Source: a virus. Taken from it: 64,000 nt of DNA. Shown one piece after another: positions 1 through 64,000 of the stretch (the stretch's first letter is position 1; each line of letters starts with the position of its first letter). The DNA lies in IMG/VR virus record IMGVR_UViG_3300018080_000122, positions 1 through 64,000 of that record. One strand, 5' to 3'. The position numbers were made by a program, and so were the translations under genes. The notes under the pieces were generated by a model. It was not told the DNA's origin and did no database searches. It saw only the letters and a list, made by a program, of their open reading frames with translations.

Positions 1-8614: not shown

Positions 8615-10135
8615 ATGGAGATCGTTATGCCTGTACCGCCGATCCGTGCTTTGACGAAGCAAATGTTTATTACCGCTGGCTTTATCACAGTTCCTATGAA
8701 CCTGTGGTTCGATGAAAACCTGAGCCAGAACGCAAAACATATGGTCGTAACGCTTTCCTCCCTCATGACTTCCAAGTTCGACGCCGTCATCGAAGTCGCC
8801 CAAAAACACCTGGCGCAGCTCCTGAAGTGGAGTGAGCGAAAAGTGATCAGGGCGATAAAGGAACTTATTGAGGCCGGAATCTTGACCAAGATAAAGAGAC
8901 GAAATAAATGTAATTGGTACGCATTTACCAGCCTGGAAAGCGGACTGAAAGAAGACTACGAATACATGTACCGATCTGGTACTGTAGAGCACGATTTGAG
9001 GGGCTCCCATCCATGGCCGATAGCCAAAGGAAGCCCTAACAAACGGGCCAATACCTTCCCAGGCGACCCTAAGTACCATATTGACAAGAGGAAAAGCGAA
9101 GCGAGCGGCCTTGATGAGCCGCCTTTGTCACTTCTACTCAAGGTGACAAATCCGTCACCTAGAGCTTTAAGTAATAAGGATGATGTTAAAGAAAACCATT
9201 CTTCAAATCATCCTAATTCAAATGAAGACGATATCTCTAAGACTAAACTAAACCCATCACCATCTCATAACGTCCCGATCAAGATGACCCCGACAAACAC
9301 AGAGACGATGAAAACTCCTCGGCCCCCCTCTGTCGTTTCTCCCAACTTTGAAAAAGGGTCAGCCGAAGATGTCAAACCCGAAAATACGATTTCAGAGGGC
9401 ACGGCCCTCTCCATTCACAAACAGGCAGAATGCCCGAGCTCCGACGGGGCTGTTTGCCGCTGGGGCGGCGTCCAACGACAACGGCCCTCTGCTGGGGGGA
9501 ATTTCGCGCTGTTAGGTATTTGTGAGGGTTGTTCAGATTTAGTGAATCTATTGAAAAAAGTTGCAGCGAAACAGGAATGGTTGACTTACACTGTAACTGG
9601 GAGCCCAATCATGCAACAGGTTAGCGGCATAAATCCTCCTGCCCCGGAAAGAAAACCCCAGAAAAGAAAACTATCGAAGAAAAATAAGCAAGGCAACCCC
9701 GAGAGGTTCCTGCCCAAGAAGATGAAAAAAGACTCTGGCCTCCGACAGACCGCCATTCATTTTGCTCAACTCATGCAGAAGACGTTCCCTGGCAAGCCGT
9801 TCTATCTGCAGGGCAAGGATTGGAATTCCGCCAAGCGCTTCCTTGAACTTATGGACGACGACGTAGAGATGACCAAAGCCTTCTACCGATGGATCTTCAA
9901 GGAATGGAAGAGGACCATACCTCAAAATATTAGTCCGATTGCCAAGATCAAACGCCCGTCACTGCCTGTGCTGATAGGCTTTAGGATGAGTTTGCTGGAC
10001 CTGTTCTACGATCAGGTGGGGGGAAAGAAGAAGAGCAAGAAGATGTCCAGAATCATGGACATTATGATGAAGCGGACGGAGGAGCGGTTGAAAAAGCACG
10101 CTGCCAAAAAACGGGAGGCCCATAAAAATGGCTAA
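8615..10135 (+). CDS. phage replication initiator-like protein (N-terminal HTH)
   Basis: VAQKHLAQLLKWSERKVIRAIKELIEAGIL HTH; lies upstream of loader, helicase and primase. Confidence 0.7.
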   Translation: MEIVMPVPPIRALTKQMFITAGFITVPMNLWFDENLSQNAKHMVVTLSSLMTSKFDAVIEVAQKHLAQLLKWSERKVIRAIKELIEAGILTKIKRRNKCNWYAFTSLESGLKEDYEYMYRSGTVEHDLRGSHPWPIAKGSPNKRANTFPGDPKYHIDKRKSEASGLDEPPLSLLLKVTNPSPRALSNKDDVKENHSSNHPNSNEDDISKTKLNPSPSHNVPIKMTPTNTETMKTPRPPSVVSPNFEKGSAEDVKPENTISEGTALSIHKQAECPSSDGAVCRWGGVQRQRPSAGGNFALLGICEGCSDLVNLLKKVAAKQEWLTYTVTGSPIMQQVSGINPPAPERKPQKRKLSKKNKQGNPERFLPKKMKKDSGLRQTAIHFAQLMQKTFPGKPFYLQGKDWNSAKRFLELMDDDVEMTKAFYRWIFKEWKRTIPQNISPIAKIKRPSLPVLIGFRMSLLDLFYDQVGGKKKSKKMSRIMDIMMKRTEERLKKHAAKKREAHKNG

Positions 10136-10844
10136 GCGAAAAAGGAAAATAAAGCCGCTGGATTTCAAAAATACGAAAGTCCGGCCACCCAATAAGCGGA
10201 AACGTAGAGTGCGAGATGTGTCAAACATTGACGTATCTGGTTTCGAAGAGTCGGCGCTGCCAGATAAACAGGAACGTCTGGTGATAGTCCCCAAAGCCAA
10301 AAGCGACCTTAGCGATGTAGACGAGTCGGCCATGTTTGATCTCGGTATACCCTTGAGGTTTGTGAAGCTAGAAAAAGAAGACGTCCCCTTCGAGCGTTAC
10401 GTATCTTTTATAGAGTCAGCGGTTGCTGGTGCTCAAGGGGACGTGCTCCCAGGAAGACTGACCGTAATAGACGGCCCAATTGATAGCGGCCGGGACGCTA
10501 TCGCATTCATAATCACCAAAAATTTCAGGCGAGCCCGATTCCTGGGTTACTGTTTGAACGGCCGCAAACTTAAAGACGAAATCCTTAGCTTGGACTCACT
10601 TGTCGATATCCATAGACTGGATTTTTTGGTGTTTTATGATGTGAACCCCAAGACGCTCAGCGAGTTTGAAGCCAAATTTTTATCTTCTGCTACCATGGAA
10701 TTCCTGACTAACAACAAGACAGTACTGTTAGCAGTAAACGATTTCTCTGAAATGGAGAGTAACACATATTTGGGGGACTTACCCGCAGCTGCAGAGCATT
10801 GGGGAGAAGTCCTGCCGTGTGACGAGACGTGGATGCCTAAATAG
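10128..10844 (+). CDS. DnaC/IstB-like helicase loader with degenerate P-loop
   Basis: GIPLRF, IDGPIDSGRD (Walker A remnant), FLVFYDV; position between initiator and helicase. Confidence 0.5.
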   Translation: MAKRKRKIKPLDFKNTKVRPPNKRKRRVRDVSNIDVSGFEESALPDKQERLVIVPKAKSDLSDVDESAMFDLGIPLRFVKLEKEDVPFERYVSFIESAVAGAQGDVLPGRLTVIDGPIDSGRDAIAFIITKNFRRARFLGYCLNGRKLKDEILSLDSLVDIHRLDFLVFYDVNPKTLSEFEAKFLSSATMEFLTNNKTVLLAVNDFSEMESNTYLGDLPAAAEHWGEVLPCDETWMPK

Positions 10845-10876
10845 TTTTATCGAAACAGAACAAGGACATTATATTC

Positions 10877-12250
10877 ATGGCAACAGATGACAAGGACATC
10901 GAGCTCTGCTGTGCCATCTTGCAAGAGAAAGCAGTAGAGTTCCTGGTAAATGACGACATTAAACCGTCATTTTTACGAAAACGCGGGCGCAAGATTTTCG
11001 AGTATATGAAAGGGCACTACGCCAAATTCGGAGATCTTCCTACACTCGACACCATTCACGGCCAGTTATCCCTCGAAGATGGGACCATGGACGCTTTCTT
11101 CGATGAGCTGGACACCGTGGATTACTACATTGACTTGCTGCGGAACCGCGCTGTCTGTCTAGAAATAGATTCATGGAAGGGCAAGGTCGGCAAAGCCCTC
11201 ATCAAATCCGACGGCGAAGAAGCTGTGGAGTGCGTGAAGGAGCTGTACGAGAAGATACTGAAAATGCAGTCCTCAACCACAGGGGAAGTCAGCATGGCCG
11301 ACTTCTCCGAGACGGCAGAGGAACGGTGGCAAGACTACAAGCGCGCTGAGAAGATGAAGGGCGGGATCATAGGCTACAAATTCCCTTGGGACGTCATGAA
11401 TCAGAAGACCCAGGGAATCCAGGATGGCAACTTGATAATCATAATCGGCAGCACGGGGATGGGAAAATCGTGGCTGCTGTCGTTGATAGCAAAATGTTTG
11501 TATGGTCAGTTCGTTCCTGGGTTTCCCGAGGGTGAAGACAGTAAAGTCGTGGTGCTGCTTATCACCATGGAAATGACTCGTGTAGAGATGGAGCGCCGCA
11601 TTGACGCTATCATGACAGGCCTCCCATTCCATAACTTGAAGCGCGGCATGCTGGACGACGTCTCCGGCAGGCAGAAATACAAAAACTACCTACTGTCGCT
11701 GAAAACCGAGGGCCACGACCGGCTCTACATTGCTGACGCTGGTTGCGCCAGAACCGTTACCGACATTGAAGTTCTGATGTCGCGTGTGCAGCCGCACGTG
11801 GTTCTAATAGACTCGTTCTATAAGCTGACCACTTGGGGGGCGCGTGAGCGAAAGAGGGAAGAGCGCGTCTCTGACGTGTCCTGGCAGATCAAACAGCTCG
11901 CCCTTCGCAAGAGCGTACCCATCGTGGCCACCACGCAGTACAACCGACAAGTGGCAATCAAAGCCAAGAAACATAAACACAAGGCTGGAGGAGCAGAAGG
12001 AGCCGGGTTCTCCTATGCGATCTTCCAAGATTGCGACCTGGGCATCAGTATCTACGGAGATGACCAGACCTTTAAATCCAAAGAACTCCACATCAGCCTG
12101 ATCAAGAACCGGAACGACCCAGGAGATTTAGCCTTCAGAACTGAGTGGGATCTGGAACAGATGGATTTTGATTATATAGGCCCACTTTACTTGCCGACCG
12201 GGGGCGGGTCTTCCACCGATTTCGACACTGAAGACGTGGACTGCAGTTAA
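10877..12250 (+). CDS. DnaB-like replicative helicase
   Basis: GSTGMGKS Walker A, ITMEM, VLIDSF, TTQYNR, QDCD, KNRN. Confidence 0.9.
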   Translation: MATDDKDIELCCAILQEKAVEFLVNDDIKPSFLRKRGRKIFEYMKGHYAKFGDLPTLDTIHGQLSLEDGTMDAFFDELDTVDYYIDLLRNRAVCLEIDSWKGKVGKALIKSDGEEAVECVKELYEKILKMQSSTTGEVSMADFSETAEERWQDYKRAEKMKGGIIGYKFPWDVMNQKTQGIQDGNLIIIIGSTGMGKSWLLSLIAKCLYGQFVPGFPEGEDSKVVVLLITMEMTRVEMERRIDAIMTGLPFHNLKRGMLDDVSGRQKYKNYLLSLKTEGHDRLYIADAGCARTVTDIEVLMSRVQPHVVLIDSFYKLTTWGARERKREERVSDVSWQIKQLALRKSVPIVATTQYNRQVAIKAKKHKHKAGGAEGAGFSYAIFQDCDLGISIYGDDQTFKSKELHISLIKNRNDPGDLAFRTEWDLEQMDFDYIGPLYLPTGGGSSTDFDTEDVDCS

Positions 12251-12251
12251 T

Positions 12252-13238
12252 ATGAAATATGAGGATCTTCTTTATGTGATAGACGAGTTGGGGTGTAAGC
12301 ACAAAGGTAATTTTGGCAGCAACAACATCCCTATAACTTGCCCGTTCGCCAAATTCAAAGATGAAGATCCCAACTCCATAAACTACGGGGACTATTTTCA
12401 CAGCGGCGGCGTAGATAACTCGCCATCTGTAACAATAAAAGTGAACCCTAATGGGCGGTCCCTATTCAGGTGTTGGTCAGCGTCGTGCATGCATCAGGGC
12501 ACACTTCAAGATATGATCGCACTTCTACACCATCTCGAAGGCTACACATACGGAGATCTACTTTGGTTCGTCCACGAAACAGAAGAAGAGCTGGAGGCAA
12601 AGAAGCACAGCGTTGTAAACCACTCTAAACACCAGTCACGAAAACAGGGTTACATGGTTTACAGCAAAGAGGAATTGGGGCAGTTTTCTTCAAAGTATCC
12701 CAGGTATCTTAGAGAACGTGGGATTACAGAGGAAACCTACCAGCGGTGGGATCTCAGATGGGACCGAGATGAGGGCCGAATCATTCTTCCTATTTACAGC
12801 AGGAAGAAAGAATTGGTTGGCATACGGTATCGTAAGATCGCCAAGAAACTTTACAGGCCTTTGCTCAGATTTGATCTCCAACGATGGTTTTTCGGGGAGC
12901 AGTTCTTCAGTAAAACCGATGAGTATGTGATCGTAGTTGAGGGCGAATTCGACGCAATGAAACTGGATCAGATGGGGTTTTCCGCAGTTGCTATTTTCGG
13001 GTCTACTCTCAAGCGTCGGCAACTGCGGAAGCTCCGTTCTTTTGAGGGCATCATTTACCTCATGTGGGACGACGACCTGGCAGGAAGGCGCGGCGCCAGC
13101 AGCGCCAAAGAAGCGCTACCTCACGCTAGGATTGTGAAACTGCCGCACGGAATGGACCCAGGTAACATCGATGACCCCAACATAGTGGAAGATCTTTTGG
13201 ATAAAGCTGACGAGGAGAGTGGCGATTGGATGAAATGA
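12252..13238 (+). CDS. DNA primase (Zn-binding + TOPRIM)
   Basis: CPF...RCWSASC, YLRERGI, VVEGEFDA, WDDDLAG, LPHGMDPG. Confidence 0.9.
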   Translation: MKYEDLLYVIDELGCKHKGNFGSNNIPITCPFAKFKDEDPNSINYGDYFHSGGVDNSPSVTIKVNPNGRSLFRCWSASCMHQGTLQDMIALLHHLEGYTYGDLLWFVHETEEELEAKKHSVVNHSKHQSRKQGYMVYSKEELGQFSSKYPRYLRERGITEETYQRWDLRWDRDEGRIILPIYSRKKELVGIRYRKIAKKLYRPLLRFDLQRWFFGEQFFSKTDEYVIVVEGEFDAMKLDQMGFSAVAIFGSTLKRRQLRKLRSFEGIIYLMWDDDLAGRRGASSAKEALPHARIVKLPHGMDPGNIDDPNIVEDLLDKADEESGDWMK

Positions 13239-13537
13239 ACAAAGAGTGCCGGAATACCCTTTACGCGCTCACCGAGACCATGATCTCCAGGTTGAAAGCC
13301 GATGATATCGAAGGGGCCAGCAGGGCGCTAAGCTGGTTTGAACACATCGCCAAGTACGAGCACGAAAAACCATTGAATACTTTCGATTCTGAGGGCGTGA
13401 TCTATGCAGAGGCGTTATCATGGATGTTGGGACTGCAGAACGCGGTCTCCAGGAAAAAGCCACACGGCATAGGTACTTTCGTCGCCAACAGTCGTAAGTG
13501 CCTATCAAAAATAACTAAGAGGAAGAAAAATGGGTAG
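13226..13537 (+). CDS. hypothetical protein
   Basis: Overlapping coupled ORF. Confidence 0.5.
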   Translation: MDEMNKECRNTLYALTETMISRLKADDIEGASRALSWFEHIAKYEHEKPLNTFDSEGVIYAEALSWMLGLQNAVSRKKPHGIGTFVANSRKCLSKITKRKKNG

Positions 13538-13832
13538 CTTTTCAAGCGAAGGTGCTTGGCAATACGGAGGCACTAATCCTGGACAACCCTCTTACGTACA
13601 TACTAACTATGACTATGGTTATCTAGGGAGTATTCCAGGCTTGACGTGGTTACCCCCTGTTAACACCATAGAAGATCTTGATGAACTAACGACCGGAGAT
13701 GGCAGCGCTGCTTATGTTATAGAAGACGACAGCTTCCATGTATTCAGTAGGGGTATGTGGGTTAAAGTAGCAGGCCAGCCTTCGCTTCCTTGCGGGGAAG
13801 TGAACGGTCTTCCAATGGATGGCAACATGTAA
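13530..13832 (+). CDS. hypothetical protein
   Basis: ORF; contains a module resembling repeats in 19776..20735. Confidence 0.5.
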   Translation: MGSFSSEGAWQYGGTNPGQPSYVHTNYDYGYLGSIPGLTWLPPVNTIEDLDELTTGDGSAAYVIEDDSFHVFSRGMWVKVAGQPSLPCGEVNGLPMDGNM

Positions 13833-14161
13833 TGGCCATCCAACACCACAGATGCCGCTAACGGACACATCAATCCAGGTCGAGGTCTAACACTGAGCAG
13901 CACTACCACAACCGTTGACGATGACGACTACGATATGTACGAAGTCCCATCAGCCGCGACTATGAAGCAATTGTCATTATTGCTGCTGGGCGTCAGCCTA
14001 GCCATACTACGTGCATCTAGGCGCGACCTTGGCAACTCTGCGAAGACTACCATGACCAGGTGGTGGGGCCGGATCTTGAGCGCCATTCTACTTTCGACGA
14101 TTTGGTTCATTTTCTTTGATTGGCAAACGGTACTTGACGTCCTACAGTAAATAGAATTTTG

Positions 14162-14189
14162 TTGCGCTAACTCTCCCCTCTGTTACACT
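14162..14189 (+). promoter_or_regulatory. phage promoter TTGCGCTAAC-N12-TACACT
   Basis: Recurrent motif. Confidence 0.6.
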
Positions 14190-14878
14190 GATTACTAACA
14201 GGAATGCCCAATAGCGGATATGGAAGGAACGTAGTGACAGACTTCAACCTAATGGACTAGCGGAGTATATAAAGGACAATGACCTTGATGAAAGGTGAGA
14301 ACCGTCGCCTGCGGGGCGGTTGCGTTGGTGTGTGAGGAAAGGAAAAAAACAATGAGAATCGATGAAATACTTGATGAGTACAACTCGGAAACCCTCCTAA
14401 CAGCAGCGCGAAACTGCCTTACGCCCGCCGTGTTCGCCTCGCTAATGGCGGAGGACGCGGAAGACGTTGACGAGGCACTGGAGCGTGTCCGAATCATAAT
14501 TGATGAGGACGGAGAAGGGGAGGACCGGAAAATATTATGAAAACTTGTTCGTATAATCCTGATTTTGGTCGATATAACTAGTGATACGACTCTTGGCGGC
14601 AGGTATTCGATCAAGGTTTGGGAGTGACAATGGACAAGCACAAGCTTAAGAAAACAGGTCAGCAGCGTTATGACATTTTGTTAGAGGGTAAGGTTGTTGG
14701 GTCAGTGTACAAAACCATATCGTGGGGCCGAGAAGTGTGGAGGCACTCCAGGGAGTCACAACCTTCATTAGGTTATCGGACTAGAAAGATAGCAGTTTTT
14801 TATTGTCTTGATGCTTATAAGGAGTCAGGAACTTGATTTCTTTTTTGAACAGATTGTTAAGTCCTTTTGGGGAACCAA

Positions 14879-15043
14879 GTGAGTGACGACCGCTTGCTAC
14901 CAATCTCAGAAGCCGCAGAGATGCTCGGTGTAGGGATAAGCACCTTACGCCAGTGGGACGCTGATGGCACGTTGGAGCCTATACGTACTCCTGGTGGTCA
15001 TCGACGTTACCGTCTCTCAGATGTGTTTGAAATGCAGGACTGA
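14879..15043 (+). CDS. small MerR-type/excisionase-like HTH protein (resembles the IS607 TnpA N-terminus)
   Basis: LLPISEAAEMLGVGISTLRQWDADGTLEPIRTPGGHRRY; 54 aa, below the ORF-track cutoff. Confidence 0.7.
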   Translation: MSDDRLLPISEAAEMLGVGISTLRQWDADGTLEPIRTPGGHRRYRLSDVFEMQD

Positions 15044-15135
15044 GACCAGACGAAGCGACCTTCCTGAGACTAAGTCTTACATCAAGAGTAGAGAACCCAG
15101 CGGTTTAGACTACCAGGGAAACCAGAGGAAAAAAC

Positions 15136-15912
15136 ATGTCTGATAAGCTTGGTGACAGAATGAAAGCCTACGAGAGAGAATACACGGCTGAGAGAATAGG
15201 TCCAGGTGTTTACTCCGTGGTGCGAATAGACGGCAGAGCCTTTCATACGTTCACAAGGGGTATGGATAGACCGTTTGACTTTTACTTTGCGAGATCGATG
15301 GTTAACACTGCCAGCCATCTGGTGCGTAACCACAAGCCTCTTGTAGCGTACGTACAGTCTGACGAAATCTCACTGGTGTTTGCTCCAGGTAAGCTTCCGT
15401 TTGGAGGTAAGGTCTACAAGATAAACTCAGTCTTAGCCTCTGAGACTGCTGTCTTTTTCCACGAGTGTATACAGAGGCACGCGGCCTTGAGTTCGACACC
15501 CAGGTTACCCTCTTTTGACTGCAGGGTCTGGACAGTGCCTAACAGGGCTGAAGCTATGAACGCCGTTCTGTGGAGGTTTTTCGACGCTAAACGCAACAGT
15601 GTGTCTATGCTCTGTAGGGCTCACTTCTCGCACAAAGAGATGTTTCGCAAGGACTGTCAGGGTCAGATCAATATGCTCGCGGAAAAGGGTGTCTCCTGGC
15701 ACGATCTCCGTCCCCTAGAATTTAAATGGGGAATATTCCTGGTAAGGAGGGTGGTTGAGAAGACTCTAACTGAGGAAGAGCTTACCAGGCTACCAGAGAA
15801 ACATAGACCTGACGGACCCGTTATGCGCTCTACGGTAGAGGCTGTGAGAATACTTGGAGAGGAAGACCCAGTGCACGAGGTTCAACGGTTTCTCAGTAGC
15901 GTGATTACATGA
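15136..15912 (+). CDS. tRNA-His guanylyltransferase (Thg1)-like 3'-5' polymerase
   Basis: RIDGRAFHTFT, YVQSDEISL, FDCRV, WR..DA.RNS. Confidence 0.9.
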   Translation: MSDKLGDRMKAYEREYTAERIGPGVYSVVRIDGRAFHTFTRGMDRPFDFYFARSMVNTASHLVRNHKPLVAYVQSDEISLVFAPGKLPFGGKVYKINSVLASETAVFFHECIQRHAALSSTPRLPSFDCRVWTVPNRAEAMNAVLWRFFDAKRNSVSMLCRAHFSHKEMFRKDCQGQINMLAEKGVSWHDLRPLEFKWGIFLVRRVVEKTLTEEELTRLPEKHRPDGPVMRSTVEAVRILGEEDPVHEVQRFLSSVIT

Positions 15913-16080
15913 AAAAGAAAAAGCCGCATAGGTGGATCACTCTTCCTCTTAAACACTTCAAGTGGCCTGTCTGCAAAAGGTGTGGACTTATATTGTTGAA
16001 CAACGAGCTTACTACATTTATAGGTCAGAGGGTAATTTGCTATGACGGACAGAATAAAAGAACTAGAAGACTTTCTCAAT

Positions 16081-16220
16081 GGCAGATGGCTGATTACGCT
16101 GACGCGCTCGTGGCCGTTTGGGATGGGGAATCACGTGGCACAGTGCATATGATCTGTCGTGCAAAAGAGAACGGGCTGAAAGTCTACGTAGTTGATAAGA
16201 ACGGGGACATGTATGTTTAA
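16081..16220 (+). pseudogene. C-terminal fragment of a SLOG/DUF2493-like protein fused to a small CxxC ORF (15909..16220)
   Basis: QMADYADALVAVWDGESRGTVHMI..AK..GL.V is a typical SLOG C-terminus; the N-terminal half is absent. Confidence 0.5.
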
Positions 16221-16974
16221 CCCATCACGAACTCGTGTAGATACCTCTAGATCTCACAAGTCATACAAACAATGTCGAGGGTGCCACAACTGCGGCTATG
16301 TCTTCATTTACTATGACTACGACGCGGCCACAAAATATTACTGCGCGTTCAAGGCGCCCCCACGACCAAAATGTATGAGCATGGCCATGCGCTCTTATGA
16401 AGAATACGTTGACATGGACACTGAAGGCGAAGAGGCCTGGTACGCAGCTTACGATGCATGGGATGAGTGGCGTAAGGGTAGAGAGGTTCATCCTTGGGGC
16501 AAGTGCGACCACCACCAATCAGCCTTTTGGGTCTCTGTTGACGGGGCCTCAAGAGAATTTGCGTCGTTGCCAGAGTCTCTGCAAAAGGCCGCCAAAGCAC
16601 AGGTGTATCCTGACTGGGCAAAGACACACCAGAACATTACCGAGGAAGGGCAGGACATGACTAGAGAAACATGTAGATGTGTGTTCTGCGGCAGCACAGA
16701 CAGACCGATGAGAACGTCTGGTTATGGAGACTGCTGCATTAGGAGCTATAAGAAGTTGGGTCTGATTGCTTTTCTGAACAGGCTGCTGGACTACGAGAAG
16801 GAGATACTAAACAAAGGCGTGTATGGAGACTTGGAGACGCTACAGAAGGTAAGAGGTTTGGTGTACCTCGCAGGCTACGACATCGGCGTCTCCATTGAAG
16901 ACCTAGTCACAAAGGAGAGCAGGGACGATGAAACTGTCGGAGATGATAAAGGAACTGCAGAGTCTGCAGGTTGA
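16192..16974 (+). CDS. Cys-rich hypothetical protein
   Basis: Several CxxC motifs; start uncertain (ATG near 16214). Confidence 0.5.
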   Translation: MIRTGTCMFNPSRTRVDTSRSHKSYKQCRGCHNCGYVFIYYDYDAATKYYCAFKAPPRPKCMSMAMRSYEEYVDMDTEGEEAWYAAYDAWDEWRKGREVHPWGKCDHHQSAFWVSVDGASREFASLPESLQKAAKAQVYPDWAKTHQNITEEGQDMTRETCRCVFCGSTDRPMRTSGYGDCCIRSYKKLGLIAFLNRLLDYEKEILNKGVYGDLETLQKVRGLVYLAGYDIGVSIEDLVTKESRDDETVGDDKGTAESAG

Positions 16975-17106
16975 TGATGGTCCTGACTACAAGGTGCGTA
17001 TATTGGCAGAAGAAGACGACGACTACATAGAGGCGCCTATCACTAAGATCTCGCTTGATCAGAGTCCTCGATTTGGTTCTCATGTGTTAATTCAAGGAGA
17101 GCGTAA

Positions 17107-17454
17107 ATGAGCAGACAGTACACAGAAGAGGAGGTCCTAAATAGAGTGCTGGACCATATATGGCATCTTATAGGGTACTGGAATTCCGAAGGCTACAGCA
17201 ACGTTGAAAAGACTAGATCTACCCGTGAACGGATGGAAGGCCTGGCCTTCTCTATCCTGGCGATGCTAGACGGTTCTTGCATGGATATCCCCAAATTCAT
17301 AGTGGCTCCAGATCCGCACCCAGCGGACAAAGAATACCACCAAGATAACGATGAAAACTGGTTTCCTGACAACAGCGAGGCCAATATCGAGTGCGATTTG
17401 GGTGGTGGCCTTCACGAGTTATTTAATAGCAGGAGACCCAAGAGTGTTCATTAA
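17107..17454 (+). CDS. hypothetical phage protein
   Basis: Coupled ORF with RBS. Confidence 0.55.
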   Translation: MSRQYTEEEVLNRVLDHIWHLIGYWNSEGYSNVEKTRSTRERMEGLAFSILAMLDGSCMDIPKFIVAPDPHPADKEYHQDNDENWFPDNSEANIECDLGGGLHELFNSRRPKSVH

Positions 17455-17882
17455 AATCATGTGCTCCTGGTGTCATGGTAGAGGCAAAGATTATTTTGAC
17501 GGGCCTTCTTGTAAAAGGTGCGATGGTAGGGGGCAGATTTGGAAGGACGTGGAAAAGGTGCAATCCATTGGCCTCCTAATCTACAATGGAATGATTGTGG
17601 ACCCAGATAACTACGAAATAAAAGAAGACGAAGTTGTCATACATGACCCCGAGGTGCGCGTGGATCAAGACGATAGGCTTATTTTCTGGACGCCTTTTCC
17701 AAGCAAATAGAAGGAGCCTTTAATGCCTGCCCCTGTTTGTAGCCAATGCGCCCACTGCCTCATCATCAAGCGTGAAATCGGTCACGGGATGCAGTGGTTC
17801 TGCAAGATCCTAAAGAGGGAAATGGACGCAGACATTACTGCGTGCAGCGATTTCTATATGCATCCATCCATAGAGGAAGACC

Positions 17883-18281
17883 ATGAAAAAGCACCTGGTA
17901 GTTAAATATAAGAACTGCAACCAGATCATCATAGACACGCCCGCCAGGTTGGAGCGCATTCTCAAGACCGTGGCCGATAAATGCGGCCTGACCAGTTTGG
18001 GCAGCGTAAGCCATAGATTCGCGCCCCAAGGAGTCACGGCAGTCCTCATAACTGCAGAGAGCCACATCAGGATATCAACGTGGCCAGAAACAGGTGAAGC
18101 CTATGTGGATTTCTTTTCCTGCAAGCCAAAGACTAATTTCATGCTGGCCGTCAAGGTTATTGCCAAAGAGATAAAATCTACCCAGTGCGACGTGGCGATT
18201 ATGGACAGAGACCACCACAAAATTCTTGACAGGTTTAGTCTTTCCGTAATTGAAGAGTGCACAGCAGAGGAGCTGATATGA
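17883..18281 (+). CDS. speD: S-adenosylmethionine decarboxylase proenzyme
   Basis: HRFAPQGVT, AESHI (pyruvoyl cleavage site), TWPE, VDFFSC. Confidence 0.85.
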   Translation: MKKHLVVKYKNCNQIIIDTPARLERILKTVADKCGLTSLGSVSHRFAPQGVTAVLITAESHIRISTWPETGEAYVDFFSCKPKTNFMLAVKVIAKEIKSTQCDVAIMDRDHHKILDRFSLSVIEECTAEELI

Positions 18282-18709
18282 GCAGGCAATCCGACTTCGT
18301 AGAACAGGATATTCTTAAAAAGATTAGAGAACTTGGAAGGCTGTCCCTCTTCAACATGTATATAGATAAAGATGGCACTATAAACACTCTACACAAAGAT
18401 GACGCCGAACAGCAGAAAAAATCTTTGTTGGACAACATAGAATTATGGGCAAGGGATCTGATCAAATCTGATTCCGTAGACGCCGTGATTGAAAATGCCC
18501 CCACTAAAATCGTGGTATCGTTTGGCACGGAAGACGAACCAATGCCATCTATGACATTTGACCATACGATGGCAGGTCTAGTGTCTGCACTTGTTGAGGC
18601 TACAGAGTTCGTAGCAGATCATGATATCAGAGCAGACACGGACAACGGTGCCATAGTTACCTTCACCGCACCTGGATGCGGGTGGGTTATGATCCACAAG
18701 GCTAAATAA
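18257..18709 (+). CDS. hypothetical protein
   Basis: ORF with RBS; likely starts at the ATG at 18278. Confidence 0.5.
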   Translation: MHSRGADMSRQSDFVEQDILKKIRELGRLSLFNMYIDKDGTINTLHKDDAEQQKKSLLDNIELWARDLIKSDSVDAVIENAPTKIVVSFGTEDEPMPSMTFDHTMAGLVSALVEATEFVADHDIRADTDNGAIVTFTAPGCGWVMIHKAK

Positions 18710-19755
18710 TGAGGTTTATCGGGTCCAAGAAAACCGTCCTGCCTGCCATTCACGACGTGCTACATAAGCGTGGGCTACAGGTAGACGGCCTCGTGTTTGT
18801 GGACGCTTTCGCAGGGACGGGCGCGGTGGGCTCCGACATGCGGAGCTTGGGCGCCACGGTAATAGGTAACGACTTGTTGTTCTTCAGTTATCTTCGACAA
18901 ATTGCCCTGCTTAGTTTATCATCTCCTCCATCATTCGAAGGAGTGGAGGAGTTCGATGGAATCGGGTCTGCCAGAAAGTTTCTCCTGGGAATTCCAGGGC
19001 AACAGGGAATCATCTCGAAAACCTTTGGTGCTGACGGAGAAGACAGACTCAATTACTTCAGTGACCGTGTGGCCCGGTGGGCGGATGGGGTTCTTAGCTT
19101 TCTCCGACGACAATTTCGGACTGGAAGACTCTCCTGGACCGAATACGCCGTCCTGATCAGCGAAATCATCGAAACGCTAGATCATGCCGCCAACACCACA
19201 GGAGTCTACGCAGCGTGCCTCAAAACGCCTCCACGGGTAAAAGAAATCGCAGAGATCAAACCCGTGCTGGAGATCAGTGGCCCAGCAGGTTTCGCCGCCA
19301 ACACAGACGCCATCAATTTAGTAGCGGGTGTTGACGCTGATATCGTCTACGTTGACAGCCCATACAACACCAGACAGTACTCGTCTTACTATCATATACC
19401 TGAAATCATCGCCAGGCTTCCATTATGCGAACCAGAAGCATTCAGGGAGTCTTTGGTTAATACTACCAAAATGCTTCCGTACAGGCTGAAGTCGAAGTTC
19501 TCTACAAAGAGGGGCGTAGAGGAAGCTTTTCTGAATCTGTTTCGGGCGTGCACAGCCCCCGCTATCTTAGTTAGCTACAGTGAGGACGGCATAATCCCAA
19601 TCGATGACCTTGTCATCTGCATGGAGAGGTTCTACGGAAACGTCTATAAGCACGCGGTGCAACACGCAAAATATAAATCTTCTGATCTATGTAAAGAACG
19701 AAAAGTCAAGGAATACCTAATTTTTGGAATAGATATGGCGCGGTACGAAGACTAG
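18709..19755 (+). CDS. DNA adenine methyltransferase (D12/FokI-like class)
   Basis: MRFIGSK, DAFAGTGAVG, YVDSPYNTRQYSSYYH, VSYS. Confidence 0.8.
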   Translation: MRFIGSKKTVLPAIHDVLHKRGLQVDGLVFVDAFAGTGAVGSDMRSLGATVIGNDLLFFSYLRQIALLSLSSPPSFEGVEEFDGIGSARKFLLGIPGQQGIISKTFGADGEDRLNYFSDRVARWADGVLSFLRRQFRTGRLSWTEYAVLISEIIETLDHAANTTGVYAACLKTPPRVKEIAEIKPVLEISGPAGFAANTDAINLVAGVDADIVYVDSPYNTRQYSSYYHIPEIIARLPLCEPEAFRESLVNTTKMLPYRLKSKFSTKRGVEEAFLNLFRACTAPAILVSYSEDGIIPIDDLVICMERFYGNVYKHAVQHAKYKSSDLCKERKVKEYLIFGIDMARYED

Positions 19756-19775
19756 CGTAGACTGGTATCGGAGAG

Positions 19776-20735
19776 TTGACGGTGGCTACGCCAAGCGAAT
19801 ATCAAGACATCATTGCAGTAGATTCTGTGCTATCCCTAGCGAGGATGTGCCCAACATTAGGGGCTCTTAGACGCCTACCAACTGGCACGATCTACAAAGG
19901 CTACGGTATTTATTGGCGTAAAATAATAAGTGGATTTGGCACTGCACAATTGCTAACAATCTATCCCGTAGATAAGTCCTTGCCTATGTCAACGTTGCCT
20001 GCAGATCTAAAATACAGGACAGCCGCTAACAGCGCTAGAGTATCCGTGATTTCCACTGGATCTGTATATGAGTACGAGGCCAAATGGGAGGTATGGTGGT
20101 TAGTATGGACACCACCACAAGATCTGCGTCACTATGAGTGGAGCACTCCTATAGCTGTTAGTTACCACCCAGTGGTGCCCTCTATAGGAGATCTGAGGCA
20201 CACGCCTGTTCGTGGCCATAAAGTGGTAGTGGTTGAAGACCAATCCAAGGCATACCAATACAACGGCATGGGAGGATGGGAAGCAGTATCACCGCCAGAC
20301 GAGGAAGTCATCAGGCCCCATGAAAACAAGATTCCAGACGTGCCTGGGCACAGAGTGGCGAGCAAGTATGATCTTCTCACATTGAAACAACACGAAGACA
20401 CCGCAGTATTTGTGGACAGCGAACTGAGGTATAGGCAATACAAGAAAGGTATTTGGACTATATATCCCCACCGCGTTATACCTTGGTTGGATGCTGAATC
20501 GCCGCCCCCCAAAACCAAAGACGCCGCGAAGATAGAGCAGGGGTTTTCTGGGGTTATATTACTTGGCAACGATGACACTATGTACACTAAAAAGGAGGTT
20601 CAAAAGATCGTAGAGTCCGCCCTTCAAAACAAGATGCAGGAAACTGCAGAAAAGCCTCCGTTAGATAAGTCTAAACCTAAGATGCCGAGGCGTTTTGATG
20701 GTTCTATCAAAAGAAAATTCAGAAAAGGAGAATAG
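19776..20735 (+). CDS. hypothetical protein with internal repeats and basic tail
   Basis: Repeated V.S..DL....V.V......Y.Y....W module; ends KRKFRKGE. Confidence 0.55.
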   Translation: MTVATPSEYQDIIAVDSVLSLARMCPTLGALRRLPTGTIYKGYGIYWRKIISGFGTAQLLTIYPVDKSLPMSTLPADLKYRTAANSARVSVISTGSVYEYEAKWEVWWLVWTPPQDLRHYEWSTPIAVSYHPVVPSIGDLRHTPVRGHKVVVVEDQSKAYQYNGMGGWEAVSPPDEEVIRPHENKIPDVPGHRVASKYDLLTLKQHEDTAVFVDSELRYRQYKKGIWTIYPHRVIPWLDAESPPPKTKDAAKIEQGFSGVILLGNDDTMYTKKEVQKIVESALQNKMQETAEKPPLDKSKPKMPRRFDGSIKRKFRKGE

Positions 20736-20834
20736 CCCCTGGATACCATACAGAGAATGCAGTAAGATAGGCTCGGACTATCAGTCTGAACGGCCCAGAG
20801 AGGCCACTAGGAGCAAAGGAAAAAGGAGGCCATA

Positions 20835-21632
20835 ATGGCACCAAGAAGAAAAAAGAAAGACTCCGCTCGCACTCACACAATTTCCGATGACGATTGGATG
20901 GTTGGCGAAGGATATGAGGATATCCCAGAGGAAGAAGACGGTATGCCTTGGCGGGTCTGGCTTGAAGCCGGGGCCGAAAAAGAGGTTGTCTTCTTAGATG
21001 GAGATGGGCTATTCTCGCCGCGCGAGCCGTTCATGTTTTACCAGCACCAGATGAAGATTGATGGGAATTGGGGCAACTACGAGACGTGCGTCCCTGGAAA
21101 ACAGGACGGAAAGAACGTTTGTTTTCTCTGTTCTCCTAAAATGCGGCGCGTGAAAACCATGAACCGCAGCTTCGTAGGTGTCTACACTGTCATCGTTACC
21201 ACCCCCCACATCATCAAAAAGGGCCGCAACAAGGGCAAAAAGATTGAGAACAAAAAGATGCTGCTCGTTGCCAAGACGAACACTCTCAAGCTGATCAAGA
21301 GGATCGTTGAGAAAAAAGGTGTCTTGACCGGAGCAAAGGTTACTCTCTATCGTCCTGATGCGGACTCGGCCAACACCGGAACTCCTGAGTTCGACGAACA
21401 TCTCGTTGACCCCAAGAAAATCCAGAAGTGGGCTGAGCAAGGCGACGACGGATTCGAGATGGCCATGGACGCTATTGCCCAAGAGATTGGGATCGATCCC
21501 GATATCGTTGAACCCTACGACTACAGCAAGCTCTTCAAGCCCAAGCACTGGGACGATCTGAAGGAAGAGTACAGTCAACTGGCTTCCAGCAAGTACGACG
21601 AAGAAGAAGCCTCCGACACCAACTACGACTAG
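20835..21632 (+). CDS. single-stranded DNA-binding protein (gp32-like)
   Basis: Strong AGGAGG RBS; H...C...CxxC Zn site; acidic C-terminus. Confidence 0.6.
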   Translation: MAPRRKKKDSARTHTISDDDWMVGEGYEDIPEEEDGMPWRVWLEAGAEKEVVFLDGDGLFSPREPFMFYQHQMKIDGNWGNYETCVPGKQDGKNVCFLCSPKMRRVKTMNRSFVGVYTVIVTTPHIIKKGRNKGKKIENKKMLLVAKTNTLKLIKRIVEKKGVLTGAKVTLYRPDADSANTGTPEFDEHLVDPKKIQKWAEQGDDGFEMAMDAIAQEIGIDPDIVEPYDYSKLFKPKHWDDLKEEYSQLASSKYDEEEASDTNYD

Positions 21633-21646
21633 AACTTAGCACGCTT

Positions 21647-21686
21647 AGTAGAGGCAGGGCACATGTAGGATCGTCCTGCCTCTACT
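21647..21686 (+). terminator. stem-loop downstream of the SSB gene
   Basis: AGTAGAGGCAGG...CCTGCCTCTACT 12-bp stem; weak U-tract. Confidence 0.45.
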
Positions 21687-21707
21687 CATAATTTTAGGTG
21701 CCCTATA

Positions 21708-22016
21708 ATGAGTACGAGGGGTGATAGCGACTACGCCAAATTCGTTTACTATGGGTATGCCTGCGAAGTCATTCAGGGTGGGCAAGAGGTAGGCGGCCAT
21801 TTTGTTTGTTATGTTTCTTTACCAGACAATCATCCATACGTGGGACTCGCAGAGACTTTCCCAGTCATCAAAAGCCTGCGAGTCCCAAACGGGGTTAGGT
21901 GGTGCGGCAATATCGCAGGTAAGTGGACCATAGCTTACGACACAGCACCTATCAATGACTTCGAGCGCGTTCTGTTACATGCGTATGATCTCATTAATCA
22001 ACTAAGGAGAGCATAG
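21708..22016 (+). CDS. hypothetical phage protein
   Basis: GHFVCYVSLPDNHP...W.I.YDTA. Confidence 0.55.
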   Translation: MSTRGDSDYAKFVYYGYACEVIQGGQEVGGHFVCYVSLPDNHPYVGLAETFPVIKSLRVPNGVRWCGNIAGKWTIAYDTAPINDFERVLLHAYDLINQLRRA

Positions 22017-22017
22017 G

Positions 22018-22395
22018 ATGCCAGGAGATTTCGAGAGGCCTGATGTATCACCCATATATGGTATGCCAGAAAGCAAAGAAACCAAGCACACTCTTAAATG
22101 CGGAATGCCAGACGTTCCAAGAGAAGGTCTTCCTTTGCCAACCCAACCAACAGATATAAGTTTGCCAGAACAGGTGGACCACCCCAGCCACTACGGTGGA
22201 AAGGAAAATGTCTACGAGGCCATCAAAGTCATAGATGCCTGGAGACTTAATTTTTCATTGGGGAACGCTGTCAAATACATCGCCAGGGCCGACAAGAAAG
22301 GGAAGCCTATCGAGGATCTCAAGAAGGCCCTCTGGTATTTGAATCATGAGATCGAAATAAGAGAGGCCGCGACCCATGAAGATAGTGAAGCCTAG
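22018..22395 (+). CDS. DUF3310 family protein
   Basis: VDHPSHY...EAIKVI...GNAVKYIARADKKG..EDLKKALWYL. Confidence 0.85.
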   Translation: MPGDFERPDVSPIYGMPESKETKHTLKCGMPDVPREGLPLPTQPTDISLPEQVDHPSHYGGKENVYEAIKVIDAWRLNFSLGNAVKYIARADKKGKPIEDLKKALWYLNHEIEIREAATHEDSEA

Positions 22396-23041
22396 CGCAA
22401 AGCTGGATTGGATCACCCCCAACCCTCTTGAAGTAATAGAAAGAGCGGGCCGCACGGCGTACAAATCTGAATGGAAGATCGCCCCTGGCAGTGCAGAGAT
22501 GTTCGTGAGGATGATCATGAAGCGCGGCCATCTATCTGTTATTGAGCACGCTTCCGCAGCCTTCAGGTTCATCTGCGACCGGGGAGTCTCACATGAGATC
22601 GTGAGACATAGATTGGCTTCTTATACTCAGGAGTCGACGAGGTTCTGTCGCTACAGTAAAGAGAGGTTCGGTAAAGAGATTTCAGTAATAGCACCGTCTC
22701 ATCCTACACCTCTTGAGCCCAGATCATATTCCATTTGGCTTGACGCTATGGTGGACGCGCAGGACGCTTATTTCAAGATGCTGGATGCTGGGCAACCAGC
22801 GCAGATTGCCAGGAGCGTTTTGCCGACGTGCCTCAAAACAGAGATTGTGACCACGGCAAACCTCCGTGAATGGACTCATATATTCAGGATGCGGTTGAGC
22901 AAGGCGGCGCACCCCCAAATACGTTACATTATGGCGTTGGCGTGCAGGGATCTCATCAATAGATGTCGTCCCATTTTCGAAAGCTACGAAGGCCCGGCAA
23001 AAGAAATACTAGAAAAATACGAGCAGGTTAAAGATGAATAG
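22376..23041 (+). CDS. thyX: flavin-dependent thymidylate synthase
   Basis: GHLSVIEH, RHRLASYTQESTR, ARSVLP, NLREW. Confidence 0.95.
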   Translation: MKIVKPSAKLDWITPNPLEVIERAGRTAYKSEWKIAPGSAEMFVRMIMKRGHLSVIEHASAAFRFICDRGVSHEIVRHRLASYTQESTRFCRYSKERFGKEISVIAPSHPTPLEPRSYSIWLDAMVDAQDAYFKMLDAGQPAQIARSVLPTCLKTEIVTTANLREWTHIFRMRLSKAAHPQIRYIMALACRDLINRCRPIFESYEGPAKEILEKYEQVKDE

Positions 23042-23262
23042 AGAAGAGGCTCTGAAAGCGATTGAAGAATTGGATCTTGCCAGGGCGTGCGTGCTCGACT
23101 ATACCAATACAGCCTGCTACCCAAGATCACCCAGATCCTCCCAAAGAGGCCACACCCAAACAACCTGCTGAGTCAGCGCCCAAGAAGACTACCCTTAAGC
23201 CTGGTGCCCCAGTGAAGAGAGTTTTTAGAAAAAGGAGAAGCAAATAAAAATAACCCTTATGC

Positions 23263-23290
23263 TTGCGCTAACCAAAAGTCATGATACACT
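23263..23290 (+). promoter_or_regulatory. phage promoter TTGCGCTAAC-N12-TACACT
   Basis: Recurrent motif; 40 bp upstream of the ORF at 23331. Confidence 0.65.
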
Positions 23291-23330
23291 GGAATCGAAC
23301 CAAAAATAATCTAGAGTAAGGAGGAAATTC

Positions 23331-24365
23331 ATGGCTGAGGCAATGACGGACAAGGAACACCGCGCGTTTGTGCGCAGGCTTAAGGCAGACCTGGATAGAG
23401 AAGCGGAATCCCTCACCCCTGAGAACGCCAGATATTTGGTGGACATTTACTACCAACAGCAAGAAGACCGCAAGCGTGCCGCCAACCAGGCGCGAGCCGC
23501 AGGCGATGACGACGAACCTCATTTCCTGGTGGCATGGTTGGCGGCAGAGTTCAAGGCTTTAGAGAACCTGGTGAAGCACGTCATGGACGTGTACACCAAT
23601 CAGTTCGTCGTAACCAGGTGGGCCAAATCCCTGTTCGGCGTTGGACCCGTCCTAACTGCAGGCATTTTCGCCCACATCGATATCAACCGCGCTCCCACGG
23701 CGGGTAGCCTGTGGCGCCTCTCAGGATATGACCCCACGGTTATATGGACTGGGTCTGCAGAGACCGAGAAGATCCTGAAGAACATTCTCAGAGAGCGCAG
23801 AAAGAAAGATAAGATCGGAAATAAGTCTGCGATCTCCGAAGAGGAGATCGCTGCTGTGGCCGCGTTCTTCGGGCGCAACGTCAAGACGCTCATCAAAGAC
23901 GCCACCACGTCCAAGACCGGTAAACCTAGACAGCTCAACGTGGAGAATCTAGTCAAGGCGACCGCAAGGCGTCCCTGGAACAGTAGATTAAAAACCTTGC
24001 TGTGGAAATTCGCTGACGTCCAGAAAAAGTTCAGTGGCAACGAGAAGTGTTTCTATGGGCGCCTCTACAAAGAGTACAAGACCAATCTGAAGATGCGCAA
24101 CGAAAACGGCGACTTCGCTGAGGCTGCGGCAGAAGTACTGAAGAAGAAGCCCAGCCACAAACAGAAAGCCGCGTACGCTGAAGGCAAGCTGCCAGACGGC
24201 CACCTGGACGCTAGGGCAATGCGTTGGGTGTCCAAGCTCTTCCTCAGCCATCTGCATACCGTGTACTACGAGGCCACGTTCAACGAGCCCGCGCCCAAAC
24301 CCTACGTGATTGCGCATCTCAATCACGTTCACATGATTGAGGTCCCTAACTGGCCCATGACGTAA
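23331..24365 (+). CDS. IS110 C-terminal/Nop-domain protein lacking a nuclease domain (TasA-like)
   Basis: N-terminal coiled coil (YYQQQEDRKRAANQ), SLFGVGPVLTAGIFAHIDI...SLWRLSGYDP, WNSRLK, ARAMRWVSKLFL; no DEDD RuvC-fold N-terminus. Confidence 0.6.
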   Translation: MAEAMTDKEHRAFVRRLKADLDREAESLTPENARYLVDIYYQQQEDRKRAANQARAAGDDDEPHFLVAWLAAEFKALENLVKHVMDVYTNQFVVTRWAKSLFGVGPVLTAGIFAHIDINRAPTAGSLWRLSGYDPTVIWTGSAETEKILKNILRERRKKDKIGNKSAISEEEIAAVAAFFGRNVKTLIKDATTSKTGKPRQLNVENLVKATARRPWNSRLKTLLWKFADVQKKFSGNEKCFYGRLYKEYKTNLKMRNENGDFAEAAAEVLKKKPSHKQKAAYAEGKLPDGHLDARAMRWVSKLFLSHLHTVYYEATFNEPAPKPYVIAHLNHVHMIEVPNWPMT

Positions 24366-25327
24366 GGAGGAAAGATGAAGCAGCCACAACAGATGAGTCC
24401 TATGAAGCCCTTGTTCACAAATGGAAAAGTGCTCTACAAGGGACGTCGGAGTGTTGTTGTGGAGACACAGACCTATGACGGGTAAAACAGGAAGAGACTG
24501 CCCAGCGTGCGGTAAAATGGCCAACGTGGTGACTGAGAAGGAAGAATCTTTCTACGTTGGCGTTGTCAGTGGCGCCCCAGTGTTGGAGTATTTTAGATGC
24601 CCTAACTGCAGGCTGTGTTGGGCTGAGGGGGCCAGCATTGATGACATACTGGAGATGAATAAGCGTGTGTGCCCCCTATGCAAGCTGCACGCTACCATGC
24701 TGTTCTCCGACGGTTCGCACCCTGCTGTGTGTTACAAGTGTTACGCCGCCAACGATTTCAGGGACGAAGAAGACCGATTGGCAGAGGCCGAAAAGTGGTT
24801 CGCTGGTTGGGGCTGGGGTAGCGAGCATCCTTAGTCTGTTATCCACCAAAAGTAAAGAGGATTCTAAATTGTGGTGGCGCACGCGCAGAATTGAACGATG
24901 ATGGTTTAGACGACGGTGACATCACCATCAACAAAAACAAACAAGGAGGACAGTAATGGCAAAGAAAAGGAGGAGAAAGATACCGCAGAAGCGAGTGGAT
25001 AAGGTGATTTCATGACGCGAAACAATACCAGCAACGCCACATTGTTCTGGGCCACTTTGGCTGTACTCTCCATGGCTTTTCTAGCGCTCTCTTTATTGGG
25101 AGACCCAAAACAGGCGCCCGAGGCGCACATATGGCTGGATGACGTGAGTGGTGAGACTTGGTTGACCCTCGTAGACGGCAGGGAGTACTTGTTGGATGAA
25201 GTCGTCCTGGCTGTAGAAGAGTCTATGGAACGCAATGACGTTGACAGGAGGTAAAAATGGGAGGCCACGTCGTAGGTGGAGGAGTGTGACATTCAATGAC
25301 CGACGACGAGATACGGTAGGCGACTCA

Positions 25328-25615
25328 ATGGAAATACGAAAAGAGACGAAGACATTCTTTACCACGGAAGACGGGAAGCCTTTCGCCACACGTGCGGAAG
25401 CAGAGAAGTACGCTTCGGACGTGACGGACAAGAAGATTCTCGATGATTTTATCGATGGTTTTATCTCCTGGAACGACGATTATTGGGATATCTCCATTCA
25501 AGACCTTCGGTCCGAGTGGCCCAACCTCACGGCGGCCATAAGGCGGCACGGCCACCTGAAAGTCTACGTCGTATCCTCCGGGGAATGCAACGGGGGCGGT
25601 CGGCAGGCCCAATGA
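25328..25615 (+). CDS. hypothetical phage protein
   Basis: FFTTEDGKPFATRAEAEKY; internal ATG of track ORF 25235..25615. Confidence 0.5.
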   Translation: MEIRKETKTFFTTEDGKPFATRAEAEKYASDVTDKKILDDFIDGFISWNDDYWDISIQDLRSEWPNLTAAIRRHGHLKVYVVSSGECNGGGRQAQ

Positions 25616-25724
25616 AGCACTTTGTACATTGTGGAGCCATTAGGCATTTACGCTTGAATCGTGGAGTCCCTGATGGTATAGTGGAGTTGACTGCCAAACT
25701 GGAAATAATCAGACAACTGGAACA

Positions 25725-26468
25725 ATGAGAAGCGAATCCAAAGGCGGGGTGATTAACGTTTGGGGGACGTTTGACTACGAGCCTGGTGACATCTATATGG
25801 AATCCCACGAAGAAGATGTCGTAGGGTTTGTAGCCCATGTAACTCTATGCTATAACAAACCTAATATAAACCTACCAAAAGGGGTCCGCCTCAGTAGAAG
25901 GCTACGTTATGAACTCAAGGTGAGCGAATTTTACAGGGTCACTTCATGCTCCATAAAAGATCCTGACTACCTAAAGTGGCCCTACCGGTATGGACTGGCG
26001 TTTCGTAGTATTCCTGGGTATGGGCGCGTAATCTTGAAAATTAGGGATTACAAGAAATGTAAGGAGTTGATGCCTCCTCTGCTCGACAACAAACCTAAAA
26101 AACCTAAAAAGAAGAAACCAAAGAAGAAGCACAAAAAGTTTGATGACGTTGTGTTCATCGATAAGATTCTTGACGAGATGGACAAGGCGTCGCCACCCAA
26201 AAAAACAAAGAAAAAAGAGAAAAACCTCAATTTTGGCATGTTGTGGGGGATGCCCCCGAAGGCTTTACCTGATGATCCTTACAGCGATGATATATTCACC
26301 GACGACGATCTGGATGACTCCCTTGCAAAGTTGAAGGCACTCAACACTAAGATGAAGAAGCAAATCGCAGACACCAAGAAGAATAAGGAGGAGAAGCCTA
26401 TCGAAAAGCCAAAGCCGATCCGCAAAATAGGCGCCCCCGTGCACCGCAAATTCCATAAGCGGAGATGA
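25725..26468 (+). CDS. hypothetical Lys-rich protein with PolA motif-B-like segment and GAPxxRKF tail
   Basis: KNLNFGMLWGMPPKAL; ends KIGAPVHRKFHKRR. Confidence 0.55.
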   Translation: MRSESKGGVINVWGTFDYEPGDIYMESHEEDVVGFVAHVTLCYNKPNINLPKGVRLSRRLRYELKVSEFYRVTSCSIKDPDYLKWPYRYGLAFRSIPGYGRVILKIRDYKKCKELMPPLLDNKPKKPKKKKPKKKHKKFDDVVFIDKILDEMDKASPPKKTKKKEKNLNFGMLWGMPPKALPDDPYSDDIFTDDDLDDSLAKLKALNTKMKKQIADTKKNKEEKPIEKPKPIRKIGAPVHRKFHKRR

Positions 26469-26501
26469 TAAACCGCATGAAAAAACATAGGAGAATAGGA
26501 A

Positions 26502-29174
26502 ATGAAGCTGTTATATCCCAATATGGAGGATATTGCTCACCAAGTCAGTAAAGCAGACGAGTTCTCGTTTGATATTGAATGTTTCGCCCCTGGAGAGGGC
26601 GCCGGGAAGCTGGAACACTTGGACCCATTCAAGACGCAGATAGTAGGTATATCCCTAGCCACGAAGCACAACGCCTGGTACATCCCGTTCGGTGTAGACC
26701 CCAAGACAAACAAGAAGTACGCGCCCTTCCTGGAGTTCAAGAGGATCTTCAAAGATATCTTCTTAGACAAGGACAAGCGTGGGGTTGCCTGGAGTTGCAA
26801 ATTTGACTATAAGATCTTGACATTCAACGACTTACAGATAGACAACGAGCTGGTTGACCCCATGATCGCCTCGTTCCTGTGCGACGAGAACTTCCCACAC
26901 GGACTAAAGGCCACCACGGCGCGTGAGCTTGGAATTCTACAGACTAAAATCACGGAAGTGTGGGACAACCCGTATTCACAGGAGTTCTTTGATTATGGTC
27001 GTGATGACGCCATCTACACGCTCAGACTATGGAAGGAGGTCTTCGAGCCGCGTTTGGCCGAAGAGGGAATGGAGAAGCCGTTCTGGGCTTTCGAGATGCC
27101 GTGCGTCAAGATCGCGGCCGAAATGGAAATGAACGGCATCTTGATGGACGTGGCCTACATCAATGACTACGTGATCAAAGCTACGGGGCAGTTGAAGAAG
27201 ATCGAAGAGGATCTCTTCAACATGGCCGACAAAGAGTTCAATATCAATTCTCCCAAGCAGATTGGTGCCATCATGTTTGGGGACGCAGTAACGGGCGAAC
27301 CGGGTCTGGGCCTCCCAACAAGCTGCACGTCCAAAGGAAAACCCATCGGTAAAGCTGGTATTCGCTACTGGAAAACGAATGAAGCCGTCCTGCAGAGATT
27401 GGCCCTCCTGAAAATTCCTGAAGCGGAGTTCCCCAGGCTGATCTTGAAGTACAGAAAGATCACCAAACGTATCAGCACATACTGCCGCCCCTACCTGGAT
27501 AAGTACACCAAGACCGGGGACGGCCGCATCCATTGCTCCTTCAATACGATCGGTACCGAGACAGGACGATGGTGCGTAGCTAAAGGTACCCCTGTGGAGG
27601 TTCTTAGAGACGCTAACGCGTTCCCAAAAGGGATTCCTATTGAAGACGTCAAAGCAGGGGACCTGGCCTACACCTATGATGATAATCTTCAACTGACACT
27701 TAAGAAGGTGAAGTGGGTTGGAAAAACAGGAAATAAACCTGTAGTGCGTGTTCATTGGAGAGGGCAAGGACGTAAGCACACAGGTTACGTGGATTTGACA
27801 GAAGACCACGAAGTCAGATTGACAACGGGGATCTATGTCCAAGCCAAAAATCTGGTGCCAGGTGATTCCATACTGGCTCTACACAGATCCAAAGACAAAG
27901 ACGGCTACCAAAGGATGTGGGCCACAAACGAAGGTGAAATACAAAGAGAGCATCGTTGGGTATACGAGAAAATTCATGGCGGTATCCCATGGGGAACATA
28001 CGTTCATCACGAAGATGAGAATCGGAGCAATAACAAGTTAGATAACCTAAAAGCAATGCCTGTATTCGATCACCAGTCCATGCACTCCAAAAAGGTCGCT
28101 CACGCCAGAAGTTTACCCACTAAGCTGGCGCAGAGATACGTCGGTAAGAATTACTACAAATTCAAGGAATTACAAGAATATTTCGGCTTCGTGAATCCCT
28201 ATAACCACACTGTCGTAAAGGTTGAAAGATTGCCTGGGACTGTGGATGTCTACGATATGGAGGTTGAGGACACACACAATTTCATTGCCGGGGAGTTGTG
28301 CGTTCACAACTGTTCAAGAAATCCCAATATGCAGAACCTTCCCCGTGCCTCTAAAGAGTTTTCGTTGCGACGTGCTGTGATTGCTGAAGAGGGTTTCTAT
28401 ATCCTCAGCTCGGACTTTTCCCAACTCGAAATGAGGCTTATGGCAGAGGTTTCCATGGACCCTGTCCTCATAGAGATCTATAAACGCAACGGCAAATGCG
28501 ACTGCGCGACGTGGAAGGCGTCTTACGCTAAGGACCCGGAAGAGCCGCGATGCCGTCACGTTGACGTTCACACCAGGACTTCTGAAGACGCCAAGATCTC
28601 TAGACAGGACGCCAAGCCCTTGAATTTCGGCGCTATCTATGGAATGGGTTGGAAGGCCCTGATTGCCCAGGTCTTCAAGTTCACTGGCGGGACCAGGATC
28701 ATCTCCGAGGCACAGTCCAAGCACATGCTCCGCTCTTTCTTCAACACCTACAGGAATGTGAAGCGCTACCATAACTGGGTGAATGAGCGCTGCATTGACA
28801 GAGGGTGGATCAAAACGCTCCTTGGGCGTAAGCGCCGCATTTTCCACGTGGACAAAAGCGACTGGCGTAGTAAAGGCGCGGCCTTCCGTGAGCTCACGAA
28901 TGCAAGTGTCCAAGGCAGCGCAGCAGACATTGTTATGTTAGCCCTGCGCAACGTTGCCAGAGAGCGTGATGCTCGCGCTAAAGAAGATCCACGATACGCA
29001 CAGTGCAAGTTCATCTCCATGGTGCACGACGAAATGATTATGGAAGTTCCCATCGAAATCGCCAAAGAGATGAAGGAGATGGTCGTCTATGAGATGAACA
29101 ATTGTGTGAAGCTGAAGCATGTCCCGCTCGCCAGTAACTGCGGCATTGGGCCGAGTTGGGGCGACGCTCACTGA
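26502..29174 (+). CDS. family A DNA polymerase with 3'-5' exonuclease, intein-containing
   Basis: FDIE ExoI, TETGRW...NPNMQNLP, DFSQLEMR (motif A), KPLNFGAIYG (motif B), VHDE (motif C). Confidence 0.95.
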   Translation: MKLLYPNMEDIAHQVSKADEFSFDIECFAPGEGAGKLEHLDPFKTQIVGISLATKHNAWYIPFGVDPKTNKKYAPFLEFKRIFKDIFLDKDKRGVAWSCKFDYKILTFNDLQIDNELVDPMIASFLCDENFPHGLKATTARELGILQTKITEVWDNPYSQEFFDYGRDDAIYTLRLWKEVFEPRLAEEGMEKPFWAFEMPCVKIAAEMEMNGILMDVAYINDYVIKATGQLKKIEEDLFNMADKEFNINSPKQIGAIMFGDAVTGEPGLGLPTSCTSKGKPIGKAGIRYWKTNEAVLQRLALLKIPEAEFPRLILKYRKITKRISTYCRPYLDKYTKTGDGRIHCSFNTIGTETGRWCVAKGTPVEVLRDANAFPKGIPIEDVKAGDLAYTYDDNLQLTLKKVKWVGKTGNKPVVRVHWRGQGRKHTGYVDLTEDHEVRLTTGIYVQAKNLVPGDSILALHRSKDKDGYQRMWATNEGEIQREHRWVYEKIHGGIPWGTYVHHEDENRSNNKLDNLKAMPVFDHQSMHSKKVAHARSLPTKLAQRYVGKNYYKFKELQEYFGFVNPYNHTVVKVERLPGTVDVYDMEVEDTHNFIAGELCVHNCSRNPNMQNLPRASKEFSLRRAVIAEEGFYILSSDFSQLEMRLMAEVSMDPVLIEIYKRNGKCDCATWKASYAKDPEEPRCRHVDVHTRTSEDAKISRQDAKPLNFGAIYGMGWKALIAQVFKFTGGTRIISEAQSKHMLRSFFNTYRNVKRYHNWVNERCIDRGWIKTLLGRKRRIFHVDKSDWRSKGAAFRELTNASVQGSAADIVMLALRNVARERDARAKEDPRYAQCKFISMVHDEMIMEVPIEIAKEMKEMVVYEMNNCVKLKHVPLASNCGIGPSWGDAH
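27573..28310 (+). mobile_element. intein (246 aa) with HNH homing endonuclease in the DNA polymerase
   Basis: Begins CVAKGTPV, ends VYDMEVEDTHNFIAGELCVHN|C; internal VHHEDENRSNNKLDNL. Confidence 0.9.
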
Positions 29175-29217
29175 GCGTCTTCATTAGAGTGAAAACGACG
29201 CTAGAAACGGAGTTTAT

Positions 29218-29814
29218 ATGGATATAGATTTAGACGCTTTGAATTGCTCCCGTTATGAAGTATACGGGCAGCACCTGGTGATTTGGATAACGCCCGACGG
29301 AAAAGCCATTTCGAGGCAACAAATAGACAATTCACAAATCATCAATTATTTTTCACTGGAGAACCACGTGGCGCGTTGGGAGCGCTGCGATATGGAGTCT
29401 TCTACACTCACGTCTCCTACAGAAGCAGTCGTAACCGTATCGGATCTAGAGATTTTGATTTCGAAAATAAGTAAACGTCCATTTGATAGAGAGGACCACA
29501 AAAGGGACAAATGTTACGACTGCTGCGCGTACCCTGGCGAACTACACGAAGATGGTTGTGATGTCGAGCTGTGCAGTATGTGCAGCGGCCAACGCATATC
29601 CTGTAGATGCGATCCTAGCCATGAAGTCGTCAGGTTGAAGTGGACTGGCGAATGGCCAGGCGTAGCAGACGCCGTGGAATTCGGGTGGTACACGTACTCA
29701 GACGATATTGGGGTAGAGCCAGATATTGACAGAGTACACGCCGCAGCAACAGGAAAGGTCAAAGGGTACCGCTGGTCTACGTCAGATGGCAAAGTGGTTA
29801 AGACTAAAGACTGA
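29218..29814 (+). CDS. Cys-rich hypothetical protein
   Basis: CYDC....GELH..GCDVE.C..C.GQ...C.C. Confidence 0.6.
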   Translation: MDIDLDALNCSRYEVYGQHLVIWITPDGKAISRQQIDNSQIINYFSLENHVARWERCDMESSTLTSPTEAVVTVSDLEILISKISKRPFDREDHKRDKCYDCCAYPGELHEDGCDVELCSMCSGQRISCRCDPSHEVVRLKWTGEWPGVADAVEFGWYTYSDDIGVEPDIDRVHAAATGKVKGYRWSTSDGKVVKTKD

Positions 29815-29825
29815 CATGTATTAAC

Positions 29826-29853
29826 TGGCGCTAACTAAAAACAGCGTTACTAT
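29826..29853 (+). promoter_or_regulatory. phage promoter variant TGGCGCTAAC-N12-TACTAT
   Basis: Recurrent motif. Confidence 0.5.
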
Positions 29854-29890
29854 AAAATTATAGGGCGCTACATTAATAAGGAACATTGGC

Positions 29891-30538
29891 ATGACCAAAG
29901 ATGATTACAAGAGGTATTTAGCCAGCGACCATTGGAAGGAGACCAGAAAGGCTGCGTTGGCGCGCGCCAAATGGAAATGTCAATTGTGTTGTAGTTTTAA
30001 AGATCTCAACGTGCACCACCGGACGTATGCCAACCTGGGTCACGAAGAGGATTGTGATCTGACAGTGTTGTGTAGAGACTGCCATGCTAAATTCCACGGT
30101 GACCTACCAAAAGCGTCTCCAGATAGCAATAAAGATAAACCACTTGTAACGCTTGCCATGTTTTGTACCTCAACGCCGAAGCCAAATGATGTGACCATCA
30201 ACGGCAAACTGCTGCCGAGGCGCACCTCAAATTTACTAAAACGAGATGACGCTTTAAAGGATACAGTAGTAGAGTACTCCAGGTTACTTAATGCTAGAGT
30301 GCCTTATAATTACACACTGTCCCACAAAGAGGTAATAACAGCCAAGAAGATACTGGAGCGCGTAGGCAACCCAGAGACAGTGCTAGACTTCTACCGTTGG
30401 GTATTTAGAGAATGGGACGGTCCCATCATAAAGAGCCTATCTGGAGTGTGTGATATACACACGCCAACGCTCCACGTGCTGTTGGGTTTCACTTCTATAC
30501 TAGACTGTTTTTATGAGCGCAAACAAAACCGTGGATAA
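29891..30538 (+). CDS. HNH endonuclease fused to a paralog of the replication-initiator C-terminal domain
   Basis: CQLC..LNVHH.TY...LTVLCRDCH; FYRWVFREW...PTLHVLLGF matches 8615..10135. Confidence 0.8.
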   Translation: MTKDDYKRYLASDHWKETRKAALARAKWKCQLCCSFKDLNVHHRTYANLGHEEDCDLTVLCRDCHAKFHGDLPKASPDSNKDKPLVTLAMFCTSTPKPNDVTINGKLLPRRTSNLLKRDDALKDTVVEYSRLLNARVPYNYTLSHKEVITAKKILERVGNPETVLDFYRWVFREWDGPIIKSLSGVCDIHTPTLHVLLGFTSILDCFYERKQNRG

Positions 30539-30541
30539 GAT

Positions 30542-31057
30542 ATGGGCCTGAAGATAGAGGCAGTTCTAGGTAGAAAAATATATCAACTGATATGCGATGA
30601 TTGCTTCGCTGAAGGCCCTATTTCCATCAGCATAGACCGCCTCATTAAAAAGAAGGAAAAAGCCCACTGGAAGATGTGGAACAACAATGGCCTGTGGCGT
30701 GTCAAGTGCGCTGACTGTAGCCGTGGCATGTTCAGAGACGAAACGGGCACCAGAATCTGTATTCAGTGTGGCCGTGCTTTCTACCCCTCCAAACCCACCG
30801 TCAAGCGCTGCTCCCCAGAATGTAGCCAGAAGTCACAGAGGAAAGCGGAGCGACCCACAAAGGCACGACTACGTGAACTGGTATGGGAAATGCCGACCAC
30901 AGACGTGGCCAAAATGTTCGGCGTCAGCGACAAGGCCGTCTCTAAATGGTGCAAAAAGTATGAGATAGAGAAGCCTCCTCGCGGATACTGGGCGAAGCAA
31001 AAAGCTGATAAAAAAACGAAAAAAAGACTAGCAAAACGTGTAGTCCTGCTACAATGA
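30542..31057 (+). CDS. Zn-finger/HTH protein
   Basis: Several CxxC motifs, CSPEC, and an HTH-like segment TDVAKMFGVSDKAVSKWCKKYEI. Confidence 0.6.
   Translation: MGLKIEAVLGRKIYQLICDDCFAEGPISISIDRLIKKKEKAHWKMWNNNGLWRVKCADCSRGMFRDETGTRICIQCGRAFYPSKPTVKRCSPECSQKSQRKAERPTKARLRELVWEMPTTDVAKMFGVSDKAVSKWCKKYEIEKPPRGYWAKQKADKKTKKRLAKRVVLLQ
31015..31056 (+). repeat. left copy of a ~41-bp promoter-like direct repeat flanking the CRISPR-Cas cassette
   Basis: AACGAAAAAAAGACTAGCAAAACGTGTAGTCCTGCTACAATG. Confidence 0.85.
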
Positions 31058-31059
31058 AT

Positions 31060-31330
31060 TAGGGCCAGAAGAAACTAAGATTTCAACTGTCCCTTGCTGC
31101 TTGACAATTGGCTATTGGGTATCCTGCCAACCCAAAGGGGGAGGAGGGGAATTGCATCGGCATTTCCCATGACGCCTCCCCGAAGCGAGCGGGCTTCATG
31201 GCACTGGCCTAAGATCATTCGGTGGTGCCATGAAGTGAGCAGGCCCTGGTAAGACTTGGAGCCCGCATCCATTACTAGGGAGCACTAGTCGAGCGGCTAC
31301 ATCGTGCTGAAATACGTGGGTTCACTCGCA
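31060..31330 (+). ncRNA. candidate tracrRNA/scaffold-like structured RNA
   Basis: No credible ORF, lies behind a TGnTACAAT -10; stems TTGGGT/ACCCAA, GGGGAGG/CCTCCCC, CTTCATGGCAC/GTGCCATGAAG (31194-31235), GCGGGC/GCCCGC, ACTAG/CTAGT. Confidence 0.5.
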
Positions 31331-31476
31331 GCAATATAACTCAAACAATCACAAGTAGTTACTACACGGATCATACACATAGATAGTGTAGGTGCCCTAA
31401 CAATAGCAGCACATACACATACACGCTCGAAAACACTACCATAAACCCATGACAGTATTGAAAATACGACGTGGGG

Positions 31477-32971
31477 GTTTCAGCTGCTAAATGAATCTTT
31501 CAGTGCTGCAGGACCACCTACGTGATGCTTCGATACGGCGGAGACCTTACGTTTCAGCTGCTAAATGAATCTTTCAGTGCTGCAGGCAGGCTCTCAAAGA
31601 GAGGCACCCCGACATTGCAGCGGAGTTTCAGCTGCTAAATGAATCTTTCAGTGCTGCAGGTACATAGGTTATACTTGCCTTTATGTTTTATGGGCATTTC
31701 GTTTCAGCTGCTAAATGAATCTTTCAGTGCTGCAGGTCCCCAGGAGCACTGGCGCGCCCATGTCAGGCCTGTGTTTCAGCTGCTAAATGAATCTTTCAGT
31801 GCTGCAGGGTTCGAAGCAGATACCTTCTCCGCATACATTGACGCCGTTTCAGCTGCTAAATGAATCTTTCAGTGCTGCAGGTCTCACCCTCATCGCCCAC
31901 CCACGTTCGACGTCAGCAGTTTCAGCTGCTAAATGAATCTTTCAGTGCTGCAGGAATGGGGCCTTGCGGCCCTTCGCAACCAAAACAGGGTTTCAGCTGC
32001 TAAATGAATCTTTCAGTGCTGCAGGTATTAGAAGACCAACCAAGGCAGGTATGGGGATTGGTTTCAGCTGCTAAATGAATCTTTCAGTGCTGCAGGGACC
32101 AGAACTCTACTCAGGATTTATCGGCGTGGCCAAGTTTCAGCTGCTAAATGAATCTTTCAGTGCTGCAGGGCCTGCTCCTTGGCCTGCTGCTTGGCCACCT
32201 TGGCGTTTCAGCTGCTAAATGAATCTTTCAGTGCTGCAGGGTGCTGGACACCTGCATCCGTCTCCCACTCGGCCAGTTTCAGCTGCTAAATGAATCTTTC
32301 AGTGCTGCAGGTGCTAACCTTTCGGTCCAGCGGCCTATCAGCATGCTTCTTGTTTCAGCTGCTAAATGAATCTTTCAGTGCTGCAGGAGAGCCGCCTGGA
32401 TGATGCCAGACGCTTCCCGCCACGCAGTTTCAGCTGCTAAATGAATCTTTCAGTGCTGCAGGTCTGTCGAACCTGTCGCCTAATCTACTGCCAGTTGCCT
32501 TCGTTTCAGCTGCTAAATGAATCTTTCAGTGCTGCAGGTGGCTTGCCACAGCAAGCTCTCTACGATCTCTAGGCGTTTCAGCTGCTAAATGAATCTTTCA
32601 GTGCTGCAGGAATCCCTGGTATTTCCTTCTTCTTAGCCATTCTCTAGTTTCAGCTGCTAAATGAATCTTTCAGTGCTGCAGGTTAAAACACCAATCTTAG
32701 ACGCGTATGACAGGAGAGTTTCAGCTGCTAAATGAATCTTTTAGTGCTGCAGGCCGTTCCTCGAATCAAAGTATTTTCCAGGTGGCTGTTTCAGCTGCTA
32801 AATGAATCTTTCAGTGCTGCAGGGGATTCTTCCTGGAGTAGACTCTGGCCGTGGCGTTCACTGTTTCAGCTGCTAAATGAATCTTTCAGTGCTGCAGGTG
32901 GCTACTCATCGTCTGCCTGCCCCGCTTTCTTCTTCGTTTCAGCTGCTAAATGAATCTTTCAGTGCTGCCGG
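31477..32971. CRISPR. CRISPR array: 21 repeats of 36 bp and 20 unique spacers of 34-40 bp
   Basis: Repeat GTTTCAGCTGCTAAATGAATCTTTCAGTGCTGCAGG; single-base variants at repeat 18 (32718) and repeat 21 (32936); degenerate partial copy at 33001-33022. Confidence 0.98.
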
Positions 32972-33044
32972 GATTAACGCTGTTTACCAACGCTGAAAAA
33001 GTTTACGCTGCTAGACTCATCTAGCAGATGGAAAGGAGTTTCTA

Positions 33045-34577
33045 ATGGATAAAAGCAAGAGAATACTAGCTGTTTTACGTGCTGATTTGGGTCTGCCTAC
33101 ACTTAATAAAGATAAGAGGCAGGAGTGGGCCGCCAAAAGCACGACGTCCGCAAAGCGCCTACTACAGCAGTCTGACGAGTTTGAACTCATACGGGAACGT
33201 CTGGCCATACTGCGCAACCTCTCCCATCGTGTGCACAACAAAGCAATGACTAGCATTTACTTCACCAAAAAGACTAATTATCTAAAATCCAAGAAAGGTG
33301 AATCTGGAGTAAACGCGCAGTCCCAAGCCTATAGAGATGTGCTGAACGATAATGACGATCCTTTAGCGTCACATCTCAAAGATCAAGGCGTCCCAACAGG
33401 ATTTATAACGACTACAATAAATTTTGTCTCGCAGTGTTACAACAAAACCAAGGAAAAGCAGGTCAACATGGGCGACCAATCTCTACCATCATGGAAGTAC
33501 CCCAGCCCTGTAAGTTTTGCACGAGCGCTGTGGCGTGTAGAGAAGATGGATTATGTAACTATGGACGGTACCGTCAAGAAAGTCGACGCCATACGAGTGC
33601 CTTTGTGGAGCAGAGACGCAGCTAAAGACGCCGGGAGGAAAGGCACTAGTAAATGCTCAGCGTGTATCCCCATATTCCCTCCAACCAAGAACAAAAACGG
33701 TAAGAAGATAGCCCACAACGATTATTGGTGGGCAAGGTTCAAAAAGCTGCTAGATAACGCCAGCGCACAAGGTGGCCTCAAAATAATCTGGGACAAAAAG
33801 AAGAAAAAATGGTGCGCCCTCATATCTGTGTATGAGGACAAAGCAGAGCCGTCCACAAAAAACAAAATCCTTGGAGTAGACATCGGAATCACTAACCCGG
33901 TCGTGTGTGCCGTTGGCCACGGTTGGGGAGTTAAGTTCATAGGGAGCAAGCGAGAAATGCTTAGAAAGAAAGGGTATTTCAAAAATAAAATTAGGGAGTG
34001 CGGCCGCTCCAGCAAGGGCAGAAAGTGGGTTCCTGGTAATGGTGGTCGGGGGTTCAAACGGCGCAACAAAAAAATGATGCAAATACAGAACGCGGCGGCC
34101 AGATACTGTAACACCAAGTGCCAACAATATGCCGCTAAGGTGGTCAAGATGTGCAAGAATTTGGGATGCGGCATCATAGCCATCGAGAAATTCAGAAAAT
34201 CTCCTGTTAAACAAGCCCAGGAGAAGTCCGCCAATGACAGGGGATACGTTGAGAAGAAAGTGCTAATGTGGCGCCCATATCTGATGCATATGGCCATTAT
34301 CAATGCAGCTACTCGCGCAGGTATACAAGTTATTCAGGTAGACGCTGGGTACACATCACAGAGATGCGCGCAATGCGGATGCATACTTAAGGCTAACAGG
34401 GACGTCAATAATGCCCAAGAGTTTTGTTGCCAGAAATGTGGGCATAAAGAAAATGCAGACGTCAATGCTGCCCGTAACGTGGCGCAGCAAGCCGCAGGGG
34501 AGTGGAAGGCCCCCAAAAAGATCAAAACCAAATCCAACGCAAAAAACAAAATCAAGGCCAATAAAAAGATAGGGTAA
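33045..34577 (+). CDS. compact type V effector, Cas12f/TnpB-like RuvC nuclease (510 aa)
   Basis: GDQSLPSWK (Cas12f-like), RuvC-I LGVDIG, RuvC-II IAIE, YTSQRCAQCG...CQKCG Zn finger, RuvC-III NADVNAARN; 73 bp from the array. Confidence 0.85.
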   Translation: MDKSKRILAVLRADLGLPTLNKDKRQEWAAKSTTSAKRLLQQSDEFELIRERLAILRNLSHRVHNKAMTSIYFTKKTNYLKSKKGESGVNAQSQAYRDVLNDNDDPLASHLKDQGVPTGFITTTINFVSQCYNKTKEKQVNMGDQSLPSWKYPSPVSFARALWRVEKMDYVTMDGTVKKVDAIRVPLWSRDAAKDAGRKGTSKCSACIPIFPPTKNKNGKKIAHNDYWWARFKKLLDNASAQGGLKIIWDKKKKKWCALISVYEDKAEPSTKNKILGVDIGITNPVVCAVGHGWGVKFIGSKREMLRKKGYFKNKIRECGRSSKGRKWVPGNGGRGFKRRNKKMMQIQNAAARYCNTKCQQYAAKVVKMCKNLGCGIIAIEKFRKSPVKQAQEKSANDRGYVEKKVLMWRPYLMHMAIINAATRAGIQVIQVDAGYTSQRCAQCGCILKANRDVNNAQEFCCQKCGHKENADVNAARNVAQQAAGEWKAPKKIKTKSNAKNKIKANKKIG

Positions 34578-34578
34578 T

Positions 34579-34619
34579 AACGAAAAAAGACTAGCAAAAC
34601 GTGTAGTCCTGTTATAATG
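34579..34619 (+). repeat. right copy of the promoter-like direct repeat
   Basis: AACGAAAAAAGACTAGCAAAACGTGTAGTCCTGTTATAATG. Confidence 0.85.
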
Positions 34620-35081
34620 TATAGAGCGAACAGGAACCGCAACCAGATGGAGTATTTCAGATCCCAAACCATGTTCAGGTGCACGGATCGTGTGAACTGC
34701 AACCACCGGCGGCAGGTATTCGGTCAAGGTTTGTGGGCGCAAGAGCAGGATAGGCCATGAGGCTCCAGTTCAGCAGACAGGTGGCTCCGCGAGTATTCGT
34801 TGCCGTTGGATGGCTGGCCGTGATGTGGTGGGGATGGGATAACGGCAGACTAGAGATCAGGTGGGATTGGAGATGAGCATCTTGCACGATACATCCGTTG
34901 ACTACTACGGCATTTTCGATAAGGCGTCCGCCGCTGATGACATCAACATGGTCGTGGTGGATGTCAGCCTCGATCCAGCGGACGGTCAGTGGCATATCCT
35001 CGTAAGGTCAGACGATCTGGATGTGAGCCGAGCGCGTCGTAGGTGGGAGACTGCTATCGAGAAGCGCAGGATGGAGAAGTC

Positions 35082-36732
35082 ATGAGCGAACCTCATCAAG
35101 TCAGCGAGCCGGAACCAAATCCTCTCAGCCTCTACCGCGAGAACCAACGCCTTCGTGCAATGATTGCACATATGAAAGACGGCGGATGCCATGCTGCGCA
35201 TCCGGGCGAAATCACCTACGAATGCTCCCTACACATTCCTGGCGGCAAATGTTGGGCGTGTAGAGCACGTGCCGCGATGGAGCCTGAAACAGACAACGAT
35301 TCTCTGCGCCGTGCGATTCGCTTGGTGATTGATGCTGCCGAGACGCTAAGTAGCGCGGCGGGCTACGAGCCCGATGGTGAAGGTGGAATGGACCATCGTG
35401 GTATGTGTCAGCAAGAACTGGATGCTGTAGAGCGCGTGAAGAGATGGCTTGGGCCGAGGCCGATCACACCCGAACTAAGGGACTAGTCCTAGAGTGCATC
35501 GATCTACTGGACGCGAGGAATCTGAAATGAGACTGAGCGACAAGAATAGGGAGATCCGTCGAGAGTTCGACCTGGGTAAGCGGTTGGTGATCCGATGCGC
35601 TGATTGCCGTCGCGTAGTCGCGAGCACCCCCTGGGTAGTGCCTACATGGTCTTCGCCTAAAGAAGAAGTCTACGCTTTGTGCGGCTGGTGTAGGAAGCGC
35701 AAGGGGTCAGCCGATGAATCACCGCCTGAATAAACTCGCTGAAGCACTCTGCATAACGCCGACAAACAACCTGCGTCTCGAACTGTCGCATGTCGGTGGA
35801 AAGCGGGCGTGGTGGCTCTGTGGCTGCAAAGAAGGCGATCAGGCTCTTCCACAGACCGGCAACGCCGAGACAGCCGAGGAAGCCCTGGGGAATGCCGAGA
35901 GATGGCTCGCGCCGGAACTGGATCGTCTGGATTGGGAAGATCGAGAAGCAAAACGGCTGATGTACGAGGGAGAGGAGTGATGATGAATCTAAACGATGTA
36001 GAGATGGATGATCTGACCCCGTTTAAGCGACCTGTCTGTAGATGGGCAGTTCATCCTGTCATCGACGACGATAAAGTAATCGGTCATGAAGTCCTGCTGC
36101 GGCTCGGATTCCACAAACAATATATTCCGATCACCGAAGACCAAGCCAAAACCCTGAAGGCGATGCATCTAGATGCTTATGGAGCCCAGTGTGCGGCTGA
36201 GTTGGCCAAGAATCCCGTCATGCCGTCCGACGAGAAAGAAATACTTGCTGCCGCTGAGAATTACGAAGCGACAGTGGAGCAGGCTATGGACGACGCAGAA
36301 CGCATGTTGCCGCCGCTTATTGAAGATCTGATGGCTTGTGAGCAGCAGAAGATACGGTAAAATATGTCACTCAAATGTATAGTCTGTAGCAAAAACATGG
36401 AGTTAGCCACTTTGCCCAACACTAGGCGCGGGCTCGTTCCAGTGCTGGACGGCGTAGTGTGCTACACAAGCGGGTCGTTCGGCTCCAACGTGTTTGAAGA
36501 ACTGAACATCGGCAAGTACACCAGAAAACTGCTGCAGTTTGTTATATGCGACGACTGCCTGAAGAAGAACGCGGACAACATCTTCTTCGTGAAAGAAGTG
36601 ACCACTAAGTCTGTAGTGGACTACATGACTTTAGAGGATTACTGCGCCAGGGAACAGCAGAACCTGAAAGACATGTACAGTAAGCTCGTGTTCAAATCCA
36701 CAGAGAAGAGGAACAAAGATGAAAATACGTAA
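35082..36732 (+). other. run of small hypothetical genes (about 35082-35486, 35527-35733, 35714-35980, 35980-36360, 36364-36732)
   Basis: Coupled short ORFs with RBSs; several carry CxxC motifs. Confidence 0.5.
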
Positions 36733-37210
36733 CGGATTTGTATCTAATTCTAGCAGCTCAAGTTTTGTGGTGGGGTTTAACCCCGTCCCAGAAACCAAAG
36801 AAGAGTTGAAAGAAATGCTCTGGGGTGACCTAGAAGCCTTGGGAGCCTACGACTACGGCATCACCACCGAAAGGGCAGCTGATATTGTCTGGCAAGACTT
36901 GCAAGAGCAAGAAGGTCCTCTGACTCGTGAAGAGATCATTGCGATGATTTCACAGGACTACATGCCAGAACTAGACGGGCACAAATGGTGGAGCATCACA
37001 GATCTCAAAGAACAAGAAAAGGCCCGCGAGAAATACTACAATAAGAAGATAGAGCGCGCCACAGAATTGGCCAAAGAGATGTTCGAGAAAGCTGGCGAAG
37101 GCACCAAGTTCTTCCAGTTTCGTTACCACGATGATACTTCAAACGGAACTGTGCTCGAACATGGGGACGTCTTCAGGAACGTGCCCAGCTACAGAATAAA
37201 CGAACACTAA
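36719..37210 (+). CDS. NSSS-tag family protein 1
   Basis: MKIRNGFVSNSSSSSFVVGFN. Confidence 0.85.
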   Translation: MKIRNGFVSNSSSSSFVVGFNPVPETKEELKEMLWGDLEALGAYDYGITTERAADIVWQDLQEQEGPLTREEIIAMISQDYMPELDGHKWWSITDLKEQEKAREKYYNKKIERATELAKEMFEKAGEGTKFFQFRYHDDTSNGTVLEHGDVFRNVPSYRINEH

Positions 37211-37219
37211 GGATGAAAA

Positions 37220-37585
37220 ATGAAGATACGAAACGGTTTTGTGTCCAACTCCAGCAGTTCCAGCTTCGTGCTCATCGTCCATCCCAATGATCACAAAAAA
37301 GCTATGGAACAATTCTCAGGACATGAATCTAAGTTCCTGAATGCCTTGGTCTCCTGGCGTAAAGTCCTTGGTGAGTGGGCACGTGTGTTTTCTGGCGAGT
37401 TCAGCACGGAGAACGCGTGTATTGATATAAATAAATTATTCATGATGTGGGAGGGGGATTTCTACAAAAAGCACCCAGAATTCCAGATGTGCTTCGATGA
37501 AATGCGCACGTGCTTCCAAAATTACAGACGGTACGTGACCAAGATCGCCAAATTCAAACCGTTCTATGACGAGAAAGATTACTAG
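37220..37585 (+). CDS. NSSS-tag family protein 2
   Basis: MKIRNGFVSNSSSSSFVLIV. Confidence 0.85.
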   Translation: MKIRNGFVSNSSSSSFVLIVHPNDHKKAMEQFSGHESKFLNALVSWRKVLGEWARVFSGEFSTENACIDINKLFMMWEGDFYKKHPEFQMCFDEMRTCFQNYRRYVTKIAKFKPFYDEKDY

Positions 37586-37594
37586 GAGATAGAC

Positions 37595-37990
37595 ATGAAG
37601 ACCAGAGACGGGTTCGTATCCAATTCCAGCAGCACCAGCTTCACTGTAGGTTTCAATGGCAAACCTCCAAACAAAAAAGAAATACTAGAAATGTTTGGAG
37701 TTGAGGAGCATTCCCCACTTCGGAGTTTGGCCTGGGAGCTGTCAGACTTCTTCGCGAAACGAATCCGTGATCTGGAGAAACACGAAACGGATTCGAAAGA
37801 CGATTGGGAAAGGGAGTGCGCCGAACGCGACACGAGGCTGTTCAAAGAAGTTGGCCTGACATATCAAGGTTTCTTCAGATGTGAGCGTGATTTCGCGGAG
37901 TGCAATCAGCCCATGGCTGGGTGGGCTATTCCCTGGATAAAGAACGAAAAGCTTTATATTGTCAACCATGAACGGGGAGACATGAGATAG
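37595..37990 (+). CDS. NSSS-tag family protein 3
   Basis: MKTRDGFVSNSSSTSFTVGFN. Confidence 0.85.
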   Translation: MKTRDGFVSNSSSTSFTVGFNGKPPNKKEILEMFGVEEHSPLRSLAWELSDFFAKRIRDLEKHETDSKDDWERECAERDTRLFKEVGLTYQGFFRCERDFAECNQPMAGWAIPWIKNEKLYIVNHERGDMR

Positions 37991-38186
37991 TGCGCTACCG
38001 TGTACGATCATACAGTCATCCCAGTTATGAGGATCTCCCTCACGAAGTCATGATACTTCGCGGGGCCGAAGCCAAGGACCTGTCATTGGTTGTCCCGGTC
38101 ATGTTTGGTATGGGAGCCAAGAAAATCATAATTGAAGACGAAGATGAGTGGCTGGCCGCAGAGAAAAAGGCAGCGGAGGATTGTAC

Positions 38187-38864
38187 ATGAAAGTCAGGAA
38201 TGGTTTTGTGAGTAATTCCAGTTCTTCCAGCTTTATAGCGCAGAAGATATATCTGTCCTACATGCATCTTAAAGCCATCAGAGAGCACGGCATTCTCCTC
38301 AAAGACATCTCGCCAACCGACCCTTGGGGTTTTGGTATTGTCTATCCAGATGACTTAGAGCACGACCGCGCCTCAGAAACACCTATAAGTCAGAAGCAGC
38401 TTAGAGAGTGGCACGATCTTCGCTACGCTGATGACGCTTGGATTATTGATGAGACGGATTCCCATATTGCTGGCGCTACCATCATGGATAATTTCAGTTT
38501 CAAATGGTTCCTGCGCGCCATCGGCGTACCAGAAATAGCCTTCATGTGCTTCGAGAATGAGCATTTTGATTGTTGTCACCGTGTCGTTGAAGATATGCTG
38601 ACCAATAGATGTGGGTATAAACAACAAGCGTATCGTTACGACAAGTGGGCAGAAGTGGCCAGCGCAACCGTTTTTGTAGATCCCGAACCCGATGAAGAAG
38701 ATCTTATAGCAGCAATACGTGACGCGATCTACCCTCTTGGAAAAACAATAACAGGCATCAGGAAAGAAATCAAAAGCAAAACGGTTGCGCCATTTAGGAT
38801 TTCGATTATGACTGAAGAGTGGCTCATTAAAAGAAGGGAGGCAATAGATGGGGCTAAGTCATAA
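38187..38864 (+). CDS. NSSS-tag family protein 4
   Basis: ATG at 38187 after GGAGG: MKVRNGFVSNSSSSSFI. Confidence 0.85.
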   Translation: MKVRNGFVSNSSSSSFIAQKIYLSYMHLKAIREHGILLKDISPTDPWGFGIVYPDDLEHDRASETPISQKQLREWHDLRYADDAWIIDETDSHIAGATIMDNFSFKWFLRAIGVPEIAFMCFENEHFDCCHRVVEDMLTNRCGYKQQAYRYDKWAEVASATVFVDPEPDEEDLIAAIRDAIYPLGKTITGIRKEIKSKTVAPFRISIMTEEWLIKRREAIDGAKS

Positions 38865-39186
38865 TATTTATGTCGGCCCGTATCTGCAAATCAAAGGCGC
38901 AGATGATTTGTGGGAAATCCTAGAAGACCTGGGCGAGCGTTTAAGCATCTTCAATCAAGAGTACGGACCCGACGACTATGATTTGGTAACTCCCAACGTG
39001 GATTGGGGAGTTGGTCGGGAGACCTACCTGGACAGGAATTGGTGTGGCGAGATGTTGATGAGCGGCGCCCGCATCGGTAAAGAGAAAGAAGAATTTGCCA
39101 GGTTTTTCTTTACAGACATCTTGAATCTTCAAAACCGATGCGGCAGTGTGATCTTGGAGTGGGGCATTCTAGGAGAGATAATCTAA
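38848..39186 (+). CDS. hypothetical protein within the NSSS cluster
   Basis: GGAGG RBS; coupled to neighbours. Confidence 0.6.
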   Translation: MGLSHNIYVGPYLQIKGADDLWEILEDLGERLSIFNQEYGPDDYDLVTPNVDWGVGRETYLDRNWCGEMLMSGARIGKEKEEFARFFFTDILNLQNRCGSVILEWGILGEII

Positions 39187-39677
39187 TGAAGACCCGCCAC
39201 GGATTTGTTAGCAATTCGAGCAGCTCGTCGTACACGTGTGATCTCTGCGGTGTAGCGCGCGTCTCGTATAATGAAGGCCTAGACGGCACAGAGATGGTCT
39301 ATTGTGTTGGCTGCCACCATACCATATGCGAAGAACATCTTGCAGAACAAGATTTCGCAGGGTGGCTAGCTGAGCGCGAACACGCGCTTAAAAGAATAGG
39401 AGATGATATTACACTTGCACTTGAACAAGAAGAGTATGACTTGCTGGCGCGGCTGGCCAAGACCGCGTCTGACATAAAGCAGGACGTGAATAGCCCGCGC
39501 GATCCAAACACGGTGACGCCACAGTGGTGCCCCATATGCCAGATGGAGCGCCTACCGAATGTTCTGCTATTCCGGTACCTAACCAAAATTCAAAACACTC
39601 ACCTGGATATCATCCTTGGAGAGATCCAAGAAAGATTTTCTGACTATGAGTCTTTCATGAAGTTCATTGAAGGCTAG
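39186..39677 (+). CDS. NSSS-tag family protein 5 (Zn-binding type)
   Basis: ATG at 39186: MKTRHGFVSNSSSSSYTCDLC...C..CHHTICEEH...CPIC. Confidence 0.85.
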   Translation: MKTRHGFVSNSSSSSYTCDLCGVARVSYNEGLDGTEMVYCVGCHHTICEEHLAEQDFAGWLAEREHALKRIGDDITLALEQEEYDLLARLAKTASDIKQDVNSPRDPNTVTPQWCPICQMERLPNVLLFRYLTKIQNTHLDIILGEIQERFSDYESFMKFIEG

Positions 39678-39692
39678 ATAAAGGAGGTAAAA

Positions 39693-40187
39693 ATGAAGAT
39701 CCGGCATGGTTTTGTATCAAATTCCAGTAGTTCAAGTTTCGTGTGCGAAGTTTGCGGTCATTCAGAAGTGAGCTACGCAGACCCTGAAGACATGGTCTAC
39801 TGTGAAGATAAGGCCCACCTGTTCTGTAAAGAGCATTTGGTTGGAGTGGATTTAAACGACTGGATAGAAGAGCAGCGAAAAGAACTTCAGCGACTGAAAG
39901 AGAAGGTTGCCGAAGCGGTTGAAAATGATCTATACCATTTGGTGCAGTCTCTTACCAGGGAGATCAACCACATAAAAAATAAGATGGCAAGGGGGCGCCC
40001 AGAAAGTGAAAATGGCGACGGCCACGTCCCGTCGTCCCAGTGCCCACTATGCCAAATGACGGAATTCCATGACCGCATTCTACTCAACTATCTCATGAAG
40101 AAGCACAACACGGACAAGAAGACCATCACTGCAGCAATTCGAGGGCAATACAAAACTTACAAGGATGTTCAAGATTCTTTATCCTGA
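39693..40187 (+). CDS. NSSS-tag family protein 6 (Zn-binding type)
   Basis: MKIRHGFVSNSSSSSFVCEVC...HLFCKEH...CPLC. Confidence 0.85.
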   Translation: MKIRHGFVSNSSSSSFVCEVCGHSEVSYADPEDMVYCEDKAHLFCKEHLVGVDLNDWIEEQRKELQRLKEKVAEAVENDLYHLVQSLTREINHIKNKMARGRPESENGDGHVPSSQCPLCQMTEFHDRILLNYLMKKHNTDKKTITAAIRGQYKTYKDVQDSLS

Positions 40188-40202
40188 GCCAAGGAGATTT
40201 TT

Positions 40203-40787
40203 ATGAAAGTACGCTATGGTTTCGTTTCAAATTCCAGCAGTTCATCCTTTACATGTGATGTGTGCGGCCACAATGCTTCTGGGTGGGACATGGATTGTGC
40301 TGAAGCGCAGATATTCCTATGTGAAAATGGCCACTCTATTTGCTACGAGCACGGGCTCATATCAGACAGGTTCAAAAAATACATGGTCGACCTGAAAGCC
40401 GGTATTGAAAAGGCCATAAAAGATGATGATTTCGAAAGCCTGGATAAGTACCGCTCTGACTGTGTCTACATTGAGAACCTTGCAGGGGCCACCGAGACGT
40501 TAGAAGAAATTCAGGATTTCCTGGAAGATCCAACAATGGCCAATATTCCTAAAATTGGGGATTATCGTGATGAGATGCTTTATGCCGCCCCCGCAGATGT
40601 ATGCCCTATATGCGCCATAAAGAACATCGACATCCATACTATGGCCAGATACCTCCTCCTGAAAACCGGGCAGACGGCGCGAGAAGTAGCTTCAGAGATG
40701 TGCGACGCCTTCGTATCTCACAAGAAAATGCACGAGAAGCTGCGTGAAGTGGATTTACCAAAACACACCGTGGAAGTAGTTAAGTAG
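40203..40787 (+). CDS. NSSS-tag family protein 7 (Zn-binding type)
   Basis: MKVRYGFVSNSSSSSFTCDVC...CENGHSICYEH...CPIC. Confidence 0.85.
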   Translation: MKVRYGFVSNSSSSSFTCDVCGHNASGWDMDCAEAQIFLCENGHSICYEHGLISDRFKKYMVDLKAGIEKAIKDDDFESLDKYRSDCVYIENLAGATETLEEIQDFLEDPTMANIPKIGDYRDEMLYAAPADVCPICAIKNIDIHTMARYLLLKTGQTAREVASEMCDAFVSHKKMHEKLREVDLPKHTVEVVK

Positions 40788-40801
40788 GAAGGAGACTAGC
40801 C

Positions 40802-41185
40802 GTGAACATTATTCTGGAGGGCATCAACAGAGAGTTCACCATCTGGTGGACATATCTCGATGACCGCCCAAAAGATAAGTTGGATCTCATAACTGCCATG
40901 CATGCCGTTGGCCAGATATATAGAGAGGGCGCGCGGAAGATAATGTGCACCCTATTTGACAATACTAGAGAAGTGGCATGGACCGGGTTCGCTCAATGTT
41001 CCTCTTCAGACCATTTCTCCAAACCGGCTGGGCGTAAAATAAGCCTCACCAGAGCCCTGGCCAATTCCGACATCGACAAGCCCATAAGAACCAAGATCTG
41101 GAAAGAGGTCGCGAAGACGTCCCCGAAGACACTCAGATGCAGCGTAGGCCACATACAGACGAGAGGATCCAAAAGTGAAGATTAG
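40802..41185 (+). CDS. hypothetical phage protein
   Basis: G.AQCSSSD.F.K..GRKISL.RAL. Confidence 0.6.
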   Translation: MNIILEGINREFTIWWTYLDDRPKDKLDLITAMHAVGQIYREGARKIMCTLFDNTREVAWTGFAQCSSSDHFSKPAGRKISLTRALANSDIDKPIRTKIWKEVAKTSPKTLRCSVGHIQTRGSKSED

Positions 41186-41570
41186 ATCAGGTTTTGTCAG
41201 CAACAGCAGCACCAGCTCTTTCATTCTGATTGTGACGGAAGACGCTCATCAAGGGGTCCTAAAGCACATACCAGAAGAGTACCATCCAATGTTAAACTAT
41301 GGATTTAGGGAGACCAAAGTCTTTGGGCGGCCCGCTAGGGTATTCACGATCCTTTCAGATCACGGTGGCAGTTACTCCAGCATGTGCTTGGAATATTGCC
41401 GCGAGGACATCAGTTTCCCTTGCCCTCCACCCAAGATTCAGCCTGAAGGCATGGACCTACCAAGACGGGCGCAAGAACCTGAGTGTGAGTACGAGCTGAA
41501 GAATGCCTACGAAGAAATCCTCAAAATAGTCGCCCCAGACGGGTTTTTTTCCAAGAGTATTGGCGATTAA
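41175..41570 (+). CDS. NSSS-tag family protein 8
   Basis: GTG start: MKIRSGFVSNSSTSSFILIV. Confidence 0.85.
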   Translation: MKIRSGFVSNSSTSSFILIVTEDAHQGVLKHIPEEYHPMLNYGFRETKVFGRPARVFTILSDHGGSYSSMCLEYCREDISFPCPPPKIQPEGMDLPRRAQEPECEYELKNAYEEILKIVAPDGFFSKSIGD

Positions 41571-41573
41571 TCC

Positions 41574-41601
41574 TTGCGCTAACCAAATCTCTTGCTACGA
41601 T
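41574..41601 (+). promoter_or_regulatory. phage promoter TTGCGCTAAC-N12-TACGAT upstream of the radical SAM gene
   Basis: Recurrent motif. Confidence 0.6.
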
Positions 41602-41634
41602 ATTACCAGAGCAAAACAGAAAAGGAGGCAATTA

Positions 41635-42705
41635 ATGAATCGTCAGGTGATTACTGTAGAGGGATTTGGTGACGTCACCATTGCAGATTCCGAATACGCC
41701 AAGGTGATTAGGTCCGAAAACTACAACATGGGGTTCAACAAAATCACTGGATATATGGCCAGGTGGGGGAAAACTCACGATGACGATCCAGACTACGGCC
41801 CCGGACCAGAGTTGCTTGACATAGAGATTAGCGTCAATGACTGCCCCAACAATTGCCGTTTTTGTTACAAGGGCAACACGAGTGAGCCCGGCAGGCACAT
41901 GTCGCTGGAGACCTTCAAGCGCGTCATGCAAGGTATGCCCAAGACGGTGACGCAGATCGCCTTTGGCATAACAGGATTGAAGGCTAACCCAGACTTTATT
42001 CCTATCCTGAAGCATTGTAGGGATCTGGGCATCGTTCCCAATTTCACCCTGTCAGGCGTAGGTCTCGACGAAGACTTTGCGCACCAGGTAGTGCCCCTTG
42101 TTGGCGCGGTCGCTGTCAGTGCCTACGAATCCGACAAGAACGTGTGTTACAACGCGGTGGAGATGCTTAGCCGCCATATCGACCAGACGAACATCCACTT
42201 GCTCATATGTAAGGAGACCGTGCCTTTCGTGGAGGAAGTTCTGGAAGACATTTGCCACGACCAAAGGCTTGCGAAACTTAGAGCAGTGGTATTCCTCTGT
42301 CTGAAACCGAAGGGGCGGGCTGCTGGCAGGTTCCACCAACCGTCGCAGGCAGACTACGATAAGGTCATCAACTACTGCTTGGAGAGGGATATCAGGTTTG
42401 GTTTCGATTCGTGCGGTGCGCCCAAATTTGAAGAATCCGTGATTGCCTCCAAAGCGTTGAAGGCACATCAGAAGCAGCAGCTCATCCAGTGTTCGGAGCG
42501 GTGCGAATCGTTCGGCATGTTTAGTGCCTACATCAACGTTGATGGTAAGTACTATCCGTGCTCATTCTGCGAAGACGAACCGGGGTGGGAAGACGGCTTA
42601 GAATTTGACAATTTCCTGACCGACGTGTGGCTGTCCGACAAAGTAAAGGCGTGGCGCGATAAGGCTTTGTCAGCCAAACGCGAATGCGTGATGTTCGATC
42701 TGTGA
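41635..42705 (+). CDS. radical SAM enzyme with SPASM/twitch-like C-terminal domain
   Basis: CPNNCRFCY; C-terminal CES...YINVDGKYYPCSFC...W...C; ATG at 41635 after AGGAGG. Confidence 0.9.
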   Translation: MNRQVITVEGFGDVTIADSEYAKVIRSENYNMGFNKITGYMARWGKTHDDDPDYGPGPELLDIEISVNDCPNNCRFCYKGNTSEPGRHMSLETFKRVMQGMPKTVTQIAFGITGLKANPDFIPILKHCRDLGIVPNFTLSGVGLDEDFAHQVVPLVGAVAVSAYESDKNVCYNAVEMLSRHIDQTNIHLLICKETVPFVEEVLEDICHDQRLAKLRAVVFLCLKPKGRAAGRFHQPSQADYDKVINYCLERDIRFGFDSCGAPKFEESVIASKALKAHQKQQLIQCSERCESFGMFSAYINVDGKYYPCSFCEDEPGWEDGLEFDNFLTDVWLSDKVKAWRDKALSAKRECVMFDL

Positions 42706-43177
42706 CCAAGGAGACGACGGGCAATGCTGACGCTAGGAGAAAAGTTATTCATTGCTGACCAGGTGATCGTGTTCACCAAAAAGATGTTTGAGGTAGAAGG
42801 GCCTCTGGCCCAGCACTGGAATGAGTTGGACAGAGACGGTGAGCACGAAAAGTGCGACAGACTAACTGCAGAGGCGCGCAATTTCTGTCACCACCTGCGT
42901 GCACACGTACGCCAGGCCATCGAGAGGGGGCGTCTGTAGCCGTGTGGTATCTTACTAAGGTGTGGTTGTCCTGGCTGTGGCCGCCCAACGCTATCAATTT
43001 CATAAAATTCGTAATGGAAGATGATGGGGGCGCTGGCTCAGGACCGGCGTTAGCCCGAGGCGCATTGGCCCTTTTCGGCTGCCCACTGGCGTTGCTGGCC
43101 ATGCTGATTAGCGCTAGTATAGTAATTGGCGTGGCAGCTGTAATAGTCACAACGATAGTAAAGTAAAGGAGGGAACA

Positions 43178-43564
43178 ATGTGGACGCGTTTGATAAAGCT
43201 GGAATGTGATTTGTGTGGCAAAACCGTTACAGTAGAAAACCACAATCCCACTTCCGTGCCGCTTCCAAGCGACTGGAGGAAGTGGAGCGATATATCGACG
43301 CGCAAACTACTATGCAGCAAACGGTGCAAAGATCTCCATACGGAGATGACTGAAACCATAGCCGCAAAAACTGGAGAGTTAGAAGTGCGTGTAAAAGCCC
43401 GGTTCAAACAACTGGCAACGGGCCAAATTAGAATGCCAGAATGTCATGGATGCGGCGACGAAGTCCCCACTCCTCTGTTGGGGTCGGACGAGCAGGAGTA
43501 CTGCAAGGAATGCTGGAGCGAGAAGTATGACGACAACGGGCTCCCTAAAACATCCAAAACTTGA
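43178..43564 (+). CDS. Cys-rich hypothetical protein
   Basis: AGGAGG RBS; several CxxC motifs. Confidence 0.55.
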   Translation: MWTRLIKLECDLCGKTVTVENHNPTSVPLPSDWRKWSDISTRKLLCSKRCKDLHTEMTETIAAKTGELEVRVKARFKQLATGQIRMPECHGCGDEVPTPLLGSDEQEYCKECWSEKYDDNGLPKTSKT

Positions 43565-43638
43565 AGAGGCACATCAACTAGTCATACCAGCAGTAACAGC
43601 ATAGCACCAATCCATTACAGAAAATACCTAGAAAACAC

Positions 43639-46551
43639 GTGCCCAAAACGCGCTCTCTTGCTATAATACTAAGGAGCACGGGACACAAGAGACAAGGACA
43701 TGATGTGCCAGGACGACTAGACTCGATGGTTTGGATACCTCGCAACGATCTTCCAGACTATTCTATAGACGCCTCCGACCTGAAACTAAAATACCAATCT
43801 GGTTATGGTGCTTCAGAACGAGTAGAAACTCTGAAGCTATACGTGCCAGAAAAACTGGTGGTGGGCATTCCGAGAGCTTACTTCTACCGTGCTGCTGGTA
43901 GCGCGGCAGGAAGTGTAAAAGACTGTAGAACGCGGGGGCGACACGTCAAGTTCCCTTTCAAGAGCACCCTCCGACCTAACCAAGTTGAAATCACGGACAC
44001 CTTTTATAAGCACCTTATAGACTCCCCTCATAATGGCGGTATCTTATGTGCACCCTGTGGCGCTGGCAAAACGGTCATGGCGTTGCATACCATTGCCAGG
44101 CTTGAGCGCTCTACCTTAGTCATTGTCCACACGTCAAGACTGCTTAATCAATGGATTGAGCGCATAGAAGAGCACATGGGAATCACAGCAGGGGTCATTA
44201 GAGAAGACGCTTTCGAGACGGACGCAGACATTGTAGTGGCAATGTTGCAAACTTTGCTGTCCAGGGGATACACAGCGAAAGACTTGAGCATGTTCGGCAC
44301 TTGTGCCGTGGACGAAACCCATCGCGTTGCAGCGCCCACGTGGTCTAGCGTTATCAAATCCCTTCCTATGAAATACCGTTTGGGTCTCACAGCGACTCCA
44401 AGACGATCAGACAAACTCGACAACGCTTTTTTCTTTCATATAGGGAAAGTGCTGGCCAAATCTGAAAAGAGAGAAATGAAGCCTCGCATTTATTTTGTCA
44501 ATACTAACGTGGGATTCAGGGTGCCCATGCTGGGAAACGGCAAAGTGAACAGAGCCCGCGCATTGAATATCCTGGCCAAGAATAAAGAGCGAAACCGTAA
44601 GATATCCAAAGAAATAGTCAAAGCTATAAAGTCGGACCGAGTGATTCTGGTATTATCTGACCGCATGGAGCTGCTGTATCATCAACGTAGACTATTAAAG
44701 GAACGGGATATCCCAGACGACAAGATAGGTTGGGTAGTAGGAGCCCACTGGGCAGGCGTTGATCCTGATGACCCATCAGAAGACCTTGAACAAGAAAGAA
44801 CCGCTAGCGGGCCTCCCAAGGCCGTCCTGCGGGCTGTCAAGAAGATAGTTCAAGAGCACGCGCCTCACGAGGAAGTCACGGTGGAAGGAAAGTGGATATT
44901 CGTCAGTGGCGCCAATACGCTTCCAATAGATGATTTGCTTGCGATACCAGGGCTCACAAAAGGTAAATACAAAGGGAACACAATAGGACTGGCAACTAAA
45001 ATAGTTGGTGGGCAGCCCAAAACAGTGAAGATCCCAGAAGCGCAGATGAAGGAAAACCAAAAGAGACAAATACTTTTGGCCACATTTGGGCTTGCCTGTG
45101 TAGATATAAATACTAATATTGTCGACCCATTGACTGGGCATAGCAATCTTCTAAGAGACCTAATAGGCACCAAACCAGAAATCGTGAGTGCCAGTAACTG
45201 CACAGGAAAATTAGTAACGGCGTCTTGTGTCGCTTATTCTGGAATAAAGGAGTGTGTAAAAGTCACTATTGCAGACAACTCGTTAGTGTTGTCAAACGAT
45301 CATTTAGTCTTCACACACAGAGGGAAAGTGCCAGCGGGGGATCTTACCACACAAGACTACATACTGCGGCCACGTATTGTAAAATGCCCCACAAGAAGCA
45401 TAGATGTAGACAAAGACGACATGTGGCTGGCGGGCATGCTATTGGGTGACGGGGCTATATCACAAATACACAAAAGGATAGCGCAGGTTATAAATGCCGA
45501 TGAAGAGGTTTTGGAACATGTTTCCAGTATTTTAAATAACAGAGGAATGCTAATCAAAAAAGTAAAGTGCAGGGACTACCACTACTGGATACGTTCTAAA
45601 AAAGGTAAGGCTGGGCGCGGAGCGAAGACATGGCTACGCAGATTTGTTGAACGTTGGGGCCTTTCAAACACAGCAAGATTTAAACATATACCTATAGAAT
45701 GGATGATGTCAAGCACCCACCTTATTAAATCTTTGCTTGGCGGGTTGTTTGCGTCGGACGGACATGTAGACAATAGGGGAACACCCGGATTCTCAAGTTC
45801 CAGCCGCAGAATGGCAGAACAAGTTCGTTTCTTGCTGTGGAGGTTGGGACTGCAATCCACTATACGTAAATCTGAAAGCACGTGGTCGATTGGGGTACCA
45901 GCCAGTAGTGCTTTGCGTCTAGACATTGATTGGCGCATAACAAGAAAAGCCAATAGACTTGACGAGCACAACCGTATGCATAACAAGTTATCTTTGGGCA
46001 CTTGGAATAAAATACCTGTACATCTGGTTTTGCGCATTAAAGAGATAGCTAAGACCAAGGGCGTCAAAATAGAAGAAATGATTAGGTTATGCAGGAAATA
46101 CGGCTACGCTGCGACTAACCTACGCCATAATCAACTAGAGGTAACTTACGAAGTAGCGTCTCTGCTAATGGAAATTCTCGGAGTAGAGGATGCTCCAGAA
46201 TTACAAAATATTAAAAATTTCCATTTTATGCCTGTGCTGAATATTGAAACGGTTGGGCCTAGACCAGTAGGAGATATGACAGTACCAGGACTGCACCGTT
46301 GGGTGACGAACGGTATGTTAATACATAACAGCGAAGGGCTCGATATCCCCGCCGTTGACGTTTTAGTATTAGCAACACCACGGTCGGACGTGGAGCAGGC
46401 TGTCGGTCGTGCTCTTAGAACACTTCCGGGTAAGAAGCAGCCGATAATAGTTGATTTTGTAGACGCTGCCTCGTATTTCCAAGCGCTAAAGGGTAAGAGG
46501 CGAAGGCAGTATCGCAAGCTGGGCTACGAAGTAGTAGAAACGAGGTCATAA
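43639..46551 (+). CDS. superfamily 2 DNA helicase, intein-containing
   Basis: APCGAGKT, VDETH, GLTATP, SEGLDIP, QAVGRALR; start uncertain. Confidence 0.9.
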   Translation: MPKTRSLAIILRSTGHKRQGHDVPGRLDSMVWIPRNDLPDYSIDASDLKLKYQSGYGASERVETLKLYVPEKLVVGIPRAYFYRAAGSAAGSVKDCRTRGRHVKFPFKSTLRPNQVEITDTFYKHLIDSPHNGGILCAPCGAGKTVMALHTIARLERSTLVIVHTSRLLNQWIERIEEHMGITAGVIREDAFETDADIVVAMLQTLLSRGYTAKDLSMFGTCAVDETHRVAAPTWSSVIKSLPMKYRLGLTATPRRSDKLDNAFFFHIGKVLAKSEKREMKPRIYFVNTNVGFRVPMLGNGKVNRARALNILAKNKERNRKISKEIVKAIKSDRVILVLSDRMELLYHQRRLLKERDIPDDKIGWVVGAHWAGVDPDDPSEDLEQERTASGPPKAVLRAVKKIVQEHAPHEEVTVEGKWIFVSGANTLPIDDLLAIPGLTKGKYKGNTIGLATKIVGGQPKTVKIPEAQMKENQKRQILLATFGLACVDINTNIVDPLTGHSNLLRDLIGTKPEIVSASNCTGKLVTASCVAYSGIKECVKVTIADNSLVLSNDHLVFTHRGKVPAGDLTTQDYILRPRIVKCPTRSIDVDKDDMWLAGMLLGDGAISQIHKRIAQVINADEEVLEHVSSILNNRGMLIKKVKCRDYHYWIRSKKGKAGRGAKTWLRRFVERWGLSNTARFKHIPIEWMMSSTHLIKSLLGGLFASDGHVDNRGTPGFSSSSRRMAEQVRFLLWRLGLQSTIRKSESTWSIGVPASSALRLDIDWRITRKANRLDEHNRMHNKLSLGTWNKIPVHLVLRIKEIAKTKGVKIEEMIRLCRKYGYAATNLRHNQLEVTYEVASLLMEILGVEDAPELQNIKNFHFMPVLNIETVGPRPVGDMTVPGLHRWVTNGMLIHNSEGLDIPAVDVLVLATPRSDVEQAVGRALRTLPGKKQPIIVDFVDAASYFQALKGKRRRQYRKLGYEVVETRS
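45097..46329 (+). mobile_element. intein (411 aa) with LAGLIDADG homing endonuclease
   Basis: CVDINT...LIHN|S; LAGMLLGDG and LGGLFASDG. Confidence 0.9.
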
Positions 46552-47123
46552 TGGGCAGCAGAGAAGTCTACAATAAGAACAGGAAGAAGCGCTATCATGA
46601 TGATCCTGAATACGCGGACTTGGTTAAGCAGCGTGTGCAGGAATACCGTGACAGGGTGCGCACTTCTAAGAAACGTAAACGCACACTAGAAACACAGGCG
46701 TTTGTGGCTCGTTGGCGTAAAGAAGGCATATCAGACGAGGAAATCGCCAAACGGCTGACGTATCTGGGGTCAAAGCCTCTTTCGCCAATAACTGTTGAAT
46801 TTGGGGGCAGAACTGTTAGACTGATTCCCATTTCCATACTAGGCGCGGAAATAGGTTTTGCTCCGTCCACTATCAGGAAATGGGAGCGTATGGAAGTGGT
46901 CCCAGAAGCCGCGCATCGAGATTCTAGCAACAGACGTTGGTATTCTCAAATTTATCTGTCCATATTGAAGGCCGCAGTTGGCGCGTGCATAAAGAAAGGC
47001 TGGAGCCTGAAGGGGCTCAAGCAGGAGGTTGATAAACGATGGCGAAAGGAAGTGGCTCCACACGGAAGCGAGGCAGACCTTCTAAGAAAGCAAAAAAGAA
47101 GCAAGAGGCTCCGGTTACGGTAG
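46551..47123 (+). CDS. MerR-like HTH DNA-binding protein
   Basis: ISILGAEIGFAPSTIRKWERMEVVPEA.HRDSSNRRWYS. Confidence 0.65.
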   Translation: MGSREVYNKNRKKRYHDDPEYADLVKQRVQEYRDRVRTSKKRKRTLETQAFVARWRKEGISDEEIAKRLTYLGSKPLSPITVEFGGRTVRLIPISILGAEIGFAPSTIRKWERMEVVPEAAHRDSSNRRWYSQIYLSILKAAVGACIKKGWSLKGLKQEVDKRWRKEVAPHGSEADLLRKQKRSKRLRLR

Positions 47124-47461
47124 AAGGAGAAATACACACTAAGAAAAAGATGGGAATAGCAGAATCAAACAAGTCCGAACGCGGCGTGTTTGATTGCCCA
47201 GAGACCATTCATGGGATCGCGCCGGACACTGAAGTAGTTGGGCATGTGCATTACAAGCAGAAGGTGTCCAAGAATATTGGTGGGGTATGGGCCACGATAG
47301 AGTTTGGACTTAGTTGCCCTTGTGCCACCACCCACTTCAATAGAGCGCAGGAGTGGGTTCGTAAAGCGGTGGACATTACCATTGACGAAGAATATGAGGG
47401 AATGTGCCGTGAAGAATGCGAAGAGGAAGAAGCCGAAGGCAACGACAAAGAGTGGCGCTAA
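47039..47461 (+). CDS. hypothetical protein
   Basis: AGGAGG RBS; basic N-terminus and acidic C-terminus. Confidence 0.5.
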   Translation: MAKGSGSTRKRGRPSKKAKKKQEAPVTVEGEIHTKKKMGIAESNKSERGVFDCPETIHGIAPDTEVVGHVHYKQKVSKNIGGVWATIEFGLSCPCATTHFNRAQEWVRKAVDITIDEEYEGMCREECEEEEAEGNDKEWR

Positions 47462-48923
47462 GAAAAAGAAAGCCACCAAAAAGAAAGCACCGAAGAAAAA
47501 GGCTCCTAAGAAGTCGCCCGCCCCTAAGTCAGAAGACGGGGCGAGCAGCAGTTTGAGTGATCTCGAAGCTGTTGTCAAAACCCTGCAAAAGAATAAGGGT
47601 AAAGGGGCGCTAACCATAGTTGGGTCCAAGTCTAGCTATGCTATGGCGCCCAAACACACCATCTCTACTGGCTGTTTCGCTGTAGACTACGCTATCGCTG
47701 GAGGCATCCCCGAAGAGAAGATGGTCATAATATATGGCGATCCCAATGTAGGTAAGACGTCCAAAGCCTACAGCATAATGGGGAACTCGCAGCAGAAGTG
47801 TCGCAACTGTCGGCAGCGTATCAGGACCAAAATAAATTTCAAGGGTCTGAGGAACGCCGATGGCGAAGAAATTCCTGTTGATAAGGTCATTGTAAATTGG
47901 CAACCGTCCAGGTATGTCTTCGAAGCGGTTTATCATGACGCTACTGATAAGATCTTGGCTGAGGCCAAGATGACTCTCGACCTTACAACCACAAAGTCGT
48001 GCGGCTGTAAAACTGCACCTGAACCTTACCTTATAGCCATAGCCTGTATGGACCGTAAGTTTGATCACGGTTGGGCCAGAAATTTTGGGGTGTCTGGTGA
48101 AGGGCTCGTTATTGTTCAAGGCGAGACGGGGGAAGACACTATCGATATCATTGACTCGCTCATTCGTGAGGGTGTTGTTGATTTGGTGGTCATTGACTCC
48201 CTAGCCCAAATGGTGCCCAAGAAAGAGATCAAGAAAGACGCAGACGACGAACAGCCTGCACTGCAGGCCAAGATGCTCAACAGGGCCATGCGTAAATGGT
48301 CCAATGCTCTGGTAGGCTATGGTGCAGACGATTTCGCCCCCACCATTATCATGATCAATCAGACCAGGTTGAATGTTGGTATGTTTGGTGGGCAGTTCAG
48401 GCCTGGAGGTCGCGGTCAACTATTCGCTAGCACGGTAGATATAAAGCTTAGCAGAGGTAAGTTTTCCTCTGGCGCCTGGGCCAAAAAACACGTTGCGTTG
48501 GACAAAAATAAACGTGCTGTAGCTCAGTGCGTGAAGTTCGCCATTACTAAATGCATGGTAGGACCACCAAATACTGAAGGGTACTATCAACTGAACCTCC
48601 GCCCATTCAAAGGGCGAACCCCCGGAACTGTGGACGATGAACACGCAGTGGCCAATTTTGCTACAATCACGTCGATGTTCAAGCCAGGAGAGGATTTATT
48701 CGGACGAAGTTTCCCATCCGAACCAAAACTGGTGCAGGAGTTCTTTTCTGACAGGGAATATTTTTACACAGTGCGAGAAGAGCTGATGAAATTCCTGCTC
48801 ACTGAATCCACAGACTGGATGGAATTTGGTGTGTGGAAGCCTGTTCAGAAACCCAAGAAAGAAGAAGAAGCCGACGTTATCCATGATGAGGATTGGATAG
48901 CCACCGAAGTGGAGTTCGACTAG
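47304..48923 (+). CDS. RecA/UvsX-like recombinase with Lys-rich N-terminus and Cys-containing insertion
   Basis: ISTG...D...GGIP, GDPNVGKT, VIDSLA, MINQTR, PGGRG; true start probably downstream of 47304. Confidence 0.85.
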   Translation: MDLVALVPPPTSIERRSGFVKRWTLPLTKNMRECAVKNAKRKKPKATTKSGAKKKKATKKKAPKKKAPKKSPAPKSEDGASSSLSDLEAVVKTLQKNKGKGALTIVGSKSSYAMAPKHTISTGCFAVDYAIAGGIPEEKMVIIYGDPNVGKTSKAYSIMGNSQQKCRNCRQRIRTKINFKGLRNADGEEIPVDKVIVNWQPSRYVFEAVYHDATDKILAEAKMTLDLTTTKSCGCKTAPEPYLIAIACMDRKFDHGWARNFGVSGEGLVIVQGETGEDTIDIIDSLIREGVVDLVVIDSLAQMVPKKEIKKDADDEQPALQAKMLNRAMRKWSNALVGYGADDFAPTIIMINQTRLNVGMFGGQFRPGGRGQLFASTVDIKLSRGKFSSGAWAKKHVALDKNKRAVAQCVKFAITKCMVGPPNTEGYYQLNLRPFKGRTPGTVDDEHAVANFATITSMFKPGEDLFGRSFPSEPKLVQEFFSDREYFYTVREELMKFLLTESTDWMEFGVWKPVQKPKKEEEADVIHDEDWIATEVEFD

Positions 48924-50729
48924 GTGCCCAGAAAACGAGATAGGAAAATAGTGCCGCCCGCCATGCAAGAGAAACGCATGGATGGTGTTGCATCTTCGCG
49001 GCGGCACGAAACCCGTCTCAGCAAGAAGTTGGGTAAAAACGCCCATCGTCAGAGAGCCTCCGGGGCGCGGCAGGGTAAAAAAGGGGATATTGACTGGTGG
49101 GGCGACGGCGAAGATTGGTGGCGCTCCGTCAAGGTGGAAAATAAAACCACCGTGAACAAGGACAAGAAGTCATTTTCTATCAAGAAAGCACATCTAGAAA
49201 AGATAAGCAAAGAAGCAGCGGTGCATGACATGCTTCCTATGATGGCTTTTGAGATTCCTGGAATGACTACGCTAACACCACGAGATTGGGCGTTGGTGCC
49301 CATCCATAGTGAGGATGCTATGAAGAAAGTGCTTGCAGGACTCTCTAAAAATAGGAGACACGAGCCGCCGCCCCCGAAAGTTCGCCACAAGAAAATGCCT
49401 GGGTCGGCAGATTTTTTCAACAAGACGCTCTACGATTTCTTGAAAAAGCGAGCAGTGTACGGGACCAGGCAGCGTGAAGATGGTCTCCTTCACGTATCGG
49501 AGATGTATGACTTCTGCCCCAGAAGAGAAGTGTTCAAAATCTCTTTCAAAGGAGGCAGAAAAGATCCTCCAGATCCAGGCCTGCAAATGATCTTCGACCA
49601 TGGCACCATGACCCATTATTGGTATCAGAATGCTTATATGGGGCCAGCTGGACACCTGTGGGGCACATGGAAATGCGTTGCGTGCGGAGACACCAGGGAG
49701 GGTGTGATGCCGTCTAAACCCTGCCAGTGTTCTATTGACGAATGCGGGAGCGAGTGCACGCCCGACCCAGAAATTGGATGCCGCATGTGCGTGGCTGAGG
49801 GCATGCTCATATCCACAGAGACGGGGCCTGAGCCGATAGAGGACATTATCGCGGGCGTAAAAGTGTGGACGCACGAGGGGCGCTTACGTGAAGTCACAGG
49901 GGTATGGAAAGAACACAGCAGGCGGGAGACAGTGTCCATCACTGTTTACGACTGTATATATCCAGTGCTGCTCACAAAAGATCACCCGGTTCTCATCGAA
50001 GTTGATGGAGCCTTTGAGGATATGGACGCAGGCGATGTCAGAGTAGGCGACACAGCGTTCTTCTTGAATAACGGAAAACCTTCCCGCACTGAAGTCGTTT
50101 CTGTAGCGGAAGGTCCTCCCCAAGCAGTGTGGAACATGGAAGTGGCCCAAGATGCCTCATTCTATGCGGGCGAGATTTTGGTGGGTAATTGCACCACTTG
50201 GGGTAGATGGGAATTCGTAGAGCCTAGAGTATTCTTCAAGAAGTACGGCGTCATAGGATCATGCGACGGTGTGCTTATGAATCTCCCAGGAGATAAGAAG
50301 AAAAAGCGTGTTTGGGAAATAAAGACGATACACATGGAGGCCTTCAAGCGCTTATCATTTCCATACACTAAACATATAGCGCAAGCTAGTCTGTATGGTA
50401 TAGGGCTGGGCGTGGAAAACTTGATGATGACTTATATCCCAAAAGGCGACATGGGTGAACCGCCCAAGGCTTTCCGGCTTGAGACAGATGAAGGTTTGGC
50501 CTACGAAGCGCTAGGCAAAGCTGAAAAATTCTGGAACGCCATCAAGAGAGGATTGTTACCACCAAGATTGTGCAATGCCAGGACAGCTCCCAAGGCAATC
50601 AAGTGCCCCCACAAGAAGATCTGTTTTACCAACACAGCCGAAGCCGACGTCAAGAAGATCTTACAAGAGAAGAAGGAAGAGGGAGAGCTGGAATGGGTGA
50701 AATCATCATTGGAGTTGATCCAGGGATAA
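48924..50729 (+). CDS. PD-(D/E)XK resolvase-like domain fused to a Cas4-like PD-(D/E)XK exonuclease, with mini-intein
   Basis: SGA..GKKGDI...VENKTT; HVSEMYDFCPR, HG...H, GSCDG, WEIKT, HIAQASLY, C...CPH...C. Confidence 0.75.
   Translation: MPRKRDRKIVPPAMQEKRMDGVASSRRHETRLSKKLGKNAHRQRASGARQGKKGDIDWWGDGEDWWRSVKVENKTTVNKDKKSFSIKKAHLEKISKEAAVHDMLPMMAFEIPGMTTLTPRDWALVPIHSEDAMKKVLAGLSKNRRHEPPPPKVRHKKMPGSADFFNKTLYDFLKKRAVYGTRQREDGLLHVSEMYDFCPRREVFKISFKGGRKDPPDPGLQMIFDHGTMTHYWYQNAYMGPAGHLWGTWKCVACGDTREGVMPSKPCQCSIDECGSECTPDPEIGCRMCVAEGMLISTETGPEPIEDIIAGVKVWTHEGRLREVTGVWKEHSRRETVSITVYDCIYPVLLTKDHPVLIEVDGAFEDMDAGDVRVGDTAFFLNNGKPSRTEVVSVAEGPPQAVWNMEVAQDASFYAGEILVGNCTTWGRWEFVEPRVFFKKYGVIGSCDGVLMNLPGDKKKKRVWEIKTIHMEAFKRLSFPYTKHIAQASLYGIGLGVENLMMTYIPKGDMGEPPKAFRLETDEGLAYEALGKAEKFWNAIKRGLLPPRLCNARTAPKAIKCPHKKICFTNTAEADVKKILQEKKEEGELEWVKSSLELIQG
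49788..50189 (+). mobile_element. mini-intein (134 aa, no endonuclease)
   Basis: CVAEGMLISTETG...LTKDHPVL...VWNMEVAQDASFYAGEILVGN|C. Confidence 0.85.
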
Positions 50730-51259
50730 ATAATTTTGGATTCGCTGTCTATGACGTAGAAGACGACAATTTCATAGACAGCGGAATATTCAGTGCACCC
50801 CCAGCAGGCAAGAAGGCACGTTTGCATTTTTCGGATGATTTTTCAAGAAGGTTCCACCTGCTAAGTGTAGAAATCAGAAAGATGATCCGTTGTCATAGAG
50901 AGGATTTGGGGTTGGTCGCTTTCGAAGGTTTCACTTTTCTAAGGCACGCTAAAGCCTCCACACTTGTCGGCGGGTCCATAGCAGCACTAATAAGCCACTG
51001 TGTCGCTTGGAACGTGCCCATATGCACAGTACTGCACGCGGAGATAAATGAATGGTTAGAAAAAAAGACAAGAAGCAAAAAGGAAAGAAAAAAAGAAATA
51101 GCAAAAAAAGTCCTAAGCCTGTGGCCAAACCCAAGTCACCCGTGGCCAAAGGAAGGAAAAAGAAAGCCAAAGATAGCGCAGCACCCTCTGGACGGCGCGG
51201 CACTAGCAGTAGTGGGAAAAATAAAGAGGGACAAGTTGAAATCGACGATGATAATGTGA
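50693..51259 (+). CDS. ruvC: RuvC-like Holliday junction resolvase
   Basis: IIGVDPGINNFGFAV, VAFEG, HPLDGAALA; ATG at 50693. Confidence 0.7.
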   Translation: MGEIIIGVDPGINNFGFAVYDVEDDNFIDSGIFSAPPAGKKARLHFSDDFSRRFHLLSVEIRKMIRCHREDLGLVAFEGFTFLRHAKASTLVGGSIAALISHCVAWNVPICTVLHAEINEWLEKKTRSKKERKKEIAKKVLSLWPNPSHPWPKEGKRKPKIAQHPLDGAALAVVGKIKRDKLKSTMIM

Positions 51260-52125
51260 CCTACTTGCCGGTGGAAGAGCGCACATTCACTGCAGACATG
51301 ATCCCGCGCGCTAACCAGGTTCTAGAAAAGATCCTGAAGCTCAACGAAGAACGCAAAAAAATACAGATGAAGCTGGCGAAGCTTCTATACGAAGTCAAAC
51401 AAAATCAATACTATGTCCACTACAAAGACGACGATGGGAATGCATTCAATAGTTTTGAAGGATTTGTAGTAGGTAAGCTCAAAGAGGATCTCCGAAAAGC
51501 GTATGCCCTGAAGCAGATTTGGGCCAAACTACATGTCGAGGGCGGTTTGAGTGCCAAAGAGCTTGAACAAATTCCCTGGACCAAAGCGCAGATGATCGCT
51601 TCGGAAAGCAATTCACCTGAAGAAATGGAAGAGTGGAAAGAAAAAGCCATTCAGATGCCCTACGGGCAGTTCAAGAAGGAAGTAGATAAGAACAGAAAAA
51701 ACAAACGCCGCCGGAAAGAGATCGTCAATCACAAAAATTTCGACAACAGCTTCGACGATGAGGATACAGAAAAGAAACCCAAGACAGACGAGAAGTGGGA
51801 GCGGCTTCTAGTCTACTTGTCTGAAGACCAAAATGAAGTAATTGAGGCGGCAATAAAGGCCGCCACAGGCCCAGCTAAAAGTGAAAAGAAAAACCAAGTC
51901 CTAAGCCTTATTTGCCAGGAATGGTTAGCATTCTACTCCAAAAATAAGACAGAGCACGAGCGTTTGGCTGCGCTGTTAGCACGGCTGTCTACCAACAGCG
52001 GGTACGAAATTTATTCTTTCCCAAAGAATGTGCGCAGCAAGAAAGCGCGCAAAGAAATAGTCAACAATATCCTGGACGATATTTACGATCTGTTTGGGAT
52101 AGAGGCGCATATCGCGGATGAGTGA
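51052..52125 (+). CDS. hypothetical protein with Lys-rich N-terminus
   Basis: Long ORF. Confidence 0.6.
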   Translation: MVRKKDKKQKGKKKRNSKKSPKPVAKPKSPVAKGRKKKAKDSAAPSGRRGTSSSGKNKEGQVEIDDDNVTYLPVEERTFTADMIPRANQVLEKILKLNEERKKIQMKLAKLLYEVKQNQYYVHYKDDDGNAFNSFEGFVVGKLKEDLRKAYALKQIWAKLHVEGGLSAKELEQIPWTKAQMIASESNSPEEMEEWKEKAIQMPYGQFKKEVDKNRKNKRRRKEIVNHKNFDNSFDDEDTEKKPKTDEKWERLLVYLSEDQNEVIEAAIKAATGPAKSEKKNQVLSLICQEWLAFYSKNKTEHERLAALLARLSTNSGYEIYSFPKNVRSKKARKEIVNNILDDIYDLFGIEAHIADE

Positions 52126-52128
52126 TTC

Positions 52129-52584
52129 ATGGCCCAGAAGAGAATACGCCGTAGGGAGTATTGGCATAAGAGAGCCGACAAAGGTATTTCCTACGTGATA
52201 TCCAATATAGATTTTGAGGAATGCCGAGCTATCATTCAAAAAATGGTAAAAGGTTTTCCCACGGCGGAGTACCGGATTACCTACGGAGAATGCGATTGTA
52301 AAGGCTTCCGTTACAGAGGCAGCTGCGCTCATGTAAATTTCCTCAGTTGTTTAGTTGACGGTAAAACGGCTACTGAGAAAGAAGCGAGCCTTATCTGCAG
52401 CACGATAGTGCATTCTAGGCAGTTCAAAAAATATAAAGCAGAAATCATTGAGCGTGAAGGCAAAGTCGAACTCTTACATATCCGTGCGGAAGTTCCAGAT
52501 CTCCCTACCACCAGGGTCGTAGAGTGGTATTCTGGTCTGCCTGTTATTACTGACATCAATATGAAAAAAGGTGGCGCAGATTGA
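52129..52584 (+). CDS. SWIM zinc-finger protein
   Basis: CDCKGFRYRGSCAH. Confidence 0.7.
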   Translation: MAQKRIRRREYWHKRADKGISYVISNIDFEECRAIIQKMVKGFPTAEYRITYGECDCKGFRYRGSCAHVNFLSCLVDGKTATEKEASLICSTIVHSRQFKKYKAEIIEREGKVELLHIRAEVPDLPTTRVVEWYSGLPVITDINMKKGGAD

Positions 52585-52633
52585 TTTCTGGACTACACTG
52601 GAACCAACTGCACCCCGGTAGTGAGGACGACCA

Positions 52634-52999
52634 ATGAAACGTGCTATCAGGAGCATGCGAAGGAAGACGACTAGAAAGGAAACGTTAGCCGCCAGGCTAT
52701 CTTTATTGTGTGACCAAAAGAAAGAGATCGACAAAGAGATAGCGCTTCTCAAAAAGGAAGTGGTTGATACGTTTGGGGAAAAGGAGCGTGTGGGCAGAAT
52801 CGTCCACAATATCACCCAAACCAAAGTGGTTACTGAGGAGATGCTAGACAAGTTAGACGAAGATGGGGTGCTAGAAGACGTGCTTGCCCCCGAGCGCGTG
52901 GACATGAAAAAACTGAACGCCCTGATCAAAAGTTGCCCTGAGTACGAAAAATACTTAAGATACACCACTCGCAGTAGAGTAGATGTCAAGAAAGCCTAA
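52634..52999 (+). CDS. hypothetical protein
   Basis: ORF with GAGG RBS. Confidence 0.55.
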   Translation: MKRAIRSMRRKTTRKETLAARLSLLCDQKKEIDKEIALLKKEVVDTFGEKERVGRIVHNITQTKVVTEEMLDKLDEDGVLEDVLAPERVDMKKLNALIKSCPEYEKYLRYTTRSRVDVKKA

Positions 53000-53002
53000 C
53001 GA

Positions 53003-53974
53003 ATGAAAGTCAATAAACTGAACGACTTGGACGGCTCTAACTGGCTTAGACTTACCAAATCTTGGTGGACTCCCACAGGAAAATGGGCTGCGTGTCTTGA
53101 CATCGAGAATTCATGGTGGGAAACCGAATACCCCATTGACCCCACGCACAAAATGAGATCCTACATAGGTTGTGCCAAACCCCCATCAGTTGCGCGTGAT
53201 CTAGTCATGATGTTCACCAAGCGGAAAGAGTGGGTTATCGACACTTTTTCTGGCACTGGAGGCCTCATCCTCGGTGCTGCATTAGCCAACCGCCAGTGTG
53301 TCGCGTCTGACATTAGTCAACAACACCTGCAAAGACTGGACGAAGTGTCTAAAGAGTTTGTCATAGTGGACAAGCATCGTAAAGAGGCCATCACCCGCCG
53401 CGTTCGTAAGAAGAAAAAAGTCGTGTCTGAGACGGTGAACGTTGATTTATGGGAGCCTACTTTTGTCCCCGCCGATAAGTGTGAAGGCAAGCACAGAAAA
53501 ATAAACATTGAAACCATATGTGGCGGGTACAAAGACGTCATGGACACTTTCGAAGACGAATCTTTCCATTTTATTATTACCGATCCCCCCTATGGGGTCG
53601 GGCACACCGTCAAGTTTGACGAGGCCTGCAAAATGGAAGGCATATCTTCAGAAGACCCCGAAGACATAGGCAACCTCCAAAACATGAAGCAGTTTCACGC
53701 CGCCATGATATCTTGGGCGCACGAAGCCTACAGAATACTTAGAAAAGGCCGTTACGTTGTGGTGTTCATGGGTGACCGTTACATGGATGGCGAGCTGGTG
53801 CCTCTGGGCTGGACCGTGGCCCAGGTGATGCGCACAGCAGGTTTCAAGCTAAAAGGTGTGTGTCCATGGAGGAATAAGACTACACAGAGACCGTTGAAAC
53901 CTTATGCTTTAGGGCATGCTTACGTGCCTAACATTATCCACCAATATTTTATTGTGCTACGAAAAGAGGGTTAG
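53003..53974 (+). CDS. DNA amino-methyltransferase (N6A/N4C)
   Basis: DTFSGTGG, ITDPPY, YRILRKGRY. Confidence 0.85.
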   Translation: MKVNKLNDLDGSNWLRLTKSWWTPTGKWAACLDIENSWWETEYPIDPTHKMRSYIGCAKPPSVARDLVMMFTKRKEWVIDTFSGTGGLILGAALANRQCVASDISQQHLQRLDEVSKEFVIVDKHRKEAITRRVRKKKKVVSETVNVDLWEPTFVPADKCEGKHRKINIETICGGYKDVMDTFEDESFHFIITDPPYGVGHTVKFDEACKMEGISSEDPEDIGNLQNMKQFHAAMISWAHEAYRILRKGRYVVVFMGDRYMDGELVPLGWTVAQVMRTAGFKLKGVCPWRNKTTQRPLKPYALGHAYVPNIIHQYFIVLRKEG

Positions 53975-53977
53975 CGC

Positions 53978-55453
53978 ATGGGAATCCTGGAAGCAGTAAA
54001 GGCCAAGCATCCTTTAATTTGGCTCGTGGCCGACGACGAAGTAGACGTAATGCGCTTCTTGGCTGACATGAAGACTAAATTTTCGGTTTGGTCACGTTCG
54101 GGACTATCGCTTCCAGGAGATGATGCCAACATCGGTGGGTTCACGCCCCCTGCAGCAACAATAATGTCCTACTTGAAATTGAAGCGCCCTTCCTACCTGG
54201 TGTTACCTGACGCACACAAACGCTTGGAATCTGCCGAAGCGCAGCGAGAGTTCAAAGAATTGGTGATGGCCTGCGCACGCAGCCACGTAGGCACGAAAGG
54301 TGTTGTTGCCATCGCTTCTACTCCGGCGGTGCCAGAGGATCTTAGGACGCTAGCGTACATAACTCAATTCCCAAGGCCAACAACGGAGGATCTGAAGCAT
54401 GTGATCATGGACGTTGGCACGGACACAAATAAGAAAATATCTGAAGACCGGGCTTCCCAACTGGCTTTTGCTCTATCTGGCCTTACTAGGACAGAGGCTG
54501 AGTTGACGTCCAGATTACTATTGACGAGCAACAAGAAGACAGTATCTGCGTTCGCCAAAGCAAAGGCTAGGCAGATTTCTGCAGGCACACCGCTACATTG
54601 GGTCGATACGTCCGACGTGACGTTGAACTCGGTTGGCGGCATGGACAAATTAAAACGCTGGATAGAGACCCGTGCCTATGCGCTGGACGCTAAAAGCGGC
54701 TTACCCAGACCACGAGGCATCTTGCTGTGCGGTATCCCTGGTGTTGGTAAATCCCTTGTGGCTAAAGCAATTTCTACTGCGTGGGGACTGCCCCTCCTAC
54801 GTTTCGATATCGGCGCCGTTTTTGGTCCTTTAGTCGGGGCATCAGAAACCAACATGCGTAGGGCGCTAAGTATCATCGACGCCTGCTCTCCATGCGTCGT
54901 ATGGATTGAAGAACTTGAAAAGGTGACTGCTGGGGCTCAATCTTCTGACCGCACCGACGGAGGTACCACGGCACGGGTAATCTCTGATTTTCTGGTGTGG
55001 TTGCAGGAGAGGGAATCTTCAGCTTTTGTTGTGGGGACGATCAATAACGCCGATGGGGCTTCCCCAGAAATGGTAAGGAAAAGGCGTTGGGATGAAGTAT
55101 TCTGGGTGGACCTGCCCGGTTTAAAGGAACGCACAGAAATCTTCAAAATCATGTTTGACAGGTACGATGTTGGCATGTCTCTATCCAAAGAGGCAATAGA
55201 GATTTCCGAGAATCTCACGGGAGCTGAAATAGAGCAAGCCGTAGTAAACGCTATCTTTGACAGCTACGCAGATGACGCCAAATTGTCGTCGGACCATCTC
55301 GTAGCGTCAGTTAGATCTATGAAGCCGCAATCACACAGTTTGAAAATAGACTGGCATGAAATGCTGCGTAAATTCGCTGGCGCGTCCAGCGCACAGTGGT
55401 CTGTGCCAGTGCCAAACCGCCCCAAAGTGAAAGGAAAACGGAAGAAAAAATGA
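53978..55453 (+). CDS. AAA+ ATPase (Ycf46-like)
   Basis: GIPGVGKS, VVWIEELEK, RKRRWDEVFWVDLP, TGAEIEQ. Confidence 0.85.
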   Translation: MGILEAVKAKHPLIWLVADDEVDVMRFLADMKTKFSVWSRSGLSLPGDDANIGGFTPPAATIMSYLKLKRPSYLVLPDAHKRLESAEAQREFKELVMACARSHVGTKGVVAIASTPAVPEDLRTLAYITQFPRPTTEDLKHVIMDVGTDTNKKISEDRASQLAFALSGLTRTEAELTSRLLLTSNKKTVSAFAKAKARQISAGTPLHWVDTSDVTLNSVGGMDKLKRWIETRAYALDAKSGLPRPRGILLCGIPGVGKSLVAKAISTAWGLPLLRFDIGAVFGPLVGASETNMRRALSIIDACSPCVVWIEELEKVTAGAQSSDRTDGGTTARVISDFLVWLQERESSAFVVGTINNADGASPEMVRKRRWDEVFWVDLPGLKERTEIFKIMFDRYDVGMSLSKEAIEISENLTGAEIEQAVVNAIFDSYADDAKLSSDHLVASVRSMKPQSHSLKIDWHEMLRKFAGASSAQWSVPVPNRPKVKGKRKKK

Positions 55454-55821
55454 ACAGAACGGATATGGTGGAGCACCTTAGAAAAAGGCGAGTCATCGGC
55501 ACGGATAAGAGGACGGTAGAAAACGCCGTGCTAGAAGTTCTCGGTGCGATAGCGCACGGGCTTTACCACGAAGGTGAAGTTAGAGTCATGGGCTTTGGGA
55601 CATTCTTGGTGAAAGAGCGCAAAGAAAGGATGGCACGGAACCCCCGGACGGGGGAGCCTGTAGTAGCCAAGGCGCACAACACCGTAGTTTTCAAACCCAG
55701 CAAAGACCTTAAAGAGTCCATCCAACCCAAGAAGAAAAAGAAGACCAAGAAGAAACCCGCCAAGAGCACAAAAAAGAAGGCTAAAGCTAAAGCCAAACCC
55801 AAGAAGAAAAAGAAGGGCTAG
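55450..55821 (+). CDS. HU/IHF family DNA-binding protein with Lys-rich tail
   Basis: GFGTF.VKERKERMARNPRTGE..V.FKPSKDLKE. Confidence 0.9.
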   Translation: MNRTDMVEHLRKRRVIGTDKRTVENAVLEVLGAIAHGLYHEGEVRVMGFGTFLVKERKERMARNPRTGEPVVAKAHNTVVFKPSKDLKESIQPKKKKKTKKKPAKSTKKKAKAKAKPKKKKKG

Positions 55822-56023
55822 ACGAAATGCCTGTGAAATGCCGTAGAATTAAAGGCAAATACAGGGTGGTGGAATCTGCTACTGGGAAAATAGCAGTGAA
55901 CGCCGCCCTGACTCCTCTGGACGGAGGAGGCCACAACACCCAAGAAGGCTGTGCCGCGCAAGCGCGGGCCATCAACGCCGCTACCGAATCCAGAAAAAAA
56001 GATCGGGCGGAAGAATAGGGGGC

Positions 56024-56323
56024 GTGGTGGATCTAGCAACGCTGAAAGAGAAGACCGACAAAGAGCAGGAAGTGATTGCTACGTGGTTTTTCTTTCTGTG
56101 GGTGCCTTGTTTAATCCTAAAAGGCCTAGTATTGTCTTGCCTGATGTATTGGTTTATTCAGCCGGGCGTAGAGGCTCCCCTATCGCAATGCATAGGTATA
56201 GTTTTAGTAGCAAATTTGCTTATCCCACAGTACAGCCCCGTGAATCATCAAAAAATATATAGAATGATACTAGGGCCGACATTCGTTCTTGCTGCGGGTT
56301 ACGTAGTTCATCTGGTGGGGTGA
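56024..56323 (+). CDS. small membrane protein
   Basis: About three hydrophobic segments. Confidence 0.5.
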   Translation: MVDLATLKEKTDKEQEVIATWFFFLWVPCLILKGLVLSCLMYWFIQPGVEAPLSQCIGIVLVANLLIPQYSPVNHQKIYRMILGPTFVLAAGYVVHLVG

Positions 56324-56394
56324 AAAACGGAGTCAGGCAAGTAAAACGAATGATAGGTGCCCCACCCAAACGGAAGTTCTACACAGAAAAGTGA
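56320..56394 (+). CDS. 24-aa peptide MKNGVRQVKRMIGAPPKRKFYTEK
   Basis: GTGA overlap with the upstream stop; carries the recurrent GAPPxRKF motif. Confidence 0.45.
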   Translation: MKNGVRQVKRMIGAPPKRKFYTEK

Positions 56395-56680
56395 GACAGA
56401 TGGTCAAAGGGAAATGGCCCATGGGGCTAGCAAAAGATAGACACCGCAACACAGGCAGATGTAGGAACAGGAAAAGCAGGAAGTCGCCGCCTCCTATGTC
56501 CCCCAATATATGCCCGACTGTGAAGGGAAAGGGTGGATCAAAACTTATAACGACTACGCAGGGACAAGATCTGAAATGCGCATAGAAGTGGTGCATTGTC
56601 CCGCTTGCAACGGCCTTGGATATCTTCTGTAGATTTCACCACAAAAGTGTGGATAATCGACTGAATGGACACAGGAATGA

Positions 56681-57595
56681 TTGTACTTCAAGGAGAAGAC
56701 GATGCTGCCATTCGCAGAGACCATGTGGGCTCCTTTTGTCCTAGCTATAGAGGGGCTCATTGGGTGTGGCAAGACCACACTCACCAGGACACTGTCATCC
56801 GCATTGAACTACAAAGCCTTTTTCGAACCCGTTGAAGGCAACCCTTACCTAGAAGATTTCTACAACGTCGTCACCCCGCCAGGCTGGCGCGAGAAGATAA
56901 AACAAGTGCTGCTGGGTCACGTGCAGACAGGCACCGCTGACAACATTATGTATAAGCTTGACAGTTTGGGCGTCACCTACAGCTCGATACCTGCGTTTAT
57001 GCAGCTGTTCCTGCTGACTCGACGCTTCCATCTCTACATGGCTGCGCTTTACTCCGATGCTTATGGGTTCAAAGGCGCTCTTCTAGACCGAAGTCTCCAG
57101 GGAGATACTGTTTTCGCACGTATGCTGCATGAAGACGGGTGGATCAACGACAGGGACATGGCCACTTACTGGGGGCACTGGCAGCGCTTCAAAGAGTTCG
57201 CCCCAAATCCACACGCCTTCCTCTACCTGGAAACGTCCCCTGAGACTGCGCTGGAGCGCATGAGAGAGCGCGCTCGTAGTGCAGAGGTAGGCGTGCCCAT
57301 AGAATACCTTCAACGGCTCTACGACCACTACGAGCACTTCCTGGAAGAGATGAGTCGTAGAGCAGTAATCATTAGGCTTCCCTACGACCCACCAAGGGAA
57401 GTCTACGACGCAAGAGAGTTTCCTGACGTCTACCCCAGCTTACAGGAGGAAGAAAACCCGGCCTTTAGAAAAGTCCTCCATCCAGATGAAGGGGATAGGG
57501 TGGTGCGCCTTTTGAAAGAGAATTTCCCCACCTACAAGTGGTTTGACAGGCACAGGGGCAATTCGGATCAGATGCTAAGCGGAGGGGACAAGTGA
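56681..57595 (+). CDS. deoxynucleoside kinase
   Basis: IEGLIGCGKTT, EPV, LDRSL, RAR.AE..VPIEYL. Confidence 0.85.
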   Translation: MYFKEKTMLPFAETMWAPFVLAIEGLIGCGKTTLTRTLSSALNYKAFFEPVEGNPYLEDFYNVVTPPGWREKIKQVLLGHVQTGTADNIMYKLDSLGVTYSSIPAFMQLFLLTRRFHLYMAALYSDAYGFKGALLDRSLQGDTVFARMLHEDGWINDRDMATYWGHWQRFKEFAPNPHAFLYLETSPETALERMRERARSAEVGVPIEYLQRLYDHYEHFLEEMSRRAVIIRLPYDPPREVYDAREFPDVYPSLQEEENPAFRKVLHPDEGDRVVRLLKENFPTYKWFDRHRGNSDQMLSGGDK

Positions 57596-58206
57596 GAACA
57601 CGACACTCGCTTATTTTTTGCCGGTCCAACGCCATGTTTGCGGGCAAGTCCGAGACCGCGAAGAGACTGGTATCTATAGCTGAAAAGGGACGCAAGATCA
57701 AGTGGGCGTGCATTCGGCCTCTCGAAGCCAAACGCAAAGAGGATTCAACGTACTCCCACGTCACGCACGCTGGGGGCAAAGCTCACTGCTACTACGTTGA
57801 CACGGCCATGGAAGCTAAGCATCTCATCGACGATCTTATTGACGACGGGTGTGGCCTATTTTGGATTGACGAGCCTTTTTTCTGGTCCAATCTCACGGAT
57901 TTCAAATCCCTGGTGTTCAGCACGCTGGAGCGAGCAAATGTTATAATTTCTTCTCTAACGTGTACAAGCGAAGGAGAGCACTGGGAAGAACTTTCTATGC
58001 TCCTGGCGTTAGCCGACGAAATTTTTCAATGTAACGACGCCGTGTGCGTGGACTGCTGCAAAGTGGCGCTCAGGACGTGGCACGTTGGCAGAGAGGAAAA
58101 AACAGCAAAGGTGAAGGTTGGAGGGGCAGCAGACTATATTCCTGTCTGCGTAGACTGTTGGAACGCGAGGGCAGAGAGGGCAAAAGTTGGCGCTGAAAAA
58201 GGCTGA
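57592..58206 (+). CDS. tdk: thymidine kinase (TK1/type II)
   Basis: MFAGKS, IDE, AVCVDC...VGG...YIPVCVDCW. Confidence 0.8.
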   Translation: MRTRHSLIFCRSNAMFAGKSETAKRLVSIAEKGRKIKWACIRPLEAKRKEDSTYSHVTHAGGKAHCYYVDTAMEAKHLIDDLIDDGCGLFWIDEPFFWSNLTDFKSLVFSTLERANVIISSLTCTSEGEHWEELSMLLALADEIFQCNDAVCVDCCKVALRTWHVGREEKTAKVKVGGAADYIPVCVDCWNARAERAKVGAEKG

Positions 58207-58864
58207 CCATCAGGCTTTGTTGGATTTGGTAGACGTAGTCCACTTCCAAACCCTGGAAGAAATACCTGCCACCGAAATATCTTTGCAATGGTGGTGCGAT
58301 AAATTCCGTCCGGGAATAAAGAGGACGTCGCAAAAGCGCGCGTGGGAAAGATTCAAAGCCGCTTTGAAACGGCTGGATATTGCTTTCCAAGTTAAGCCTG
58401 GGCGAGTGATTTTTGAGGGGGATCTCGCCCAGGCTGTTCGTGATCGGCTAGAGACTCTAGTTGATGGCCCCAAAAAAGAGGCGCACGCAGAAAAACGGAG
58501 GGCTTGGCAGAGAGAGTATCTGGCCAAGAACAAAGATAAAAATCGACAGTGGGGGCGCAATTACAGGGAAAAGAATAGAGAGTACGTGAAGGCGTGGCGG
58601 CATCAGTACTACCTGGACAACCAAGAAAAGGCTAAGGCCCAAGCGAAAGCGTGGGCCAAGAAAAATCCAAAGAAAGTGCGGGCTAAACAAAAGAAATGGA
58701 ATGAAAAGAATAAGGACAAACTCCGAGAATACCGAAGAAAGCGCTACCACGAAAACGTAGAAGAAAGCCGCCGCAAGGCCCGAGAAAAGTACCATCGCAA
58801 CAAGAGGAAGAGGGAGACTAAAGAGGAACGAGAAAAACGGTTTGAGTCTCTATTGGAGGACTAG
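58187..58864 (+). CDS. hypothetical protein with repetitive basic helical tail
   Basis: Repeated (W/Y)..KN.(D/E)K pattern. Confidence 0.55.
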   Translation: MALKKADHQALLDLVDVVHFQTLEEIPATEISLQWWCDKFRPGIKRTSQKRAWERFKAALKRLDIAFQVKPGRVIFEGDLAQAVRDRLETLVDGPKKEAHAEKRRAWQREYLAKNKDKNRQWGRNYREKNREYVKAWRHQYYLDNQEKAKAQAKAWAKKNPKKVRAKQKKWNEKNKDKLREYRRKRYHENVEESRRKAREKYHRNKRKRETKEEREKRFESLLED

Positions 58865-58866
58865 TT

Positions 58867-59424
58867 TTGAGCTACAGGCCCATAAGCGACATGATGATTT
58901 TGGCGCGCCCCAAAGTGAAATATTATGGGGCCTACCCGTCGGGATTTCTATCCAGAGCCAGAGAACTTTTGGGCGTGCATGCAGAAGAGCCAGTCCTTCA
59001 CGTATGCTCAGGTAAGATAGAAGAATACCCGTTCGCGGGGTTCGGACCAAACGACGCCACTGTAGATATTGATTCCTCTCTGTCTCCTGAATGGGTCATG
59101 GACGTTAGAGAAGAACTGCCGTCCTTGGACGCAGAATGGGGTGGCCCCCTATGGCCAGCGATCTTGGCGGACCCTCCCTACGGCGAGACGGAAGCAGAGA
59201 ACTATACGTGTGGAAGATCAGTACTGCCCGACCCGAACAAACTGTTGAAGATGTGTCTGGAGCACGTGCGGCCCGGAGGAAGAGTAGGGATGTTGCACTA
59301 CTTGGTGCCCAGACCGCCAAAGAAAATGGACGGAAAGAACACTAAATTTGTCGCCGTCTTAGGTGTGATGACGGGATTTGGGCAGAGAATAAGGGCCTAT
59401 TCAGTGTTTGAACGGCCCTTATAG
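58867..59424 (+). CDS. putative small amino-methyltransferase
   Basis: YYGAYP, VLHVCSG, TVDID, LADPPY. Confidence 0.65.
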   Translation: MSYRPISDMMILARPKVKYYGAYPSGFLSRARELLGVHAEEPVLHVCSGKIEEYPFAGFGPNDATVDIDSSLSPEWVMDVREELPSLDAEWGGPLWPAILADPPYGETEAENYTCGRSVLPDPNKLLKMCLEHVRPGGRVGMLHYLVPRPPKKMDGKNTKFVAVLGVMTGFGQRIRAYSVFERPL

Positions 59425-59425
59425 A

Positions 59426-59656
59426 CTAGTCGTCACCAAGAATATTTTGTAGCTCTTCTTCTGATATGCCCATCTTCCTGGCCACCTTTATTATCTGTGA
59501 CCGGGAAGGGTCTACTCCTGTGCCGTTGGCCGCTGCAGCCACCGCTTTTCGCACTGTAGAAGAGGCTTGGCACTTTTTCACTAACCGCACAGCAGTTGCT
59601 CTTAGTCTGGCCTTGACCTGATCCCACTCTTTCTTCGTTTCAGGATCGGAAAGCAT
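59426..59656 (-). CDS. hypothetical protein
   Basis: AGGAGG RBS; last gene of the minus-strand operon. Confidence 0.5.
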   Translation of the reverse strand: MLSDPETKKEWDQVKARLRATAVRLVKKCQASSTVRKAVAAAANGTGVDPSRSQIIKVARKMGISEEELQNILGDD

Positions 59657-59665
59657 TCTAGCCTC

Positions 59666-60190
59666 CTATTGTTCCCCGTCGCTATCGCTAGCAGCAGGGT
59701 ATACCCCAGAACCACCCACGTCGTGGTGGTCCATACCCCGATCAAACCGCTTGCTGAACTCACTCATCTCACGGATCATCTCTCGGAGCTCTTCTCTCCA
59801 TTGTGTTTGTAAATCGTTTCGGCTGGTCTCAAGTTCCTTCACCCGAGCCTGGAGAGCCGCCGATTCTTTGAGGAGAGTTTCATGGCAGGTGACTTGCCCA
59901 GATTTTACAGTCAGTACTTCGGTAACCAAGGCGTCAATACGCTTCAGCTGCTCACGCTGTTCTTCAGTCTGAAGATTTTTGATTTTATCTTGGATGTCCT
60001 TGAGCTCTTTGGTGAGATCCCCAGTGTCCCTTTTTTTAGATTTGGTTTTAGACGTGCCGTTCTGCCTGCGCTCTTTGATGAGCGTGGCTATTATATCGAT
60101 CAGCTTGCCGAAACCGGCCACGCCTCCACTCACAATGGTGAGAATGAGGACCAGCGTCGTCACATCAATTTCGATTGCAGCAAGCACCAT
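59666..60190 (-). CDS. single-TM coiled-coil protein (possibly lysis-related)
   Basis: N-terminal TM helix and coiled coil. Confidence 0.5.
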   Translation of the reverse strand: MVLAAIEIDVTTLVLILTIVSGGVAGFGKLIDIIATLIKERRQNGTSKTKSKKRDTGDLTKELKDIQDKIKNLQTEEQREQLKRIDALVTEVLTVKSGQVTCHETLLKESAALQARVKELETSRNDLQTQWREELREMIREMSEFSKRFDRGMDHHDVGGSGVYPAASDSDGEQ

Positions 60191-60253
60191 GTTAGCCTCT
60201 CCTCTGACCCTATTAAGCTAACCACCGCAACGTCGTCTCGCCATATGATGTCC

Positions 60254-60931
60254 CTAAATATAACAAAGCTCAGGGTTACCGTCCACGATCTTAACGTAGG
60301 TGAGGCCCTCTGGCCCAAAAGATCCGCTGTTCAAATACATGCGGCCCTTATATTCCCTTACTTCTGGGATATGGGTATGTCCTAGTACCACAATGTCGCC
60401 CAACAAATTTTCCATGGCCCTATCAGCGATGGGCTCCGCATATTTTTCTTTCCCGTTCATGGCCGCGAAAGAGTGGCGGACTTTTCGTTGGATTGACGTG
60501 CCAGGCCCCATAAAGTAGCAGGCGACCTTGTCCGCAGTCACAGCAACCCACGATGCCATTTTAGACGCCGTTCCGGAGAACGTGTCGAACTCGTTACCAT
60601 GAGCTAAGACTATACTTTTTCCTCCGTCACTGTAATTGTAAGGTTGGGCCGCAACACGCATGTTGTTCAAACGGCGCATTCCTTTGAACTCCGCGTCGTG
60701 ATTGCCCGGTATATAAATTACTTCATACGGAAGTACGTCAATCTCTAATAATATATCTTTATTTTGTTCTACTATGTCGCAGTAGTCGTAGTGCCAAAGA
60801 TCGAACACATCTCCAAGAAGGACCAGGCGATCCCACTTGTCCCTATGTATAAGTTTAAACAACTCCTTGTTGGCCGACCTGAACCTACCTGGTTGGCCAA
60901 AGTGTAAATCTGATACTACTAAAGTGCGCAT
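60254..60931 (-). CDS. calcineurin-like metallophosphoesterase (LpxH-like)
   Basis: SDLH, GDVFD, GNHD, AHG, GHTH, NSGS. Confidence 0.85.
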   Translation of the reverse strand: MRTLVVSDLHFGQPGRFRSANKELFKLIHRDKWDRLVLLGDVFDLWHYDYCDIVEQNKDILLEIDVLPYEVIYIPGNHDAEFKGMRRLNNMRVAAQPYNYSDGGKSIVLAHGNEFDTFSGTASKMASWVAVTADKVACYFMGPGTSIQRKVRHSFAAMNGKEKYAEPIADRAMENLLGDIVVLGHTHIPEVREYKGRMYLNSGSFGPEGLTYVKIVDGNPELCYI

Positions 60932-61467
60932 GGTGTGGCCCCCTCGCACAGCCTGAGCATCTTTAAATCTTCTGGAGACGTCAGGTCCGGCAAAAGATTT
61001 TTCACAGGCTCAAACGAATCGTTGCGAAGCATCCCATCCAAAAGATGAAGGTAACGTGCGACGACCTCGCTACAAAACATCTTGTCTGGCGTGTCAGGCA
61101 CGCACATTCGCGCCAGACGCTTGTTGACCTTCTCCAGCACCAGGTAAGCACAGAAGCGGCCGATGCCCGCGAAGTCGTACTCCGCCCCCAGCTCCCGAAA
61201 GATGATGTAGAGAGCTTTGGGACCCATTACATCGTCTCTAATTCGGAAGGCGTACATGAGTTTGTTGTGGTTGTCCCATCTTTCCGCCGCGACCAGGTTC
61301 ACTCCAGATCCAGTGGATTCAAGAACCCACCGGTAGCCTGTGGAGAATGGGCCGCCTATATGACTGAAGTGGATGGAGGCGTGGGAAACATCGGAATTGG
61401 TGATCTTACGAATGGCCCATGAGATCGGACTGCACGACTTTGGCCGGGATAGTACTATAGCAATCAT
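60919..61467 (-). CDS. permuted papain-like NlpC/P60 (YiiX-like) enzyme
   Basis: SHASI...G..YDF...FCSEVV. Confidence 0.7.
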   Translation of the reverse strand: MIAIVLSRPKSCSPISWAIRKITNSDVSHASIHFSHIGGPFSTGYRWVLESTGSGVNLVAAERWDNHNKLMYAFRIRDDVMGPKALYIIFRELGAEYDFAGIGRFCAYLVLEKVNKRLARMCVPDTPDKMFCSEVVARYLHLLDGMLRNDSFEPVKNLLPDLTSPEDLKMLRLCEGATPCAL

Positions 61468-61475
61468 GGCTCATA

Positions 61476-62498
61476 TCACAGATCTGGCATCGTCTTCTTA
61501 CGGCCAGCAACAGCCGTAACGCCGACTGTTCTTTGTGCGCCGCCCGTTTCCAAGTGAACTTTCACAGAGAGCTGCCAATGCGGGAGGAACAGTGCTGGGC
61601 GCACACTCTGCACGCCCATGAAGACCGTGTCATCTCCGAGCATGGGAATTCTGCACACCTGGCGACTCAGCGTGACCGGGACAGACATCAGGTGGCAACG
61701 AAGATTCTCTTTGGGGTCGTGAGCCGACGTCCAAATGAAAATCGAAGGCGTCTCGTAAGGATTCCAACCCCATATACCCGATGTGCTGGGGACTGGCACG
61801 AGGTTGTCGTTGATTTCGCCTTTGGTGGTGGTCTCGCCGTCTATATTGTGGGTAGATTCGCCCTCTGCACACGGGATAAAAACGTCAGACTGCACCTTGG
61901 CATTCCCAGTGCCCGCAGCTTCTGCAGGAGCGCTTGCAGGAGCAGTGGCCACAAAAGAAAAAGTGTCTTGGTATAGCCCATTCAAATGTCGAACGAAGCC
62001 GCCCACGAGGTAAACGTGCTCCAAGAACTGCCCCGTGATGGTATAGTCCCCCGCATCCGATTCCTGCAACTGTAGGAGGGTGCCGTCGCCGCGTTTGAGA
62101 TCGGTCAGATCGTCGAATGCCCCAGTGGTGAACTGGTTGTACCCCGCAGGGAAGACGTCCGGGTTGACCCTGACCGAAGCGCAGGTACCGTTGGTCCCGA
62201 TTGGGCTGACAGGTGCGAAGTTCACCCAATTTCCCGCCGCGTCCACGATGTGAACCTCATCCACACCAGGGGATTCCGTTGCGTCATGCGCGGCCACCAA
62301 TGCGTCCAGAATCGTCTCGTTCTCTGTTGAGAGATCTGCTTTGAAGGCCACTCTCATGGTGTCGTCTTCGGAATATGTCTCGTCTGTATCCAGGGCAACC
62401 GTGATGGCGCTCTGCTGGATGTCGTAGACGAAGGTGGCCACATTGACGGCGCCCTCGGGAAAATCGGTGCTGATCGTGTAATCCTTATACGTGGCCAT
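61476..62498 (-). CDS. putative virion structural protein
   Basis: Acidic, Thr/Gly-rich; in the late-type operon. Confidence 0.5.
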   Translation of the reverse strand: MATYKDYTISTDFPEGAVNVATFVYDIQQSAITVALDTDETYSEDDTMRVAFKADLSTENETILDALVAAHDATESPGVDEVHIVDAAGNWVNFAPVSPIGTNGTCASVRVNPDVFPAGYNQFTTGAFDDLTDLKRGDGTLLQLQESDAGDYTITGQFLEHVYLVGGFVRHLNGLYQDTFSFVATAPASAPAEAAGTGNAKVQSDVFIPCAEGESTHNIDGETTTKGEINDNLVPVPSTSGIWGWNPYETPSIFIWTSAHDPKENLRCHLMSVPVTLSRQVCRIPMLGDDTVFMGVQSVRPALFLPHWQLSVKVHLETGGAQRTVGVTAVAGRKKTMPDL

Positions 62499-62953
62499 TA
62501 ATCCCTCCGAAGGTCTGCTTTACTGTGACAAATCAACGACGCCGTTGGGAGTCTGATCTTCCTGCCCATCTGCGCCGCCACAGGGTAATTTCTGACTTCA
62601 ATGTCGACTGTGTGATCACCTGGAGACAAGGTTACGTTGGCGAAACCGGATTTGCTGATCAGCTGTTTTAGGCTGCCTTTAACCTCTTCACTCATAAATC
62701 CATCACCGTTGGGATCTACTATTGGTGTGGTTTCATCAAGCATTACCCTGATATCGACACAGGTCTTGCCAAGGGCGCGGAATTCGCACTGCCAATCCAA
62801 CCGATAGTCGCCACCAGGGGCGTCGTTGGCCTCAACACGCAGATGCCTGCGCCACTTTGTGCCCACCATGGACATCTTCGTGAATGACTCCCCTGTGTAG
62901 ATGTGCTTCACAGTTGGGGCCGCAGCTTGGCGACAGATATCCTTCATTCGCAT
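62498..62953 (-). CDS. putative virion structural protein
   Basis: Beta-rich; LSPGDHTVDIE. Confidence 0.45.
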   Translation of the reverse strand: MRMKDICRQAAAPTVKHIYTGESFTKMSMVGTKWRRHLRVEANDAPGGDYRLDWQCEFRALGKTCVDIRVMLDETTPIVDPNGDGFMSEEVKGSLKQLISKSGFANVTLSPGDHTVDIEVRNYPVAAQMGRKIRLPTASLICHSKADLRRD

Positions 62954-62955
62954 GA

Positions 62956-64000: not shown

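What the first reader, a model, noticed from the sequence alone, without database searches (positions are those of the whole stretch)
31057..34577. Phage-encoded miniature type V CRISPR-Cas (Cas12f-like, 510 aa) with a 20-spacer array and no adaptation genes
Seen: an array of 21 near-identical 36-bp repeats directly followed by a TnpB/Cas12f-like ORF. All three RuvC catalytic positions (D in GVDIG, E in IAIE, D in NADVN) and the Zn finger are intact. No cas1/cas2 or TnpA lies next to it. Established: large phages carry minimal CRISPR systems that borrow host adaptation machinery, and Cas12f nucleases are compact and usually tracrRNA-dependent. Inference: an active and possibly new compact type V lineage used against competing mobile elements. 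Several spacers read like phage coding sequence, e.g. the reverse complement of 32611-32646 gives MAKKKEIPG. Repeat homogeneity suggests recent acquisition.
Basis: partly seen in the sequence, partly recalled or inferred. Interest (0 to 1): 0.8.

Follow-up and report, generated by a model that had tools for sequence, protein, structure and literature searches.

The report
Phage Cas12f CRISPR system, 20 spacers
A large sediment phage carries a real miniature CRISPR system (a 20-guide array, an intact 510-aa Cas12f-type DNA-cutting enzyme and probably its helper RNA); it is a divergent new member of an already known kind of phage-borne mini-CRISPR, and its targets are still unknown.

Summary
There are 21 repeats of 36 bp (19 identical) and 20 spacers of 34-40 nt at 31477-32971. 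A 510-aa ORF follows at 33045-34577. Its confident AlphaFold model matches solved Cas12f1 nucleases (AsCas12f, OsCas12f, SpCas12f1) over its full length, better than it matches TnpB. D279/E381/D472 and the CCCC zinc ribbon are intact. The 115.6-kb phage record has no cas1, cas2 or tnpA.

The protein is an orphan: the best relative among about 15 billion proteins is 36% identical. It sits in a clade whose 16 other members all lack the RuvC-I aspartate.

The most likely layout is one plus-strand operon: an extended -10 promoter (31047-31055), a strongly folded ~270-nt RNA ending in a 20-bp anti-repeat (31304-31332), a leader, the array, then cas12f. An inverted degenerate repeat at 32989-33030 pairs better as minus-strand RNA and keeps a minus-strand model alive.

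No protospacer, PAM, host or RNA data were found, so "aimed at rival elements" is untested.

Phage type V systems without adaptation genes are published, and this scan has noted many phage Cas12f loci on other DNA. Verdict: a new member of a known kind, of moderate interest.

The parts
31020..31059 (+). Left copy of a 40-nt direct repeat that brackets the cassette. It contains the extended -10 promoter TGCTACAAT (31047-31055), giving a predicted start near 31062. On the minus strand the same bases scan as a hairpin followed by a T7 run (31051-31029).
   Evidence: Searches show only two copies in 115.6 kb, 37/40 identical. One search finds TGNTAYAAT 8 times on the plus strand and 0 times on the minus strand (about 3 expected per strand), and three sites share TGCTAYAATGAA.
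31062..31303 (+). Candidate tracrRNA scaffold: a multi-stem structured non-coding RNA that begins at the predicted transcription start.
   Evidence: plus strand -111.5 kcal/mol, z -3.5, 0/200 shuffles fold as well; minus strand -100.2 kcal/mol, z -2.2. No Rfam family matches. The only ORFs (52 and 65 aa) lack a ribosome-binding site and look spurious.
31304..31332 (+). Candidate anti-repeat A. Three nested helices (8+7+5 bp, 4 G:U) pair with repeat nt 30-23, 22-16 and 11-7.
   Evidence: Searches give a gain of -10.4 kcal/mol, with p about 0.015 per random 41-nt window and 3.3% for 286-nt windows. Read as minus-strand RNA the gain is only -5.1. The C25>T variant in repeat 18 keeps a G:U pair here.
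31333..31476 (+). A/C-rich, 58% A+T leader between the structured RNA and the first repeat.
31477..32971 (+). CRISPR array: 21 repeats of 36 bp and 20 spacers of 34-40 nt. The degenerate terminal repeat lies at the cas12f-proximal end.
32989..33030 (.). Inverted, degenerate copy of the repeat in the 73-nt trailer (candidate anti-repeat B). On the plus strand it contains an 8-bp hairpin (33008-33027) just before the ribosome-binding site.
   Evidence: as minus-strand RNA it forms 22 bp with the reverse-complement repeat, -13.5 kcal/mol, 0/300 and p about 0.002. As plus-strand RNA the gain is -8.1 (p about 0.05); trailer plus last repeat fold to -36.6 (z -4.5) on minus versus -25.4 (z -0.4) on plus.
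33045..34577 (+). cas12f-like gene, 510 aa, with WED-REC-WED-RuvC-TNB(Zn)-RuvC organisation, D279/E381/D472, and a Lys-rich C-terminal tail.
34583..34622 (+). Right copy of the bracketing 40-nt direct repeat, with TGTTATAAT (34610-34618). It is the likely promoter for the genes downstream.
   Evidence: Two of the three differences from the left copy lie inside the promoter element and both keep or improve it (TACAAT>TATAAT); one of them weakens the minus-strand hairpin.

Best explanation
This is a self-contained type V-F-like (Cas12f1/V-U3 branch) CRISPR-Cas cassette in a phage of roughly 160 kb from sediment. It is most likely expressed as one plus-strand operon. An extended -10 promoter at 31047-31055 starts an RNA near 31062. 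That RNA holds (i) a ~270-nt multi-stem scaffold ending in an anti-repeat (31304-31332), which would be the tracrRNA, (ii) a leader, (iii) the 20-spacer pre-crRNA, and (iv) the cas12f mRNA. By analogy with solved Cas12f1 enzymes, the tracrRNA would pair with each repeat, and the duplex would be cut and loaded onto Cas12f. The complex would then find PAM-flanked double-stranded DNA matching the 5'-proximal ~18-20 nt of a spacer, the stretch next to the repeat, and cut it in the single RuvC site (D279/E381/D472). Because the phage has no cas1/cas2, new spacers must come from host machinery or by recombination. Targets are presumably other mobile elements or host genes. Shown here: the array, the intact Cas12f fold and motifs, the absence of adaptation and transposase genes, the structured RNA, and the promoter motif. 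Inferred: the RNA strand, the identity of the tracrRNA, the dimer, cleavage, and the targets.
For: The array is real and unique to this locus. Sequence profiles support Cas12f: Pfam Cas12f1-like_TNB at 1.8e-16, and PADLOC Cas12u3 at 8e-53 and Cas12f at 9e-50, both nearly full length. The best solved relatives are AsCas12f chains at 2e-27. The AF2 model (pLDDT 89.6, pTM 0.85) matches AsCas12f, OsCas12f and SpCas12f1 at E 1e-24 to 1e-20 with TM 0.72-0.78. TnpB structures reach only 1e-12 to 1e-8. The catalytic triad and zinc ribbon are intact. No cas1, cas2 or tnpA is present. Evidence for the plus strand: the degenerate repeat is at the cas-proximal end. TGNTAYAAT occurs 8 times on plus and 0 on minus, one of them placed to start the RNA at the first stem. 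No separate promoter for cas12f is seen in the 73-nt trailer, so cas12f needs read-through of the array. The scaffold folds 11 kcal/mol better on plus. Anti-repeat A sits at the scaffold's 3' end. A 26%-identical Cas12f-like locus (L002) has the same order of structured RNA, 9-nt anti-repeat, AT-rich leader and array. Spacers read on plus are pyrimidine-rich (purine 0.43, p 0.01), as expected beside a T/C-rich 5' PAM.
Against: Anti-repeat A is only marginally better than chance (p about 0.015 per window, not corrected for the number of windows near the array). The competing inverted repeat copy at 32989-33030 is statistically stronger and favours the minus strand. Read on the minus strand, the repeat ends in GAAAC, as the relative's repeat in L002 does. 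There are no RNA reads, no protospacers and no PAM. All 16 other members of the 17-member clade around this protein lack the RuvC-I Asp, including its two nearest relatives, so cutting cannot be assumed from family habit. There is no close homologue, so no covariation test of the RNA was possible.
Confidence: 0.6

Rival explanations
1. Same Cas12f system, but the guides are made from the minus strand. The inverted degenerate repeat at 33030-33005 would be the anti-repeat, lying just upstream (in minus sense) of the array. crRNAs would end in ...CUGAAAC followed by the spacer. The transcript would run through 31476-31060 and stop at the hairpin plus T7 run at 31051-31029.
For: The pairing gain is -13.5 kcal/mol, matched by 0/300 random windows, p about 0.002. 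Trailer plus last repeat fold at z -4.5 on minus versus -0.4 on plus. A terminator-like site lies on minus at 31051-31029. The repeat's GAAAC end resembles that of the L002 relative.
Against: No structured scaffold lies 5' of this anti-repeat on minus; the region is antisense to the cas12f coding start and has z -0.14. No minus-strand promoter lies near it; the only hit is about 520 nt away inside cas12f. TGNTAYAAT is absent from the minus strand genome-wide. The degenerate repeat would be leader-proximal. The repeat-18 variant breaks a pair in this model. cas12f expression appears to need plus-strand read-through of the array, which would give sense/antisense collision. Only two G:U pairs create the strand asymmetry.
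Confidence: 0.2
2. The system mainly binds DNA rather than cutting it, acting as an RNA-guided silencer of host or rival genes, as proposed for naturally nuclease-dead Cas12f relatives. The intact triad would serve only RNA processing, or would be a recent reversion.
For: P0001 is nested (support 0.79-0.82) in a 17-member clade where all 16 others lack the RuvC-I Asp. Most carry a VHRG-type His, and the two closest relatives have H/G/E at all three sites. Natural dCas12f regulators are published (PMC12259090).
Against: All three catalytic residues and the zinc ribbon are canonical in P0001. The array is long (20 spacers) and diverse, which fits interference better than regulation of a few promoters.
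Confidence: 0.12
3. The array and the TnpB-like gene are not a functional pair. Either the array feeds host Cas proteins (a phage array that hijacks host CRISPR), or the ORF is an ordinary transposon TnpB, or the locus is a decaying relic.
For: No adaptation genes are present. The NCBIfam guided_TnpB subfamily model just passes its cut-off, 101 versus 100 bits. No targets were found.
Against: No tnpA is present. The fold and profiles are Cas12f rather than TnpB. The gene starts 73 nt after the array, on the same strand. Repeats are nearly uniform and the ORF is intact. No bacterial genome in the 185,579-species set carries the repeat's 21-mer as an array; the single match was a chance hit. Two other Cas12f-like relatives also sit next to arrays: L002 and the solved Cas12f proteins.
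Confidence: 0.05

Closest known systems
Type V-F1 Cas12f1 of the former V-U3 branch (AsCas12f, OsCas12f, SpCas12f1; PDB 7wju, 8dzj, 8j12, 9nzq, 9i8y)
   Same: It has the same full-length fold (TM 0.72-0.78) and the same WED-REC-RuvC-TNB order, an intact D-E-D triad and CCCC zinc ribbon, a size of 400-530 aa, and sits next to a CRISPR array without cas1/cas2. A long structured RNA with an anti-repeat lies beside the array (PMC12255294 describes the 156-nt tracrRNA and homodimer of SpCas12f1).
   Different: Identity is only about 20-22%. There is an extra N-terminal helical insert (about residues 22-45) and a clade-specific insert after RuvC-II. The tracr-array module lies upstream of the gene rather than between the gene end and the array, which is where a preprint (10.1101/2023.02.03.527072) says it usually lies. 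The locus is on a phage. The scaffold candidate is about 270 nt.
Published phage-encoded miniature type V systems: Cas12j/CasPhi, Cas-lambda, Cas12 'hacker' (10.1101/2025.01.20.633832) and Cas12r of Thermus Lalka phages (10.64898/2026.04.20.719267)
   Same: All have a phage-borne single effector plus array with no adaptation genes, are presumed to act in conflicts between mobile elements, and are compact.
   Different: Those effectors are other Cas12 branches. CasPhi, Cas12p and Cas-lambda structures match this model only at E 1e-8 to 1e-9, or on the C-terminal part alone. Cas12r is reported to need no tracrRNA, and by my recollection the same holds for CasPhi and Cas-lambda. Cas12r arrays are short, whereas this one has 20 spacers.
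Naturally nuclease-dead Cas12f (dCas12f-sigmaE and CRISPR-linked dCas12f; PMC12259090; PDB 9n9c)
   Same: They belong to the Cas12f family, and the 16 other members of the clade around P0001 carry RuvC substitutions.
   Different: P0001 keeps all three catalytic residues. It is longer (510 versus about 350 aa) and is not next to a sigma factor. The 9n9c chain does not appear among the PDB sequence hits of P0001 (E up to 1); it matches the relative P0059 only at 1e-4.
IS200/IS605 TnpB with omega-RNA
   Same: They share the RuvC-TNB core, and the NCBIfam guided_TnpB subfamily model is just met.
   Different: There is no tnpA and no element ends were seen. A CRISPR array takes the place of a single 3' guide. 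The fold is closer to Cas12f than to ISDra2 or ISFba1 TnpB.

Membership tests
Type V-F CRISPR-Cas12f (V-F1 / V-U3 branch) | Single TnpB-derived effector of about 400-700 aa with a split RuvC (D-E-D) and a TNB zinc ribbon | tested here: met
   The protein is 510 aa, with D279/E381/D472 and C441/C444/C462/C465 in conserved columns. Pfam Cas12f1-like_TNB scores 60.5 bits against a cut-off of 26.3.
Type V-F CRISPR-Cas12f (V-F1 / V-U3 branch) | Full-length similarity to Cas12f profiles and structures, stronger than to TnpB | tested here: met
   PADLOC Cas12u3 scores 178 bits and Cas12f 168 bits over about residues 50-485. Foldseek gives AsCas12f, OsCas12f and SpCas12f1 E 1e-24 to 1e-20, against TnpB at 1e-12 to 1e-8.
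Type V-F CRISPR-Cas12f (V-F1 / V-U3 branch) | Gene lies next to a CRISPR array | tested here: met
   A 21-repeat array ends 73 nt before the ATG, on the same strand.
Type V-F CRISPR-Cas12f (V-F1 / V-U3 branch) | A long structured tracrRNA whose anti-repeat pairs with the repeat | tested here: inconclusive
   There is a structured RNA at 31062-31303 (z -3.5) with a 20-bp anti-repeat A (p about 0.015). A rival anti-repeat B lies on the minus strand (p about 0.002) but has no scaffold. There are no RNA data and no homologous loci for covariation.
Type V-F CRISPR-Cas12f (V-F1 / V-U3 branch) | Asymmetric homodimer on one guide RNA | not testable with these tools
   The protein-only dimer prediction returned 'no answer', which is not evidence either way. 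RNA-protein modelling is not available.
Type V-F CRISPR-Cas12f (V-F1 / V-U3 branch) | PAM-dependent dsDNA cleavage | not testable with these tools
   No protospacer was found, so no PAM could be derived. This needs a wet-lab assay.
Cas12f2 (V-F2, Cas14b) | NCBIfam NF049972 at or above its cut-off | tested here: not met
   The score is 87 bits against a cut-off of 450, and only the C-terminal half aligns.
IS200/IS605 or IS607 TnpB | Association with tnpA or transposon ends, and a single omega-RNA guide at the 3' end of the gene | tested here: not met
   No Y1 transposase is present in the record. The IS200_TnpB and IS607_TnpB models score 36-37 bits against cut-offs of 425 and 350. A CRISPR array is present instead. 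Element ends were not searched for exhaustively.
Naturally nuclease-dead Cas12f (dCas12f) | Substituted RuvC catalytic residues | tested here: not met
   P0001 has D/E/D. Its relatives P0059 and P0060 have H/G/E.

The most novel reading that the evidence does not exclude
The 3.5-kb unit (promoter, tracrRNA, 20-spacer array, cas12f) bracketed by 40-nt promoter-bearing direct repeats may be a portable CRISPR 'moron' that moves between phages by recombination at that promoter. Its effector would be a nuclease-competent survivor or revertant within a largely phage- and plasmid-borne Cas12f clade that otherwise replaced the RuvC-I aspartate. The inverted degenerate repeat in the trailer would be a built-in device that sequesters the last repeat, preventing a self-targeting extraneous crRNA and/or releasing the cas12f mRNA.
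Probability: 0.15. Interest if true: 0.6.

Novelty: new member of a known kind. Interest (0 to 1): 0.45.

Why it matters
If active, this is a compact (510 aa) RNA-guided nuclease from an unsampled Cas12f lineage. It comes with a natural 20-guide array and a one-promoter tracr-array-cas layout, which would interest groups developing small genome editors. It also adds a case of a sub-200-kb phage with a long CRISPR array; a 2024 review calls CRISPR rare in phages of that size (PMC11656645). Finally, it gives a catalytically intact reference point inside a clade of RuvC-substituted Cas12f relatives. That could help date and explain the repeated switch between cutting and binding in this family. 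It does not open a new category, because phage type V systems without adaptation modules and Cas12f biology are both well described.

Tried and rejected
- Near-identity search of 24 kb of the window against 50,697 phage records: no match.
- Relatives of the protein in IMG/VR, using P0001, the clade alignment A2 and P0061: none.
- The repeat 27-mer in IMG/VR: none.
- The repeat 21-mer in 185,579 species genomes: one single-copy chance hit in a Chthonomonadaceae MAG, not an array.
- Protospacers:
  - The whole array against phage and plasmid records gave only a weak low-complexity hit of spacer 10.
  - Exact degenerate patterns for spacers 1, 2, 4, 5, 14, 16, 18 and 19 in IMG/VR found nothing. 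The other 12 spacers were not scanned there.
  - There is no self-target in the 115.6-kb record.
- Sequencing runs: no RNA holder is listed. The only good holder is a sediment DNA run whose contigs break at the array.
- Homodimer prediction: no verdict.
The 167-kb contig carrying the identical protein and the contexts of relatives P0059-P0066 could therefore not be read.
- An alignment of 14 homologues was too divergent for a genome scan.
- Rfam: no family matches the structured RNA or the repeat.
- A Smith-Waterman pairing scan over the whole genome did not single out either anti-repeat, so energy-based tests were used instead.
- The 65-aa minus-strand ORF inside the structured region was rejected as a gene: it has no ribosome-binding site and an odd composition.
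- From memory, the repeat resembles type II-C and Cas12 repeats that begin with GTT. This was not used as evidence because it could not be checked.


Full report
**What is there**

The window is the first 64 kb of a 115,571-bp IMG/VR virus record that CheckV rates about 71% complete. The identical protein is also recorded on a 167-kb contig. The neighbouring genes are phage replication and recombination genes:
- a DNA polymerase interrupted by an HNH segment;
- two HNH/HTH endonuclease-like ORFs;
- a helicase;
- a UvsX-like recombinase;
- a RuvC-resolvase/Cas4-like exonuclease carrying a Hint domain.

Almost every gene from 8.6 to 59 kb is on the plus strand. The DNA polymerase is at most 30% identical to that of any isolated phage, so the host is unknown. 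The only good DNA holder is a sediment metagenome.

**The array**

There are 21 copies of a 36-bp repeat at 31477-32971. Nineteen are identical, copy 18 has C25>T, and the last copy has A34>C. They separate 20 unique spacers of 34-40 nt. The repeat occurs nowhere else in the record. Spacers average 54% G+C against 51% for the phage, and range from 33 to 69%. Read on the plus strand they are pyrimidine-rich: purine fraction 0.43, 15 of 20 below 0.5, p = 0.01.

**The protein**

ORF 33045-34577 gives 510 aa. The sequence evidence is:
- Pfam finds the Cas12f1-like TNB domain.
- NCBIfam places it just inside the guided-TnpB superfamily model and far below the Cas12f2, IS200 and IS607 TnpB cut-offs.
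- PADLOC's Cas12u3 and Cas12f profiles match nearly end to end, at 8e-53 and 9e-50.
- The best solved relatives by sequence are AsCas12f chains at 2e-27. ISDra2 TnpB does not appear.

An AlphaFold model built on 150 homologues is confident, with pLDDT 89.6 and pTM 0.85. Foldseek ranks AsCas12f, OsCas12f and SpCas12f1 first (E 1e-24 to 1e-20, TM 0.72-0.78). Un1Cas12f follows at 1e-15, TnpB at 1e-12 to 1e-8, and other phage Cas12 types at about 1e-8 to 1e-9. D279, E381 and D472 and the four zinc-ribbon cysteines occupy the conserved columns. I file it as a divergent Cas12f1 of the V-U3 branch.

**How isolated it is**

A full HMMER pass over 1.84 billion cluster representatives found 4,873 relatives. 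Only three reach E <= 1e-30, and the best (P0059) is 36% identical. All close relatives are unnamed metagenomic singletons.

In a FastTree of the 150 best hits, P0001 groups with P0059 and P0060 (support 0.82). These sit inside a 17-member clade (support 0.79). All 16 other members lack the RuvC-I aspartate. Most read V-H-R-G at that position, and P0059 and P0060 have H/G/E at all three sites. These relatives still match Cas12f structures best. P0001 is therefore the only member of that clade, among the 150 best hits, with a canonical triad.

One 26%-identical relative could be seen in context (L002). It is a 476-aa Cas12f-like gene on a plasmid- or ICE-like contig, followed by a structured intergenic region, a 9-nt anti-repeat, an AT-rich leader and a 7-repeat array. 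No other cas genes lie nearby.

**No adaptation or transposition genes**

Cas1, Cas2 and Y1-transposase profiles find nothing in the record, while the controls work. The record is incomplete, so absence from the whole phage is not proven. The Cas4-like domain 15 kb away sits in the recombination module and is not evidence of an adaptation module.

**Expression and guide strand**

A 40-nt direct repeat occurs exactly twice in the 115.6 kb, at 31020-31059 and 34583-34622. It brackets the cassette. Each copy carries an extended -10 element, TGCTACAAT on the left and TGTTATAAT on the right. The pattern TGNTAYAAT occurs 8 times on the plus strand and never on the minus strand, against about 3 expected per strand. 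Three sites share TGCTAYAATGAA. Two of the three differences between the copies lie in this element and keep or improve the promoter, and one of them weakens the minus-strand hairpin. A start near 31062 coincides with the first stem of a strongly folded RNA:
- plus strand -111.5 kcal/mol, z -3.5, 0/200 shuffles as stable;
- minus strand -100.2 kcal/mol, z -2.2.

At its 3' end, bases 31304-31332 can form three nested helices (20 bp) with repeat nt 30-7. The gain is -10.4 kcal/mol, with p about 0.015 per window. The repeat-18 variant keeps a G:U pair in this duplex. I see no separate promoter for cas12f in the 73-nt trailer. The degenerate repeat is at the cas-proximal end. Together these favour a single plus-strand operon in the order tracrRNA, leader, array, cas12f. 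This is the same module order as in L002.

**The complication**

The trailer (32989-33030) is an inverted, degenerate copy of the repeat. As minus-strand RNA it forms 22 bp with the reverse-complement repeat, at -13.5 kcal/mol. None of 300 random windows matches that, and p is about 0.002. The trailer plus last repeat fold at z -4.5 on minus but -0.4 on plus. Read on minus, the repeat ends in GAAAC, like the L002 repeat. The left bracketing repeat also scans as a minus-strand terminator.

Against a minus-strand guide model:
- The RNA 5' of this anti-repeat would be antisense to the cas12f coding start and shows no structure (z -0.14).
- No nearby minus-strand promoter is seen.
- The asymmetry rests on two G:U pairs.
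- The repeat-18 variant breaks a pair.

If the plus model is right, the element may sequester the last repeat, either to avoid an extraneous self-matching crRNA or to mark a processing site that frees the cas12f mRNA. That is speculation. I put about 0.6 on the plus-strand operon with the upstream tracrRNA and about 0.2 on the minus-strand model.

**Targets**

None were found. Searches of phage and plasmid records with the whole array, exact degenerate-pattern scans of IMG/VR for 8 spacers, and the phage's own sequence were all negative. No bacterial genome in the species set carries the repeat as an array. The ideas that the system attacks rival elements and borrows host adaptation proteins remain reasonable, and there is published precedent for Cas12r (10.64898/2026.04.20.719267) and in a review (PMC11656645). 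They are untested here.

**Comparison and novelty**

Phage-encoded type V effectors with arrays and no adaptation genes are published: CasPhi, Cas-lambda, Cas12 'hacker' and Cas12r. Cas12f1 biology is well described, including the homodimer on a ~200-nt guide RNA (PMC12255294). Natural nuclease-dead Cas12f proteins are also known (PMC12259090). This scan's own notes list many phage Cas12f-like loci on other DNA, mostly nuclease-dead and often with a tracrRNA fused upstream of the array. Those are leads and were not checked here.

What is particular to this locus:
- the long 20-spacer array in a phage below 200 kb;
- the depth of the lineage;
- an intact active site inside a clade of RuvC-I variants;
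- the promoter-bearing direct repeats around the cassette;
- the inverted repeat copy in the trailer.

I rate it a new member of a known kind, with interest 0.45.

Noticed in passing
window 2547-2618: A tRNA with a CUA anticodon (amber suppressor; ARAGORN labels it Pyl, Rfam tRNA scores 61 bits) lies in a phage whose ORFs otherwise read open under table 11.
   Followed up: partly
proteins P0059, P0060 and 14 others (alignment A3): The 16 other members of the 17-member clade around the window's Cas12f all lack the RuvC-I Asp. Most read V-H-R-G there while keeping E and D, and P0059/P0060 have H/G/E at all three sites. They still match Cas12f structures best. This may be an uncharacterised Cas12f branch with altered or lost nuclease activity. 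Their genomic contexts could not be read.
   Followed up: partly
L002 5647-7745 (LSQX01213186.1): A plasmid- or ICE-like metagenome contig (TraI_2, VirB11-like ATPase, M23/SLT) carries a 476-aa Cas12f/V-U3 protein (410 bits), a structured intergenic RNA with a 9-nt anti-repeat, and a 7-repeat array. An ordinary 371-aa TnpB sits right after it.
   Followed up: partly
window 26502-29174 and 48924-50729: The DNA polymerase ORF contains an HNH-endonuclease segment (residues about 460-535). The RuvC-resolvase/Cas4-like exonuclease ORF contains a Hint domain (residues 288-352). These are probable inteins or homing elements in replication genes. Two further HNH/HTH ORFs (29891-31057) abut the CRISPR cassette.
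   Followed up: no
window 33367-33613: An identical 247-nt piece of cas12f (REC/WED part) is the only perfectly matching contig in two other public metagenomes, a sediment sample from 2018 and a seawater sample from 2021, at depth about 2. The cause could be the phage at trace abundance, cross-talk between data sets, or a shared fragment; this is unresolved.
   Followed up: no
window 34514-34561: A 24-nt tandem duplication (1.9 copies) encodes the Lys-rich C-terminal tail of Cas12f. The model has low confidence there.
   Followed up: no
window 2721, 3842, 31047, 34610, 43659, 48659, 57939; genome 83364: The extended -10 motif TGNTAYAAT occurs 8 times, all on the gene-coding strand, and three share TGCTAYAATGAA. 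This is a likely promoter class for this phage or its host.
   Followed up: partly
window 31081-31100: The 5' part of the structured RNA holds a same-sense echo of the repeat (TTTCAACTG ... TGCTGC). It could pair with the 3' anti-repeat, reminiscent of the 'head-to-toe' stem described for the SpCas12f1 guide RNA (PMC12255294). This was not tested.
   Followed up: no

Follow-up and report, generated by a model that had tools for sequence, protein, structure and literature searches.

Tag genes and a radical-SAM enzyme accompany each other in nearly every phage that carries tags. The tag is a conserved peptide of 16 residues (consensus MKIRxGFVSNSSSSSF) at the N-terminus of proteins whose remaining sequences, the bodies, are mostly unrelated and fall into more than 100 groups. 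A profile of the tag alone matched 23,856 protein clusters, a repertoire of about 24,000 when clustered at 50% identity. The enzyme–tag module suggests a protein-modification system that is very widespread, has not been described before and also occurs in bacterial immune operons, and we consider it somewhat more probable than the other readings combined that the enzyme modifies the N-terminal tail of the tagged proteins.

The tag array and the adjoining radical-SAM gene

The stretch analysed here (the window) comprises positions 1–64,000 of virus record IMGVR_UViG_3300018080_000122, the whole record being 115,571 bp long. ORF inspection placed an array of eight tag genes on the + strand (36719–41570). 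As the preliminary description had it, ORFs starting at 36719, 37220, 37595, 38187, 39186, 39693, 40203 and 41175 share a 16-residue N-terminal motif; all eight are present, and each protein begins with MKxRxGFVSNSS(S/T)(S/T)S(F/Y). The start codon is ATG in seven and GTG in the gene at 41175, and a GGAG-type ribosome-binding site lies 6–10 nt 5′ of every tag gene. No further tag copies were found in the 64-kb window or in the whole 115,571-bp record.

Tag protein 1 (163 aa, 36719–37210) belongs to phrog_7397, the commonest body family, and has conserved C-terminal residues D138, LEHGD146–150, F152 and a terminal H163. Protein 2 (121 aa, 37220–37585) has a singleton body at BLAST level, the body of protein 3 (131 aa, 37595–37990) is a distant relative of that of protein 1, and the body family of protein 4 (225 aa, 38187–38864) recurs in 26 other loci. 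Proteins 5 (163 aa, 39186–39677), 6 (164 aa, 39693–40187; invariant C18, C37, H42, C117 and C120) and 7 (194 aa, 40203–40787) are of zinc-ribbon type, and protein 8 (131 aa, 41175–41570) is the one with the GTG start. The subtypes proposed earlier hold to differing degrees: the grouping of 5, 6 and 7 is solid by alignment, whereas pairs 1 + 3 and 2 + 8 show only marginal similarity (E about 0.008–0.009, from single comparisons). None of the eight proteins has a Pfam domain. Three untagged ORFs on the same strand, of uncertain membership in the array, lie within it (66 aa, 37990–38190; 112 aa, 38848–39186; 127 aa, 40802–41185); none matches a PHROG.

The radical-SAM gene follows in a frame that is open from 41560. 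TTG 41560 was not upheld as its start; this is most likely ATG 41635, which stands behind AAGGAGG and yields a protein of 356 aa (41635–42705, + strand). A promoter-like site is absent 5′ of the gene, which leaves the claim of a separate enzyme promoter unsupported. The CxxxCxxC motif (C95, C99, C102) is invariant across 30 homologues; some enzyme homologues have a longer first spacer. Pfam Radical_SAM (PF04055) scores 25.4 bits against the window enzyme, under its gathering cut-off of 29.5, and 59.8 bits against a plasmid homologue; Pfam SPASM scores 23.5 bits, over its cut-off of 21.5. The enzyme also matches phrog_7293 (E 4.5e-66), and the structural neighbours of its Atlas model are Radical_SAM clusters. 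A conserved N-terminal element of 45 residues (YNYxFxKxxGxFxRWGKTxEDDP) has no assigned fold.

The first reading of this gene as radical SAM/SPASM stands as regards the CxxxCxxC motif and a cysteine-containing C-terminal domain, but not as regards a full SPASM domain. The seven-cysteine motif (CX9-15GX4C ... CX2CX5CX3C ... C) is absent; the C-terminal part has just four invariant cysteines (C285, C315, C334 and C376, numbered from 41560), so that, judged from the alignment, a twitch-like domain with one auxiliary cluster fits better. Among Pfam and NCBIfam profiles, the enzyme comes nearest, though weakly, to maturase models of the PqqE and tungsten-cofactor types, and it resembles solved SPASM enzymes only marginally (PqqE, E 0.0013). 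Pfam recognized no RRE/PqqD-type peptide-binding domain in the enzyme, which does carry the conserved 45-residue element; the lack of such a match may count against modification of the tag.

Linkage and co-variation of tags and enzyme

Loci in IMG/VR were anchored either on the tag or on the enzyme. At a distance of up to 10 kb and in the same orientation, the enzyme was found in 44 of 77 tag-anchored loci, and tags were found in 73 of 80 enzyme-anchored loci under the strict pattern (75 of 80 when variant tags were allowed); at the latter loci, 326 strict-pattern tags lay on the same strand as the enzyme and 3 on the opposite one. Seven of eight near-complete genomes that seemed to be exceptions carry the enzyme farther away in the whole record (G001, G002, G004, G010, G011, G012 and G014), and tags are present in the whole records of G006, G007 and G009. 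Just one complete genome (G005) lacks the enzyme, and its only tag gene has lost the start codon: ATG has become ACG and LEHGD has become MENGN. Clustering of all locus ORFs gave only two widely common groups, the tags (75 loci) and the enzyme (46 loci), the next reaching 14; it showed no third partner gene, and no protease or exporter gene, common to the loci. The co-occurrence and synteny check called for in the preliminary description shows linkage in both directions across phages, its genome-level part covering only about ten near-complete genomes.

Distance within the genome varies. Vibrio phage D479 has five tag genes, and Citrobacter phage Margaery has two, some 20 kb away from its enzyme gene. 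A separation of about 20 kb is seen in T4-like phages, whose tag genes occupy an early-type region, so co-transcription is not universal. This arrangement counts against modification by the enzyme and agrees with a tag that acts apart from it, either as a sorting or fate signal (packaging into the capsid for injection, in the way of the T4 capsid-targeting sequence, or a degron) or as a self-processing motif, the linkage of the enzyme then having some other cause. The fixed position at residue 1 of diverse small proteins recalls the internal-protein loci of T4, where small phage proteins of extreme variability begin with a common short tag, and autoprocessing classically takes place at Asn-Ser and Ser-Ser junctions. 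We nevertheless regard an independent tag as unlikely: same-strand linkage in both directions, over enzymes only 35–50% identical and with no other common gene, is difficult to account for unless tag and enzyme are functionally tied; the pair recurs in bacterial STAND operons on plasmids, at loci without annotated capsid genes; and in the one complete genome lacking the enzyme the tag gene has decayed. Moreover, the consensus contains no Glu in positions 1–16, so the L/I-x-E site of a T4-type prohead protease is absent.

Where the tag varies, all tags of a genome vary in step. All four tags of one locus (L102) read GHVSNSS, and its enzyme carries T131D and Q132S; of 30 aligned enzymes, 28 conserve the first of these positions and 30 the second; all three tags of another (L111) read SLVSNSS. 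Read from the alignments, this pattern is compatible with direct contact. Prediction of the enzyme–tag complex gave a median score of 0.45 (runs 0.45, 0.76 and 0.41), above the best control at 0.01. Of 80 solved complexes, 58 attained the mark used, as did 2 of 110 mismatched pairs; scores at the mark but no higher than 0.60 came from only 7 of the 80 solved complexes and from both of those mismatched pairs. Contacts coincide between the runs to at least 25%, and the partner has a pLDDT of at least 53, but no usable contacts were obtained; the predicted complex lends weak support to direct contact between enzyme and tag. The earlier proposal of a functional tie between the tag and the radical-SAM enzyme is supported by the two-way linkage, and the variant tags and predicted complex fit a direct contact.

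The tag as a putative substrate

The tag always begins at residue 1, and in 351 of 361 cases the start codon precedes G6 by exactly five codons. K2, R4, G6, F7, S9, N10, S11 and S12 are conserved at 98–100% across the family, and M1, K2, R4, G6, F7, V8, S9, N10, S11, S12 and S15 are invariant in the eight window proteins and the D479 homologue. G6 is not universal, being Ser in all L111 tags and Asp in the bacterial form. Codons vary synonymously, and AGY and TCN are both used at every Ser position among 463 family members; selection therefore acts on the peptide and not on a DNA repeat, as had been suspected. An impression from the window that one Ser is always encoded by AGY fails across the family. 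The R-x-G-F of the tag is one residue short of the glycyl-radical motif RVxG[FWY], in which the Gly is essential; with G6 also replaced in L111 and in the bacterial form, the tagged proteins do not qualify as glycyl-radical proteins.

Bodies divide into 112 groups by BLAST. Among the 14 largest, hhalign probabilities reach at most 51%, and at most 24% for all pairs but one; no Pfam domain was found in the 112 body representatives. In AlphaFold2 models, protein 1 (pLDDT 91.7) has a tail with a mean pLDDT of 51 over residues 1–10 and a strand at 13–20, and protein 6 (pLDDT 84.5) has a tail with a mean pLDDT of 44 over the same residues and a strand at 14–17, followed by a Zn ribbon, a helical hairpin and a helical bundle. 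The folds differ, yet both models combine a low-confidence tail (1–10) with a first strand at about 13–18; no convincing fold match for protein 1 was found in PDB or BFVD. With two different predicted folds, a floppy tail and mostly unrelated bodies, the possibility that the tag is just a core strand of one common fold, raised at the outset as a refutation, is ruled out.

What the sequences show is the tag, its fixed place, an obligate genomic pairing with the enzyme, unrelated bodies and a predicted free tail; binding, catalysis on the tag, its chemistry and its biological role are proposed on top of these. We propose a two-component phage module, in which a radical-SAM enzyme bearing one auxiliary Fe–S cluster domain serves diversified clients. 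Residues 1–12 (MKxRxGFVSNSS) would be the free N-terminal tail of each client, and residues 13–18 (SSSF and two hydrophobic residues) would form the first β-strand, tethering the tail to any body. The enzyme would bind the tail, and the 5′-deoxyadenosyl radical would take hydrogen from one invariant residue, most likely within F7-V8-S9-N10-S11-S12, the covalent change staying on the attacked residue. Candidate chemistries are conversion of Ser to formylglycine as in anSME, a carbon–carbon crosslink from F7 to S9 as in three-residue cyclophanes, epimerization, or cleavage. The variable bodies may then take the common modified N-terminus to differing targets. Against such chemistry, the tag has neither an invariant Cys nor (C/S)xPxR, the motifs of characterized SPASM substrates.

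The linkage, the co-variation and the weakly supported complex speak likewise for a tag that is a docking peptide and not a substrate, the tagged proteins being interchangeable adaptor or regulatory subunits whose bodies would direct the enzyme to differing host proteins, nucleic acids or small molecules, or would switch it on and off. Diversified bodies resemble target-recognition modules, and the small accessory protein of the KpAvs2 defence operon binds Avs2 (PMC11564622). This reading is possible but doubtful. Up to 14 adaptors per enzyme would vie for one site, and interfaces usually drift with their partner, yet the tag is 98–100% invariant while the enzyme diverges to as little as 35% identity; an active-site constraint on a substrate thus fits better than docking.

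Finally, the invariant peptide could itself be the product, the first 12–16 residues being modified and released in the manner of a RiPP whose core is N-terminal and whose follower is C-terminal, with the bodies as carriers, scaffolds or immunity parts. An invariant core would yield one product from many genes, SPASM/twitch enzymes typically make RiPPs, and the enzyme matches PqqE-like Pfam and NCBIfam models; the tag also holds F-V-S-N-S, and VMAP systems pair a radical-SAM/SPASM gene with FxSxx peptides (PMC7159879). We consider this very unlikely, however, as a protease or exporter is not common to the loci, the bodies are predicted to stay intact, well folded and diverse (80–279 aa), more than a carrier needs, and residues 13–18 form part of the fold of each body in the models.

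Comparison with known systems

A substrate role for the tag closely recalls anSME/AtsB, in which, as proposed here, a radical-SAM enzyme with an auxiliary Fe–S domain acts on whole proteins and not on short peptides. On this proposal the phage enzyme would likewise recognize a short invariant Ser motif near the N-terminus, without a leader or a recognized RRE, and one enzyme would serve many paralogous clients. However, no Pro/Ala-x-Arg follows any Ser in the consensus, so the anSME client motif (C/S)-x-(P/A)-x-R is absent from the tag, and the enzyme has four auxiliary cysteines versus about eight, with a marginal match to solved SPASM structures. Sulfatase clients are ruled out by the Pfam searches of the 8 window proteins and the 112 body representatives, and the clients here have no common fold.

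RiPP radical-SAM maturases (PqqE, SuiB/StrB, SkfB, CteB, three-residue cyclophane) likewise combine one enzyme with many tandem genes and a conserved N-terminal segment with a variable remainder. Here, by contrast, only 16 residues at the very N-terminus are conserved, and the remainder is a protein of 80–279 aa predicted to fold, and not a short core; the loci thus lack the short precursors of variable core, and the protease or exporter, of such RiPP systems. T4 internal-protein loci are alike in encoding hyper-variable small proteins with a common short N-terminal tag, but the T4 capsid-targeting sequence differs from the tag, which is linked to a radical-SAM enzyme in a module found also in bacteria. 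In VMAP-ternary conflict systems, which are NTPase-based, a radical-SAM/SPASM gene accompanies highly variable proteins with a small conserved FxSxx-type peptide (Kaur, Burroughs, Iyer and Aravind 2020, PMC7159879); that peptide is C-terminal and cut by a dedicated peptidase, whereas the tag is N-terminal, has no linked peptidase and occurs in a phage setting.

The bacterial form occurs in STAND operons on three alphaproteobacterial plasmids, which encode an enzyme homologue (30–34% identity) and one tagged protein. The latter (132 aa, beginning MKIKxDFVSNSSSTSF) adjoins an SMEK-NACHT protein (Avs2-like by PADLOC, E 8e-27), and members of its family from different phyla share about 50% identity. 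The KpAvs2 operon of Klebsiella comprises an Avs2 STAND nuclease, Avap1 (radical SAM) and Avap2 (small protein); Avap1 is dispensable for defence against one phage and Avap2 is required, and a function is assigned to neither accessory protein (Béchon et al. 2024, PMC11564622). Should Avap2 belong to the tagged proteins, these could function even where the enzyme is dispensable, which would count against modification. PF19902 (DUF6375), the HHpred label of Avap2, was matched neither by the window genome (E up to 10) nor by the plasmid tag protein. A tentative extension of the proposal, which we hold to be rather improbable, is that the enzyme puts a radical-derived mark or crosslink, such as formylglycine or an F7-S9 cyclophane, on the tails of the whole repertoire, that bacterial Avs2-type STAND sensors use this same pair, and that the arrays encode counter-defence or host-takeover effectors which jam or engage those sensors through the common mark; if true, a new post-translational modification would lie at the heart of phage–host conflict. 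The plasmid operons show the published three-gene architecture as STAND, tagged protein and radical-SAM enzyme. The window differs: no STAND-sized ORF adjoins the array, no STAND NTPase is among the common ORF groups across loci, and eight diverse tagged proteins stand in place of one conserved protein.

Eight tagged genes and the peptide they share

In agreement with the preliminary description, which counted eight tagged genes, eight plus-strand ORFs between 36719 and 41570 (starts at 36719, 37220, 37595, 38187, 39186, 39693, 40203 and 41175) open with the same 16-residue tag, MK(I/T/V)R(N/D/H/Y/S)GFVSNSS(S/T)(S/T)S(F/Y). Seven of the start codons are ATG and the last (41175) is GTG; every ORF has a GGAG-type ribosome-binding site upstream. 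The window contains no further copy of the tag, and neither does the rest of the 115,571-bp virus record, for which CheckV estimates a completeness of 71%. Tag codons vary between copies and, among 463 family members, both AGY and TCN occur at every serine position. This codon usage indicates selection on the peptide, as had been proposed, and rules out a DNA-level repeat or a constrained codon behind the tag; the always-AGY serine seen locally is no family rule.

The radical-SAM gene that follows the array (41635–42705, plus strand; hereafter the enzyme) carries its CxxxCxxC motif at C95/C99/C102. Matches to the Pfam Radical_SAM and SPASM models are weak, and phrog_7293, for which no function is given, matches strongly (E = 4.5e-66). 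Translation probably starts at ATG 41635, seven bases 3' of an AAGGAGG, where the Atlas record of the protein also starts. The suggestion that the enzyme has its own promoter did not hold up: the scan found no promoter-like site 5' of the gene, and its promoter and terminator counts equal chance expectation.

Two neighboring ORFs are also of note. A 510-aa TnpB/Cas12f-like ORF (window 33045–34577), which has a zinc finger at its C-terminus, lies 2 kb upstream of the array. Just downstream of the module, the translation of a 970-aa helicase-like ORF (window 43639–46551) shows an intein-like insert whose last residues are HN, with S as the next residue; two LAGLIDADG-type motifs lie within it (LAGMLLGDG and LLGGLFASDG).

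Of 361 tag occurrences (320 unique ORFs), 351 have G6 exactly five codons downstream of the start codon, and K2, R4, G6, F7, S9, N10, S11 and S12 are 98–100% conserved, with T, A or C accepted at S14. A glycyl-radical site in the tag was ruled out by the incorrect spacing and by the fact that other residues can replace G6. Behind the tag, the bodies range from 80 to 279 aa and fall into 112 BLAST groups (459 proteins); profile–profile comparisons among the 14 largest, run on bodies stripped of the tag, gave 51% at best and mostly less than 5%. Apart from one zinc ribbon, no Pfam domain was found in the 112 body representatives. The family of protein 1, the first of the array, additionally conserves D138, LEHGD (146–150), F152 and a terminal histidine, all specific to that family. 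A metallophosphoesterase/HAD-like site, composed of the tag and the SDxDG, LEHGD and terminal histidine of protein 1, was considered and dropped, since these motifs are absent from other body families and fold searches gave it no backing.

A profile restricted to the tag (32 positions) matches 23,856 of 1.84 billion clusters built at 50% identity (E ≤ 0.001), almost always at residues 1–30. A set of 185,579 prokaryotic species (one genome per species) yielded only 136 stretches with the tag pattern; 17 prokaryote loci encode a protein 1 relative, nearly all on MAG contigs that look like binned phage contigs. Some predicted proteins in the global library (P0125–P0129 and P0145) carry two complete tags, the second internal and still Met-initiated, as if adjacent tag genes had been fused or read through. 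Both copies in P0145 read DFVTNSS.

AlphaFold2 models of two tagged proteins differ in fold. That of protein 1 (99 homologues) has a pLDDT of 91.7, with a mean of 51 for residues 1–10 and a first strand at 13–20. That of protein 6, a zinc-type member (21 sequences; pLDDT 84.5, mean of 44 for residues 1–10), runs from a short strand at 14–17 into a zinc ribbon, followed by a long helical hairpin and a helical bundle. Only generic helical matches were returned for protein 1 by Foldseek PDB, VIA-align wide and BFVD (best Z 6.2) and for protein 6 by VIA-align wide (best Z 8.6), and the protein 1 family profile found nothing among PDB sequences (best E 6.2). Given the two differing folds, the low-confidence residues 1–10 and the early strand, the tag is predicted to be a free 12-residue tail plus an anchor strand, and not a core strand of one shared fold, the structural alternative raised at the outset.

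Genomic linkage of tag and enzyme

Linkage was tested in both directions, using tag-anchored and enzyme-anchored IMG/VR loci and seeking the partner within 10 kb. The GFVSNSSS pattern occurs at 464 places in IMG/VR; among 77 fetched tag loci, 44 encode, no more than 10 kb away and in the same orientation, an enzyme homologue of 35–51% identity; the tag arrays next to it comprise 1 to 14 genes. Conversely, when loci were anchored with an alignment of 30 enzymes, 73 of 80 had at least one tag within 10 kb and two more had variant tags; 326 tags at these loci lie on the enzyme strand and 3 on the opposite strand. The expected co-occurrence of tag and enzyme is thus observed from either side. Apparent exceptions are mostly a matter of distance: the enzyme is found elsewhere in seven whole virus records (G001, G002, G004, G010, G011, G012 and G014), and three others contain 4 (G006), 7 (G007) and 12 (G009) tags. 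Clustering of all plus-strand ORFs of the loci placed tag proteins in 75 loci and the enzyme in 46, with the next group reaching 14; with only two widely shared groups, the module consists of two components.

The enzyme is also present in 172 isolate phages, T4-like phages of enterobacteria and Vibrio. Citrobacter phage Margaery has two tag genes approximately 20 kb from the enzyme, and Vibrio phage D479 has five tag genes. Searches of isolate phages by blastn with the region and tblastn with protein 1 gave no match, probably owing to low-complexity masking and divergence, since HMM searches detect the Margaery and D479 tags. The two Margaery genes (CPT_Margaery115 and 120) bracket a 748-aa hypothetical protein (L197:4822–7068; record 67821–70067) in an early-type region adjoining baseplate genes.

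The only complete genome found to be free of the enzyme, G005 (224.8 kb, with terminal repeats), has a single tag gene, of the protein 1 type (L044:9980–10672), in which ACG replaces ATG and LEHGD has become MENGN.

The enzyme and its possible contact with the tag

Common to thirty enzyme homologues are the cysteines of CxxxCxxC, four further invariant cysteines toward the C-terminus (C285, C315, C334 and C376) and an N-terminal element, YNYxFxKxxGxFxRWGKTxEDDP, without a Pfam match. A set of four cysteines suits a single, twitch-like auxiliary cluster more than a complete SPASM domain. Among named models, the closest (a tungsten-cofactor maturase and PqqE) give weak, partial matches, and Atlas neighbors of the enzyme are virus-only clusters.

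In four loci of related phages the radical-SAM gene is split exactly at the third CxxxCxxC cysteine (L043:10483–13021, L050:6513–9122, L072:7204–9553 and L078:6797–9108). The N-terminal piece ends in an intein-N half of ~100 aa that starts C-[LSV]-P-x-G, and the second piece opens with a 35–39-aa intein-C half ending in LVHN, directly before CYK; between them lies a free-standing, zinc-finger-rich ORF of 265–345 aa, probably a homing endonuclease. In a fifth locus (L075:9063–10064) this site is occupied by a mini-intein in one contiguous piece. The cluster-ligand cysteine serves as the +1 nucleophile of these inteins.

Tag variants are concerted within loci: the four tags of L102 all carry GHVSNSS and the three of L111 all carry SLVSNSS, whereas among 449 tags overall position 7 is H in 6 and L in 5. 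The L102 enzyme differs at T131 (to D) and Q132 (to S), residues conserved in 28 and 30 of 30 aligned enzymes, respectively; this co-variation is a single but pointed case that suggests contact. A predicted complex of the enzyme, SAM, two clusters and protein 1 lends weak support to such contact (median score 0.45; runs 0.45, 0.76 and 0.41; best control 0.01), with a contact agreement between runs of at least 25% and a partner pLDDT of at least 53. Of 80 solved complexes, 58 passed the mark applied, as did 2 of 110 mismatched pairs; at a score of 0.60 or below, however, only 7 of the 80 solved complexes passed, along with both of those mismatches.

The best-supported reading, which we place slightly on the probable side, is an enzyme–client system in which the enzyme would act on its clients through the free N-terminal tail, recognizing it and most likely modifying it. 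Dependence on the enzyme is consistent with the tag's fixed distance from the N-terminus, with tag variants that change in concert and with the decayed single tag gene of G005. The enzyme would bind the tail, and a hydrogen would probably be abstracted among F7–S12; candidate outcomes are serine oxidation, an aromatic-to-C-beta crosslink, epimerization and cleavage, all of which are compatible with known radical-SAM enzymes of this type. Three other readings rank below it. The tag might instead dock variable targeting subunits onto the enzyme as an adaptor; a tail so extremely invariant beside a much more variable enzyme points to an active-site constraint rather than simple docking, and we consider the adaptor unlikely. 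A sorting signal or self-processing motif acting independently is less likely again. Least probable is release of the tail as a RiPP-like peptide.

Bacterial STAND operons and known systems

A tblastn search of plasmids with the window enzyme returned eight records, three of which (alphaproteobacterial: two Agrobacterium, one Rhodobacter) encode an operon in the order SMEK–NACHT protein, tagged protein, radical-SAM enzyme (L198:2593–7029, L201:1547–6002 and L202:1640–6092). The first protein matches Pfam SMEK_N (E = 4e-42) and NACHT, and PADLOC Avs2 (E = 8e-27). The tagged protein (131–132 aa) starts MK(I/L)K(L/M)DFVSNSSSTSF, and in two of the three operons an untagged 121-aa ORF lies between it and the STAND gene. 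Its family (301 hits, ~50% identity; Methylomonas, Vibrio, Roseovarius and others) has no Pfam domain on record, and hhalign aligns it with the phage protein 1 family over 32 columns, the tag only. The diversified phage bodies set against this single conserved bacterial STAND form suggest an arms-race function that may benefit either side.

The plasmid operons resemble the KpAvs2 operon in their three-gene layout: the Avs2 STAND nuclease is bound by the small protein Avap2, which is needed for defense, and the radical-SAM protein Avap1 is required against T2 and dispensable against SECphi18; neither Avap is assigned a function (Béchon et al. 2024, PMC11564622). PF19902 (DUF6375), the HHpred label of Avap2, was discarded as a Pfam home of the tag proteins, having no match to the proteins studied; a PF19902 search of 401 genomes also gave no match, but neither did its controls.

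As a set, the tagged proteins are among the largest that remain unexplained in large phages, and the pairing of the tag with one dedicated radical-SAM clade offers a direct experimental handle. Were the enzyme to modify the tag, this would be a new protein-level radical-SAM modification, would at a stroke give thousands of phage 'dark matter' genes an annotation and would account for two accessory genes of Avs2-type immune operons. A short invariant tag with a cognate enzyme could also become a protein-engineering tool.

A literature search (motif strings, phage radical-SAM) returned no description of the tag or the enzyme. Systems of this general kind, pairing a radical-SAM maturase with clients that bear a motif, are already known. 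Formally alike is the pairing of radical-SAM/SPASM genes with variable proteins carrying a conserved FxSxx peptide (Kaur et al. 2020, PMC7159879), although that peptide is C-terminal whereas the phage tag is N-terminal. New here are the scale, the occurrence in phages and the tag itself, 16 residues at the N-terminus of whole proteins that are otherwise unrelated.
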